A stretch of DNA of 64,000 nt from Vitrella brassicaformis CCMP3155. Taxonomy: Eukaryota; Protista; Chromerida. The notes below the pieces were generated by a model. It was given only the letters and a program-made list of their open reading frames with translations. It was not told the DNA's origin and did no database searches. Made by a program: the position numbers and the translations under genes. This document shows, in pieces, positions 1-64,000 of the stretch (position 1 is the stretch's first letter; every line of letters begins with the position of its first letter). The DNA is taken from the NCBI GenBank assembly GCA_001179505.1, contig CDMY01000418.1, positions 17,365-81,364 on the forward strand. The letters are read 5' to 3'.

Positions 1-237
1 ACATCCAGAAGTGTCCCAACGTGTGCTGCCCCGAGTGGGCAGGTCGTGGTCATGTGCAGCCAGTTGAACGAGGAGGCGATCATCACGCTCGGCCCGGAGG
101 CAGGAGCCATGACGACGGGGGGGCACCACTGCTACATCGATCTCCAGCGAGCCAGGACGATTCTCAACAAGTGCGAGAGGGCATATCTCGACGGCGCCAC
201 ATTTATCGCTGGGCAAGATGTTTGTGTAATCAGGTGA
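1..237 (+). CDS. 3' end of an unidentified coding exon (partial)
   Basis: Open frame ending ...YLDGATFIAGQDVCVIR-stop with protein-like composition; the end could instead be a splice donor (CAG|GTGAGT). Confidence 0.3.
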   Translation, partial: TSRSVPTCAAPSGQVVVMCSQLNEEAIITLGPEAGAMTTGGHHCYIDLQRARTILNKCERAYLDGATFIAGQDVCVIR

Positions 238-340
238 GTCACTGACAGTCTCCAAAGGGTGGACGCACTCAGGTGAGTCACTGAGAGTCTCCAAGGGGTG
301 AATGCACTCACGGGGAGGTGCAGAAAATTTTTGGCCCATC

Positions 341-1644
341 GCCTCTCACATGAACCACAAGGACAGGGAGCAGAAAAACTGGATAGCGAGAGAATGAGCC
401 CGCCTTGCAAACTCCCTCGCGCTAATGCACGACATTCCGAAACAACAANNNNNNNNNNNNNNNNNNNNNNNNNNNNNNNNNNNNNNNNNNNNNNNNNNNN
501 NNNNNNNNNNNNNNNNNNNNNNNNNNNNNNNNNNNNNNNNNNNNNNNNNNNNNNNNNNNNNNNNNNNNNNNNNNNNNNNNNNNNNNNNNNNNNNNNNNNN
601 NNNNNNNNNNNNNNNNNNNNNNNNNNNNNNNNNNNNNNNNNNNNNNNNNNNNNNNNNNNNNNNNNNNNNNNNNNNNNNNNNNNNNNNNNNNNNNNNNNNN
701 NNNNNNNNNNNNNNNNNNNNNNNNNNNNNNNNNNNNNNNNNNNNNNNNGACCTAAACGGAGCAGAGAATGTAAGGAAAGGGTATATGGATGCTGTAATCA
801 GAGCTCGGATTACTTCGATGCACGGAAAGGAGACACGCTCCTCTAAAACTCGGGAACGGTTTTCGAAGCTGAGGCAGTGTCAGGCCTGAGAAGGACCCTC
901 CATGTTCGATCATCAGAGTGTCGGCTTTCCGTCAAACCTCTACATTCTCTCCTTGTTGGGTCTTTGTTTAGCATATAGGACTTTACACAAGTGAGCAGAG
1001 CATCTTTTTCCCTCTCTGACAAACCCCAATCATCGCAACAAGCCGTCTCTCAGAGTGTCTCAGACGACTCTTTAGTATTTTTTGGTTGGTCACACCATGT
1101 GGTCTACTGACAGAACTGAAATCGTGGTTATTGTAGAAGAGCTTGGCACTTGACAACGACACATAAAGAAAAGCTCACAGAACACTGTGCACCTTTCGGC
1201 TTTTACACGGGCCTGGCCGGGGGTGGCGCTCAACGGAGGGCGAGCTGAAGCACATGCGTGGCTGCAAAAGAACAGAGCGGGGTGCGAAAGCATGCTTAAC
1301 GGGATCAATTCGTTATCACCTGAAAGTTGAAACGGACTTTTTCAGACTTCAGCGTGCACTCCTGTGATCGCTCTGCTCCTCTTTAAAGGTCTCACTCATC
1401 AGTGTGATGATAGTGATTCTGCAATATTAATGGGACGTGCCGCCTGATAAGGCATGAACGAACGAATCACTCTGTCATTCTCTCGAGTCACACGATTGTG
1501 TGCTTGCTTGTCAATCAACAATCAATGATGGATCTCGCCTCTCACATGAACCACAGGGACACGGAGCAGAAAAACTGGATGGCGAGAGAATGAGCCCGCC
1601 TTGCAAACTCCCTCGCGCTAATGCACGACATTCCGAAACAACAA
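341..1644 (+). repeat. ~108-bp direct repeat pair (341-448 and ~1537-1644)
   Basis: GCCTCTCACATGAACCACA...CATTCCGAAACAACAA occurs twice with few substitutions; the first copy abuts a gap. Confidence 0.85.
449..748. other. Assembly gap (300 N); same-size gaps at 9235-9534, 37963-38262, 55477-55776, 56474-56773, 59592-59891, 62417-62716
   Basis: Fixed-length N runs; those at 9235 and 56474 are flanked by poly-G. Confidence 0.98.
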
Positions 1645-3831
1645 TGCAGCTACCGTTGGGTGGCGGTTGAAATTTGAAAAAGCTTTTTGACAGCGTCGTA
1701 GCTCTGGCCGCTTGCGTGTGAACTCAGCACAGCAAGATATACACACTTATATTGGGTTCGGTCCACAAGTGCTGTCAGCTTTCACACATGGGTCTCTGTC
1801 TCAAACGGCGCAAAGCAGCGTGCAGACACAGACTGCAAAACGTAGAGTACATGTGCTTGGCATGGCATTAATGAAAGAGAGTGTGCAATGAACTGGGGTC
1901 GGTACATACAACCAAGTTCCGTGTAACCGACACCCGTCTTCCCATTTTTTCACACAATGATACGGTCATGAGCAGTGGCCGCGTACGTGTGAATACAGCA
2001 TAGAAGGTTGTTTCATGCATTAACACAATCGTGCTGGTTTAGGTCCACAGCTGTGCCCACGTTCGGTGCCTACTTCCCTTTCTCAAGACGGCGCAGGGCG
2101 ATGACCGCTGACGTTCACACACAGCATGACGGAATGTATCAGACATACACGCTTTTGCATCGAATGAGTGAGAGTCCCGAAACAAATCGCCGAATTCCGT
2201 GTAACCGACACCAGTGCGCTTGCCGCCTTTTACCCGAACGACAGGGCGCAATTGCGACTAGAACCAGAGTCGTCTCTGGCAGCGTCCGTGCGCATATATT
2301 TCATCAACCAGATCGACCTTGAAGCGTTGCAAGGAGATTGCGGTGGATCTAGCAGTGAGCAAGTTTTCAGCGGGTATGGTCTCCTTTGCAACACGAAAAG
2401 CGACGGCCGCTTGCGTACGGAGAGACCGTAAAGCAGTTGTGCCGTGAACGATGCATTGTGTGACTGATGGTTGATGACTGTGTAACCTTTCAGTGACTGG
2501 TTCTTCCTTGTTAACAGAACGAAAAGCGATGCGCGCTTCCGTGTGAACACAACGTAGCGAAATCTATCATACATTGACCCAATCGTGCTGATTTGGGTTG
2601 ACGGCACCGTCAACTTTCGGTAGCTTGTTCTCGTGTTTCACAGAGCGCAGATCGACAGTCGCTTGCGTGAGGACGGAGCAGACAAAGGAGCACTCACACA
2701 CAGACTTGCGCGGCGAACGCACCAGAAACCCGGGAGAAAACAGCCGAAAACCGATTGTCCGGGTTTTTGCCGCCGTTTTGAACGCGTGAACGGATTTGAG
2801 GCTCGAAGCAAACTCGTTCCTCGCAGTGACCCCCTCCACAGATATCCGAAGACAGATCTTGAAAAAACGTTCTAGAAAAAAAGTTGGTTTACCGACGTGA
2901 CACTGGGGCTGTATAACCACCCTCCAGCTCAGCTTTCAGCTTAGAGCAAGATCCGTAAAACTGATCTGAGCTGTCGTGTGCAAGGACAGCGTGGGAAGCA
3001 CAGGGGTAGCGTATTGAGATGGGAGGCCTCTTACGCTGCGGAAAGGTGGTCGCCCCGTGTTGCCCCGCCTCTGCTGGCGAGTTCACCGCTCGAGGAGTGG
3101 CCAGAGGGTGAGTCAGGGCATCCCTACTTACGCGGCCGACAGAGGTGGGTCTTACATCTTCGGCAGGCTTGCTTCTACGCAACGGAGCTTTCTAAGGGGA
3201 GGCTACTCACTCCCTACCGGCTCACCCACCTGCGAGCGGCCCTTCTCTGCTGACTCTTGTCTAGGCTCTGCGCCTTCTTCGGGTGAGGTCAACCGACTTC
3301 GTCCCTCTCCCGCCGTCGCTTCGCTTCTCTGTAAGCCTTCCCTTGCCACCCATTGGCCTGTGTGCATGCACTCGTCTATCATTTCCCCCTTTGTATCTTC
3401 CGAGTGAGGAAGTTATGTCATCCAAGTGGTGGTAGCCTCCATGACCGCCGCAAAACGTGCACATACGGAGGCCTCCGCAGCCCTCACCTAGGTACCCTCA
3501 CCGGGTGTCAGCCAGGTGTCAACCGATACCTTCGTCTGCTTCCTGCATGGGCATCTATATTGATGCACAATGGCCAATCTCTGTCGCCTTTCGAAGTGAA
3601 CCTCCCTGATGAGAAAGCAGTTGCAAATCAAGTGCCAAACCGATCCACTCAGGCCCGTTTCTGTGGTTCACATTATAGAGACACCGCTTGCAACACTCAA
3701 AGGGTCAACGAGGGAAAAAAAAACACCTCTTGATTCGAGTGCAAGCCACTCAGCCCTTCGCTTGTCTCACTTCCACTCTGCCAACCCTTCCTTCATGTCT
3801 CAGCATCTCACGCTTCCTGGCTCTGTGACCA

Positions 3832-5450
3832 CCCTCCGCTCTCCCGGTTCCAAGAGGCAAATGGCCGTGTAGGGGCCCCATTTTCCCCAGATTTTCCCGT
3901 TAGGCCGTTCAGTTTCCGTCTATAGCTTCGCCATCCCGCGACTCCCTCCATTGATACACTAATTGCCCCTCCTCAGTCGGCCATGCCAGCTCATCGCCAG
4001 AGCGTCACAGGGACGAGGCATGTCGAGCTAAGCTGCATTCACCTCCGCCTGCAATTGCACAGTGTGCAGGATCCAGCACCGAGCGTCGGGAACATCCCAC
4101 GCGTGAAGCAACACGACCCCTGTCGCGATGCAGAAGTCCCCCAATCTCCCCTAAGGAATCGATGATCAGCTATGACATGGTGGAAGGGATCGGCGTCAGA
4201 TAGTGAGAGACATCAGTGGCTGTCACCCTGGCCACCTTTACCTTCGTCAAGGATGGCTGCTTCCGTGGCTGGTCTCCATTCGTTTCACGAGAAGGACTCA
4301 GGCATCATGATGTAAGCCGCTTCAGAGTCTATTCAAGGTTGTCTCGTCCATACGAACATGTAAGAATCTTCATCTTCATGTAGTTTGTCACTTCGTCAAG
4401 AGCGGCTCCTCCTCCACAAGGTTTCCACCTCTGTTGCTCCGTGACCTTCTCAACAGACCTTAGCAAAGTGGTCAGCTCCAGTAGCCATCCGTTTCCGTCA
4501 GCAGCAGCAGCATCTCCGAGAGCAGCCCCTGACTCTCTCTCGCTCTCACACACTCTCTCTCTATCACTCTCTCGTAGGACCGTCAGCGTATGACATATGT
4601 ACCCCTGATACCCTCCATATCCTCCGTGGTTGAGCACTTCGCCCGGCGTCAGGCTCGGCTCGTTGGTGGCATCCCTGGCAGACTTCGGCAGTGTCGACTA
4701 GCACATGGGCAGACTCCCTGTCAGATGGGCAAGCCCATCAGACAGGTGAAGGGAAGGAGAGCCGTCCCGTGGGTGTCTAGTCGCTCATCATGGCGCCCTC
4801 GCCTGCGGTCTTCGGCCCCGTCTGGCCGGCTGGGATGATCACGGTGAGCTGAGGTGTTGGATGGAGAGACACGGAGACGCCGCTCCGTGCAGTGGGCTTG
4901 CTGACGATGGTTGAGAGCACAAGTACCTCTGGGGGGGGACGGAAGGCTCAGATGCTTGAAATCGACGAAGACAAAAGATGGATGCGGATGGGTCGGAAAA
5001 TGGATGACCAGATGAAGCAAATGAGGCAGGAATGGGCCCTTTCGATGAGAAAGTCCTCACTCGATGAGGACTTTCAGTGAGGACTTTCTCATCCGGGTGA
5101 GGATTTCCTCACTCATAATAGTTTCACGATGCGAGCTTGGCAACCGGACCTAACGCAACCATACCCTTTATATCTTTGGTCTAGGAAAAGGACTCATCGC
5201 TCTGCTTTTTCCTTTCAGAACTGTGAAAAACGAGGGCTACATGCCCACACGGTTCTCGACATGCCTCGTCCCTGTGACGCTCTGGCGATGAGCTGGCATG
5301 GCCGATTGAGGAGGGGCAATTAGTGTATCAATGGAGGGAGTCGCGGGATGGCGAAGCTGTAGACGGAAACTGAACGGCCTTACGGGAAAATCTGGGAAAA
5401 ATGGGGCCCCTACACGGCCATTTGCCTCTTGGAACCAGGAGAGCGGAGGG
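3832..5450. mobile_element. Pair of 196-bp inverted repeats (3832-4027, 5255-5450) around ~1.2 kb; MITE/TIR-like or two inverted copies of a short repeat
   Basis: CCCTCCGCTCTCCCGGTTCCAAGAGG...GGCATGTCGAG is the near-exact reverse complement of 5255-5450; no TSD seen; no transposase ORF inside. Confidence 0.7.
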
Positions 5451-5628
5451 CTACAAATGCATCCATTGCTCGAAGCCGGAGCCCTCACGGGTTAGAGAAA
5501 AGAGGCCATCACAGCAGACCCCCCCATCTCAGGGGCGTCCAGGAGGAGCGAAAAAAAACGGTGAAAACAGCACCAGAATCCGAGAACACACCAAGACAAA
5601 CAGAGAGGGAACCAAAGGGACTCTGCAG

Positions 5629-6950
5629 CTTAATGGGGTATTCAAAAATAATTATTTGGGATGATCCTTTTTCATCAATTGATTCCAAAGATACTTCTCC
5701 TTCAGTAACGCCAGACTCTTCAATTGGAGAAGAAACGGATTCTACTGAAATATCATTGGAACATCAAGACCTTGATCAAACAGAAGAATTTACAACATCA
5801 CCGGATATCGAAACGGCAGAAAAATTTCCTTCTGCGAAAGACCTAGAGTATCCAGATTTAGAAAAAAAAAATCTGACACAGAAAACCTCGCCAAGAAATA
5901 TCAGAACCTACTGCTGAACATGATATCAACCAAAGGAGTTGTGGGTTAAAAAACTTATTATTGGACTACTTGAACACAATCTATTTTTTTGAAAAGGCCC
6001 TGAAATTTCCTTTTATCGATGATGACTTCCCTTCTAATGAGCAAATCAAGAATTTTAACTTGATTTTTCAGGAAAATTTTTCATTGAAAGAAATAGGAAA
6101 TATAAATTCTCATAAAATAGGCAATATTGGTCGAGAAATTATCGATGTTTCTTCACCCATAGCATGCCATTCCTATTTATATGAAGATGAAATTGCCTTT
6201 GATGACATGGGTTTTGAAGAAAAAGTCAGATTAAGAAAAACCCAGGGTGTAAGTTCATTAGACATTGTTGAATACTTGCCCCATATAGAAATCATCAGTT
6301 TAAGAGATCATGCGATATCTGATTTAAGGCCAGGGGGTACGGTTGGCAGATCAAAGAGGTGGTATGTATTAGAAAAGAATGAGATTAGCTTTTCTTCAAG
6401 GATATGTTACGATCAATCAGAGAAACGGAAAAGCTAACAGGAAGACCTTCCCCCTATCGCGATTATGATCGGCCAGGCTTTTGAGATTATCCATCAGGCA
6501 AGAGGAATGATGGATTGTTGTTGGTTTAATTTAAGTTGCTGAACCAGAATATATCTTGCAGCCTGAAAAATAAGGTTCAAAAACCGCTCGTAATTTTCTG
6601 ATCCCAAAAAATTAGGGACAAAAAATTGGTTGTACCGGAATTGATAGAGACTCTTTCCATGGAGGAGGGTGCCCTCCCAGTCCGTTGGACATGTGAGGGG
6701 ACCACAGAATATCGTTTTGAAGACTCCCAAATCCTGTTCATTTTGGGTCCAACATGTGAAGAATTTGGTTTTTACCCCTATTTGGATCAATCAGTTTTTT
6801 CAAACAAATTTTGTTGGGCCAAAATTTTTAAAGATAGGGTAGGAAATGGCCGGAAAAGAAGATCTAAAAAAAAGATAAAAAGTACGACTGCCATGAAATT
6901 GGTTTCAGGGGCTTTTATTGAAAAACCCGCTATGAATAATATTCATGAAA
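5629..6950 (+). pseudogene. AT-rich intronless island with interrupted ORFs; weak class I SAM-methyltransferase-like motifs
   Basis: Abrupt GC drop (line 6061-6120 has 12 G+C in 60 nt). ORF 5961-6437 contains GFEEKVRLR and SSLDIVEYLPH...DLRPGGTV; flanking frames are broken by stops and a poly-A slip. Confidence 0.35.
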
Positions 6951-8180
6951 GAGCTGAGGAAATCGCACACCAGCCAACGAAACCGAATGGAGCACGCTGG
7001 GCACAAAAACAGCAAAAGAAAGGGCGGAAAAAGCACCAGAAAAGACCGCCGCACGTCTTCCCCACGAAAAAATGTGTTCATGAGCACCCAATGCCGTCTC
7101 AGCAGACAAAACAAACAGCTTTGCAGGCGGGGGCAGAAAACAAGGGCGAGAAAAGGGCACTACGAAGCCGTCTCTCCGACTTCTCCCACCCTCTCCATAG
7201 TGATCTGGCGTCTCTCCACTGCATTCCTTCACATCGGTGCAGCTCTCTCTGCTTTTGTGTCGTCTCTCCACAACATCGTCTCTCCACTACACATACAGGC
7301 TATTTACCATTACACGGACCACTGCTAGTGATATGAGCACTGTCACCAGTGCGATATCACGCGTTCCGAGGCGCGGCGAGATGGGACATCCGCTCTCCCA
7401 CTCATCTGAGCTCGCAGAGTTGGCCGCCTTTGCCGCTGTGTTCGAGCCGCGTGCGTCTTTTCCTCATCTACCGCTTCTCATCCGGCTTGCTGATCCCGTT
7501 TCGTACCTTTCGGTTCGGGGAGGTCGTGTGTCCCGCATGTCCCGCCCTTCGTGCCCTGTCGTCCTGATGCTGACGCGGCGTGGTCGTCGCCTGTGGACGA
7601 GATGCCGTTGCGGTGTGTCTACGGCTTTGCTTCTGGCGGCTGCTGGCTTGTCGGTGGCTCTCTCTGTGGCTGGAGTTCGTCCTGATGATGCGGCTCAGCC
7701 ATGGCGCCTTGGTAGAAGATCCAGACGCGTTGCTTGTCTTCTGTTGTGTTTGTCCAGGTGATTCTTGGATCCCTTGGTGCTCGTTATCGTTCTATCCGGC
7801 TCTGCTTCTGGCTCCCCTGTTGGCGCCCTCCCTGTGGCTGAAGTCAGGGGCTCCTGTGCCCTTCTCTCCTGCGCAAGGCAAGCGCGAAGTACGGTGGCAT
7901 GGTTGTGTGTTGTCTCAGGTCTTGTCTCTGTGGCTGAAGACCGTGGCTCCTGTGGCTGAAGACTGTGGCTGAAGACAGCGGCGAGTCGTTTGGCGCTGGG
8001 CCCTCTCGTTCTGGTCTGGCTCCTTGTGACTCGCCACGTCACTCACGTAGGCTGGGCACTACACGTGGGGTAGGGCTTTGGGCATGTACGCATGCGTACA
8101 TGCCCGTACGATTTTTGTGTTTTTATGTTCCGTTTGTCGCTAGATATGTTCTATTTCTATTTGGTCTTGCCCCTTCCACG

Positions 8181-8420
8181 TCGGGCATCCTTTCCCTGCC
8201 CATGTCTGGCGTTCTGCCTTTCCCTGCCCATGTCGGGCGTCCTTTTCCCGCCCATGTCGGGCATCCTGCCGTTTTCCTGCCCATGTCGGGCGTCCTGCCT
8301 TTCCCTGCCCATATCGGGCGTCCTTTTCCCTGCCCATGTCGGGCGTCCTGCCGTTTTCCTGCCCATGTCGGGCGTTCTGCCTTTTCCCTGCCCATGTCGG
8401 GCGTCCTGCCTTTCCCTGCC
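8181..8420. repeat. Minisatellite, ~9 copies of a 24-29-bp unit with core TGCCCATGTCGGGCGT
   Basis: Direct reading of the tandem units. Confidence 0.9.
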
Positions 8421-9887
8421 AATGCCGTTTTGTCTTTGCCCTCTTGCTTTGCCCTTTCCTAGCCCTGCCCGATTCATCGATCGTTCCTTTGTGGATTCTT
8501 TCTGTCCCTTCATTCCAGCCGTCTTGTCTCCTTGTCGGTCTGGTGCATGTGTGTGCATGAGTTGTGGGTAGATCGTTGTGGGGCGTGACCGCTGTCATAC
8601 CCTTTCCGGCCTGCCGTTGCTCATGCCCGCCTATGCTCAGCCTCTCTGCGCATTCCCATGCCTGCCCATGCATCTGCCTGTCTGCCCAACTCATTGATTG
8701 ATCCGGCCATCGTTCCTTCCTGCCCTTCATTCCTTCCCGTCAGTCGTTTTGCCTTGTTGCCTTCTCATTTCGTTCGTGCCTGCATCAAGTTATGGTCGCT
8801 GTCATGCTGTTGTTTGCAGCATGTCTTTTCCCACGAGCCCCTGCTTGCCTTGCCCTGCCTTGCCTGCCTCCTTCCTTGCTCATTTCCCTCTGCTTGGTTG
8901 TCTGCCTGTCGCCCCACATGCATTCATGCATGCAGTTCTCCTCTGCTGATGCTTCTCATGTACCATGTTCAAGTGTCTTCCCACGCCTTCATTCGTCTGG
9001 CCTTACCTGTCATGTTCCCCTCGCGATTTCATCGGTCAGCCCTTCTGACCGCCATGCATCGTCCGTGTTCCGCCTTCGTTCGTTGCTTCTAGGTTTGGTT
9101 AACGTGCACGGATTCATAATTCTTTCTCCCATCTCTACTTTCCCGCACATTCTATTTGTCTGTTCACCCCCCCCTCGTCCCATGTCTCTTTCCTTCCCTC
9201 ACTTACACATGTCCCATGGGGTCATGGCGGGGGGNNNNNNNNNNNNNNNNNNNNNNNNNNNNNNNNNNNNNNNNNNNNNNNNNNNNNNNNNNNNNNNNNN
9301 NNNNNNNNNNNNNNNNNNNNNNNNNNNNNNNNNNNNNNNNNNNNNNNNNNNNNNNNNNNNNNNNNNNNNNNNNNNNNNNNNNNNNNNNNNNNNNNNNNNN
9401 NNNNNNNNNNNNNNNNNNNNNNNNNNNNNNNNNNNNNNNNNNNNNNNNNNNNNNNNNNNNNNNNNNNNNNNNNNNNNNNNNNNNNNNNNNNNNNNNNNNN
9501 NNNNNNNNNNNNNNNNNNNNNNNNNNNNNNNNNNGGGGGGGGGGGGGGTTGGGGTCGTCGCATCACACAGCCTGATGCGTCCCCGCGTGCTGGCGGGCAC
9601 GGATCTGGCTGGCACCCTTTTACGGTATTCAGGTCGGAGCTAGGGTCCGGTCCCTCCGAGCCGCGGTGGGGAATAGACGAACGGGTCGTTTTACCGCGAG
9701 CTTTGGCGAGCTTTTGCAAAACCCGAAAAAATTGCATACATTGCCCACACGGTTCTCAGCACACCAGTAGCACACAGCACACCCCTACACCTCAGGGACG
9801 TCCAGGACGAGCGAAAGACATCATGTTGAGACATCCATCATGTTTTAAAGCCTCCGTTAAACGGTTGTCCCTGGCGAGACCGGAGAA

Positions 9888-12103
9888 ATGAGCGAAGAGA
9901 TCGACAGGCATGTGTTGCGCAAGTACGAAATCGTCCAGAAGCTCGGCAAAGGCGTAGGCGAAGGGGCAGGCTCGGCAAGCGCATGTGCGTTTCTCCACCT
10001 CAGGCCTATGGGATTGTTTGGAAAGCCATTGACAAGAAGATAGGGGAGGTGGTGGCGCTCAAGAAGATATTCGATGCCTTCCAGAACGCCACTGATGCCC
10101 AACGGACTTTTCGAGAGATCATGTTCCTGCAGGAGCTCAACGGGCATGATAATATTGTCAAGCTGTTGAATGTGCTGAAAGCCGACAATGATCGCGACAT
10201 ATACTTGGTTTTCGACTACATGGGTAGGCAGCAGGAAAAGGCATAGATGACGGTGTGCACATGACCTGCGCATGGTTATTTTCAGAGACGGACCTGCATG
10301 CTGTTATCCGCGCGAGCATCCTTGAGGTGGGCGTGCTTGGATTTGGCATCTCATGTCACTGCTTGCGCTCTGCCGGCATGCAGGAGATTCACAAGCAGTA
10401 CATCGTCTATCAGCTTCTGAAATCGCTCAAATACATGCACTCAGGCACGGGTGAACCGATCAGCCTCCTCTCACGTATTTCTTTTTCTTGTCAGGGGAGC
10501 TACTTCATCGTGACATGAAGCCTTCCAACATCCTTCTCAACTCCGAATGCCATGTTAAAGTTGCAGATTACGGGTAAGTGGCGGCCAGGCAACCTGGCAT
10601 GGACGGGATATGCGTGTGTGGGGTCCAAGGCTTGCCCGGAGCGTTGCGCAGAGTGACAGTGAGGTCGGCACCAACCCCGTTCTTACAGACTACGTGGCAA
10701 CACGATGGTGAGCCTTCCATTCCATCCCGTCTACCAACCCCGTATCGGTTTGTCTGCGTTCAGGTATCGTGCCCCTGAAATTCTTCTCGGCTCTACCAAG
10801 TATACGAAGGGTGTGGACATGTGGTCACTTGGGTGCATCCTGGGAGAGCTTATCGGAGGGAAACCCACCTTCCCTGGTAGACGACGAAATGACTTGATGC
10901 GATAGCAAGAGAACGCCTTTCTTTTCTGTGTGACAGGGACATCTACTATGAATCAGCTGGAGAGGATCATGGAGGTCACAGGTGAACAGAACACCTGTAA
11001 CCAACCGATTGCAATATCCCTCTATTCCTATGAGCCAGGCCGTCCTTCCCAAGAGGACATCGATGCGATGAAGTCGCCATTTGCCGCCACCATGCTGGAA
11101 TCGTTGCCGATGGTTCGGAATCGGTGAGTTTACGAAAGGAAGGGACCATACGGTCAACGCAACGATTGTTGATGCACTGTCTATGTATTTGCGCAGTCCT
11201 CTGACCGAGATGTTCCCTACTGCTAGTTCTGATGCGTTGGACCTTTTGAAATCTCTGCTGCAATTCAACCCAAATAAGAGAATCAGGCAAATCATCGCAC
11301 AAGGACATACAATGTTTGATTTCTTACCCTTCTGTCTTCAGCGCGGCGGACGCTTTGCAGCATCCTTATGTGGTGCAATTTCACAACCCCGATGATGAAC
11401 CCGAGTGTGGCCGGATCATCAGGTGACTCGAACAAACATCACTGTGGGGGGACGTGTGATATATGTGTAATATTCGGACACAGGATTTCGATCGATGACA
11501 ACACCAAGTCAGGGTTCTTGCAAGTGGTGCGAAGCCATGAAATGAGGGGCCTTGCCTTTCTTTAGGTATTCAATCGCCGACTACCGTGACCGCTTGTACA
11601 GCGAAGTGATCAAGAGGAAGAAGGACCAACGAAGGCATCGTCTCAGAGACCCTCAGGTACTAAGGGGAAGAAAAGCAAAGACCACCTACGACTCCAGCCC
11701 TGTCGTTCGTACAAATCAGAGCTCATCCGGTTCGGTTCACGTGGGCAGCAATAGCAGTGGCCCAGCAGATGGCGGAACCAGCGGTGCCGGTTCTGCTTCT
11801 CATTCGCGTGACCGCGTCTCTTCCTCTGGACATCGCCAGCGCGAGACGCAGCAATATCCTTCCTACCACCCGAATCAGCCCTCCCACAACCACAACCACC
11901 ACCACGGCCAAACGCAATCATATGCCAGTCCCAATGGGCAAGCTGCCTACCAACACAACCACCACGCTTATCAGCATCAGCAGGTGTATCAAACACACAG
12001 TGGAGGGACTACTGCAAGCCGCGGGGTACGAAAGGAAGGAATAAAAGCAGCTTTCCTGTGCTGATGCTGTTTTTTCCACGTGTAGGGCAGGGGGCTCCGC
12101 TAA
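9888..12103 (+). CDS. ERK7: MAP kinase ERK7/ERK8/MAPK15 orthologue, multi-exon
   Basis: Spliced translation [22 protein letters not shown]|AYGIVWKA...[15 protein letters not shown]...[12 protein letters not shown]...DYG|LARS...[10 protein letters not shown]|[10 protein letters not shown]; TDY activation loop; GT-AG introns; S/H/Q-rich tail. Confidence 0.95.
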
Positions 12104-12654
12104 TTGGATAACTCATACTTCGCGAGGACAGGCGGGTGTAGCGACTCGGGTGATTTACGAAGCAATCATATCAAGCATCGAATTGACACGTGTACCATGC
12201 CCATCGGTCTCATTCACTCCAATTGCAGAAAGACTGTTCTCGACCACTGGCGGGAAACAAAGGCAAAACTGGTTTTCCAGCGCCAGAACCGTTTTTCGCC
12301 CGAAGAACGGGCGGAACGCCCCCGACGGAAAACCAGACGCTTTGCACACACACAGGCCCTCGGTACAGAACACGGACACGCAGGGGCCAGACATAGGGGT
12401 TACAAACTGTGTTTTGGGTGGAAAGCTGAGCGCCTACAATGGAAAACTGCTGTTCTGCAATGGAAAACTGGGGTCCTCAATGAGAAAAGTGAGCACCTGT
12501 ACCGGAAACCTGAGGCAGATCCTGAAAACGGGCCGTTGGAACGGAAAGCTGCGGTGGAAAACTGGTGTTCCAATGCAGTTTTCCCTGCTGTGCGCCTGGT
12601 TTGACCAGGAGATGTGTGCGGCAGGATCCAAGGTGTCATAAATTGTCATTCCCA

Positions 12655-13060
12655 AGCGACCCTTCTGAGAGATGACGGATAGTCGCCTCCCGGGCACCTG
12701 CGTGTCGTGAGACAACACGGCCCATGCCCATGGTCGCCCACTAAGTCGACGCTGTCGCAATCCGACGAAGAGAATTCGTTCTCCCCCAACGCCCACGGAA
12801 CGCGAATCGGCCGAGACATACAAAATCGAATCGACGCGAGGCACAGAAACGACTGGACGGCGTGCGCAACCGCAAATTGGCGAGGGTACGCTGCCCTAAG
12901 TACGACCCGATCGCCAAGTCGGCCTTGACGTACTTCGACGGACGAGTATTTAATCTCTCTCGGCGCCAACAGACGCAGAACAAGCGAGCCGTAAATTGCC
13001 GAGAGCAAGCTGCCCCGTATGTCATAAAGATCACTGTCGTGATTCGACGGATTAGAGTTG
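12655..13060 (-). repeat. Dispersed degenerate repeat family; related copies at ~43400-44200 and 46300-46620 (+)
   Basis: Reverse complement of 12657-12737 matches 46303-46370 (CGACCATGGGCATGGGCYGTGTTGTCTCACGACACGCAGGTGCCCG); 12780-13060 resembles 43440-43660 and 44040-44100. Confidence 0.7.
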
Positions 13061-13334
13061 ATTGAAGCGACACCGTGCGCTCATGCGTGGCGACCGAGAC
13101 TGTACCTCCGTTTCGATGGAAGTACACGACGATGACGCGACGCCATACGCCATCGACACTGCGGCGAAAATACCCGAGGCCGTAAGTCGAGAGAGATCAC
13201 GCACTTTAGCGAAACACTGTCCTGAGATCGCGGTCTGACATCGTGACGGCCTGAAGAGCCGCAGCGACCGAAAGCCGTCGTAGATGAGAGTGTAGCCGCC
13301 GTCATGAGCGACATAGCGTCACTCATGTAAGACG

Positions 13335-14300
13335 ATCGACGGGGACTCCCTCGGCCTAGATAAATTCATGTACCGTAACGCACCAGTTGTGCGGTGCGAA
13401 CTCCTGTTGCGATCCGTCCTACGTGACTGTGGAGAATGGCAAGCTGGTCATCCAACTGAGGTATCTGGAGCAAAAGCGAAGACTACCGAATGGAACGAGG
13501 GTGCATGTGAACAGACGTGCTACGCATGGTTCTCCGGCGGTGGGGTCGTAACGAGACAGCGCTACCAGTAGGGGAATCGTCGAGGCTCCGACGACACCGA
13601 GGGGTACTCTTGTCTGCCTTTGCTTCTCTCGCTTCTCATGCAGGTACGATTACTTTGAGACGCGCGCGAAGATAACAGAGGCACGCGGCTGGCACGAGGG
13701 CTTCTGGACGTCATCCTCTGACGGAGGCAACGACCAGCATCCCCTCTCATCCGAACCAAGGAGCGAGTTCGACATATTCGATCATCGCGGCTATGTGGAA
13801 CCCTCAGACTTCCATTTCATCGTCCAGAGATGGACGGGAGGTGGCCCTTCGCCGAGACGCGAGTGGCTGGTGGCCAAGGGAGTGCGCGGCAAAGAGCTCG
13901 ACATGTCCGAGCAGGGGAATTCCAGCATCCTAGCCCCAGCAGAGCAGGATGAAGACACTGGTGGCTCAGCCTGGCGGATCAATACCACGTTTTCTCCCTG
14001 TGGTTTGACCACGAGCGAGCGGCATGCTACCTGGACGGCAGTCTCCTCCACGAGATCAAGGCCAAGACGAACAGCAGTCCGCCCGACGGGCTCTATGAGA
14101 AGATTCCAAAGAGCCTGTTCCACGTGTGGCTGTCGGCAATAACAAACTTTCGAATGAGAGGCGACAGGGTGAGCCCGGCCGGCTGTTACGGGGGCCCCGC
14201 GGGGGAGAACGAGCTAGAGTGAGTTCTGGGGGCGATGTTATGTTTGATTACGTTCTCATCTATACCACTGCCTCTCATGACGAGGCGACCACAACCCTGT
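13335..14300 (+). pseudogene. GH16 glycoside hydrolase (beta-bulge, laminarinase-like order), frameshifted
   Basis: In order across frames: IDGDSLGLDKF, DPSYVTVENGKLVIQ, FSGGGVVTRQRY|intron|YDYFETRAK...WHEGFW, EFDIFD, DQYHVFSLWFDHERAACYLDG, VMFDYVLIY. At least three frame changes. Confidence 0.75.
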
Positions 14301-14339
14301 AAGACGAACGAAAAAAAACGACTATGGTCATGCCTTTTC

Positions 14340-14700
14340 GTTGGATGATGATGACGATGCCGGCCTGATTGAAGACAGATGCGCACAAGTGCCACCGAGA
14401 TGGACAGGGGGTGGCCCCGAACGAGACGATGGGAAGGACAAGCGAGTGAAACGCGAGGGGCTATTAGACGAGATAGTGACCGGCAGCAGATGGCAGTTTG
14501 GCACAAAACTTGACGTGAGCCGGCCCAAGCAGGGGAACACCAGCGACCCAACCCCGTCAGAGCAGGAATGAAGCACTGCTGGGGGCTTTAGCCTGGCGGA
14601 CCAGCACCACGTTTTCTCCCTATTGTTTGACCATAAGCGAGCGGAATGGTACCTGGACGGCGCATTACTATTTGATTGTTCCTCTCTGCTGTCGGCAATG
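14340..14700 (+). pseudogene. Partial second GH16 copy (tandem duplicate of the central part)
   Basis: RWTGGGP...; DQHHVFSLLFDHKRAEWYLDGALL; nucleotide similarity to ~13820-14050. Confidence 0.65.
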
Positions 14701-15689
14701 CCGCTGGAACGTTGTCTGAGCGAGGCTCACAACGGTCTCACAAGGTTTTGCATCAGAGAGCAGCTCATGCAAGGAGGACGGCGGCCGAGGCGCGTCAGAG
14801 GGTGCGAGAGGCTCAGTCTGCGGCATGGACATTTGAGAGGAAGGCGGCACCCTCAGATGAAGTAAAAGCAACCCGCGCAAAGAAGACAGCAGACAAGCGA
14901 CAGAAGACTCAAGAGGCCCGGTCGGAAAGGGTGTTAAGACCGCCCACGCAAGGAAGAAAAGAGAAGAGCGGCAGAAGACTCAACAAGCGCAATCGGCATC
15001 GGCCAAAGCGGCACATGCTGCCAAAGGGTGGGAGAAGGTAGCGAATGCCTCTCGAAGGAAGCAGGAAGAGATCGGCGTCTGCTGGAGCGGATGGAGGCCG
15101 ACGAGAAAGAGAAGGGGAAATACATGGACAAGTTCCGCTGGGGCGGTGCTATCAAGAAGGAGCCTGCGAGTCCATGAGTGTCGGCCTACAAGAACGCGCG
15201 GAAGTATGTTGGCTGTTTCAGGGATGGTTCTGAAACAGCGACATCCCTGAAACAGCCAACAGCGATACACACAGACACACACACACACACACGCCGACGT
15301 GACTAACGGGCGAAACTCACTGTGACGGACACCAGTGCACTGGCGAGCGAACACCCCGCATCTACATCAACTATAACTTATATATATATATATGTAAGAA
15401 GTTCCAGAATGGAAGGCGCTGCAAGAAGAGAGAGCTCTAAATTTAGACATATCATGGAGAGAGTGGGCACAATGATGTGTGTCATCAGGAGGGGGCCATT
15501 GCCGGTGGTTTCGTACAGAGTTCCACACAACCAGCAGCTCGCAAACAGACGAATCACAATAAGAACGTAGCAGGATCTCTATCAAGAAAGATTTCACGAT
15601 GCAAACATGTGATAGCCTGTACGAATGATGGAATTCTCGACGATCAAAGTGATAGTGCGGACAGTCACTCCCCTGAGCAGTGGAGGACT

Positions 15690-17967
15690 AGGTCTCAGAA
15701 TGGGATGCGGAGCTGATTCGGCCTTCATCGGCGCAAAGCTGGTAGTGCCGAGCCCTCGAGTGTCCGCCAGTGCTCCCTATATATGGCAGGATACCAACAC
15801 CACCAGAATCCCTCCGCTCGCCATCAAGATCCGAGAGGTGGTGGAACGTTCGCAAGCTTTCTTCAGCTGGTCGCATAGCGTAGTCTCCACTGGTAAGCTG
15901 CGATCTGGCCATCTGATATGACAAGCTCAAGGTCTTCTTCTTGCTCCTGCTCTTGCTCCCGTCCTGCGTCGCCCCTACAGATGGATCAGGCATGGGCAGG
16001 TCAAAGTCTCGGTTCTGTTTTTTCTTCTACTGGGTGTGACAACTGCTCGGCGTGAAAGCAACATTGTGATAGTCAGGGTCGGCCTGGCGCGTCTTCCAAG
16101 GTCGCATACTGCAGCCCGTCAGACAAGCACCATAGGTGAATGGCTGATGCAACTCTTTGTTCGAGGGCCATTGGGTCTGTTGCTGATACGAAAGGGCCGC
16201 GCTGGACGTATCCATTGCCCCAGGCCTAGAGAGAATTGATTGGATACTCGCCCCCTTGAGACGAAAGAGAAATCCTGGAAAGGACAAATGCATAGACAAG
16301 AGCAGCGTGAAGGACAAACCCTATCCCAGTGCTCCTTTTCACCTGTCAAGTCGCATCGTAGACCCTCCACCGATCCCCCCGTCTGTTTCTTGTCCCTTGC
16401 AGGGACTTGCTACTGTTATGTAATACGGATTGTGTGCAAGTAAGGCGGGCGGGGGGGGAGGCGACGTCACGCCGTGTGTGACGCGAGGACCATGACGCCT
16501 GTTGGCAATGCGACGAGGAGGCGTTTCGCCTGAGGAGCGATAGGACGGATTCTTGCGATTACTGGAGCGCCACTGGTCATACGACGACGGAGCCACGGCC
16601 TCCATACGCTGTCCATGTGCAAAAACAGTAGATACCGTTTATGGCACGCCATTGTCGTCTCTCGCCTACATTGTTGTTGGCGTTTGCGGGGAAGTGGTCT
16701 TCCCTTCCATTCCTCAGATGCAGGCGTCGAGGGTTGCTACTTCCTCCTCTTGGTCCCGCTGACGGGGGGCTTGGACTTCTGATAGCCAGACGCACCCTTG
16801 CACAAACAATATCGTCACACCTTCGCTCTCCTTGAACTTTTTAATTGCCACGACCTCTTGCGTCTCCTGCATACATGCCGCCATGCCGAGAAGGCCACAC
16901 ACGTATCGAGGAGTAAAGATGAGGTGAATTCATGCTTTCTGGCATTACTCGTGCGTGCAAGGTCCCACTTTGTCTGTCTTCCCCTCCCCCCAGCACAACG
17001 AGTCATCAAACGGCTTTCCAACTGCAGTATATATTTGTGCCAGTGCCACTGCCATATTGTCTCCTACCTGAACATTGATCCATTGAAGCTCGTCTTTTGA
17101 AGCCCCCTCCCCCTTGAACGGGGGGAGGGGGCGACATTGCATTGTCCGGCCGAACATCTGACTTCACACGATGTGCATTGACTGCAATCACCCATCAAAA
17201 ACAGTCGATTCTCGGCTTCTGGACAAGTCCTACCGCTAATGACTGAGTCCTCTTCATCCGCTCTTCCCGGATCCTTGCAAAATACAGTCAAATCGTTGTG
17301 GCTCTTGCATTCTCCCTTTCACGATCTACCCTAAACGTCAGCCCGTGGCCAATCGCGATCACTGGTTTACTGTTTATAATCGACTTTGGTGCGACACTTT
17401 GCCTGGTGTCCCTTCCCGATCGCCTCCCATTACTCGGGGGCCCCTCTACAGCTCTGCACGAGGGGAAGTATTCCGTGTTGTTCGCATGTATGGCCTTGCG
17501 GCGCCTGATGGCAAGGTTTACTTTCGATGGGATCTCAATTATTGTGATCCTCTTCTGTTTGCCTTTTCTTTGCTCACCTCTCGCTCACTGCATGTGCATG
17601 AAGCGGTCGCCACGTTTCTGCTTTCTGCGAAAGCCTCGCGAAAGTGGTGGGTTGCGTTGCATCCGGTGCTTCCTTCTCCGGACTCGTGATTTTCTATGGA
17701 CTCACACAGACCCTTTCTTGCGTACCCGTTCGGGGGGCCGGGGGGCAAGGTCCCCGTGAGGTTAACGAACGAACGAACGAACCTCCCCCCTCGTAACCGT
17801 TCGTCGAGCCGCGTTCGGGCGAGGCCCATCGAAGAATTTATCGAACTTTAGCATGAGGCCCTGACCTTGTTTCGGCATCGCAACACAACCGCATATGCCC
17901 CCCTCACCAACGACGCCCAACACTTTGTGCGAAAAAGGCAATCCTGACACACTTCATACTTATTCAT
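15690..17967 (-). pseudogene. CDKL: CDKL/LF5-like kinase remnant: N-terminal exons plus a probable S/R-rich tail, catalytic core absent
   Basis: MNKYEV[29-nt insert]LGVVGEG(+1)AYAVVLRCRNK|ETQEVVAIKKFKESE matches the CDKL N-terminus; no HRD, DFG or APE exons found before the low-complexity tail. The 3' limit is uncertain. Confidence 0.65.
17080..17830 (+). mobile_element. Non-coding repeat inside the CDKL intron; related copy at ~22860-23270
   Basis: Shared C-run/G-run hairpin start, CATTACTCGGGGGCCCCTC and CCCCCTCGTAAC(C/A)GTTCGTCGA. Confidence 0.55.
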
Positions 17968-18058
17968 CAAGCTGAGGAGATTGCGTGTTGAGGCACCAAA
18001 GGGGTTTACGTTGCGTTACACTGCTGCTGCTCCCCTAACACAACTTTCGTTTGGGAAG

Positions 18059-19473
18059 ATGAAGCGGGCAGCTGAAGGACCGGAGGAGGACGTGAACGGC
18101 CACCCAGCTAAGAGGCAAGTTGCTCAAGAGGGAGATCTGGGGCATGAATCGTGCGTGCGCAGGGTTGCTCGTGATGGCGTAGCTGAGGAGGAAGATGAGG
18201 TGAAAGAGGACTTCGGGGGCTTCCCGTCGGAGGAGACCATGAATGAACTGGAAAACAGTGAGTCACAGAGCCACATGTCCTTCGTCCGCTCGTTTGTTGT
18301 GTGCCCCGTTTGCTTATGTCTCGCACGTGTCCGTCAGTCCAAAAGGAATTGTTCAAACTGGTAGGAACGACCGACACTCAGAGGATCACATGCATCTGAT
18401 GGTTCGTGCCCTTCCTCAGGACGACGAGTGCGCCAAGGAGCAGATGGAAGTGCAGAAGAAATACGGTGGGGTACACAATCTTTCGTACACACGTATCATA
18501 GCGTGTCGCCCGCATACACCTCTCAGACAAACAGAAGAAGCCTGCGTTCGACAAGCGCAACGAAATCATTGCCGCCATCCCGCAGTTCTGGCTGCAAGCC
18601 TTCAAGAACCACAAGGGCATCTACATACATCAAGAAGACGAGGAGCTCCTCGGGGTAGGGTAGGGCATGGCAGCAGACAGGGGAACGAAAATAGCGCAAA
18701 ATTCATACACACAGTCGCATCGTGAGTTCTATCAGCATCTGAAAACTATCGAAGTGGATGACAACCTGGATCACATGGGATCATACAAGCTGACATTCGT
18801 AAGAAGTGCTGAAAGGACACGTTTCTTCTTCAAGGTACGCGGGAGTTACTCGCGAGTAACAATCTGTGCATTGTGCAGCATTTTGAGCCGAATGACTTTC
18901 TGGAGAGTCTGACAATGTCCAAGAAGACCACGATTCTGGACGGCAATGATGAAGTGTGCGAGATCAGCCCCATCGTTTGGCAGGAGAACATGGTGAGCAG
19001 CAGGGAGCAGATTAGCCCTCTGATGGGCGGCATGTGTAGCGTGAACTTCTGTCGAGTCAGGACATTGTATCCCGCATTCGCGAGAGGCGCAAGCAGCAAC
19101 AAGAGAAGGGAGAATCGCCTGTAGACAGCGACTACTCACTCTTCGAATGGTATATGTACACACATGAGGATTGCCAGTACGTGGGGGTTTGTGTGCACTT
19201 TTCTCAGGTTCACGCAGGAGGCTCCTGACGACATACCTGATTTGGGTGAGGTGATCCGCCGCGAGCTGTGGCACGACCCGCTCCAATACTACCTAGAGGT
19301 CAGCGGTTGGGCAGACATGCGACGACCAACATGCCTTTGTGTACACTGTCTGCACGCATGTTGCGCAGGAGTGTGACGAGGGGGGTCTGATCGACGAGGA
19401 AGAGGGCGAGGAAGAAGAAGATGAGGCCGAGGGCGAAGAGTACACGCCGATGGATGGTAGTTTGGTCAGATAA
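18059..19473 (+). CDS. NAP: Nucleosome assembly protein (NAP/SET family), multi-exon
   Basis: Spliced translation includes KPAFDKRNEIIAAIPQFWLQAFKNH, HLKTIEV, ISPIVW, SFFEW|F, DLGEVIRRELWHDPLQYYL and an acidic C-terminus. Confidence 0.88.
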
Positions 19474-19733
19474 GGGAAGGCTTCTGATGTGAATCAGTGT
19501 ATGAACCTTTTTTGCGTGAAAAGACGTGAAAGATAACCCATACGTGGAGAAATAATGAATCATGTTGCCATTCTCAAGATTCACGCCCACACACACACAC
19601 ACGGATAGTGAAGAAAATCGCGGGTCATCCAAGGAAGTGGTTTTTCTCACATCTCGTCCCTTCTCTATCCTTCAGTTGACGTCATCTTTGACGTACCAGT
19701 AATACTGGACAAACGGGACTACAAAAGAACCGA

Positions 19734-20165
19734 TCAGCAAGACAATGAGCACGAAAGACGACTTGAACCTGCGATAAGAGGTACCCGTTGCATTGTGTTG
19801 ATCATCCTTCCAATGTGTGCGTACTGGTTGGCTTTGGTAGCCTCCTTGGACGGCACCTCAAACTTCGCCGATCTGCCCTGCTCAACGCCGATCTCCTCTC
19901 CCAACACATTGGTCTCCACGGCTGTCAACGTGTTCAGCATGAACCCTCGAAAGTCTGCCTGGCTGTTGCCTGCTGTCACCGTAACCTGCGGCGCAGTGGC
20001 AACCGGGCTGACCCAGCCTGATTCCGGCGCAGGAGGGATGGCAGAGAGCGTTGAACGCCATTGTCGAGGCCTCAATGGACCAGAGCCCTTGATGAATGTG
20101 GCTCGAGAGGTGGATCCAACCGAAAGGAGGAGAAGGAAGGCCAACAATAGCGAAAAGACCTTCAT
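19734..20165 (-). CDS. Unknown small protein with signal peptide and transit-peptide-like leader (putative plastid-targeted)
   Basis: MKVFSLLLAFLLLLSVGSTSRATF hydrophobic leader, then an S/T/R/P-rich segment; 143-aa ORF; 3' end could be spliced. Confidence 0.55.
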   Translation of the reverse strand: MKVFSLLLAFLLLLSVGSTSRATFIKGSGPLRPRQWRSTLSAIPPAPESGWVSPVATAPQVTVTAGNSQADFRGFMLNTLTAVETNVLGEEIGVEQGRSAKFEVPSKEATKANQYAHIGRMINTMQRVPLIAGSSRLSCSLSC

Positions 20166-20463
20166 TTTGCCGCGCCGTGTAACCCTTGACCGTGGGTTTA
20201 GGGTTTGGGGTTTGGTCGTCCCCTGGCTGTTGCGAGGTTGCCATGGACAGAGAAGATGTCCGGTACGCCGGAAGGCGCCGGGTAGAGAGAGGTTTGGAAG
20301 GCTTACCTCAGTTTACGACGATTGGACGGCGATGTCTGCTTTGGGTGGGATGGTTTGACGGGCTGCATCCCGGGTGATGAAAAGGAGTATGGATCACGAG
20401 TGCTGTGTGTAATCTGTTCATTGTCAAGCAGCGGCCGCCGGTAGTCTGCCGCCCTGGTGAGAA

Positions 20464-21445
20464 ATGGTAGGAGTCTGTGGGCTGGTTCTGGCTTTCTGCG
20501 TTGCCGTTTCGACAGCAGACGAAGCCGCGTTCGTCAGCAAGGCGCCTCTCGCAGGTGTGATGAAAAGGAGTATGGATCACGAGTGCTGTGTGTAATCTGT
20601 TCATTGTCTGACAGAGCTGCACCACACGCATGGATGCAGCCGTGCCTCGCCTCGAATGCAGGCTGAGATGTCACAGTCTTTGCCCTTCCTGCGTCGCCCC
20701 TCTGGCGACGCATTCAAACAGGGATGGGCAGGCGATGTCGGTTTTGATCCGCTCTACTTCAGGTGAGGCTACATTCACACATTAAGTGTTGTGTGTACTC
20801 CTTGCTGGCCCCTTCAGTGAAGTGTTCGACCTGAGGACGATGAAGGTGCTGCGCGAAAGCGAGATCAAACATGGCCGCGTCGCCATGCTGGCAGTAGTGG
20901 GCTTCATCCTCCAACAATTCATCCACTTCCCTGGTATATATATATGACTCCATATCTCTCCCGTTGCGTGTGTACTCGGTCGTTGCCCTCTTCAGGCTTT
21001 CCTTCTGAACCTGATCAAGTGAAGGCCTTCTACAAAGTACCGCCTGCATCCATTGGGTTTCTCATCGCAGCATCGGGTATTGCTGAATGGTATCTTCATA
21101 AGGTAGCAATGAAAAGTGCAGAACCAAGAAGCATGCTGCTCAGCCTCTGTATGCGTGCAGGGCAACCTCGACACCAACACATGGTTCACAGGAGACGACG
21201 CAGATCGTGAGCCAGGCGCACTGGGTTTCGACCCCCTCAAGATGGCAAAGGGAGGCACGGGATCCGATGACCTCAAGCTGAAGGAAATCAAGAACGGAAG
21301 ACTGGTGAGCCCGGGAAGCTTCCTTACCTACACCCATTAACGTCTGTGGGTGCAGGCCATGTGCGCGATCGGTGGACTCATTCATCGTTCCTTCGTCACT
21401 GGCGAACCCCTCTTCCCAAACGTACGCAAACAGAAAGACAGATGA
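20464..21445 (+). CDS. LHC: Light-harvesting chlorophyll-binding protein (Lhcr-like), multi-exon, bipartite leader
   Basis: [23 protein letters not shown]..., [54 protein letters not shown]|AMCAIGG. Confidence 0.93.
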
Positions 21446-24400
21446 CAGGATGCATCGATAATGACTGCGTCGTGTATCCGGTTGTCTTAAGTTGCTGGGA
21501 ACTCCGAGCGCTTGAATCGTTTCAGAAAAGGATGTAGTCGATGTACTACGATTTTTGTCAACCATATTCTGTAAGGACTCGATAGCTGGACACACGTCAT
21601 CCACGTTACTTGACGTCAGCTAATGTGCTTACGTTCGTTTGACGGTTTACTCAGAAAACTAGATCGAACTTCACAGGACAGACCGCACGAAAAGTCTCGT
21701 CAAAAGAATAACTTCAGCCGTATACCAGACACATGTGTTCCTTACCAAGCTATGAACCGAAGATGCGCATGTCATCTCCCATGAGCCACCTTCACATGCA
21801 ATCCGAACGTACTCGGTTGCACAGTATCGATCCCAGTCGCTGTGCAAATGGCAGCATGTGAGATGCATTCTCGCCAGATCCTGCACGCACTGTTGCCGTC
21901 CTCATGGGAAGGTTCATGGAGTAGAGGAGGACATGGAGAAGGTGCCGGAGAGTTTGCCCTGTCTCTTGAAGTCACTCAAGCGAAAGTGCCCCTCCACAGA
22001 CGGACCAATCATATCTCACCTGCAAAAGCACATGAGAAGCGAGGACGTGTCAGAAGATGATGTGCTACTCTCCCCTTTTGCCTGGAACAGCGGAGGTGAA
22101 CGCCCTTCTCTGGTGGCTGCGCTCAACCTCTCAACATGTGTATGTGCGGGCAACTACCATATCTCTCCTCTGGAACTCTGGGTATCGGAGAGGATGGCGG
22201 CGAGCTTTGGCGGAGCTCGCGGCGAGTGACCGGCAGCAGCGCGAATCGGCATTGTGTCCTCCTCCTCCCCCTTGGTTTTGACTGTGTCGAATTGCGTGTT
22301 ACGTATTGAGTCACACATGAGTCTTTGTCTGATGGATGCAGACGAAAGCTTAACGTGTCTCTGCAGCGCACGGATGTGTGGTTGTGTGGGCTTCATCCTC
22401 ACCTTATGAATGGCAACGAATGCCGATTACCTATCTGATTGATATCCTGCGAACGCAATACGATAAATCAATCAGTGCAAAGATGACCGTACGTGATTGC
22501 TCTATACGTCTGTGGCCTACGCAGATGCAGGCGCACAAGGTTGAACGTGCGTTGACGATGCGAAATCAATGAGAAACCGAGCTACTCTCAGGATATCTTC
22601 CGGCGCATTTTGACGCGCGACTGAGCATGTATCCACAAGTTTCTCGAGCCACAAATCGCCACACAAGACGACAACACGGTCACTGAAACACGTTGAACCA
22701 CACAAACAGGTCTCATTCACTTTCAAACAAGACGCCCCCATAAAACGCCCCCGCATCGTGACAGCGCGCAGTCTCCCTTTGCAAAGCTCCACCGATACCA
22801 ATGCCTGCCGTCCTACCCAAATGCACTCATCTTCCTATGCATCATCGTTTGCCTGGAATACCAACACGTCTGTCTTTTAAGGCCCCCCGCCCGGGGGGGA
22901 TTGCATCGCTCCTCTCGTCGAAGCCTTTGTAATTGCTGCCTCCCTATTCCCCAACACTCGCCGCATGCACTCAGCAAACAGAACGATAAACTTGGAATAA
23001 AGCGAGTTGCACCACACGTGAATTCTGCTGAAACCTCTGGCGTCTCCTCTTGTCCAGCCCTTCTAAAATACGTACTCAACCTCACTCAACCTCAAGGCGA
23101 CCAAAAATCACTCTCGAAAAACTGTGTATATTTGTTGCCCGCCATTTCCCTATGCTCTCCGTCTGGCCGATCACCTTTCATTACTCGGGGGCCCCTCCCC
23201 CCTCGTAACAGTTCGTCGACACGCGTCCGCGTGGGGTTCCATCGATTCAGCAGCTTTGAAGGCATGCACGTGAATTTGAGGACACACTCCCCATTACTGC
23301 ATCAGTATAATTCGAAACCCCGGCGGTAGGTGGGCCGGGGGATGCACACGACAGCCCAAGTCCTTTTCTTCCCCATGTCAGTGAGGCTCGGCGCCTCATG
23401 ACGCCTAGCGGGGCGTGCCACGGGGGATCACCCTCGCCATCACGCGGGCCAACACAACCAAACGCTGCGGTAAGGGCCCAGCCAAAAGGTGGACCACCTC
23501 TGCCTTGCTTGCGTGACCATAGCATCTGTGGTCGCTGACTCGAAAGACCAACCCATCCCTCTGTCCTTGAGCTGACGAGTGCCCCACTCGCCCTCAGTCC
23601 TGACGTGCGGCTCAGAGCTGGCAGCCCCACGAAGCTGCCCATCCATAGATCCATCCAGGATCCCGTTCAGGTGTCCATCATGGCAGACGCCATCCATCCG
23701 TGCCTCAGTCCTCCCTCTCGACAGCCTCTGCTGCGGCCGGAGGCAGGAGGAGTAGAGGACGCCTCAGCTGCGGCATCACGAACGGAGATGCCCACCATAA
23801 CTTCAGCCCTACACGCACGAGAGCTAGCAGCCACCACACGCTTCAGTACTCGCCTTTGCCTCCTGCCTCACGTGCCATGGTCTGCTCTCTTCCCGTGGAG
23901 ATCTGCCTGCCTTCCTATTACCGTGGATGAGGGAAGATGGGTGGGATTGGCGCCCGTCCGATGGAGAGGATGAGGTGAAGGCCGACAGACTAAAGATCCA
24001 AGGAGGGGATGGATGTTGCCCTGTCCGACACGCCGCTTGCTGCTGGATGCGTAGGGATCTTCACAGGTTCAGATCACACGAGTCTTTGTCCATTCACGCC
24101 ATGCCGACACAGAATCGCAAGGGAAAAAGGTCTCTTTTCGGCTCGTCTACCGATTACAACGTGTTATGTTTTCGGGACTTCCGTGGTTATGTGTCCCTTT
24201 TCCGTGACCCGACCAGTGAATACACGCCCCGCGAAAACGAAAACCAGCCCGTCCTAGCCTGGAGACACGAGTAGCGAAAGAAACCGACGGGAGACATGCA
24301 GACAGACCGACAGACACCCACCAAGGAAAATGAGTGTGGCATCCTGTGCAAATGCCATTACCGACCGTCACCATCGTCACAGGTGAGGGAGGAGGTGTAG

Positions 24401-24806
24401 TAGAGAGGCAGAAGACCCAGGAAAGCCACCCTGGTGGGTGAGCAAGAGGGGGGAAGAGGGAGAGACAAGCACCCACACATGGCAGCAGGAAGTGACCACG
24501 GCCGCCAAAACAACAAGGAACGGGCCTCGGTAGACAGTATAGAAGGTGGACTAACACAAGGAAGGCCCTCGAGGGCTTTTGATCCACGAGACGCCTTGGC
24601 CCCCATTGCATGCATGCGTGGCCCCACGGGGAGTTCGAGACTTTCTCCCGTCAAACCACTGCAAAAGCTCGCGGCAGCAGCAGCGGTCGTCTGTTGCCCC
24701 TTCCTGTGACCTCTCAGCTCGTGCCGGGAGGAGGAGGGTGTGTGTAGTTGTTGGTCCGTAAGCAGCTCATCAACTGCGAGACCTTTAGTGGCGAGTGAGC
24801 ATCGTC

Positions 24807-27276
24807 ATGTCAGGCGAGGCGACGGAGGAGGAAAGGGTGCCTCCCTCTGGGGGAGAGGGCACAGAAGAGCGACCTCAAGACCAGCAGGACACGGTGGGAT
24901 GCACATACATGCTCGCTTGCACATGCCTTTGTGCACCACGCGCTTTCCCAGAGAGAGAGAAGAGCCATGCATGGCAGCATGCGTGTATGTTGTTGGGCAC
25001 GGGGCGGATGAGGAGATCATCCTTGTCGAGACATCGGACCGACTCCGTCCGCCTCATTGGTGTGTGCCTTGCTTGTGTGTCATGCAGGAAATGACAGAGC
25101 CTGGCGAGGCGACGGAGGAACCTCCCGTGGTAGAGGACAGCAATGGTGACGCGACGGACACCGTACAAGAGGGATTGGGACTCGGTAGCGACGAGCCGAT
25201 GCCCTCACACAACGGGGCACCCGAAGGTGCGCACAGCACGGGAGATACAGAGAGAGCGAGAGAGAGAGAGAGAGAGAGGCAGACACGCCTCGCTTTGTCT
25301 GTGGACGTGTCCATGCAGGACGCGGGCGGTGGACCAAAGAGCGCGTCAACATGATAGGGCAGGCCCTCACCGGCAGCACCGCCGCCATCAAGAAGAAGCA
25401 CGCCGGTGTCGGCGGGGAAGGCCTGACGCTGTACCTGGTCCATCAGAGAGACCTCAGCGACCTCGTGTGTGTGGACGACGACGGCGAGAAGAACCTCGAC
25501 AACAGAGAGAAGGACGGGTACATCTACATCGCCACCTTTGGTGGCGTCAGGGTGAGGCGACGAGGGGATGACGCCCCTTGCGAGCCGCTTCTGATTGATG
25601 TCTACGTCGAAATCGCCGGAGGTGAGGAGGCTCAGCCGAGGTCATGGAGCAAACGTCATGAGATGCTCTCATGTGGCTCCTCTGCGTGCCTGCAGGTCGC
25701 GTGAGGGAGTATCTGGAGAGCACGAGTTGACCAGCATCGCTCGCTACTCCTTCGATGTGGACCCGATCCAGCGCGAGTGTCGGACGGACATGCTCACGCC
25801 AGGTGGGCGATCCGCATGCAACGGACACACACAATGTATGTGTTTTGTTCATGTCAGACATCCAGTGGCAGAATGCGCAGATCAAGCGCCTACAAGAGAC
25901 CACCGGGGAGCATTTCAACAAGCAGAAACGCCTCAAAGCAGAGTTGGACGCCGTCATGCGACGCATCCGGGACTGCCCAGCGGGCTACAACATCAGCAAG
26001 GAGTTCCTCTACCGCAGTGGCATCATGGGGACTGGCTCAGGGCCATCCTCCGGTGGGCGTCGGGAGGGAGGAAGGGGGAAGGGCATGAGTGCATTCATGC
26101 CATGTTTGTGTGTGGGTGTTTGCAGCACCCACGACCGGCGAGACCACGCCGACCAACTACACCACAAGCGCATCGCCAAGTGCACCCACCACACACGGTG
26201 AGAGAGACGAATACGCACACTCGCTCGTTCATGTGATGCATACACATCTTTGTGGGCTGGTGTGTGGGTGAGCAGGCCCGCACACGGTGCCCCCAGCGTT
26301 GAGTGGACCGCCCACGTCGTCCGTCCCGCCGGCGGGCCCCTACATGGCACCGCCCGCCACACAGATGCCGCCGCACATGACGACAGACAATGGTGAGAAT
26401 ATCACACACACACTCATCACACCACACATGTCCTGACTTGGCCATGTGCTTGTTGCAGGTGCGTTGATGGGTGGCATGGGGACGCCGATGGTGCCGGGCA
26501 CCGGTGCCGTCCCTCCGCACAACTTTAACCACAACCTCAACCTCAACGGCCCCACAGCTCACGCCAGCTTCGGCCCCCACAGCCACGCACACCACCCCAA
26601 CTTCGCCACCCACAGCCACACGCCCCAGCATCCCATACCCAGCAGCGCACCCACACCTGGCCGCCCCCATCCTGGCCTGCAGCTGTGTCTGACCCGATCA
26701 ACCTACGACTCGACGATGCCCGCCATTGGCATCGGCGTCGGGAGCACAGGCGTGAGTTTGGAGGTGGCGCCCGACTTGAGGAACGAGCTGATGAAGAACC
26801 CGGCCCACTTCGCGAGCCGCAACGAGGTGCCTGCCACGCTGCACCACACCACCAGCGACGGGAGTGTGGTGGTGCAGAGGATGCCTGAGCGAGAGGGCAT
26901 GGACGGCTCCCACGCTGCCCTCCAGCACTGGCGCATCACCAGTGCGATCATCGACGGCGTCCTCGGCCTCCAGGGCGTCGAGAACAACCTCAAGTTGGAG
27001 ATGGCACTGGCCCTGATTGCTGCGGAGGTCAAGGCCCAGCAGTCGGCCTCCGAGAGCGGGGTGGGGTTCCCCAAGGCACCTCCCAAGCGCACACGCCCGG
27101 AGACGCCACGCAACGGAGGCGATCGCAGCGGTACGACAGACACGTCGGCCCATCAATCATCGCCCATAAGTGCACACATGTGTGTGTGTGTCATTCAGGC
27201 CAGTTCGGGCCGACGGGTGGCGGGCGAGGCGGGCGCGGCGGGGGAGGCTATGGGGGCCCAGCTGGCCCTCCGATGA
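24807..27276 (+). CDS. Unknown multi-exon gene (acidic N-terminus, central globular and coiled-coil part, P/H-rich C-terminus); possible 2-nt frameshift near 25715
   Basis: Chain of GT-AG-bounded exons: MSGEATEEE..., KERVNMIGQALTG...KDGYIYIATFGG, DIQWQNAQIKRLQE...KAELDAVMRR, long last exon 26446-27276. Confidence 0.55.
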
Positions 27277-28565
27277 TGAGCAGCTACCAGCCCTCCGGCT
27301 ACCCACCCTCCAGCATGCCGTGGGGCTAGACACCCCACACTGACCGGTAGCTCTGAGTAGATAGAGGGGTGAGGGAGAGACTCACCCACTGATTGCATGC
27401 CGATGGAGCTGAGGCTCCTTATAGGCATGCACACTGACTGGCAGATAGACACCAGGAAGGTGACGTAGGTAGGTGTGTCACTTGCAACGGTCAGAGAGAG
27501 AGAGACCCACTGCTGCGTGTGACAAGCACGTATTGATGTGAGTAGGGGAGGGGGAGAGAGGGGTCGTTTGTGACCTCTGCCTGCACACCACAGGCGGTGT
27601 GTTACTGACTCACTAATGCAACCTGATTGTCGGCTGACCCGACATTGCGTTGTATGCGAGCCGCATGCACCGGTGTCCATGTGGCGTGATTGGTCCATGC
27701 ATTTGGAGTGCATGGGCATGTGTAGATCCCCCACACGTCTGCGTGTGTGGATGCACGTGTTCATGCGTGCATTTGTGAGTAGAGGGGCAGGAGAGGGAAA
27801 GGGTCGGGCTGTGACGAGATGAGAGACTTGAGAGCGAGGAAACAGCAGACACCTGATTGTGCCGTGCTTGAGACATTGAATGCAATGACTCGATTCAACC
27901 GATTGAAACCATCACAATCGATCAGTCCCACACAGATATACACAAACGTTGGCACACATCACACGTCATGATGCGCCTGGCTGCAAGCTGTGTGTCTCTG
28001 TAGGCTGTTGTCTCATGACACCCACTTTAGTACATTTCTCTTTCCTTGTTCGTGGAAGAATGACAGTACATGCATTAGTGGCTACCTGCATGAATTGCAG
28101 TGTTTCCGGCGATAGATGGAGAGCTGAGACATAGACGTGGCAGCAAAAGTCGGTCGTGAGACGTCCCGGTTCGACGGTGTGTCAATGTATAGACAATGCA
28201 TGCCCGTCCATTGCCCTTCTTGTTCTGACTGGCACTGGTTTGCGCCGGCAAGCGCTAAATACAAAGTGACTGGCTGAGGAGCCGTCTGAGAATTGTACGC
28301 GATGATTGGGATTTGTAAGTGAAGCGAGAGAGATACTCTGCTTACTCGGTATGCCGACCGACCGAGACACATTCACCCTGTCCTATGCAGTCAGTTGATT
28401 GGTTGAATGATTGATTGACTGATTGATTAATTGATTGGTTCGTGTACGTACAAGCCCCGACTGTCGTCTCTGTGAATCCATGTGGTGCATCTGCCGACAC
28501 TGTCTGGCTGTTTGTATGTGTTGCAGGGTGACTCAATTCAGTGCATGGAATCAGTCGAATCTCCC

Positions 28566-29114
28566 TGTCAATGATGATGGATAATGCTTCGCTAGAAAAG
28601 GGAGGGAAGGCCCACCAGCGTCGCAGCGGCGGCAAGAGTACGAAACGACAGGAAATGACGTCGAGAATCAGAGTTAGAGTCTCGTTAAACGACTCCTGCC
28701 GCTCCGGAGCGACAGGCCTCGCGCTCCAGAGCGAGAGGCGAACGGCGCCGGAGCGGGACGAAAGGCTCCAGAGCGAGAGCTGGCGCTACGATTGGCCACT
28801 GGCTGGGCATTACGGCTTTTTCCGGTCATCCCGAAGGACGAAAGTGCCGATTCGTTGATGTTTTCGGTGCTTGTCGATTTTTCACTGATTCCAGCCATCC
28901 TCATCCCTTCGGCGACTCCTACCCACTGACTGTGAAGCTGCCTGCTTGATTGTTGAAGAAGGAAGTCAAACCAACCAAGCCCGAGACGTCAAGGCGTGCC
29001 AAGAAGCAGACGGAGAGCTGTGTTGCCGAGGTTGCTGGCCTCAGCAGTTGTCGTGAGTGAGTGAGTGTGTGTATTAGTCGTTTCAGAGCCTGCCGTCGTC
29101 AGCAGTGTGGTGCA
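28566..29114 (+). repeat. Left terminal repeat copy (starts TGTCA, ends TGCA)
   Basis: Reverse complement of 37087-37641 with about ten substitutions or indels by eye. Confidence 0.92.
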
Positions 29115-30454
29115 TGTCGACCGTGTGTATGTCGATGTCAATGCCGTATGCGAACGTGAGTTGCATGCCGAGTGTCGGGATCAACGGTCAACGTTCGTGG
29201 CTGTACGTCGTAGATAACGGTGTAGAAAGCAGGAATCGGTCCATCGAAGGTCAAACACGAAACTGCACCACCACTACACACAAACGAAACACCAGCCACA
29301 CACAGCAAAGGTGAGTGAGGATGGAGAGGTGAGGTGAGTGGGCAAGGTGGTGGTGTATGTGACGTACCGGTGAAGGCGTGTAAGGTATGCCCAGTCAGTC
29401 ACCCAACACGCTACTGAACCGAGAACCAAAACACCCTGAACCACCACACACACGCCCACACAGAGAGAGAGAGGTGAGTGGTGGTGAGTATGTCAGACGG
29501 TGTGTGTGCGAATGACATACCACATGAGGTAGGCGTAGCTCCCCGCAGGCAGTACCAAAACCAACCCTGTGTCACTGTACACATGGACCTGAAGTACCAA
29601 AGGCACACAGAAGTGGTATGCTGGATGGAACGCATCACATGTGTTAGTGCGTACCACCAGTAGGCAGTCTGTGTGTCTCAGCCATCCCAAACACATCCAC
29701 GACCATAGGTAACCACATCACAACCTGTACGCACCATCAGAGGTCACACAAGCCAGAAGTGGGTATGGTCGTGACCAGTAAGTAGATGGGATGAAGATCC
29801 ATACCGATGAGATGATCACGACGTCCGAACAAAGGCAGTCCAACCGCATGCCATCATGGACATACACCAAGAGCACTCTGCAGCCATGGCAACATAGGAG
29901 AGCGATGTATGTCCGTGTAGGAGTGAGCATGCGGTGTGCATATGTACCTGTGTCATAGTGCACGATGCCCTGGGCGATGGTGCGCTGTCCGTCATGGTCA
30001 TGGGAAGGCTGCGAGCTACAAGCTCCGTGTAACCGGTAGCAAGTAGCTCGGCCCACTGCACTGAGCCATGGCCAACATCGCACCAATCGCCAACATAACG
30101 GAGCGTGGATACAATGGGACCAACCATGATGACATATATGTATAGGCAGCTGCATGTCAGCGCGACACCCCCACCCCCATGTACCCACGCGAGCAAATGA
30201 GAGTGTGTCGGTCGAGTGCACATGAAAGTGAAAAACACTTGACCGTCACACCATCATGCATGGATATGAATGGTGTGCACCCATCACACATGTGACATCA
30301 TACACACACATACCAATGCAATGCGATGAACCCAACACCCACCAGCCCTCCATGGATGACCGAGGGCAATACACATGCACTCACACACCATGAAAAGCCA
30401 ACTGATTCACATCACTCACTCACTGCTCGGCTTCACCGGCACCATCTTGAGCGT

Positions 30455-33400
30455 CTACAAGTGCTTCTCCAGTGTGGCGCGGTCCACCGGTTTCGTGAGG
30501 ATGTCTGATGGGTTGTCAGCTCTAGAGATGTGGACCACGATATGGGTTGTCTGCTCGACGAGCTGGCGGACGTGGTGGTAACGCACATCCACATGCCGCA
30601 GCAGGCGGCTGTCCTTTTTGTTGGACGACACGTAGCAAGCACCCATCCCATCGTTGTAGAGCGTCAGCGGCCGCGCCACCAACACGTTGATTGTCTCGAG
30701 GGTATGGGCGAGGGCGTCGCCGTGCTTGGCGCACTCAGAGACGCTCTTGAACTCTGTCTCCACTGTGGAGGTCGAGACCTTGGGCTGCGTCTTGGATTGT
30801 GCGCTGACGACTCCCATCATATAGACCCACAGCCAGCCTGACGTCGACCGTCGGTCCGCCAAGTCGGCGAACGATGCCTCGGCATACCCCACCAGCTGGG
30901 CGGGATCGCCGTTCTTGTCGAAGTGCAGCCCCAGACTCTGTCGATGCTTCACATACCGCAACACACGCAACGCCGCATCATAGTCCGCCTGGTTCCATCG
31001 CGACATCCGTTTCGCCAGCTCCTTGGTCGGGTAGAGCAGGTCAGGGCGGGTGCCGGTGGCCAGGTAGAGGAGGGAACCGACAATCTGTCGGTAGGGCAGT
31101 TTGCGCTGCGGTGAGTGCTCCCACTCGTCGTCAGAGGGGAAAGGCTCGGTGCCGATGTGTGTGTTGGGGGCGATGGGTGTGGCGACGGATCGGCTGTCGG
31201 GAGGGAGGAACATGTCGACGATCTTGTGCGCGTAGCTGGTCTGATGGATGACGATACCGTCGTCCGTGTACTCGATCTGCAGCTCGACGAACTGACGCGC
31301 GATGCCCAATAGCTTCATCTTGAACTCAGTCGACAACGTCTCCTTAATCCACTCCCTGCTCTCCGCCGGGCCCATCAGCAACGCATCATCAACGTACAGG
31401 TTGACATACAGGTCCTTGGTCTTGTTGTAGAAGAGCCCCCTGTCGATCACAGACTGGCTGAAGCCCACCCTCTTGAGGAAGGCGACCATGGTGTCGTTCC
31501 ACAGTTTCGGGGCCTCAGGCAGACCGTACCATCCGCCTTTGATCTCGAGGATGTCCTCCCCCTTGATCTTGTCTGGATGGCGGGCGAGGATCTCGTCACA
31601 CGGGTAGGCGAAGACGGGCTGCTGCTGCTCTGGCATGGTGGTGTGAAGGAAGGCGCTCTCGACGTCGACCTGCTCGATGTCGTAGCGCTTCGCCAGTGCC
31701 GTGCTGATGAGCAGCTTTGCCGTGGCTGTGCGGCTGGTCGGCGCGTAGAGTGTCTCGTGTTCTCTCTCGTTCATGCTGCCGTTGATCACCAGCCGTGTCT
31801 TGGGCCGCCCGTCTGCCTTGACGACCCTGACCGCCAGCACGTGGAAGATCTGCGAGCCCACGGGGATCGTCTTCTTCTTGCGCCACACATAGGTCTTGTG
31901 CTGTTCCAGCTTGTCGACCTCCCCTGCGTCAGCGTCACGCCAGATCTGTTGATCTTCAGGGCTCATCTTGCGGATGATGCGAGGCGTGACCTTCATGCCA
32001 GGCATCATCTTGACGGGGCCATCTGCCGACACACTCACGTTGGCCTCGTGCGCCCGAAAGGCGTGCAGTTGCTGGTCCAGTGGTGTGCCGGTAGCTCCAT
32101 CAGCTTCATCCGCAACGAGTGCCGCACACATCGCAGCAGCTGCAGGGTCGATGGGTGGCGGTGCGCTCGTCTCGACCTCAATGCAGGCAGCCAAGTAGGC
32201 CGCCTCCGCCTCCACCTCACTCGACCTCTCCTTGGCTTTGTTGGCCGCATTCCACTCCTTCCTGGCCTGCTCTCTGAGCTTGGTGTCGTTCCAGGCTGCC
32301 TTGTTGGTCGCCCGCCGGTAGCGGCGGATCTCCTTGATGCGCGGCCGTTGGTACGCCGTGAGGTTGGGGTATGTCGCTGGCCACAAGATGTGACACGGAT
32401 AGCCCCACGTGTTGAACGGCTTGCCCCGGTACTCGACTGGCTGGTCGTCACCACCAGCATGGCTGACGTCGCTGCGGTTGAGAGGGACGTCACCGGGCTG
32501 CTCAGCAGGGGATGGAGATTGATGGGTGGACGGTGGGTGGGTGGGTGGTGGTGCTGCCGATGCTTGGGCCTCTACAGGTACGGCTACGGCTAACTCGGCG
32601 TCCTCGCCCTCAGGACGCGCCGGCTGAGTCACGGGCTCAGCGGCTGGCTGAGTCACGGGCTCAGCGGCTGGGCTCTCGCCCGCCTCCACAGCAATATTAT
32701 CAACAACAGCACGGCTCTCGCTGGCCGGCTGCACCCCTCCTGACACATGCTCCCGCTGTACACCAGTGGCAGGGTGGCTCTCCTGCTGCCCAGAGCGACG
32801 CGTCGGATTCAGAGGGGGGATGGGGCGATGCCACTGATATCCTTCCTCCTCAGACACATGTGCAGGAGGCCTCCTCAGCCTCTGAGGTCGCTCCTCGACC
32901 TCTAGCGGCACATGCTGCGATGGCTGCACTGGGGGCTGCTGCTCTAGTTGTCGCTGCTGCTGCTGGGTGGTGTCATCCTCCCCCCCAGCAGCACCCCCTT
33001 GGGCATCAGACGCCTCGCCCGCACCCGTCTTGAAGAACGGCAGCCCCGGGAAGGGCGATGGGTTGAAAGGGAAGTCGAAGTGATCGAACTTGACGTCGAT
33101 GCCTCGGTAGAGACGCGTGAAGTGTCCGCCCGGCAGCAGCGGCAACACTCCCACTATCGGTATCATGTCCTTGTTGTCGGTAGCCCAGCCCAGAAACACT
33201 CCCGGCTCTCCCCGTGGATGCACTCGGCTCGCCTGGTGCTCTCGTGGGATGAGGACGGTGGCCCTGCATCCGAATGGATGCAGCTGCTCGCGGCGTGCGT
33301 CACGGCCATGCTCCACCCATCCACGTGGTGTGTGTGTGAAGCCATTGCGCTTGACGAGGGACGTCATGTTGTGGATGTTGACGGCATACTGCCAGGCATG

Positions 33401-33870
33401 CTCGCCGCACCTTGTCGCATTCAGGCCGCTCGTGCACAACGCCGCCCGTGCGATCTCCCCCAGCACGCCAATCGCCCTCTCAGCCTTGCCATGATACTCA
33501 TGGCGATGTGCAGGGGTCACGATGGGGCCCTCGATGTTGAGCTCGATGAGCACTTGACCGAAGGGTGCGCCGGGCTCACACAGCTCGCTGCCTGGGTCGA
33601 CAGAGATGGCGACGATGGGTCCGTGCTCGCACTGGATGGTGCCCGTCTGCCGATGGAAGTGCCGCAACAGGTCTGGCGCCTGCGTCTTGAAGTTGGCCGG
33701 GTAGGAGACGACGAACCCAGAGAAGGCACACACGAACACCAGGACCAGTATCGTCATGGTGCCCAGCGGCCCCAGCTGGCTCCTCATGTGCCCCCAATCA
33801 GCGTGCCACAGCTGTGCGACGCGCATCTTTAACCTGTCGCCGGTAGCCAGTGCGGTGATGGACGGGCGCC
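30455..33870 (-). pseudogene. pol: Copia pol: integrase core, reverse transcriptase, RNase H
   Basis: LWHADWG / VDPGSE / HGKAERAI (DDE); KTRLVING, QVDVESAFLH, YGLPEAPKLWN, LYVDD; GYAEASFADLADRRSTSGW (Glu where Asp is usual), NPSDILTKP. Confidence 0.93.
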
Positions 33871-34190
33871 TTCTTGGCCTTGCCTTCATTGCATGGTGGG
33901 CATGCTGGCTTGAAGGGGAGGCTGGTGACGGGTGTGCCGCCTCTGAGGGTCTTGGACAGACGCGGCAGCTCATTGAAGCCCTTGTGGCCGGCACAGAGGT
34001 GGAGGTCGACAGCATTGATAAGGTTCGTGCGCTCCTGCTTGGTCAGCACCAACTCAGGCAGCTGCTTGCCCCCACCAGACTCACACTCATCGTCACCACA
34101 CTCATCACCGTCGTCGAAGTGTCCATCCCCATCATCATCATCCTCTCCGTCACCCGACTCAGCACTGGAGCACACCTCTACTCGCTCACG
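33798..34190 (-). pseudogene. Integrase HHCC zinc-binding segment, out of frame with both neighbours
   Basis: LHLCAGH...CPPCNEGKAKKAP. Confidence 0.8.
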
Positions 34191-36892
34191 GCCCCAACGC
34201 CTCCAACGACATCGGCATCCCATCGCCCACTGCGATGCCCCCACCAATCTGCTCAGCCCTGCTGTCGTCCTCCGACGTCCATGGTCTCACCGTCAGTCGA
34301 TATCCGCCCGCCCAACACGTCAGGGGAACGACCCTCGTCTGCCGACGGCCGTTGATGTCGCACACGTGCCAGTACACGTAGGCCTCGTTGGCCCGCCCGG
34401 CGACCTTGTGCATACCCCCTCCCTTAGTGTGTAGCTGGCGCTCGCTTATCAGGTTCACTGGGCAGTCGGGGGCGACGTACACAGTCAGCTTCATCGGGAG
34501 CTCAGTGTCGTTCTTGTCGGTGACCATGAAGAGCGCCTCGCCTTTGCTCTCCAGCTGGAGGTTCTGGCCCTCGATGGCTGTCTTGATGTTGAGCCCTGGG
34601 GTCGGTCGCTCGGTGCCCTCGATGATGAATGATCTGTCCGTGACGATGTGCATCGAGGCGCCACCATCCACGGTGGCCTCGACCTTGCCTCCCCCCAGCA
34701 GCAGAGCGGCTCGCTCATCGTCAGACAGCACCGGCAGCTCCAGTCGATCCTTGTCGAAGTCGAAGTGAGCGTCTGGCGCGGCCGTGAAGTCGTGCCCGAC
34801 CATCAACTCACACAGGGTGTAGTAGGCCGACTCGTCTGGGCCGGTGTTGGTGGGTGGGGATGGTGGATGGAGTGGTGTGGGTGTCTCGTCGGGTGCTGGT
34901 GCGGGTCCGGGCTCGTCCGAGACGGCAAGCCTGACGGTATGGCCACCCCCACCTCTGCCCTTGCCACCACCCGTCTGTTTGGGAGACCACCTGGGTGGTA
35001 GGTTGGCGAAGCGGCCACCTCTCTGGATGAGCTCGGCTCGGTGCTTGAAGCATTCGTAGTACACGTGGCCTCCCTTGCCACACCGCGGGCACTTGTTCTC
35101 GACCGTCCTCTTGTCTATCTCCTCCTGCGACACCAGACCGTCGCTGGCCTTGGGCCTCGGGAGGCTCTCGTGCTTGCCGTGCCCTGGCGCCTTGTTGCCC
35201 CCACCAGACGCGTTGCCCCCACCAGACGCTGACGCAGAGGTCTGCTGCGTCTGCTGGCTCGCACCGCTGCCCTTGGGGGTCCACTTTTGGCCCCGGGGAG
35301 GCGTGCCTGACGCGTACGTGGGCTGGTTGGCCTGTCGGTTGCCGCCGCCGCCACCTTGTGCTTGTCGTCCTTGCCCCCCACCTGACTTGTGGTTGGCCAC
35401 CATGGCCGTTCCCTGCTTGTCAGTGCCGCCGGGCAGCTGCAGGTAGTCGAGGTTGGGGTTCTCGTTCCGCTCCTGACGGATGAGTTGTGTGGACAGCTCC
35501 TCCATGGTAAGAGGGCGGAGGCGACGCAGGCCTGCTGCCTCGGCCTGGGGGTTGTTGTCTATCATGTCGCTGAGTTGGTGTCTCGCCGTCTTTATCAGCT
35601 TGACGTTGGGCAACATGTGAGTCGGCAGGGTGTCCTTGAAGCGCTGCAGGCGGGTCTCTTCCATGTCGAGTATGCCGCCGGCGTCGAGAATCTCATTCTC
35701 GATCGTCCGAGATGTTCGTTGTGGCGATCTCGGCCGTCGGTGCCTGGGGGAGGGAGGTGAGCTTGTTGGCGAGCAGCTGGAGGTGGTGGTCTGCCTGTGG
35801 CTCCATGTGCCTGACCAGCGCCTTCCACACCGCTGTCCCGTTCCTCTTCTGCTTGGCCACGGTGCCGACGGTGGACGTTGCCATGTTGAAGAGTCGGACG
35901 TCGAGTCGTGTGCTGAGGAGGCCGTACAGCAGCTCTCTCTTGTCCTTCAGTCGCTGGCTGTCTGATGGGTGTGGGTCGTCGGTGAGGACCTGCTCCAGTC
36001 TCCATGAGTAGATGGCGACGCTTTCCATGTTCCTCTTCCACACACGCCACCTGCTGTAGACGTCCTTGTCGAACTTCAGCTCGGCAGGCGGGTTGAAGCC
36101 CTTCTGGTCCTCAGGGCTGCGCGACCGACTACGCCGCCTCGATGAGCGGCTGCGATGTCTATCATCATCACTACTCTGTGGACTCCCACTGTCCGCCCCA
36201 GTGCCACGCCCTGGGCACCGTGGATCGGCGCATGACGTCGATGTGCGCGCCTGACGGTCGCGTTGGTCACTCGACCCCACAAACGCCGACCCCCCATTCT
36301 CAGCAGCTCCGTGTGCACATCGCCCCTGGCCGCCCTCGGCCCCCGCCACTGCAGGTGGGTGGACCGATGATCGGGCCTGGCTCCCACTCTGGGGCTGTGC
36401 AGTGCTGGCCGGCCGGCCACTCGCTGGTGCCGACGAAGGCCACAATGGCTCCAAAACACGGGTGGTTTGAGGAGGTGGCGGGGGCGGGGGCTGGGCGGTG
36501 ATATGCTGCTGGGCGTCACCCGGGTATGACGCCGTCGCAGCCGAGTGGGTGACCGCCAGTCGCTCCCCCTGCCCCTCAATGGGCGGGCCCGCCCTCTGCC
36601 GCCCAGCTGTGTTGGCAGCATTGAGGGTGGCGATCCGCTCATAGCGTCGATGTCGACATCGCTGGACGTCCAGTCCGATGAGTGTCTTATAGTCGAACAG
36701 CTGCTGCAGCGAGACTGCGGTGGTGTGCGACTCGCCCAGCGTGACCGCCTGGATGCGACGCTCGATCTCTCGCTCTCGCTCCTTGTGGTACGCCAGATCG
36801 TTGTCGATGTCAGTCAGCTCTGCATCATGCAGCCCCGCCGCCCACGCCGCCACATCCTCCCTGGCCCGCCGTGCTATCTGATCATCCGCCAC
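34186..36892 (-). pseudogene. gag: Copia gag + zinc knuckle + aspartic protease, with a frameshift near 35700
   Basis: YSRWRVWKRNMES..., AVWKALVRHME (gag-like); CPRCGKGGHVYYEC; TVDGGASMHIV; NLISERQL. Confidence 0.88.
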
Positions 36893-37086
36893 CGCAGTGG
36901 GGCGATGGTGGTGCCCGATGGCTGGCTGTAGGGGTGTGTTGCTAAGGGGTTCGGTTCACGCTATAGAGATAGCGCCTACTCGATGCTCTACTGACGACAC
37001 TTCTCGATGGGAGACACTCACGATTCAACGACAGGCACACGCACACGATAAGGTCTCACGAGGTCACAAGCAGTCACACACGGCAC

Positions 37087-37641
37087 TGCACCACACCTGC
37101 TGACGACGGCAGGCTCTGACACGACTAATACACACACTCACTCACTCACTCACTCACGACAACTGCTGAGGCCAGCAGCCTCGGCAACACAGCTCTCCGT
37201 CTGCTTCTTGGCACGCCTTGACGCCTCGGGCTTGGTTGGTTTGACTTCCTTCTTCAACAATCAAGCAGGCAGCTTCACAGTCAGTGGGTAGGAGTCGCCG
37301 AAGGGATGAGGATGGCTGGAATCGGTGAAAAATCGACAAGTACCGAAAACATCAACGAATCGGCACTTTCGTCCTTCGGGATGACCGGAAAAAGCCGTAA
37401 TGCCCAGCCAGGGGCCAATCGGAGCGCCAGCTCTCGCTCTGGAGCCTTTCGTCCCGCTCCGGCGCCGTTCGCCTCTCGCTCTGGAGCGCGAGGCCTGTCG
37501 CTCTGGAGCGGCAGGAGTCGTTTAACGAGACTCTAACTCTGATTCTCGACGTCATTTCCTGTTGTTTCGTACTATTGCCGCCGCTGCGACGCTGGTGGGC
37601 CTTCCCTCCCTTTCTAGCGAAGCATTATCCATTATCACTGA
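37087..37641 (-). repeat. Right terminal repeat copy (5' end of the element)
   Basis: Inverted relative to 28566-29114; lies ~190 bp upstream of the gag ATG. Confidence 0.92.
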
Positions 37642-38262
37642 TTGGCGTTGCTGCGACAATAAAAGCCGCCGCTGTGTACTTCATTGGAAAAGCTGGCCCG
37701 AGGGATTCAAAATCTATACAGCACCACGCCCAGGAAGTGGGGACAAGGCGATTTAGCGACTTGCCGACATACAGCAACACCAAATCCCGCATGTCCCAGG
37801 GCCCTAATGCTGAGATATTTGTTATTCCTGCCATCTTATCCGACAACTCTTCTCGTGCCTTATGCCTCTTCGTGTCCAGACGCATACATAGATAGACACA
37901 GCTACAAAAGGGAGAAGGACATGTGTTCTTTTACTCATCGCATGGCTGGTGTGATCGACGTANNNNNNNNNNNNNNNNNNNNNNNNNNNNNNNNNNNNNN
38001 NNNNNNNNNNNNNNNNNNNNNNNNNNNNNNNNNNNNNNNNNNNNNNNNNNNNNNNNNNNNNNNNNNNNNNNNNNNNNNNNNNNNNNNNNNNNNNNNNNNN
38101 NNNNNNNNNNNNNNNNNNNNNNNNNNNNNNNNNNNNNNNNNNNNNNNNNNNNNNNNNNNNNNNNNNNNNNNNNNNNNNNNNNNNNNNNNNNNNNNNNNNN
38201 NNNNNNNNNNNNNNNNNNNNNNNNNNNNNNNNNNNNNNNNNNNNNNNNNNNNNNNNNNNNNN

Positions 38263-39025
38263 TCTGCTTCTTGGCACGCCTTGACGCCTCGGGCTTGGTT
38301 GGTTTGACTTCCTTCTTCAACAATCAAGCAGGCAGCTTCACAGTCAGTGGGTAGGAGTCGCCGAAGGGATGAGGATGGCTGGAATCGGTGAAAAATCGAC
38401 AAGTACCGAAAACATCAACGAATCGGCACTTTCGTCCTTCGGGATGACCGGAAAAAGCCGTAATGCCCAGCCAGTGGCCAATCGTAGCGCCAGCTCTCGC
38501 TCTGGAGCCTTTCGTCCCGCTCCGGCGCCGTTCGCCTCTCGCTCTGGAGCGCGAGGCCTGTCGCTCCGGAGCGGCAGGAGTCGTTTAACGAGACTCTAAC
38601 TCTGATTCTCGACGTCATTTCCTGTTGTTTCGTACTATTGCCGCCGCTGCGACGCTGGTGGGCCTTCCCTCCCTTTCTAGCGAAGCATTATCCATTATCA
38701 CTGATTGGCGTTGCTGCGACAATAAAAGCCGCCGCTGTGTACTTCATTGGAAAAGCTGGCCCGAGGGATTCAAAATCTATACAGCACCACGCCCAGGAAG
38801 TGGGGACAAGGCGATTTAGCGACTTGCCGACATACAGCAACACCAAATCCCGCATGTCCCAGGGCCCTAATGCTGAGATATTTGTTATTCCTGCCATCTT
38901 ATCCGACAACTCTTCTCGTGCCTTATGCCTCTTCGTGTCCAGACGCATACATAGATAGACACAGCTACAAAAGGGAGAAGGACATGTGTTCTTTTACTCA
39001 TCGCATGGCTGGTGTGATCGACGTA
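38263..39025 (+). repeat. 763-bp duplicate of 37200-37962 across an N gap
   Basis: Identical except three substitutions seen; possibly allelic or an assembly duplication. Confidence 0.9.
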
Positions 39026-39099
39026 TTTGCTGGACACATGCATTCTTCGTCAAACGCACAGTCGCCTCAATCATTTGGGGGGTGTCGCGCTCACCTTGC

Positions 39100-39740
39100 C
39101 TGGGAGCCTTACTTGTCCAGGGGAGCAGCTTGTCCAAGGGACGTGGCTGTCGTGCAAAGGTTCTTCTATCTCGGGCTGAGGAGGCCCCGTCGCTTCGCGG
39201 GGCTTTCCCCTGCAAATCGCACATCGTTGTAGCCGTCCGGTGGAGGCGGATGCAGCGGCGAGATTTTCGAGGCTTCATTCGGTCATACAGAGGAGAGTTT
39301 CCTCCTTCTTTGTCATGAGTTGCCCTCCTCCGTCGGGGGGTCGGGACTCGCTCCGTGTCGCGCGAGATGCATTCAAATCCCCCAAGCTCGCACGGATGCC
39401 CCCAAGCTCGCAGCGGGGCCATCAAAAAGACGGGTGCAACTTCACCATCGTCCCACTGTCGGCGGAGAGCTACGGACGGTGGGGGGACGAGGCGGCTGCT
39501 CTTCTCAACCGTATGGCCCGGCACATGCGGCCACCTGTCTATATGGAGGAGGGCGACGTGGAGTTTTTCCGCGAGACAGCAGTGGAGAGGTGGTGGGCTC
39601 GACTTAGTGTGCTGCTGCAGAAGGGCAACGCACACATGGTGCGGAGCAGGGCGTGGCGGGCAAGCAGGTGGAATGGGCAGGAGAGGGCGGGTTTTGCTGA
39701 GGGGCTGTTGCTAGAGCGGGAGCCTTTCCACCCTCGTTGA
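39100..39740 (+). mobile_element. Fragment of an RLE-type (CRE/SLACS/R2-like) non-LTR retrotransposon, C-terminal end
   Basis: FTIVPLSAESYGRWGDEAAALLNRMA...RLSVLLQKGNA; interrupted by a ~90-bp repeat also found at 42437-42530. Confidence 0.75.
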
Positions 39741-39842
39741 TTGCAGGGGGTGGGTGGGTGGGCGTGCATGGGTAGGTAGCGAATGCTTTGATTGTTGTTG
39801 TCAATAGTTTGGATGCGAACATGTAATCGACCGTCCCAGCGC

Positions 39843-41343
39843 ATGGACACACGGACAATCTTACCCTTAACCACCACCACCAAAAGACGGGTAAGAGCGT
39901 GCCTCCGCTCGCTAAAAGCTCGCGAAGTCCAGAGGATAATGGGGGAGAGGCGGCACGGGCGAGCGTCCAGCTCTTCAACCTGTCCATTTCTGTCGCTAAT
40001 TGCCTTTGCTGCGACAATAACAACCGCCGCCGTGTACTTCATTAACACAGCTGACACGAAGGAATCCGCACGGGAATTGGCGCGAGGATTTGACAACAGC
40101 GCCTCGCTTATATTGCGTGGCTCCAGTGCTGCGATATTTGTGGCTCCTCCCATCTTGGCCAGCAACTCTTCTCATGAAAATCTGTCCGATTTGTCGACCT
40201 TGAATGCGTGGAGGCCTCCACCATGTGGATCAAAGCTGGTCGAACCGGACGATGATAGAGGAAAGCGAGGGCCACCAAGCCAGCAGATCGTCACTTTGTG
40301 GGTTGAAGACATACCAATGACCCGGCTGCAGGTACGATGGCTCTAAGGGTGATATATCCATCAATTCGTTCGCCTAGGGCCTCGTAACTGTCGTGGTATA
40401 CATGGGTCCCTCAAGGGCGGAGAACTGGCTTGCAAAGCACGTCAGGCTGCTGGAAAAATGCTTGGTGGCCCATGAGATACTCATCGACTGGTGGAGCGAA
40501 AAGGAAAGCCCCAGTGAAGCAGCGCAGGCCTACTTCCGTAACACCAGCAAGGTCCGCCTTGCGCCTGGAAAGAGGGGGCTCGGAGATCGGTACTTCGTTA
40601 CAGAGCACATCACGACGCCGTTCACCGTCATCGTAGACGACGACAAGTCATTTTCTTGCGGTGAGCCAGCGAGCTCTTCGTCGCGAACTCACTTCGATCA
40701 TTCGCCGTCAATTGATTATGTCACGTAGATTTGATGCACGGCCTTCTTCTTGCCGCCCAACGCTTTCCCAACAAGATCATCACTGTCAAGAAGAACAACC
40801 GACACGTCTACTTGTGCAAGGACACTCAGCTACTCTGGTCGGTCACTGGAAGATTGGTTCCGGCATAAGACAATCACTGCAGCCGCATGCGTGTCCAGGT
40901 ACTATCGTCCAGAGAGATACCGCATCGAGCCTGATGGTGCCATCGGTCTTACCAGTGCCGCTCTGGTGCCTACTTCACTCATGAAGGCCTACCGAACAAT
41001 GATACCTCCGTATGGGAGAAGAGGCAGAGGGCACATGCCTTCTTCCTGCATTCCTTCGCTTTGCAGGTCGGTCATAGCTCTGATCAACCGTGAGCTGAAC
41101 TGCGAGGACATGCTCTTTAACTGGCTTGCGGCAAGGCTCAACCCAGACAACGAGTCCAGTGTGTTTCTTTCCTACAGTGGCGGCGGCATCTTTGATGGCC
41201 GTATGGGAGGCAAGGCGCTCTGTAAGAGAAAGAACAGCGTCCAGCGTCGAAGTGCTTGTCTCAATTACATTAGAGCTATGTTTCCATACTGGCCTATCCC
41301 CCGCGTCCCATCCTACCACGTTGTAGTTGAGGATAAGAAATGA
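39843..41343 (+). CDS. GT64 (exostosin/EXTL2-like) glycosyltransferase with N-terminal membrane anchor, multi-exon
   Basis: TM segment FLSLIAFAATITTAAVYFI; FTVIVDDD (DxD); AAQRFPNKI; GLTSAALV; NCEDMLFNWL; RSACLNYI. Confidence 0.8.
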
Positions 41344-41759
41344 TACCCTACCACGTAATAGTTGAGGTGGGGTGTATTTGTTTGTGTGTGTTGGATGTTT
41401 TGATGTGTTTGTTCAATTAGATAATTCGATAGCGGTTGTAACTGACACAGTCCAGCATGGACTAATCACCGCCACAAATTCTTGTGCGTCAAGGCGCTAG
41501 TGCCTCAAGGACCAAATGAACACTCTGCGGTTTCCGTTGTATACACTCCTCCCGCCCCACCGCCCGAAAGACACGATCGATCCTCTGCCCTGTCAGCGCC
41601 CCATTCCCATCCAATCCGCCTCGAATCGAGCCCGGTGGCTGATCTAGAGACCGTGGGGAGAAGAGCCGCCTCGCTGAAGGCACTCTGCTGCAGAACGCAT
41701 GGCAGCCTTGGTGCCGCATGCATCTTTTCTACTTTCGCTTCTTTCCGATGGTCTGATGA

Positions 41760-42280
41760 GGATGATCCCCTTTCCCTCACAGACTGATTCATCGGCTTCA
41801 CACACGCACGCGACGATGCAGCTCTCTGGTGTCTCCCGTGGCGCAAGTGCGAAGGTGTGTCGCCATGGATATTTTCCCCGCAAGTTGTTCTTCCTGGAGG
41901 CTGTGCGCCGCGCCGCGTTGATTGGCTGTCCGGTGAAAGGGCATTTGGGAGTCGTCAGGGCGGCAGGGGTGGGCGATGGTGACGTCGAGCAGGTAGTCTT
42001 GCCGTCGATCACGCAGTAGATGTCCATGCGCTGGCTGTCTGTTGGGTTTATCGTCGGGGGGGGGGTTGACGCCGAGGCTGTGCAGAGGCACCTCAACATT
42101 GGAGGGAAGATCTGCATAGGAGGAAAAGCGGGGGGCGAACAGGTTATTCACGACCCCCCTAAGTGCCTGAAGGGGGGGTCGCGTCGACGTGTCGGTCACT
42201 ACTGTTACGAGGTGGCATTTTGAGACGAGGGAGAGACTGAATTCAAGCACCACTTGATCGCGCCTCCAGCTCATTCTCAG
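41760..42280 (-). mobile_element. Fragment of an RLE endonuclease domain of a non-LTR retrotransposon, frameshifted
   Basis: NVEVPLH...QRMDIYCVIDGK(fs)DYLLDVTIAHP...(fs)RKNNLRGKY, a PD-(D/E)xK-like motif set. Confidence 0.65.
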
Positions 42281-45200
42281 TCATGTCCTCAGGAGAATGA
42301 CGCTTCGCTCAAAGGGAGGGAGGTGTTCTAGGAGCGCCTGGCCTCATCGGATTCCGTCATCGAGCACACAGATATCCGGCCGAAAGCGCCCAGGATGAGC
42401 TGTGGGCGTGCGTGTGCGTGTGTGGCTGTTTCACCCACATGAGTTGCCCTCCTCCGTCGGGGGGTCGGGACTCGCTCCGCGCTCGCCGCGTCGCGAAATG
42501 CATGCAAAGCCCCCAAGCTCGCATGAGGCCCCCATCAAGACGAATGAAAAAGTCTCGAGGCCCCAATTTGGCCCCAATTTACAAACACGAGCTTTCCTGT
42601 CTCGCTTCTGCGTCGTCTCGTTTTCCCAAACTGAGTCCCAGTCTTCCGCCCTCCCAGCCCAGCGTCTTCGGCCTCTGCAGGAGCCAGGTCTAGATCTGCT
42701 CGGCGAGCACTTCGGCCAGGCGTCTCCTCTCCTCCCCTCTCGCCCAGGCCTTGTCATCTCCTTCTCGGCGGCTCCGGCACCGTCCATCAGCTGCAAAAAG
42801 GAGGAATGCATGCAAACATGCATATGCTGTGCGTTCTTTCGATGCGGTCAGATGCGGTTCGCAGGCAGCCACGCCACAACGGCAATGAGGCTCTGCAAGG
42901 ACACGATGGACCACAACGGCAAATGGCCCTGATGGTGCTTCGGTGCTTGACCATCTGACTTTGTCCTTGCACTCAATACTGAGAAGCAACTGGGCAAGTA
43001 CGCAGGTTATGAGCCACATACATCCTGTCTGTCTGTGTGTCTCTCCCTTGTACGCCCACGTCCGACATCTCTTCGTATCATGACTCTAATCATCGACTTA
43101 TCGCTAGGAGCGTACGGATTTTCCGAGCGGCTATCGGCAGTCGCACTGGCGCACTTCGACTTTGACGAGTGTTCGCTTCGATCGTCTTGCACGAGTGACG
43201 ACGATTATTCCTATCTACGACGGCTTTCGGTCGCTACGGTTCCTCAGGTGGTCGCTACACTCCTCAGGTCTCCCTCTGGACTGACGGCCTCGACTATTAT
43301 CGCCGGAGTGTTGGTATTGTGTCATCGTCGTGTACCCTCATCGATATGAAGAGAAAGTCTCGCGAGCACGGCGCCTCTTCAATGAACTCTCATCCATCGA
43401 GTCGCGACGTCGGGCGTATCGCATTCGGGGCAACGTGCCTTCAACGTGTCGCAGCGGCATCGGCCGTCGATTCGATCTCATATGTCTCGGTCGCTGCGCG
43501 TTATGGGGGCGTTGGGCGAGTACGATCTCTCATCCGTCGCATTACGACAGCGGTCCTTATCACATACAGGGCAGCTTGCCTTCGTCAATTCCCGTCTGCG
43601 TACGGTGCCGATTGGGTTATGCGCGTCTCACTCGTTCTGCGTCTGTAGGCGCTGAAAATACTAGTACGTCAAAGTACGTCTGAGGGACAACGACCTGTCT
43701 CTGTCGAATTGCGTCAGCGACCTTATCGTACGCGAGGTGTTGTGCCCTCGCCGATTAGCGGCTACTTAGTCCAGTGACTATATACGAGTCTCGGCTGTTC
43801 CACGACTGGGTGCGTCGAGGGGAGCGAAGTCTTATCTGTTTCACTACGAGAGCGGTCTTTATCATCTTCAGGGAGGCTTGCTCTTGCCGGTCCGCTACGC
43901 GGCACCGTCATTTCGCGGTTCAGTCCTTGTTGCGTCTGTGGACTGCGGGGAGACATCAAACCCTCGTCCATCGAATTACATCTCCGCTCTCAGCGATCGT
44001 GGTCGTACTCAGGGCTGCGTGCCCTCGCCAATTCGCAGTTGTGCACGCCATCGATTTGATTTTGTGTGTCTCGGCCAATGCGCGTTCCGGGGACGTTGGG
44101 GGAGAAGGTGGCTCTCTTCGTCGGAGTGCAGCAGCGCCAATTCCGCAGTCTTGAGCATGCCGTCGCCGATTTGCGGCTGCTTAGACTATTGACTCACACG
44201 TCTTGATCTGGACGCGCCGTGGGGGACGATGTCTTGTTCGTCAAATTACAACATTCAAGGCAGCGCGCTCGTGTCCAGGTCCATTGGGCGTCGATCATTG
44301 ACTCGATTTCGGGTCCATCGTCGGGCGAGACTATACGTCTTCACCATCTCAAGTTCTGCGTGTGTCACAAAGTGTGGCTGCGTCACGCGCCGGCTCGTGG
44401 GGCACAAGGTATGGGTGTTGTGGAGCTGCGCGTCTTGCGTCGATCGTTAACAAAAGCCTCCGTCCAATCGTTTGTCCTCTGCCGTGGGAGGCTCGGTCTT
44501 GTTATCGGTGCGAGGGTGTGCGGCTTATCGAGTCAAGACGCGTAAGTCGAGGACGAAGACGCAACGATGGTGCGTGCTTTGTCGAGCGGAAGGGGAGAAG
44601 TCGTCGTCAAACGGGATTCCTTTCTATTGTCGCGTCGGCGTCGGAGAGGTCTTCGACAGGTCTCGTATCTTTCTTCGTCGTCGTTGTGATGCTCTTGGTA
44701 GCCCTTCCCCTTGTCTGTTGCGGCGAGCTACCCCTATGAATGCAACGCGGCGTGTTTGTTGGGAGACAACGAATTCATGGCGGGGCAAAGCGGCATGTCT
44801 CGTGCGTTTCTGGCTACGCACCGGTCGACTGTCGGGCACGTGCCCGGGCCGCGATTGTGTCGCCCTCTATCAATACAGCCACGTCGTCGAGGGGAAGCAA
44901 GGGGTTCTCATCAATTCACTGTCTGTAAGCTTATCGTGCATGTGCGCCATCGTCATCGATTCAAGGTCCTAGCTGTATGCTCAGTCGTGTCTGACACAAG
45001 TATTGGCGTCCTGAGGCTGAAGGCAACTGAGTCGTGTCGTCTCGTGCAGCTTCTAAGAGCTGTCGATGGTACTTGATGGATCGCAGCCGTATTTCAGCGT
45101 GATGTGCGTCGTGGGATTTGGCCGTATATTGTGCTCGTCGTATGAGGGCCGCACGCCTCTGCTGTCGTTGGCAACCTCGTTTCTCGACCTGTGAAGCCTC

Positions 45201-45489
45201 GCTATTCTCATTTATGGTCCATAGCGTCTTCCGGTTCGTCAACGAGACATACCTCCTCTACGCTTTCGATCGGGACTGTGCTGCCTGACAAAGTGGCGCA
45301 TGATTGCGGAGTCGCACTCTTCTTTTACCCGTTGGGTCTCTCGCGTCTCTTGAAGGTCTGCATTCTTTGGGCTTGCTCATCGCAACCAATCCCATCCTGA
45401 GTCGTCGAGTGCAAGCGAGCGGGGGTTGCGTGCGCTGTTGTGCGACCGAATGTGCCGAGACGTCTTACTTCTTCCCCGCGGCTGCTCTA

Positions 45490-45873
45490 GAACACCCCGT
45501 TGAAGCCTCCTCCCTTTGATTTGAATTCTTTAAAAATTGCTCCCCTTTTTTTATTTTTATTTGAGACTTTTTAAGATTATTCCTTTGATTTTGAGGGGTT
45601 TGCGAAGTTTTAAAATGAAAATGGCTGGCAAGAATGTGGCGACATGAAGAGGGTCTAAACCTGTTTTCGATGCCTAAAACAAGCCTCAAAATAGCATTTC
45701 CTGCCCCCCCCCGGTCATCGCCTTAAGTTCTTAAAATTTCTCGTCTAATTTTTTATTTATTTGCGTCGTTTTAAATATCTTCCAGCGGTTTGCCGGTTTT
45801 TAAATACTTTTCGTCACATTTGGGACTTTTTAAAAATTGCGCGATCAGGGGAGGAGGCTTCAACGGGGTGCTC
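45490..45873. mobile_element. MITE with ~30-bp TIRs and TA target duplication (Tc1/mariner-like ends), AT-rich interior
   Basis: TA|GAACACCCCGTTGAAGCCTCCTCCC ... GGGAGGAGGCTTCAACGGGGTGCTC|TA. Confidence 0.8.
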
Positions 45874-46949
45874 TAGAATCCGCGCGCCCGTTACTCTGTC
45901 GCTTAATCCCGATGTTCCACTCGTGTCGTCGTGGAGTAGTCACAATTGCCTCACTGCCTTCGCATCGGCGGCGGCGCTCACGACTTATTGCCAATCCATT
46001 CTTTCTCTGACCGCGCCTTCTTGCGCCACGCCGACAATCAGAGATTGCAGAGACCTGACTGTGCGTCTGCACCTTCCAACCGTCGGGGCCGTCGATGAAT
46101 CACAGCGTCGAACACATAGTGTATCCATCCGTTATGGGTCGTCCGTATTGTGTACGTATTTTGAGTCATGCAAATCGTTATACGAAGCATCGATCGTTTT
46201 TTGTATGCGCGTATCCGCCTCGTCTGCTGTGTCTCGAGCTAGAGACATGTCGCTCGTAACCGAATCACAGTCTACTGCAAGCTCCATCCCACTACTGATG
46301 GAACGACCATGGGCATGGGCTGTGTTGTCTCACGACACGCAGGTGCCCGAGAGGCGACTATCTGTCGTCTCTCGCTGCGCTGTCCGCGGCACGCGCCATT
46401 CTTGCGCCGGCTGCCATGTCAGGTGCGGAGGTTGCTGGAGCCAGCGACTGGATCAGCTTATCGCGTTTCTCCCACCCTCCCAGCCCGGCAGCGCCCCCTG
46501 TGTTGTCTCACGACACGCAGGTGCCGGGAGGCGACTATATCTGTCGTCTCTCGCTGCGCTGTCCGCGGCACGCGCCATTCTTGCGCCGCTTGTCCATTTC
46601 AGGTGCGGAGGTTGCTGGAGCCAGCAGGCAAGAGCGCGCCTCGCTCGCTCAGAGCTCGCGAGTCCCGAACATCATATGTGCAGCTGGCTCCCGGTGGTGT
46701 TCGATTTTAGGGGTCGCCAAGTCTGACCTCAGTGAGTGCCGGGTGGATGCACTGATCAAACTTCACTAAAGGACCGATGGGCTCCGATGCGTTGCTCGTG
46801 TTAGGCAAGGGACAGTTTCACACACGAGAATCCATTTCCTCCCGATGGTGGCGGATTTAGTAAAGGAAAGTACAGTATTGTACTTTGATTCGGATTACTC
46901 CGCTTTAAGTCAAGCACATCAATGCAGCAACCGCAGGAAGGGCCACTAA

Positions 46950-47530
46950 TGTCAGTAAAGCAAAGCAAAGCAAAGCAAAGGGAGGGGGGGAGCAAGGGGG
47001 GGAGACCGCCCTCAAGCAAAGTGAAGTAAGTAAAGCAAAGCAAAGGGGGGAGACCGCCCTCAAGCAAAGTAAAGCAAAGCAAGTAAAATTAAGCAAAGGG
47101 AAGGGGGGGAGCGCCCTCAAGCAAGTGAAGTAAAGTGAAGCAAAATGAAGCGAAGCTTCGCGAAGACCGCGACGGGAAGCAAAGAGTCAAGCGTTGAACC
47201 GGACCAAATACATAGCAGCCGAAGACGGAAGCGACAGACGGATGAACTCGTAAGCACTATGACGCGTCCACTGACTCTACTTTGCTTTAATGGTCGCTTC
47301 TCGCTCTGCTTCGCTTTGCTTTACTTTGCTTCACTTCACTTTAATGGGCTTCTCGCTCTGCTTCACTTTACTTACTTTACTTCACTTCACTTTGGTGGTC
47401 CTTCTGCTCTACTTCACTCTACTTTACTTTACTCTGCTTACTTTGGTGGGTATGCTCGAAAGAGGATTACTCTACTTTGCTCTACTTTGCTGGGGCCCGC
47501 CTTGTCCCTGCCAGATTACTTTGCTTTGCT
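46950..47530. repeat. Two oppositely oriented pentamer arrays, (AAAGY/GAAGY)n then (RCTTT/RCTTC)n, around a ~130-bp core
   Basis: Direct reading; the left array has three GGGGGGAG(AC)CGCCCTCAAGCAA higher-order units. Confidence 0.85.
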
Positions 47531-47544
47531 GGATCCGCCATGGC

Positions 47545-48176
47545 CTTTGTGCACGAGCGTGAGCGGGACGACCATCAGTGCGGTGAGGCAAATGCCATAG
47601 GGGAACGGGCCGACGGCATACTTGAAGGCTCTGAAGGACCTGTACGAGGTGACCAGGCGAGAGAAGATCTACGAGCTGTGGCTACAGATGGTGTCGTTCG
47701 AGTGGCAGGCTGGTGTCCTATCGATGGACAGCCTGGAGGAGCATCTCGGACGCCTCTCTCAGCTGGTGCGACGCCTGACGACCATCAAGGACGACGAGTC
47801 CGAGAAGCCGACGGAGGGGCTCAAGATGGCGATTCTGCTGGACTCGCTGCCACAGCACTTCGAGAATTTGCATGCCATCGCGGCCGCGCAGAAGGACCTC
47901 GACTTTGAGGGCCTCGTGGCGCTGGTGAGGAGCTTCACCGACCAACACCTGCGGGGCTCTTCCATCGAGATCTGCATGTCAAGTGCTGTGAAGTCGGAGA
48001 GGACGTGGATGAGCGGTCGGGGAGCGGCCGAGGAGCCGGTCGGGCATAGGAGAGGCGACCCCGAGTGCCCGCGGCCCAAGAAGAAGGAGGGATCGGCTGT
48101 CGGCGGTGCTTTTGCCGATGAGGATTCCCCGCTTTTCGAGCCGTCGTACATTGGCGGGATTGAGATGATGTCCTGA
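47545..48176 (+). pseudogene. gag: Copia-type gag remnant
   Basis: AYLKALKDLYE...SLEEHLGRLSQLVRRL...KMAILLDSLPQHFENL...DFEGLVALV; degenerate knuckle GHRRGDPECP; in-frame TAG upstream. Confidence 0.65.
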
Positions 48177-49256
48177 CTGTGAGACAGTGCGGCAGGATAC
48201 GGCAGCTATGATGATGTGTGCATTGCCTTGGCTGTGAGTGATGGCGTGGTTGTCCATCTGATACTCTGAGTAGCCTGGAGGGCTGGGAGCACTGAGTTCA
48301 TCTGAAGCTGTATGTATGCCTGGTGATGCATGGAATGAGCTGAAGAGTGAGGCAGTGTGTCTATCTCTTGAGAGCTGAGACATTCCTGTGGATGCCGATG
48401 GTTGCATTGGTGAGTGTGTCGAAGTTTGTCTCTGCCTGCCTCAGTGCAAGAGGGGGAAGGATGGCGTTTTTGCGGTAGAGGGGGAGCACGCACGTGCCCA
48501 GCAGTGCGAGAGGGGGTGTCGGAGCGTACGCCCTGCAGTACTTTGTGCATGCTCTGTCGATCGTGTTGCAGTACTTTGTGCCCTGCACGTACTGACCCTT
48601 GCATGTACGCTGTGTACGTGTGGACTTTCGTGTTTTCATGTGGGACACGGGATGATGGTCAAGGCTTCCTGAGCGGGTATGCTGTCCCTGTACCTGACGC
48701 ACGCAAGCGGCCATCGCTCCTCGTCCTGCCGGGCGAAAGTTTACACACCTCCGCCATAACATCGTTTGCACCGCAGTTGTCTTGGAAAGGTTCATCATTT
48801 GAGTGATGTTGCACTGCGGTCTCTTTCTTTTCACCATGCATGCTTTTCTGCTGCGCTCCCCTTGACCGCAAGACACGGCGACAGTCTCGTGTGAAAGCCG
48901 ATGGGTGCCAAGTTTTCTGCGCCTCCTCGTGAGCGGGGGCACGCTTTAGAGGCCATCAGTGACTCATACGAGTACCCAAGCGTGTTGTCGATCGAGCGAG
49001 AGCGTTTGCAATGGATGCGGAGGCGTCGATGTATGTATTGAGCTGCGGAGTGGCGAGTCCTGCACAGGTTTATGAAGACGCTCCTTAAAGAATCGCCAAC
49101 CAAGGGTGCTTAAGCGTGAGGCACGAATTTGTCATTTGCTATCGATTTATTGCCAAAACGACAAATGTGGTGATATTGATGTTTTGATCTGTCGTTGCTT
49201 ATCTCATCATTGGGCCACATCGGACACAGACACCGCGGGACAGAACGGCGGTAACA

Positions 49257-49787
49257 TCCGGAGCGACAGGCCTCGCGCTCCGGAGCGAGAGACGAACGGC
49301 TCCGGAGCGAGAGACGAACGGCTCCAGAGCGAGAGCTGGCGCTCCGATTGGCCACTGGCTGGGCATTACGGCTTTTTCCGGTGATCCCGAAGGACGAAAG
49401 TGCCGATTCGTTGATCTTTTCGGCACTTGCCGGATTTTCAGTGATTCCAGCCATTCCCATCCCTTCGGCGACTCCTACCTACTGACTGTGAAGCTGCCTG
49501 CTTGATCCTTCAAGAGGGAAGTTAAACCAACCAAGCCCAAGGCGTCAAGGCGTGCCACGAAGCAGACAGAAAGCCGTGTTGCCGAGGTTGGTGGCCTCAG
49601 CAGTTGTCATGAGTGTGTGTGTCAGTCGTGTCAGAGCCTGCCGTCGTCAGCAGGTGTGGTGCAGTGCCGTGTGAGACCTTATTCGTGTGCGTGTGCCTGT
49701 CGTTGAACCGTGAGTGTCTCCCATCGAGAAGTGTCAGTACTGTAGAGCATCGAGTAAGCGCTATCTCCATAGCGTGAACCCCATTCA
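49257..49787 (+). repeat. Diverged solo copy of the Copia terminal repeat plus ~130 bp of its 5' leader
   Basis: Matches the reverse complement of ~36955-37510 and ends ...GCGTGAACCCCATTCA. Confidence 0.85.
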
Positions 49788-50178
49788 AGCCGGTCCTGAC
49801 CACTCCTGGTGAGGGGCCCGGCGACACACCCCAGCACGTGGCTGGAAGGGGCAGCCCAAAGGCGACGTGCGTGCTGCACCATGACTCCATACGTACATAC
49901 CGCCCATCCCCAGCTGGCCAGCCAGTGCAGATCGACCAGTCACACATAAATATGCCCTTGACACAAACACACACGGGGAGATGAGGGTGTCCGAAAGCGG
50001 GGCGCCCGCCGCCCCGACTCTCCCACTTTGCGGTAAAAGACAGAGCCAGAAAGAAGCCAGTCGACTACCATCGGTCACTGTCGTCAGTCCCACCGCCACT
50101 GTTAACAAAAGAGAATAACGCTTACTCCACGAAACGGTTACTCAACGCCGGACTCCCTTTTCTCGTGAACTACGTAGT

Positions 50179-52900
50179 ATGTACATACAAACAAGGTTGT
50201 TGGCACTTTCCATGGACTGTCGATGCCGCGTTCGGTCACGAATATTCCCTGTTGCCGTGCTGTTGCTCTTGGTGCTGTGTGAAGCGAAAACGCGCGACGA
50301 ATGGGTGCAGTCTCATCGCGTCATTTACCAGCTGTTGACTGACCGGTTCACTTTGGAAAGGGGGAAGGAGCAGGACACCTGCGGGAGTGACAAGTGCGAG
50401 GGAGGGGGATACTGTGGTGGCACTTGGACGGGGCTGACGGAGCACCTGGACTACATCAAGGGCATGGGCTTCAACGCTATCTGGATATCGCCCCACGTGC
50501 AGAACACAAAATGCGGATTCCATGGTAACGGCCGATGAGAACCAAGGGGAAACGAGGTAATGTGGCTGGCTGTCAGGGTTCTGGCCGAAGAATTTCGATG
50601 AAGTCAACGATCATTTTGGCACGGAGGCTGACCTGCATGCCCTCATCAAACGGGCCCACGGCCTGGACTTGTGGATCGTCATGGACACAGGTGAGGATGG
50701 AAGGGCGGCAGGGCGACCAACACACCCTTTTTCTGTTCTTCTGTGTCAATTTGGGGTTACAGTACTGAACCACATGAGCATGGAGGAGCCGCTAGAGAAC
50801 CTGTGGCCCTTCAATGACACTATTTACTACCACAAAGACTGCCCCATGGACTACAACGACCAATACGCGGTGCGGAACTGCTGGCTGATGGGCCTGCCCG
50901 ATCTAGACGACGACATACCTCAAGTCAGGTACGACGGACTGTGCGAATTTTATGATGTGAGCCCATATGTCAATCAGGAAGTACCTAATCGACTGGGCGG
51001 AGTACCAAGTGCACAAGTTCGGCTTTGACGGCTACCGAATGGACGCCATCGCCCACATGCAGCCCGAGACACTATATGAGTTGTGGGAGCGGTTGTCCAA
51101 CACAACGTTGACCATCGGCGAGACCTTCATGGCATCTGCTCAGTCCATAGCTAGCTACCAATTCAACAGACTCCAACAAAGGCAACTCATGGACGGAGTA
51201 ACTAACAGACAAGACGCACAAAGATGGCGCCTGAGTGAGTGGTCACTCAGTTGCTGCTTTTGTGTGTGGATTGGTGTGCAGGTAACGAATTATCCGTTGG
51301 CCATACAGCTGCGTCTGGCGTTTGGTGAGAAAAAAACTCTGTATGGCGTCCAGTGGATGTGGGAACAACTCATTAAGGAAGTCAGGTAGGCAACAGATGG
51401 CCAACAAAACCTCACACGCTCTTTGAAAGCTTCTCACCCCCGTCCATCTCCGTACTCAAGTGACCTAAGTGCCTTGGCGCTCTTCATCGATTCCCACGAC
51501 CTTCAGCGATTCCTGAACCTCCAGCCCGATGTGACGCTCTTCACCAACGCACTCACCTGGATCCTCGGAGCTGACGGCATACCCATCGTCTACTACGGGT
51601 CGGAACAGGCAGCTACTTTCGGTGAGGGCCACAAGAAAAACGTATTCGGGTGGTCAATGCATGTCTGTCTGTGTTGATTGCCCCAGATATTCGCGAGCCC
51701 CTGTGGCGAAAGGGTTATGACCAGGAGGCCTTCCACTACAAGATGATAAGGCGAATGCTCACGCATAGGAAAGCGGGAGTCTTCGACGGGCCGCAACAAG
51801 AGAGATACGTAAGTTCATAGGAGACCGTGGCCAAGCTCGTCGCTCCATTTCTGTCAACCAGGTGGAGGACTGGCTGTACATCTACTCCCGCAACAACACA
51901 TTGGTGGTCACGTCCAACCTCGGCTCGGGCCACGGCAGACAGCCTTTTATCCCCAAAGAAAACCTGCCGACAGCATACACCACAGGGACCATCCTATGCA
52001 ATGTCCTTACTGACGCATGCGACACCATGGTGCAGGAAGGCGGCCTGAAAATCGTCATTGGCGAAGGCAAGCCATTGGTGCTCGTCATGGAAGGCGACTT
52101 CATTCCCGACAGCCCAGCCAACGACATCGGATGGCTGCCGACCACTACCGGCGATTATCCAGCCTTGCAAAAGGCAAGTACAGAGGACACCGCAAGTCCT
52201 GACGATTTCGTTAAGTTGTTGGAAGAAGAGAGAATTCCATACGGTGACTTGGGCAAACCACCGACCTTGGCATCCCTGGCAGATGCCGACTCGGCAGCTG
52301 ATTTGAATAAGTATTGCTTCGAGTACGCCGACTATCTGGGCAACGATGTGCGCGGTGTAACAGCGACGTCGCCCGACGAGTGCCAATCGGAATGCCAACA
52401 CGAGAACATGTGCGAGTACTTCTCGTTCATCTTCGTTCCGTCACTTCACCGGAATTGCTGGCTCAAGAATTCCAAAGAGGGGCGTGTGCAGATGTGGGGA
52501 GGAGAAAGCGCGTCCATTTCTGGGCCGAAAACATGCCGTACGCGTAAACACGAACGCATGTATTCAGGGAGAGCGAGGGAAGATGAAAAGGAGGCACATT
52601 TTCCTTCATGTTGTCAGCGGCCGACAGCGTTGTTGGCGTTAGAGCTTCCATTGAGGAGCGCGAGCAGTCGGCAGAACGAGGTAGTTGCACAGGTTGCTGT
52701 GATTGGTGTGATTGGTGTGATTGGTGTGTTTCATTGCAGGGTACACAGCGGCTCTTCGGGGGCAGTAGATCTACAGATGGGCTGGAGGACCTGGATGTCA
52801 TGATACGTGTGCGCAACTGTGTTCGTGAGTTGCCATGAGACACTATCCGCAGAGGGATACGAGGTGAAGAGACCTGTCAGCGGCGTGTGTAGCGGCTGAG
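50179..52900 (+). CDS. Secreted GH13 alpha-amylase (Taka-amylase-like) with C-terminal PAN/apple domain, multi-exon
   Basis: Signal peptide; [49 protein letters not shown] (nucleophile D), IGE (acid/base E), IDSHD (D), [11 protein letters not shown]; PAN Cys pattern at 52312-52536. 3' end approximate. Confidence 0.92.
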
Positions 52901-54329
52901 AGATAAGCGGAGACATGCACCAAGAAATCTCCCTTGGGGAAACGCGATAATTCCGTCCAATTGCACATTCGAACACTGCAGTGATCAAATGCTTGTCTTA
53001 CAGCCACACCCGAGTGTCCATATATGCCCATGCTGATGGGCTCGCTGTCGATACGCACAGACATATCTCATGCCAACACGAACGAACAGCAAAATGAGCC
53101 TGACATTCTTCATTCACCTCCGAGAGGAGCGAGCTTTTCTACATGTACAGACTTGTCCTTAGGGTACCCCTTCGGGGGGTCGAGTGACTGGTTTCTCGTG
53201 AGGTTAAGCATTAAATAACACAGGCGATCGCGGTCGAACGCATGCGACGACAAATTGGTACAAGCGCATGCGAAAAGGCTTGCCCCCGCGGAAGTCTGAA
53301 AAGGGTATATGGGATTGCCATGGGGATTGCTGAGTAGTTGATGGCTCTTTGTCGTCGTTTTCACCCATGACTTTCATAATTTTGATCATCTGCCGTATTG
53401 TGTCAATTCTGAGCGTGCTCTCTGCATTACTTTTCGTGCGGCGTCTTTTGCAAGCATCAAGCATCTCCACTTATCGCGGTCCCTGCAATCGATCGCTCGC
53501 GATTTTCACGTGCGCTTTGCAGCTCACTTTGGTCTCGTCGACCCCAGTTGGGAGAGACTCAAGATTCGTCATGTCTCTTTCCCTCCCTCGTGGCCCATCA
53601 GCAGTATCCCGTCCCCTTTGATCGTGTCTCTGTTTCATCCGCGTGTGGCGGGATATGCTCGACTCCGTTCAGGCTCTTCGTCTTCACACCTCACAACGTA
53701 CCTCCAAATGATAACGTGACGTCCGCTCGTTATGCAGAAGCCGCTCACGTGCACCCTTGTTACGTGGATGGCTGACTGTACGAGAGGCATTGCTCACTTT
53801 TCTTTCCCTTTCCCTTTCCCTTTCGCGACAAACTCGCTTGAGATACATCCCATATTTTTCAGGGTCGTCTTTCACTTTCTCTCTTTCAACGAGATGTCCG
53901 CGCCTCATACAAAGAAGACAGGGGCCGCCCACGTGAGCCACGCTGGTCAGAGAGCTTCTGAGCTTCTCCCCTGAAGAAAAGGGCTGATCTTTTTGGCGAA
54001 TCCTTGGCACCAAACGACCAACCTGCAGACAAACAAAGACAAACTTTACTTGCCCTGCTTTACTGTTCACGTTCACTGTCCATGAACGAAATAGCGTCGT
54101 GAAAGTCGGCCATCGTGTGGGCATCACGGGTCTTCTCTCGCAGCTTCTCCGCTTCATAAATCACCCAGCCACCTCCGAGGATGAGTCAGACTTTGGCATC
54201 ATCCTTGCCGCCGTCCGACTCTTTCTCGTCCTCTGCCCCCGCATTGCTGGCACTGCGACATCTCACACCAGCCATCACACAGCCCGAAAGAGCGACACTT
54301 GCAAAAAAATATGCTCTCTCTTTTTTCTT

Positions 54330-57300
54330 TCATTCATTCATTCATTCATTTGCGTTTCCTATGAATGCATGAAAATGCATCCATGGAAACGATATAGCAG
54401 GCCTGCAAAGACGAGGCAGGGACCAGGGCGGATGTTTGGCGCACCAAGGTTTCCCGGATTGGACATGGAGGGTGGAGGGGGAGAAGGGTGGATGGAAGAG
54501 AGAGAGAGGTCCGCGAGACGCTCAGGTGCACAGAGAGGCGCCTGCAGGCACACAGGAGACCCAAGAGGCAGCAGATGTGTCGATCGATCTTGTGTACATA
54601 TGTGTGTATGTATACATCTCTATGGATGTGTGTGAGTGGGCCTTCCTGTCAATGTGTGAGTACCTGGGTGAGTGAGTGAGTCGTCCGTCATCGGCTGAGT
54701 GAAGCAGCGCGTCCTCATGACAGTCAAAACTGTCAGAAAACGCCGCACAGACCTGAGTCAGACACAGAGTGAGAGTTTGAGTGCGTTTGCCTGTCATTTT
54801 CCCATCTGATTGACCTCTCACCGTGTCGAGCGTGACAAGGCGACCTCGCTAGGGTACGTGGCTGGGCAGGGCGAGTCGATAGTCCGAGAGAAAAAGGCGG
54901 TCAGTTCGCCGACAGACAGAATCGGTCTGAAGCAGACTGACGGTGGTCGCGCCGGGGAGCAGGCGGGTGGGCCGATAGTTAGAGGGTGTCAATGGCTACT
55001 GTGTGGTGTGGTGGCCGTGCCTTGGGACAGCTTGGCTGAGGCGCCACAACTCACCCACAGATGTGACATGGGTGTTTCTCCGCGGGGACGACGGATGGCG
55101 GGATGGGGTGGTGTGCACGATGTTCAGAGCAACACGCTTGACAAGTCGAGTGCCATCTTTGCCTAGCTGCGACCCCTCTGTGCCGAGTTGAGGTGTCCCT
55201 TCAAAGGTTACCCATGGCTAGCTCCCCGGCAACGCATCTCGGCACCACCATTGCAGTGATTTTGAATGCCCATGAGTACGCCCACCACATGCACACATCG
55301 TTAGGCAACCAACCAAAACGAACACCCGGTCCAGAACGCTGCGGGGCTGCCCAGCTTGTATACTTCCCCTGGGCCGGGGGAGGTGGTGTGCCAGGTATAT
55401 GTCGTGCGTGTACGCGTCTGTCTCGCGCTTCGTGTTCGTGTTGTGTGTGTACAGGTAAGTGTTCTTCTCTGTCTGTNNNNNNNNNNNNNNNNNNNNNNNN
55501 NNNNNNNNNNNNNNNNNNNNNNNNNNNNNNNNNNNNNNNNNNNNNNNNNNNNNNNNNNNNNNNNNNNNNNNNNNNNNNNNNNNNNNNNNNNNNNNNNNNN
55601 NNNNNNNNNNNNNNNNNNNNNNNNNNNNNNNNNNNNNNNNNNNNNNNNNNNNNNNNNNNNNNNNNNNNNNNNNNNNNNNNNNNNNNNNNNNNNNNNNNNN
55701 NNNNNNNNNNNNNNNNNNNNNNNNNNNNNNNNNNNNNNNNNNNNNNNNNNNNNNNNNNNNNNNNNNNNNNNNNNNNCTCTCTTCCCTTATCATCTGCTGA
55801 TGGCTAGATGACCCATCGATGGTGGTGCGGATGTTGCGACTACTGACGGATGGGATACATGGTGTGGACGACAGACTTGTGTCCATATACGTGTGTATCT
55901 GAAGGCTCATCCCTTCATTGATTTGTCCTTGCGTGGGTTCATGCACCGTGTGTCATCATGCACACAACACCAATACGGACACACACAGGCCGATGGGCCA
56001 GGCTTGGCAACCCTGGCTGGCAACACCTGCGCATGCATTCCTCAGCCAACCCTGCTGGGGCCCGAACACACCCAAATTCTACCACTAGACACCCTGATTG
56101 GCTACAGATGCTCGGATAGAGACATCGATGCATCGAGAGACATTTAGATCGGATCAGACAGACACGCACTGTATGTGGTGTGCTGTTGGCTTATCATGGG
56201 GTCTCAGGCCGTCACAGCCGCACCGCTACATGCGGACAAACAAGTTGCCATTTTGTGTGTCTCGTGACACGGCCAGTGTGACACACGGAGTAGTGATCGC
56301 TTGTCAACCTCCCTGCCGCAGATGCATTGCTGCGAGACGGTCGCACCATCAATATGCATGCGGGAGGCTGATGCCGGGACACTCGGCTGAAGCCAGGGCA
56401 AGTCAAGCAGAGCAGGAGGCCCGCTCTGAGGCATCCAAGGGGGTCCCCGGAAGTGGCTGCGGTGGGGGGGGGGNNNNNNNNNNNNNNNNNNNNNNNNNNN
56501 NNNNNNNNNNNNNNNNNNNNNNNNNNNNNNNNNNNNNNNNNNNNNNNNNNNNNNNNNNNNNNNNNNNNNNNNNNNNNNNNNNNNNNNNNNNNNNNNNNNN
56601 NNNNNNNNNNNNNNNNNNNNNNNNNNNNNNNNNNNNNNNNNNNNNNNNNNNNNNNNNNNNNNNNNNNNNNNNNNNNNNNNNNNNNNNNNNNNNNNNNNNN
56701 NNNNNNNNNNNNNNNNNNNNNNNNNNNNNNNNNNNNNNNNNNNNNNNNNNNNNNNNNNNNNNNNNNNNNNNNNGGGGGGGGGGGGGGGGAAGGGGGGCCG
56801 CGGCCAGGGAGGGGCCGCATGAGCGATCGTGACCGTCGCGATCGTTCACGCCCGACATGGGTTGTTCACAACTGAGATGGCGTCTTTTCATGATCACATG
56901 CCGCTGTCTCCCACCACCGCCAGACAGACGAGAAAATGAAGACAGCCACTTTCTGGCGCCATCAGCACGGCAAAGCGCCAGCTAAACGACGCCCTGCTCC
57001 TTTCTACTGCCCGACTTAGCACCTCGGACTTGTCTTTCCTTTACCCTCCTCACGTGCTCGGCCCGTGTTTCCTTCACAAGGCACGCAACCGCCCTCAAAG
57101 TGCATCGCTACACAACACACTTGCCTCCGTTGTAAGCGCATGGCTGCTGCACGACGCCTTGCTTTGTCCGATCCCTACACATCACTCCACTGCCCCCTTT
57201 TTCCCCTCGGACTTGTCTTTCCGGGAATAAAAAGCCACTACAATACACCTTCCGCTTAACTCGGTGCAGAGAAAATGCACGGCATCCTGTACTCTCGGCG

Positions 57301-59591
57301 CACAGCTGGGCACATTTCGTCCGGTCGTGATTGGCCTGTGCCTCCTCTGTAAAAGCCACGTAACCGCCTTCATAGCGCACTCCTTCTTTCCATACAAAAC
57401 TTGTGCCTCCGTCGCAGGCAACATCGGTTAGTTCTGGAAGAGGTCTACCGGGCAAAAACTTTTTGCTATAAGATTCGGAGTCTTGAGGAGCTGAGATGGC
57501 GATGTCATCTTCGGCGCGGGAGATGGACAGGGTAAGATAGCCATTTGCATCCGTGGCATTTGATCCAGCTATCACGGCCCTCTCGGGCCGGAAATGAGCC
57601 TCATTGCCGAGAAATGTGTGAGTGCTGGCCGTCCATCGGGACGTGTTCAAGCCACTAAAGTCGTCAGTCCATCTGAGAGTGAAACCTGAGCGAGACAGCC
57701 ATAAACTGCGCTTCCTGTCCTTTCTTTCCTCTTCAGACCTTTGGAAAATGGTTCGTAGTCGTACACCCTCACATAGTCGTAATACACGGTGAGTGGTAGC
57801 TTAGCGTTTTTCCGATCGAAGATTCCAGCCCAGTGCTCGGCCCATGGCATTGACGGATCGAGTGGCCACACGGACATCCTGAGATTCATCGCCTTGTTGA
57901 GCCGGGCGACTTGAGGGCTGCACTCTTCCGCGTCTGCTCCGCGAGCATCGCAGGACACTTCGTGGCGTAGGCGGTGTCCATCAAAATACCATGAAACGTA
58001 GCTTGGCGTCCACTCGATAGCAAAGTGATGAAAACTATCTTTTATGGCTTTCATTTGTGCATTCATGTTCTTTCGGTGGCGCGGAGCGGCAAGAAACATC
58101 TCGGACAGGGTGCGCCGTCCCATGTTGCCTGTTACAATGTTGGTCTGAATCGGTTCCGCGCTGTGTTTCCCCATGCCGTGCACTTCAAAGTCAATCTCCG
58201 TCCACGATGTGCCCGGCACTTTGTCACTGTCATTCTTGTAGAGGAAGAAGGCAACGAGGGTTCCATTAGCGCGGAGGTCAGGAAACAGGCGGGTCTCGAA
58301 CCGTCCATACTTGAAAGTCTCCACGGTGGCTACCTCTGCAGCGTCGAACTTGCGTCCACAGTCGCCGTAACACGACCCTACAGCCAGGCACGAACAGTCA
58401 GGTCGGAAAGGAGAGTAGAAATTGAAGGGGACGGCCGCTTACCTCCTGCTCCAGGACAGCGGCACACGCCGGTATCATGGGACACCTGGAACGAGACAGA
58501 AGCATTGTGCCGACGGCCGATGAGCGGATCACAGGTTCCGCTTCTTAGGTCGCAGCTTATGGCATCTCCTGGTGCGCCGGTGTCGCTGTCGGCGATGCAA
58601 AGCCCACGTTGCTGCACAAAACTTGTCAGTGTGACCAAAGCCAACACCGTGACGTTCGAATGAAGAAGGTGCCCTCGTTTCATAAGACGTATGCATCCCT
58701 TAACGGTTCGTAACTGCGATGAAAAAATAAAAAAGAAAAGCTGCACAGACGCCCCAGATTTGCCTCCAGATTTGCGCATGGACGTGATGCAAACACTACA
58801 AACAAACGACTCCCTGACAAACTTGAGCTCCACCAGGACGAAACAAGTGAAACTGGTTTTCCAGCTCCATTTGAGCTGGAAAACCAGTTTCGTCCTGGTG
58901 GTGTAGGGAGGCACGTTCTTGCCATCCAGAGTGTCCGTTCGTAATTGGGGCCAAGCTAGCAATCCTTTCTGTTTCGGTGTGAGGCTTTGCATGCCGCCTG
59001 CTGCGGGGAGATTTGTGGATCTTTGCAGTGCCTTGAAGCCGTGAGTTTGTTATCCGATGTCTCTTCCTCTTTCCAACTTTTCCCACTCACGCATCACGCA
59101 CCACCTCCCTCTCGTGGCCTGTCGATTTGTTGAACCTCAAAATGTCGACAGGTCAACCATTCACCTTGTCCATGATTTTCTCTTCCAACTCACCCAGTCT
59201 ACCATATCACCCAAACCCCCCTTGTGTGCACTCTACTAGACTAGTAGAGTGCACATAGTCTAGTAGAGTGCACACAAGTCAAGGATTCATTCATTCATTC
59301 GCGTCTCCTGTGAGCGCATGAAAACGCATTCATGGAAACGGTCTAGCAGCCCTGCAAAAACGAGGCAGAGACCAGGGCGGCGAGTCCGGCTCACCAAGGT
59401 TTCCCTTGGCTACCCCTGGGTTTCGAAGAAAAATGCCAGTCCGTTTTCACCCCGATGGCGCGGGGCTGCCCTGCTTGTATACGTCCCCCGGGCGAGGGGA
59501 GACCCTGCTTGTATACGTCCCCCGGGCGAGGGGAGGTGGTGTGCCAAGTATATGTTGTGGGGGTGCGTGTACGCGTCTGTCTGGCGCTTCG
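54330..59591 (+). repeat. Diverged direct-repeat blocks: 54330-54450 with 59285-59405, and 55340-55430 with 59460-59591
   Basis: Shared TTCATTCATT...GCATGAAAA...CATGGAAACG...CACCAAGGTTTCCC and GCGGGGCTGCCC...GTATAC...AGGTGGTGTGCCA...GTACGCGTCTGTCT. Confidence 0.8.
57108..58683 (-). CDS. GH16 beta-1,3-1,4-glucanase-like enzyme, circularly permuted, with signal peptide, two introns and a C-terminal PAN/apple-like domain
   Basis: KFDAAEVATVETFKYGRFETR, FFLYKND, WTEIDFEV (ExDxE), FHHFAIEWTPSYVSWYFDG, YDYVRVYDY, then after intron 57686-57738 FTLRWTDDFSGLNTSRW...TFLGN...GYLTLSI. 3' end approximate. Confidence 0.9.
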
Positions 59592-60084
59592 NNNNNNNNN
59601 NNNNNNNNNNNNNNNNNNNNNNNNNNNNNNNNNNNNNNNNNNNNNNNNNNNNNNNNNNNNNNNNNNNNNNNNNNNNNNNNNNNNNNNNNNNNNNNNNNNN
59701 NNNNNNNNNNNNNNNNNNNNNNNNNNNNNNNNNNNNNNNNNNNNNNNNNNNNNNNNNNNNNNNNNNNNNNNNNNNNNNNNNNNNNNNNNNNNNNNNNNNN
59801 NNNNNNNNNNNNNNNNNNNNNNNNNNNNNNNNNNNNNNNNNNNNNNNNNNNNNNNNNNNNNNNNNNNNNNNNNNNNNNNNNNNNNNNNNNNCCCCGTTCG
59901 CTCAGTTGTCTCTGTCTGACTTGCAATCAATCACTATTCCTTACTCGCTATTTTCACCTAAAACAGCCGTCGGGCGTGCAGCCGTGTGTAGCACAGTCAC
60001 AGCCATCAGCATGCATGTGCATGCCCGCACCTCTGTGTGTGTGGTGTGGTCAGTCAGTCGTGTGCCTGCCTCCCTGTCCTCGAG

Positions 60085-60360
60085 TAAGTCATGCAGCTAC
60101 GCTCACGCACATACCCACATCAAGCCAAACCATCCATCCATCAGTCAGTTTGTCTGTCTGTCTGTCTGCTTGCGGCTATGCGGCTGCTCTGTCCCTGGCA
60201 ATACCCACCTCCCTGCCCTCGAGTCAGTCGTGCAGCTACGCTCACGCACATACCCACATCAAGCCAAACCATCCATCCATCAGTCAGTTTGCCTGTCTGT
60301 CTGTCTGTCAGTCTGCAGCTAAACGGCTGTTCGGTCCCTGGCAATACCCACCTTCCTGTT
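60085..60360 (+). repeat. Tandem duplication of a ~140-bp unit with CCAT/CTGT microsatellites
   Basis: GCAGCTACGCTCACGCACATACCCACATCAAGCCAAACC...CCCTGGCAATACCCACCT occurs twice. Confidence 0.85.
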
Positions 60361-60784
60361 CTCGAGTTAGTCAAGGATTGATGATCCATGATGTTGCCGC
60401 GTTTTGTCCGACGGTGTCCGTGTCCGATGTGCTATGAGTAATTGCACAAAGCTCGGATGCTGGATGAAGTGTTGCTGGTGAGTGAGAGTGAGTGTTTGAT
60501 TGGGTGTGTGAAGGTTCTCTGTCACTGAAGGCTCAAGCTATCTCTGTTCGCACACGCGGAGGACTGCCCATATCAACGACTGACTGTCTGTCTCGCGGAT
60601 GGACACGCACAGATGAATCAACGAATCAACGAACGAACGACGAACGACGAATCGACGAACGGAGGAACGAACGAGCGGGTTGATGGACACACCTAGCTGC
60701 TGCTTATAGCAACTGGCCTGAGCCTGCCTGTTCGATGCGAATCAACACAGGGAGTTCGAAACAACGAAAAACGAACGAAACAAC

Positions 60785-61270
60785 TGTCGACCTTTGTATG
60801 GTCGGTGTAGATGCCGTGAGTGGACGTGACGTTAAGCGGTGTGGCTGTAGTAACGGTCAACGGTCAGCGGCATGATGTAATCGAAGACACGCAGAGGTCC
60901 AAACGAAGGTCACAAACACAATACTGCACCACCATCACACCACACAAACAACACCAGCCACACACACCAGAGGTGAGGATGGACAGGATAGGTGTAGTGA
61001 TAGGGGAGGGGTGGTGCGAGCAACGTACCGGTGGAGGTGTGGTGGTGTGCTCAACCCAAACGACCAACACACGACACGATCAACGACCAAACACCCTGCA
61101 CCACCAGCCACACGCCCACAGAGAGAGAGAGATGGATGGTGTGTGCCACGCGATATGGCGTGTGTGTGGAGGTGACGTACCATATGTAATGGATGCGCAC
61201 CCCGCAGTGAGTGTGTACCCGCCAGGCACCACGACACACGACAACCTGAACCACCGGAGGCACACAGTAA
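60785..61270 (+). repeat. Repeat homologous to the 3' region of the Copia element (29115-29612); partial third copy at 62717-62855
   Basis: Both start TGTCGACC and share AACGGTCAACG, ACTGCACCACC, ACACCAGCCACACAC, ACGTACCGGTG, ACGCCCACA(CA)GAGAGAGAGA and AGGCACACAG in the same order. Confidence 0.75.
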
Positions 61271-62416
61271 GGCGCTTTCAACGTCGGCCTGCTCTGTGTC
61301 GTGGCCCTTGGCGAGGCCCATGGCAACCCAGGCTGGCGCGGTGGCTGTCTTGACTCCCTTGGCCGCCTGCTGTCCCAGGACCGACAGGACGGGCCGCGGT
61401 CCAATCTCCATGACTATCTCACAAGCAAAGTCCCGAACGACTGTCTGGACGGCGCGGGCGAAGTGGACTCCCTTGATGATGTGCTCAGCCCAGTAAGTTG
61501 GTTGTCTGATCAGTTGCGCGTCGGCGACCTCTCCTGTGACAGTCGAGATGATCTGCATGTCTTCGGCAGGCGGCTGGAGCCCGGAGCTGAGCTTGCTGCA
61601 GATGATGTCGTTGAAGCGCTGGACAGTGTCGCTCATGAGAGGCGAGTGGAAGGCGTGCGAGACGGGCAGCAGCTGGAAGGCATTCTCCTTGTCGAGCCGC
61701 TTCATCGTCTCGAGCACCGCCGACGCCTCTCCTGACACCACCACGCTCCGAGGGCCGTTGACCGCTGCCACAGCGACGACAGGCTTGCTTTCGCCGCCCG
61801 ACGACGTATCTGAAATGACGCCGCTCACATGCTCCACAGCCTCGCGGGTGTCCTTCTCCGCCGCCCGACAAGCCGCCATGACACCGCGACGAGAGCGAGA
61901 CGCCTGCATCAGCGCAGCTCGCTGGGCTACCAGGCTCAGCCCGTCTTCCAGACAAAACACGCCAGCGACCGTCGCCGCGACATACTCGCCCAGGCTGTGA
62001 CCAAGCAGGGCAGACGGACGACGGCCTTGCTGGTCGAGTATCATGGCCGTCAAAGCGTATTCGATGGCGAAGATGACAGGCTGTGCGAATTGTGTTTGGG
62101 CGAGGACGGCCGTGACCATGGGCAGGTGGACGTCCGAGGGGTTCAAGAGCATCTGCAGAGGGACAGGCAGATGGGGCGCCAGGACCTGGCCGCACCGGTC
62201 GATGGTCTCACGGAACAGCGGCTCCTTCAGATACAGCTCCTGGCCCATCCCCACACTGTGCGACCCTTGGCCCGTGAACATGAAGGCGACGCGACGGGCC
62301 GGAGACGCCTCGTTGGCGGTGGCCGCCTGATCAGCTGCCAGAGTGGACGCTGAGGCCGTCTTGGTGGCTGCGACGAGAGCTCTCGTGCCCTCCGGGACTT
62401 CCATGACGATGTGGGC
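61270..62416 (-). CDS. Type I PKS/FAS fragment: KS C-terminus plus malonyl-specific acyltransferase (copy 1, upstream part lost in a gap)
   Basis: AHIVMEVPE; VAFMFTGQGS; GHSLGEY; AVNGPRSVVVSG; VSHAFHSPLM; EIGPRPVL. Confidence 0.9.
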
Positions 62417-62854
62417 NNNNNNNNNNNNNNNNNNNNNNNNNNNNNNNNNNNNNNNNNNNNNNNNNNNNNNNNNNNNNNNNNNNNNNNNNNNNNNNNNNNN
62501 NNNNNNNNNNNNNNNNNNNNNNNNNNNNNNNNNNNNNNNNNNNNNNNNNNNNNNNNNNNNNNNNNNNNNNNNNNNNNNNNNNNNNNNNNNNNNNNNNNNN
62601 NNNNNNNNNNNNNNNNNNNNNNNNNNNNNNNNNNNNNNNNNNNNNNNNNNNNNNNNNNNNNNNNNNNNNNNNNNNNNNNNNNNNNNNNNNNNNNNNNNNN
62701 NNNNNNNNNNNNNNNNATGGATGGTGTGTGCCACGCGATATGGCGTGTGTGTGGAGGTGACGTACCATATGTAATGGATGCGCACCCCGCAGTGAGTGTG
62801 TACCCGCCAGGCACCACGACACACGACAACCTGAACCACCGGAGGCACACAGTA

Positions 62855-64000
62855 AGGCGCTTTCAACGTCGGCCTGCTCTGTGTCGTGGCCCTTGGCGAG
62901 GCCCATGGCAACCCAGGCTGGCGCGGTGGCTGTCTTGACTCCCTTGGCCGCCTGCTGTCCCAGGACCGACAGGACGGGCCGCGGTCCGATCTCCATGACT
63001 ATCTCACAAGCAAAGTCCCGAACGACTGTCTGGACGGCGCGGGCGAAGTGGACTCCCTTGATGATGTGCTCAGCCCAGTAAGTTGGTTGTCTGATCAGTT
63101 GCGCGTCGGCGACCTCTCCTGTGACAGTCGAGATGATCTGCATGTCTTCGGCAGGCGGCTGCAGCCCGGAGCTGAGCTTGCTGCAGATGATGTCGTTGAA
63201 GCGCTGGACCGTGTCGCTCATGAGAGGCGAGTGGAAGGCGTGCGAGACGGGCAGCAGCTGGAAGGCATTCTCCTTGCCGAGGCGCTTCATCGTCTCGAGC
63301 ACCGCCGACGCCTCTCCTGACACCACCACGCTCCGAGGGCCGTTGGCCGCTGCCACAGCGACGACAGGCTTGCTTTCGCCGCCCGACGACGTATCTGAAA
63401 TGACGCCGCTCACATGCTCCACAGCCTCGCGGGTGTCCTTCTCCGCCGCCCGACAAGCGCCATGACACCGCGACGAGAGCGGGACGCCTGCATCAGCGCA
63501 GCTCGCTGGGCTACCAGGCTCAGCCCGTCTTCCAGACAGAACACGCCAGCGACCGTCGCCGCGACATACTCGCCCAGGCTGTGACCAAGCAGCGCAGACG
63601 GACGACGGCCTTGCTGGTCGAGTATCATGGCCGTCAAAGCGTATTCGATGGCGAAGATGACAGGCTGTGCGAATTGTGTTTGGGCGAGGACGGCCGTGAC
63701 CATGGGCAGGTGGACGTCCGAGGGGTTCAAGAGCATCTGCAGAGGGACAGGAAGATGGGGCGCCAGGACCTGGCCGCACCGGTCGATGGTCTCACGGAAC
63801 AGCGGCTCCTTCAGATACAGCTCCTGGCCCATCCCCACACTGTGCGACCCTTGGCCCGTGAACATGAAGGCGACGCGACGGGCCGGAGACGCCTCGTTGG
63901 CGGTGGGCGCCTGATCAGCTGCCAGAGTGGACGCTGAGGCCGTCTTGGTGGCTGCGACGAGAGCTCTCGTGCCCTCCGGGACTTCCATGACGATGTGGGC
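62855..64000 (-). pseudogene. Near-identical second KS-AT copy with a 1-nt deletion near 63459 (pseudogene, allele or sequencing error)
   Basis: ATGGCGCTTGTC versus ATGGCGGCTTGTC in copy 1; a few other substitutions. Confidence 0.8.

What the first reader, a model, noticed from the sequence alone, without database searches (positions are those of the whole stretch)
57108..58683. Circularly permuted, Fibrobacter-type GH16 glucanase in an alga-like eukaryote, with introns and a PAN domain
Seen: the segment that normally starts GH16 licheninases (WTDDF..L...RW....TF.GN...) comes AFTER the DYVRVY strand, joined by a clean 53-bp intron, and the protein starts at the AAEVAT...YGRFE strand. Established (from memory): the Fibrobacter succinogenes 1,3-1,4-beta-glucanase is a natural circular permutant with this order and similar motifs (GAELYT..VQYGKFEAR, FLYQNGS, SNIITG, EWTPNYV, FTLDWTDNF). 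Inference: horizontal acquisition from bacteria followed by intron gain and PAN fusion, implying a mixed-linkage or other beta-glucan substrate in this organism's biology.
Basis: partly seen in the sequence, partly recalled or inferred. Interest (0 to 1): 0.8.

Follow-up and report, generated by a model that had tools for sequence, protein, structure and literature searches.

The report
Permuted bacterial-type glucanase gene in Vitrella
A spliced, transcribed gene of the alga Vitrella brassicaformis (a photosynthetic relative of malaria-type parasites) encodes a secreted beta-glucan-cutting enzyme with the rare "circularly permuted" chain order known from the rumen bacterium Fibrobacter; it is most likely an old bacterial gene that the alga has multiplied and given a binding domain of its own.

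Summary
The minus-strand gene 58683..57108 has three exons. Both introns (65 and 53 bp, GT..AG) are absent from RNA-derived contigs of three runs and present in a DNA run. The product (485 aa) is: signal peptide, Cys-rich stretch, GH16 domain, divergent PAN/apple tail. The GH16 domain is collinear over its whole length with the permuted Fibrobacter succinogenes 1,3-1,4-beta-glucanase (sequence E 2e-24; AlphaFold model TM 0.85-0.88). The catalytic EIDFE motif and 17 of 22 checked cleft residues are kept.

The organism is Vitrella brassicaformis CCMP3155. The gene is public as an unnamed "GH16 domain-containing protein" (P0169), but that model has an unsupported third intron that removes the PAN tail. 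Vitrella has at least 14 paralogs forming one clade (99/94). I saw no other eukaryote with this type, whereas more than 500 bacterial species in about a dozen phyla have it (29-36% identity).

Bacterial ancestry with later intron gain, duplication and PAN fusion is the best reading. However, no donor is resolved, and AU tests do not reject Vitrella lying outside all the bacteria (p 0.34-0.41). The substrate is untested. This scan had already noted the family on other pieces of this genome.

The parts
56845..58697 (-). Transcribed span (mRNA contig), with both introns removed
   Evidence: X1 record 1 (1735 nt) lies on 58697..58442, 58376..57737 and 57683..56845. X2 and X6 show the same joints.
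58443..58683 (-). Exon 1: start codon, signal-peptide-like N-terminus (about 58683..58609) and a Cys-rich stretch ending CRCPGAG
   Evidence: identical to P0169 aa 1-81. There is no Pfam hit. The signal peptide is judged by eye (hydrophobic VTVLALVTLTSFV); no predictor was run.
58378..58442 (-). Intron 1, 65 bp, GT..AG, phase 1
   Evidence: joint 58376->58442 (cut +1) in X1, X2 and X6, absent from DNA run X3. Paralog P0217 has an intron at the same position.
57739..58377 (-). Exon 2: main part of the GH16 beta-jelly-roll, which in standard GH16 is the C-terminal two thirds
   Evidence: Pfam PF00722 1.5e-18. Aligns to PDB 3AXD/1MVE residues 5-173 at E 2e-24.
58184..58198 (-). Catalytic motif E141-I-D143-F-E145 (EXDXE, no beta-bulge)
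   Evidence: Aligned to E56/D58/E60 of the Fibrobacter enzyme. Codons were read.
57686..57738 (-). Intron 2, 53 bp, GT..AG, phase 1, in the linker before the transposed segment
   Evidence: joint 57683->57737 (cut +2) in X1, X2 and X6, absent from X3. Paralogs P0001, P0217 and P0005 have an intron at the same place.
57516..57685 (-). Start of exon 3: the transposed segment (FTLRWTDDF...LTLSISR), which is N-terminal in standard GH16
   Evidence: Aligns to 3AXD residues 182-229. It is collinear in alignment A1 and in the AlphaFold/Foldseek result.
57177..57416 (-). Divergent PAN/apple-like domain (six conserved Cys, with a C-x3-C-x5-C core)
   Evidence: PAN_1, PAN_4 and PAN_2 hit at 5e-4 to 7e-3, all below threshold. 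hhalign against bona fide PAN domains of paralogs gives 92% probability, E 7e-7. The AlphaFold model is poor and Foldseek finds nothing.
57108..57176 (-). C-terminal tail and TAG stop (57110..57108)
   Evidence: RNA contigs are contiguous across the whole of exon 3.

Best explanation
This is a genuine, expressed nuclear gene of Vitrella brassicaformis. It encodes a secreted, 485-aa modular enzyme made of a signal peptide, a short Cys-rich stretch, a GH16 beta-jelly-roll catalytic domain in the Fibrobacter-type circularly permuted order, and a divergent PAN/apple module. Shown: the exon structure, its transcription and splicing, the permuted topology, the intact EXDXE triad (E141 nucleophile, D143, E145 acid/base by homology), and a largely conserved aromatic/polar sugar cleft. 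Inferred: it works as a retaining endo-beta-glucanase, most likely on beta-1,3-1,4 (lichenan-type) or related beta-glucans, outside the cell. The PAN module would act as a binding or tethering module in place of the CBM and T9SS modules found on bacterial homologues. A plausible role is remodelling or opening the alga's own wall or sporangium, or digesting foreign glucan. Evolutionary reading: one old acquisition of a permuted bacterial GH16, followed by spliceosomal intron gain, expansion to at least 14 paralogs, and fusion to eukaryotic adhesion modules (PAN, C-type lectin, trefoil). Some paralogs have lost the acid/base residue.
For: Gene, splicing and expression: (three runs from at least two studies show both joints; the DNA run is unspliced). 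The public protein P0169 has the same two junctions. Permuted GH16: Pfam; collinear PDB alignments; AlphaFold pLDDT 88.7. The top nine Foldseek hits are all F. succinogenes glucanase entries aligned over their full length (TM 0.82-0.88). Engineered permuted Bacillus enzymes come next (0.80), and standard-order Bacillus enzymes reach only about 0.55. Active site: 17 of 22 checked positions are identical to the Fibrobacter enzyme; the changes are V18F, E47D, Q81R, N139S and W203H, four of which also occur in bacterial homologues. Organism and family. Vitrella forms a single clade: 99/94 and 99/93. Bacterial distribution: 524 or more species across Fibrobacterota, Bacteroidota, Ignavibacteriota, Calditrichota, Myxococcota, Gammaproteobacteria, KSB1 and others. 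Rooted on standard-order GH16s, Vitrella sits inside the permuted bacterial radiation (58-row clade, 99/92). Long residence in the eukaryote: the linker intron is shared by four paralogs, and gene GC (0.54) matches window GC (0.556). PAN.
Against: There is no biochemical data, and specificity within GH16 cannot be read reliably from sequence at 31-36% identity. N139S, W203H and three Vitrella-specific insertions lie in or near the cleft. AU tests do not reject trees with Vitrella outside all permuted bacteria (p 0.41; p 0.34), so the tree alone does not prove the direction of transfer. Names were checked for only 30 of the 150 listed hits. The nearest non-Vitrella sequence (P0143) is from a metagenome contig of unclear origin. 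PAN is below Pfam thresholds and its fold model is poor. The signal peptide was judged by eye.
Confidence: 0.8

Rival explanations
1. Vertical inheritance: the permuted GH16 was present in an early alveolate or eukaryote ancestor and was lost everywhere except Vitrella, or the bacteria received it from eukaryotes.
For: With a midpoint root, Vitrella is sister to all the bacteria. AU tests cannot reject Vitrella outside all permuted bacteria. Divergence within Vitrella is deep, 28-74% identity.
Against: No other eukaryotic source appears, whose libraries include EukProt and MMETSP. Metagenome hits reach at most 36% identity. The type occurs in 524 or more bacterial species in about a dozen phyla. 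The ML tree rooted on standard-order GH16s nests Vitrella within the bacteria at 99/92.
Confidence: 0.1
2. Bacterial contamination or a mis-assembled bacterial fragment in the algal assembly.
For: The best matches outside Vitrella are all bacterial.
Against: The gene has two spliceosomal introns that are removed in transcripts. GC equals that of the window. There are at least 14 paralogs on scaffolds up to 614 kb. Paralogs are fused to PAN, C-type lectin and trefoil domains. Intron positions are shared among paralogs.
Confidence: 0.01
3. The protein is a glycan-binding or transglycosylating wall protein rather than a hydrolase, or it acts on a substrate other than mixed-linkage glucan (for example beta-1,3-glucan or another algal wall polymer).
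For: GH16 includes transglycosylases and many specificities (PMC6827312). Paralogs P0008, P0010 and P0109 have lost the acid/base residue and must be non-hydrolytic. The window copy carries N139S and W203H and clade-specific insertions. No report of mixed-linkage glucan in Vitrella was found.
Against: This copy keeps the full EXDXE triad and most cleft residues of a strict lichenase. Its closest solved structures are all 1,3-1,4-beta-glucanases.
Confidence: 0.3
4. Independent (convergent) circular permutation within the Vitrella lineage, starting from a standard-order GH16.
For: An intron sits exactly at the junction linker, as exon shuffling might leave.
Against: Bacterial homologues have the same order, the same junction and a short linker in one uninterrupted ORF, and they are the nearest relatives by sequence and by tree. 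Standard-order GH16s are more distant.
Confidence: 0.02

Closest known systems
Fibrobacter succinogenes 1,3-1,4-beta-D-glucanase (PDB 1MVE, 1ZM1, 2R49, 3AXD/3AXE, 3H0O, 3HR9), the natural circular permutant of GH16
   Same: Same segment order and junction, same jelly-roll fold (TM 0.85-0.88), the EXDXE triad, and 17 of 22 cleft positions.
   Different: Only 30-32% identity. The Vitrella clade has three specific insertions, one with a conserved Cys pair. It also has a eukaryotic signal peptide, a Cys-rich N-terminus, a PAN tail and two introns. It belongs to a separate deep clade rather than being close to Fibrobacter.
Bacillus/Paenibacillus licheninases (GH16_21; PDB 1GBG, 1MAC, 3O5S, 1BYH) and the engineered permuted forms 1CPM, 1CPN, 1AJK and 1AJO
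   Same: Same fold and catalytic motif without a beta-bulge. The engineered permutants show that this order folds natively.
   Different: The natural Bacillus enzymes have the standard order, so they align only in part (TM about 0.55; E 1e-10 against 1e-24).
Vitrella brassicaformis paralogs (P0001, P0002, P0005-P0008, P0010, P0064, P0109, P0130, P0217, P0224)
   Same: Same permuted GH16 and the same linker intron. Several carry PAN domains.
   Different: Identity is 28-74%. Some are much longer, with several PAN, C-type lectin or trefoil domains. P0008, P0010 and P0109 lack the acid/base Glu.
Chytridiomycota (rumen fungal) GH16_21 licheninases
   Same: Another eukaryote carrying a bacterial-type licheninase subfamily member (PMC6827312).
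   Different: Those have the standard order as far as I recall (from memory, not tested here), and they come from a different lineage and habitat.
PAN/apple modules of apicomplexan micronemal adhesins (for example the Eimeria tenella PAN module, 1HKY)
   Same: Same Cys-knit small binding module in a related (alveolate) lineage. 1HKY had the highest TM among the weak hits (0.41/0.49, E 2).
   Different: The match is not significant, and here the module follows an enzyme domain.

Membership tests
Glycoside hydrolase family 16 (Pfam PF00722) | Profile match above the curated threshold | tested here: met
   Exon 2 scores 67.3 bits against a cut-off of 22.
Glycoside hydrolase family 16 | Beta-jelly-roll fold | tested here: met
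   AlphaFold pLDDT 88.7, pTM 0.89. 171 PDB matches at E<=1e-3; all 50 listed are GH16 or engineered GH16 enzymes.
Licheninase-type GH16 (GH16_21-like) | EXDXE catalytic strand without a beta-bulge | tested here: met
   EIDFE at 58198..58184. The criterion comes from PMC6827312.
Licheninase-type GH16 (GH16_21-like) | CAZy subfamily assignment (SSN at E 1e-55) | not tested
   No CAZy/SSN tool was available. At about 30-36% identity to the bacteria, this may be a separate subfamily.
Licheninase-type GH16 (GH16_21-like) | Strict beta-1,3-1,4-glucan 4-glucanohydrolase activity (EC 3.2.1.73) | not testable with these tools
   Only cleft conservation could be checked (17 of 22 positions).
Fibrobacter-type circular permutant | The standard N-terminal strands (FTLxWTDxF...LxLxLT) follow the DYV+VY strand in one collinear chain | tested here: met
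   Single collinear stretches cross the junction in the big search. Foldseek's sequential alignment covers the full length only for permuted structures.
PAN/apple domain | Pfam PAN model at or above the gathering score | tested here: not met
   PAN_1 20.0 against 21.4; PAN_4 20.4 against 27; PAN_2 16.9 against 21.1.
PAN/apple domain | Homology to bona fide PAN domains, and the Cys pattern | tested here: met
   hhalign against PAN domains of paralogs gives 92% probability, E 6.8e-7, with C-x3-C-x5-C aligned. Those paralog PAN domains are above threshold.
PAN/apple domain | PAN fold | tested here: inconclusive
   The AlphaFold model of the tail has pLDDT 52, and Foldseek finds no significant hit.
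Horizontally acquired bacterial gene | Patchy eukaryotic distribution against a broad bacterial one | tested here: met
   Vitrella only, against 524 or more bacterial species.
Horizontally acquired bacterial gene | Recipient clade nested within donor diversity with statistical support | tested here: inconclusive
   The ML tree nests it at 99/92, but AU p is 0.41 and 0.34.
Horizontally acquired bacterial gene | Not contamination | tested here: met
   Spliced transcripts, shared introns and native GC.

The most novel reading that the evidence does not exclude
The Vitrella clade is a new eukaryotic GH16 subfamily. Its expansion, with active copies carrying PAN tails and catalytically dead copies on long PAN/C-type-lectin surface proteins, would mean that a mixed-linkage-type beta-glucan is a structural or recognition polymer in chromerid biology. 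It would also mean that a captured bacterial glucanase was turned into a glycan-recognition head for PAN-type adhesins of the kind later used by apicomplexan parasites.
Probability: 0.15. Interest if true: 0.7.

Novelty: new variant of a known kind. Interest (0 to 1): 0.45.

Why it matters
As far as the libraries searched show, this is the first natural circularly permuted GH16 in a eukaryote, in a lineage used as the free-living reference for apicomplexan parasites. It shows a bacterial wall-degrading enzyme being domesticated through introns, a signal peptide, Cys-bearing insertions, and PAN and lectin fusions, then expanded into a family that includes probable pseudo-enzymes. It gives a concrete, testable handle on what beta-glucans chromerids make or encounter. 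It also corrects a public gene model that lacks the PAN tail. It does not open a new mechanism: the fold, the permutation and the chemistry are all known.

Tried and rejected
- **Bacterial contamination:** rejected by the splicing evidence.
- **Convergent permutation:** rejected, because bacterial homologues share the junction.
- **Viral vector:** no relatives in IMG/VR.
- **Closer environmental relatives:** a metagenome scan with Vitrella-specific patterns gave nothing above 36% identity.
- **Donor lineage:** three careful trees, with a laminarinase-type outgroup and with eight standard-order outgroups, gave no stable bacterial sister. Both AU tests were non-significant.
- **PAN fold:** AlphaFold plus Foldseek failed because the model was poor.
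- **N-terminal Cys-rich stretch:** no Pfam hit.
- **Rfam on 55000-60500:** nothing.
- **Literature:** no paper on a Vitrella GH16, on permuted GH16 in eukaryotes, or on the Fibrobacter residue numbering was found in the held library. Residue roles in the Fibrobacter enzyme are therefore partly from memory, supported by mutant names in PDB titles.
- **PHROGs on the neighbours of P0143:** nothing useful.
Full report
**What is there**

On the minus strand, an ATG at 58683 opens a three-exon gene that ends at TAG 57110..57108.
- Exon 1 is 58683..58443.
- Intron 1 is 58442..58378 (65 bp, GT..AG, phase 1).
- Exon 2 is 58377..57739.
- Intron 2 is 57738..57686 (53 bp, GT..AG, phase 1).
- Exon 3 is 57685..57108.

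The conceptual product is 485 aa (80 + 1 + 212 + 1 + 191).

**Transcription and splicing**

I laid contigs of four public runs on 56800-59400. Runs X1, X2 and X6, from at least two studies, hold contigs that skip exactly the two introns. One 1735-nt contig of X1 covers 58697..56845 with both introns removed and no mismatches. Run X3 covers the introns and the untranscribed upstream DNA, so it is genomic. The same contigs are contiguous across all of exon 3.

**Identity of the organism and the public model**

Word searches identify the genome as Vitrella brassicaformis CCMP3155 (Alveolata, Colpodellida). The gene is public protein P0169 (388 aa), labelled only "GH16 domain-containing protein". 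P0169 has the same two junctions and is identical to my reading up to ...KKFLP (aa 372). After that it takes an additional predicted intron of about 140 nt (about 57449..57310) and ends in another frame. The RNA contigs do not show this intron, so the dominant product keeps the C-terminal PAN-like domain that the public model lacks.

I searched them by reference and used P0169 (aa 82-350) as the contiguous reference for the catalytic domain.

**The permuted GH16 domain**

- Exon 2 matches Pfam GH16 at 1.5e-18.
- Against PDB sequences, the six best hits are all the F. succinogenes 1,3-1,4-beta-glucanase (E about 2e-24). Exon 2 aligns to residues 5-173 and exon 3 to residues 182-229, so the match is collinear with the natural permutant. 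Standard-order Bacillus licheninases reach only about 1e-10 and align in part.
- An AlphaFold model built on a 16-sequence alignment has pLDDT 88.7 and pTM 0.89.
- Foldseek, which aligns sequentially, ranks the nine Fibrobacter entries first (TM 0.82-0.88 over 263-271 columns). The engineered permuted Bacillus enzymes 1CPM and 1CPN come next (TM 0.80), and standard-order enzymes reach only about 0.5-0.59.
- The catalytic strand is E141-I-D143-F-E145 (58198..58184).
- Of 22 positions I checked against the Fibrobacter enzyme, 17 are identical. These positions are the catalytic residues and the cleft aromatics and polars. Their roles are partly from memory, but the numbering is confirmed by mutant names in PDB titles. 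The changes are V18F, E47D, Q81R, N139S and W203H; F18, D47, R81 and H203 also occur in bacterial homologues.

This copy therefore looks catalytically competent. Compared with the bacteria, the Vitrella clade has three insertions, one bracketed by two conserved cysteines.

**The other modules**

- The N-terminus looks like a signal peptide (by eye). It is followed by a Cys-rich stretch with no family match, and its CxCPGxGGxCxGxCGR end is shared by paralogs.
- The C-terminal roughly 80 residues hit three PAN models just below threshold. They carry six conserved cysteines with the C-x3-C-x5-C core.
- This tail aligns to above-threshold PAN domains of Vitrella paralogs with hhalign probability 92%, E 7e-7.
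- The fold test failed because the model was poor (pLDDT 52) and Foldseek found no significant match.

I take the tail as a divergent PAN domain with moderate confidence.

**Distribution**

- A full HMMER scan of 1.84 billion representatives with paralog P0001 gave 551 hits, 227 of them at E<=1e-10. Almost all are single stretches crossing the junction, so they are permuted.
- The best hits are Vitrella paralogs. Together with the later searches I count at least 14.
- The best non-Vitrella hit is from a Chitinispirillales bacterium (Fibrobacterota) at 38% identity.
- In one-genome-per-species bacterial data, 524 or more loci encode collinear relatives at 29-36% identity. They come from Fibrobacter, Cytophagales, Bacteroidales, Cellvibrio, Sorangium, Ignavibacteria, Calditrichia, KSB1, Zixibacteria, Marinimicrobia and others.
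- No other eukaryotic source appeared in any search that shows sources.
- There are no viral relatives.
- A metagenome scan with Vitrella-specific patterns found nothing above 36% identity.

Names were checked for only 30 of the 150 listed hits.

**Phylogeny**

- In a careful ML tree (83 rows), the 12 Vitrella sequences form one clade at 99/94. With a 13th paralog and eight standard-order outgroups (92 rows), support is 99/93.
- Rooted on standard-order bacterial GH16s, an FCB-type permuted group branches first. Vitrella, plus one long-branch metagenome sequence (P0143), is then sister to a group containing Fibrobacter, Cellvibrio, Sorangium and Bacteroidales. The joint clade has support 99/92.
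- AU tests do not reject the alternative with Vitrella outside all permuted bacteria (p 0.41 and 0.34).

Bacterial ancestry therefore rests mainly on distribution, and no donor is identified.

**Age in the eukaryote**

- The linker intron (…SKG|FTLRW…) is shared by the window gene, P0001, P0217 and the more distant P0005.
- The intron at CPGAGG|SCYG is shared with P0217.
- Gene GC equals that of the window.
- Paralogs diverge down to 28% identity. They carry PAN, C-type lectin and trefoil domains, and three have lost the acid/base Glu.

Because bacterial homologues have the same order in one ORF, the intron at the junction did not create the permutation.

**Mechanism proposed**

Shown by homology: a retaining GH16 active site. 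Inferred: a secreted endo-beta-glucanase, probably lichenase-like, with PAN as a binding or tethering module. It would act on the alga's own wall or sporangium, or on foreign glucans. Neither specificity nor role is tested.

**Novelty**

The protein is public but uncharacterised. I found no paper on it or on permuted GH16 in eukaryotes. PMC6827312 notes GH16_21 members only in bacteria and a few chytrids. Earlier notes of this scan describe paralogs on other pieces of the same genome and reach the same reading. This is therefore another member of a family that the scan has already found.

Noticed in passing
window 57259-57449 (minus strand): The public gene model P0169 splices out about 140 nt (about 57449..57310) and ends in another frame, which deletes the PAN tail. 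RNA contigs of three runs are contiguous there, so the public 3' end looks mis-annotated.
   Followed up: yes
proteins P0015, P0184, P0190 (metagenome/NCBI, bacterial-looking lipoprotein N-termini): These show a third GH16 topology. Profile positions 127-233 come first and 7-126 second, so the break point differs from both the standard and the Fibrobacter order.
   Followed up: no
paralogs P0008, P0010, P0109 (Vitrella): The acid/base Glu of EXDXE is replaced by Q, T or A. These long PAN/lectin proteins probably bind glycan rather than cut it.
   Followed up: partly
L081:1915-2835 (protein P0143): This is the nearest non-Vitrella relative in the trees (98/70, very long branch). The protein has a signal-like N-terminus, a poly-Q run and extra cysteines. 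The neighbouring ORFs on the 3.5-kb contig match nothing, so bacterial, viral or eukaryotic origin is undecided.
   Followed up: partly
window 58849-58891 and 59221-59278: Two perfect palindromes (19-nt arms with a 5-nt loop; 23-nt arms with a 12-nt loop) lie in the untranscribed DNA upstream of the gene. The first sits inside a longer imperfect inverted repeat.
   Followed up: no
window 59344-59400: A short stretch is held by many contigs at high depth, with diverse loose ends in all four runs. It looks like a multi-copy repeat next to the N gap at 59592.
   Followed up: no
proteins P0260, P0262, P0263, P0268 (metagenomes): These roughly 760-aa proteins combine glycosyltransferase-25 and sulfotransferase-like domains with a C-terminal standard-order GH16, an unusual architecture.
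   Followed up: no
STD_P0128 / STD_P0269 in the trees: Some standard-order GH16s fall next to or inside the permuted radiation (P0128, P0269). The permutation may therefore have arisen or reverted more than once, or these long branches may be misplaced.
   Followed up: partly
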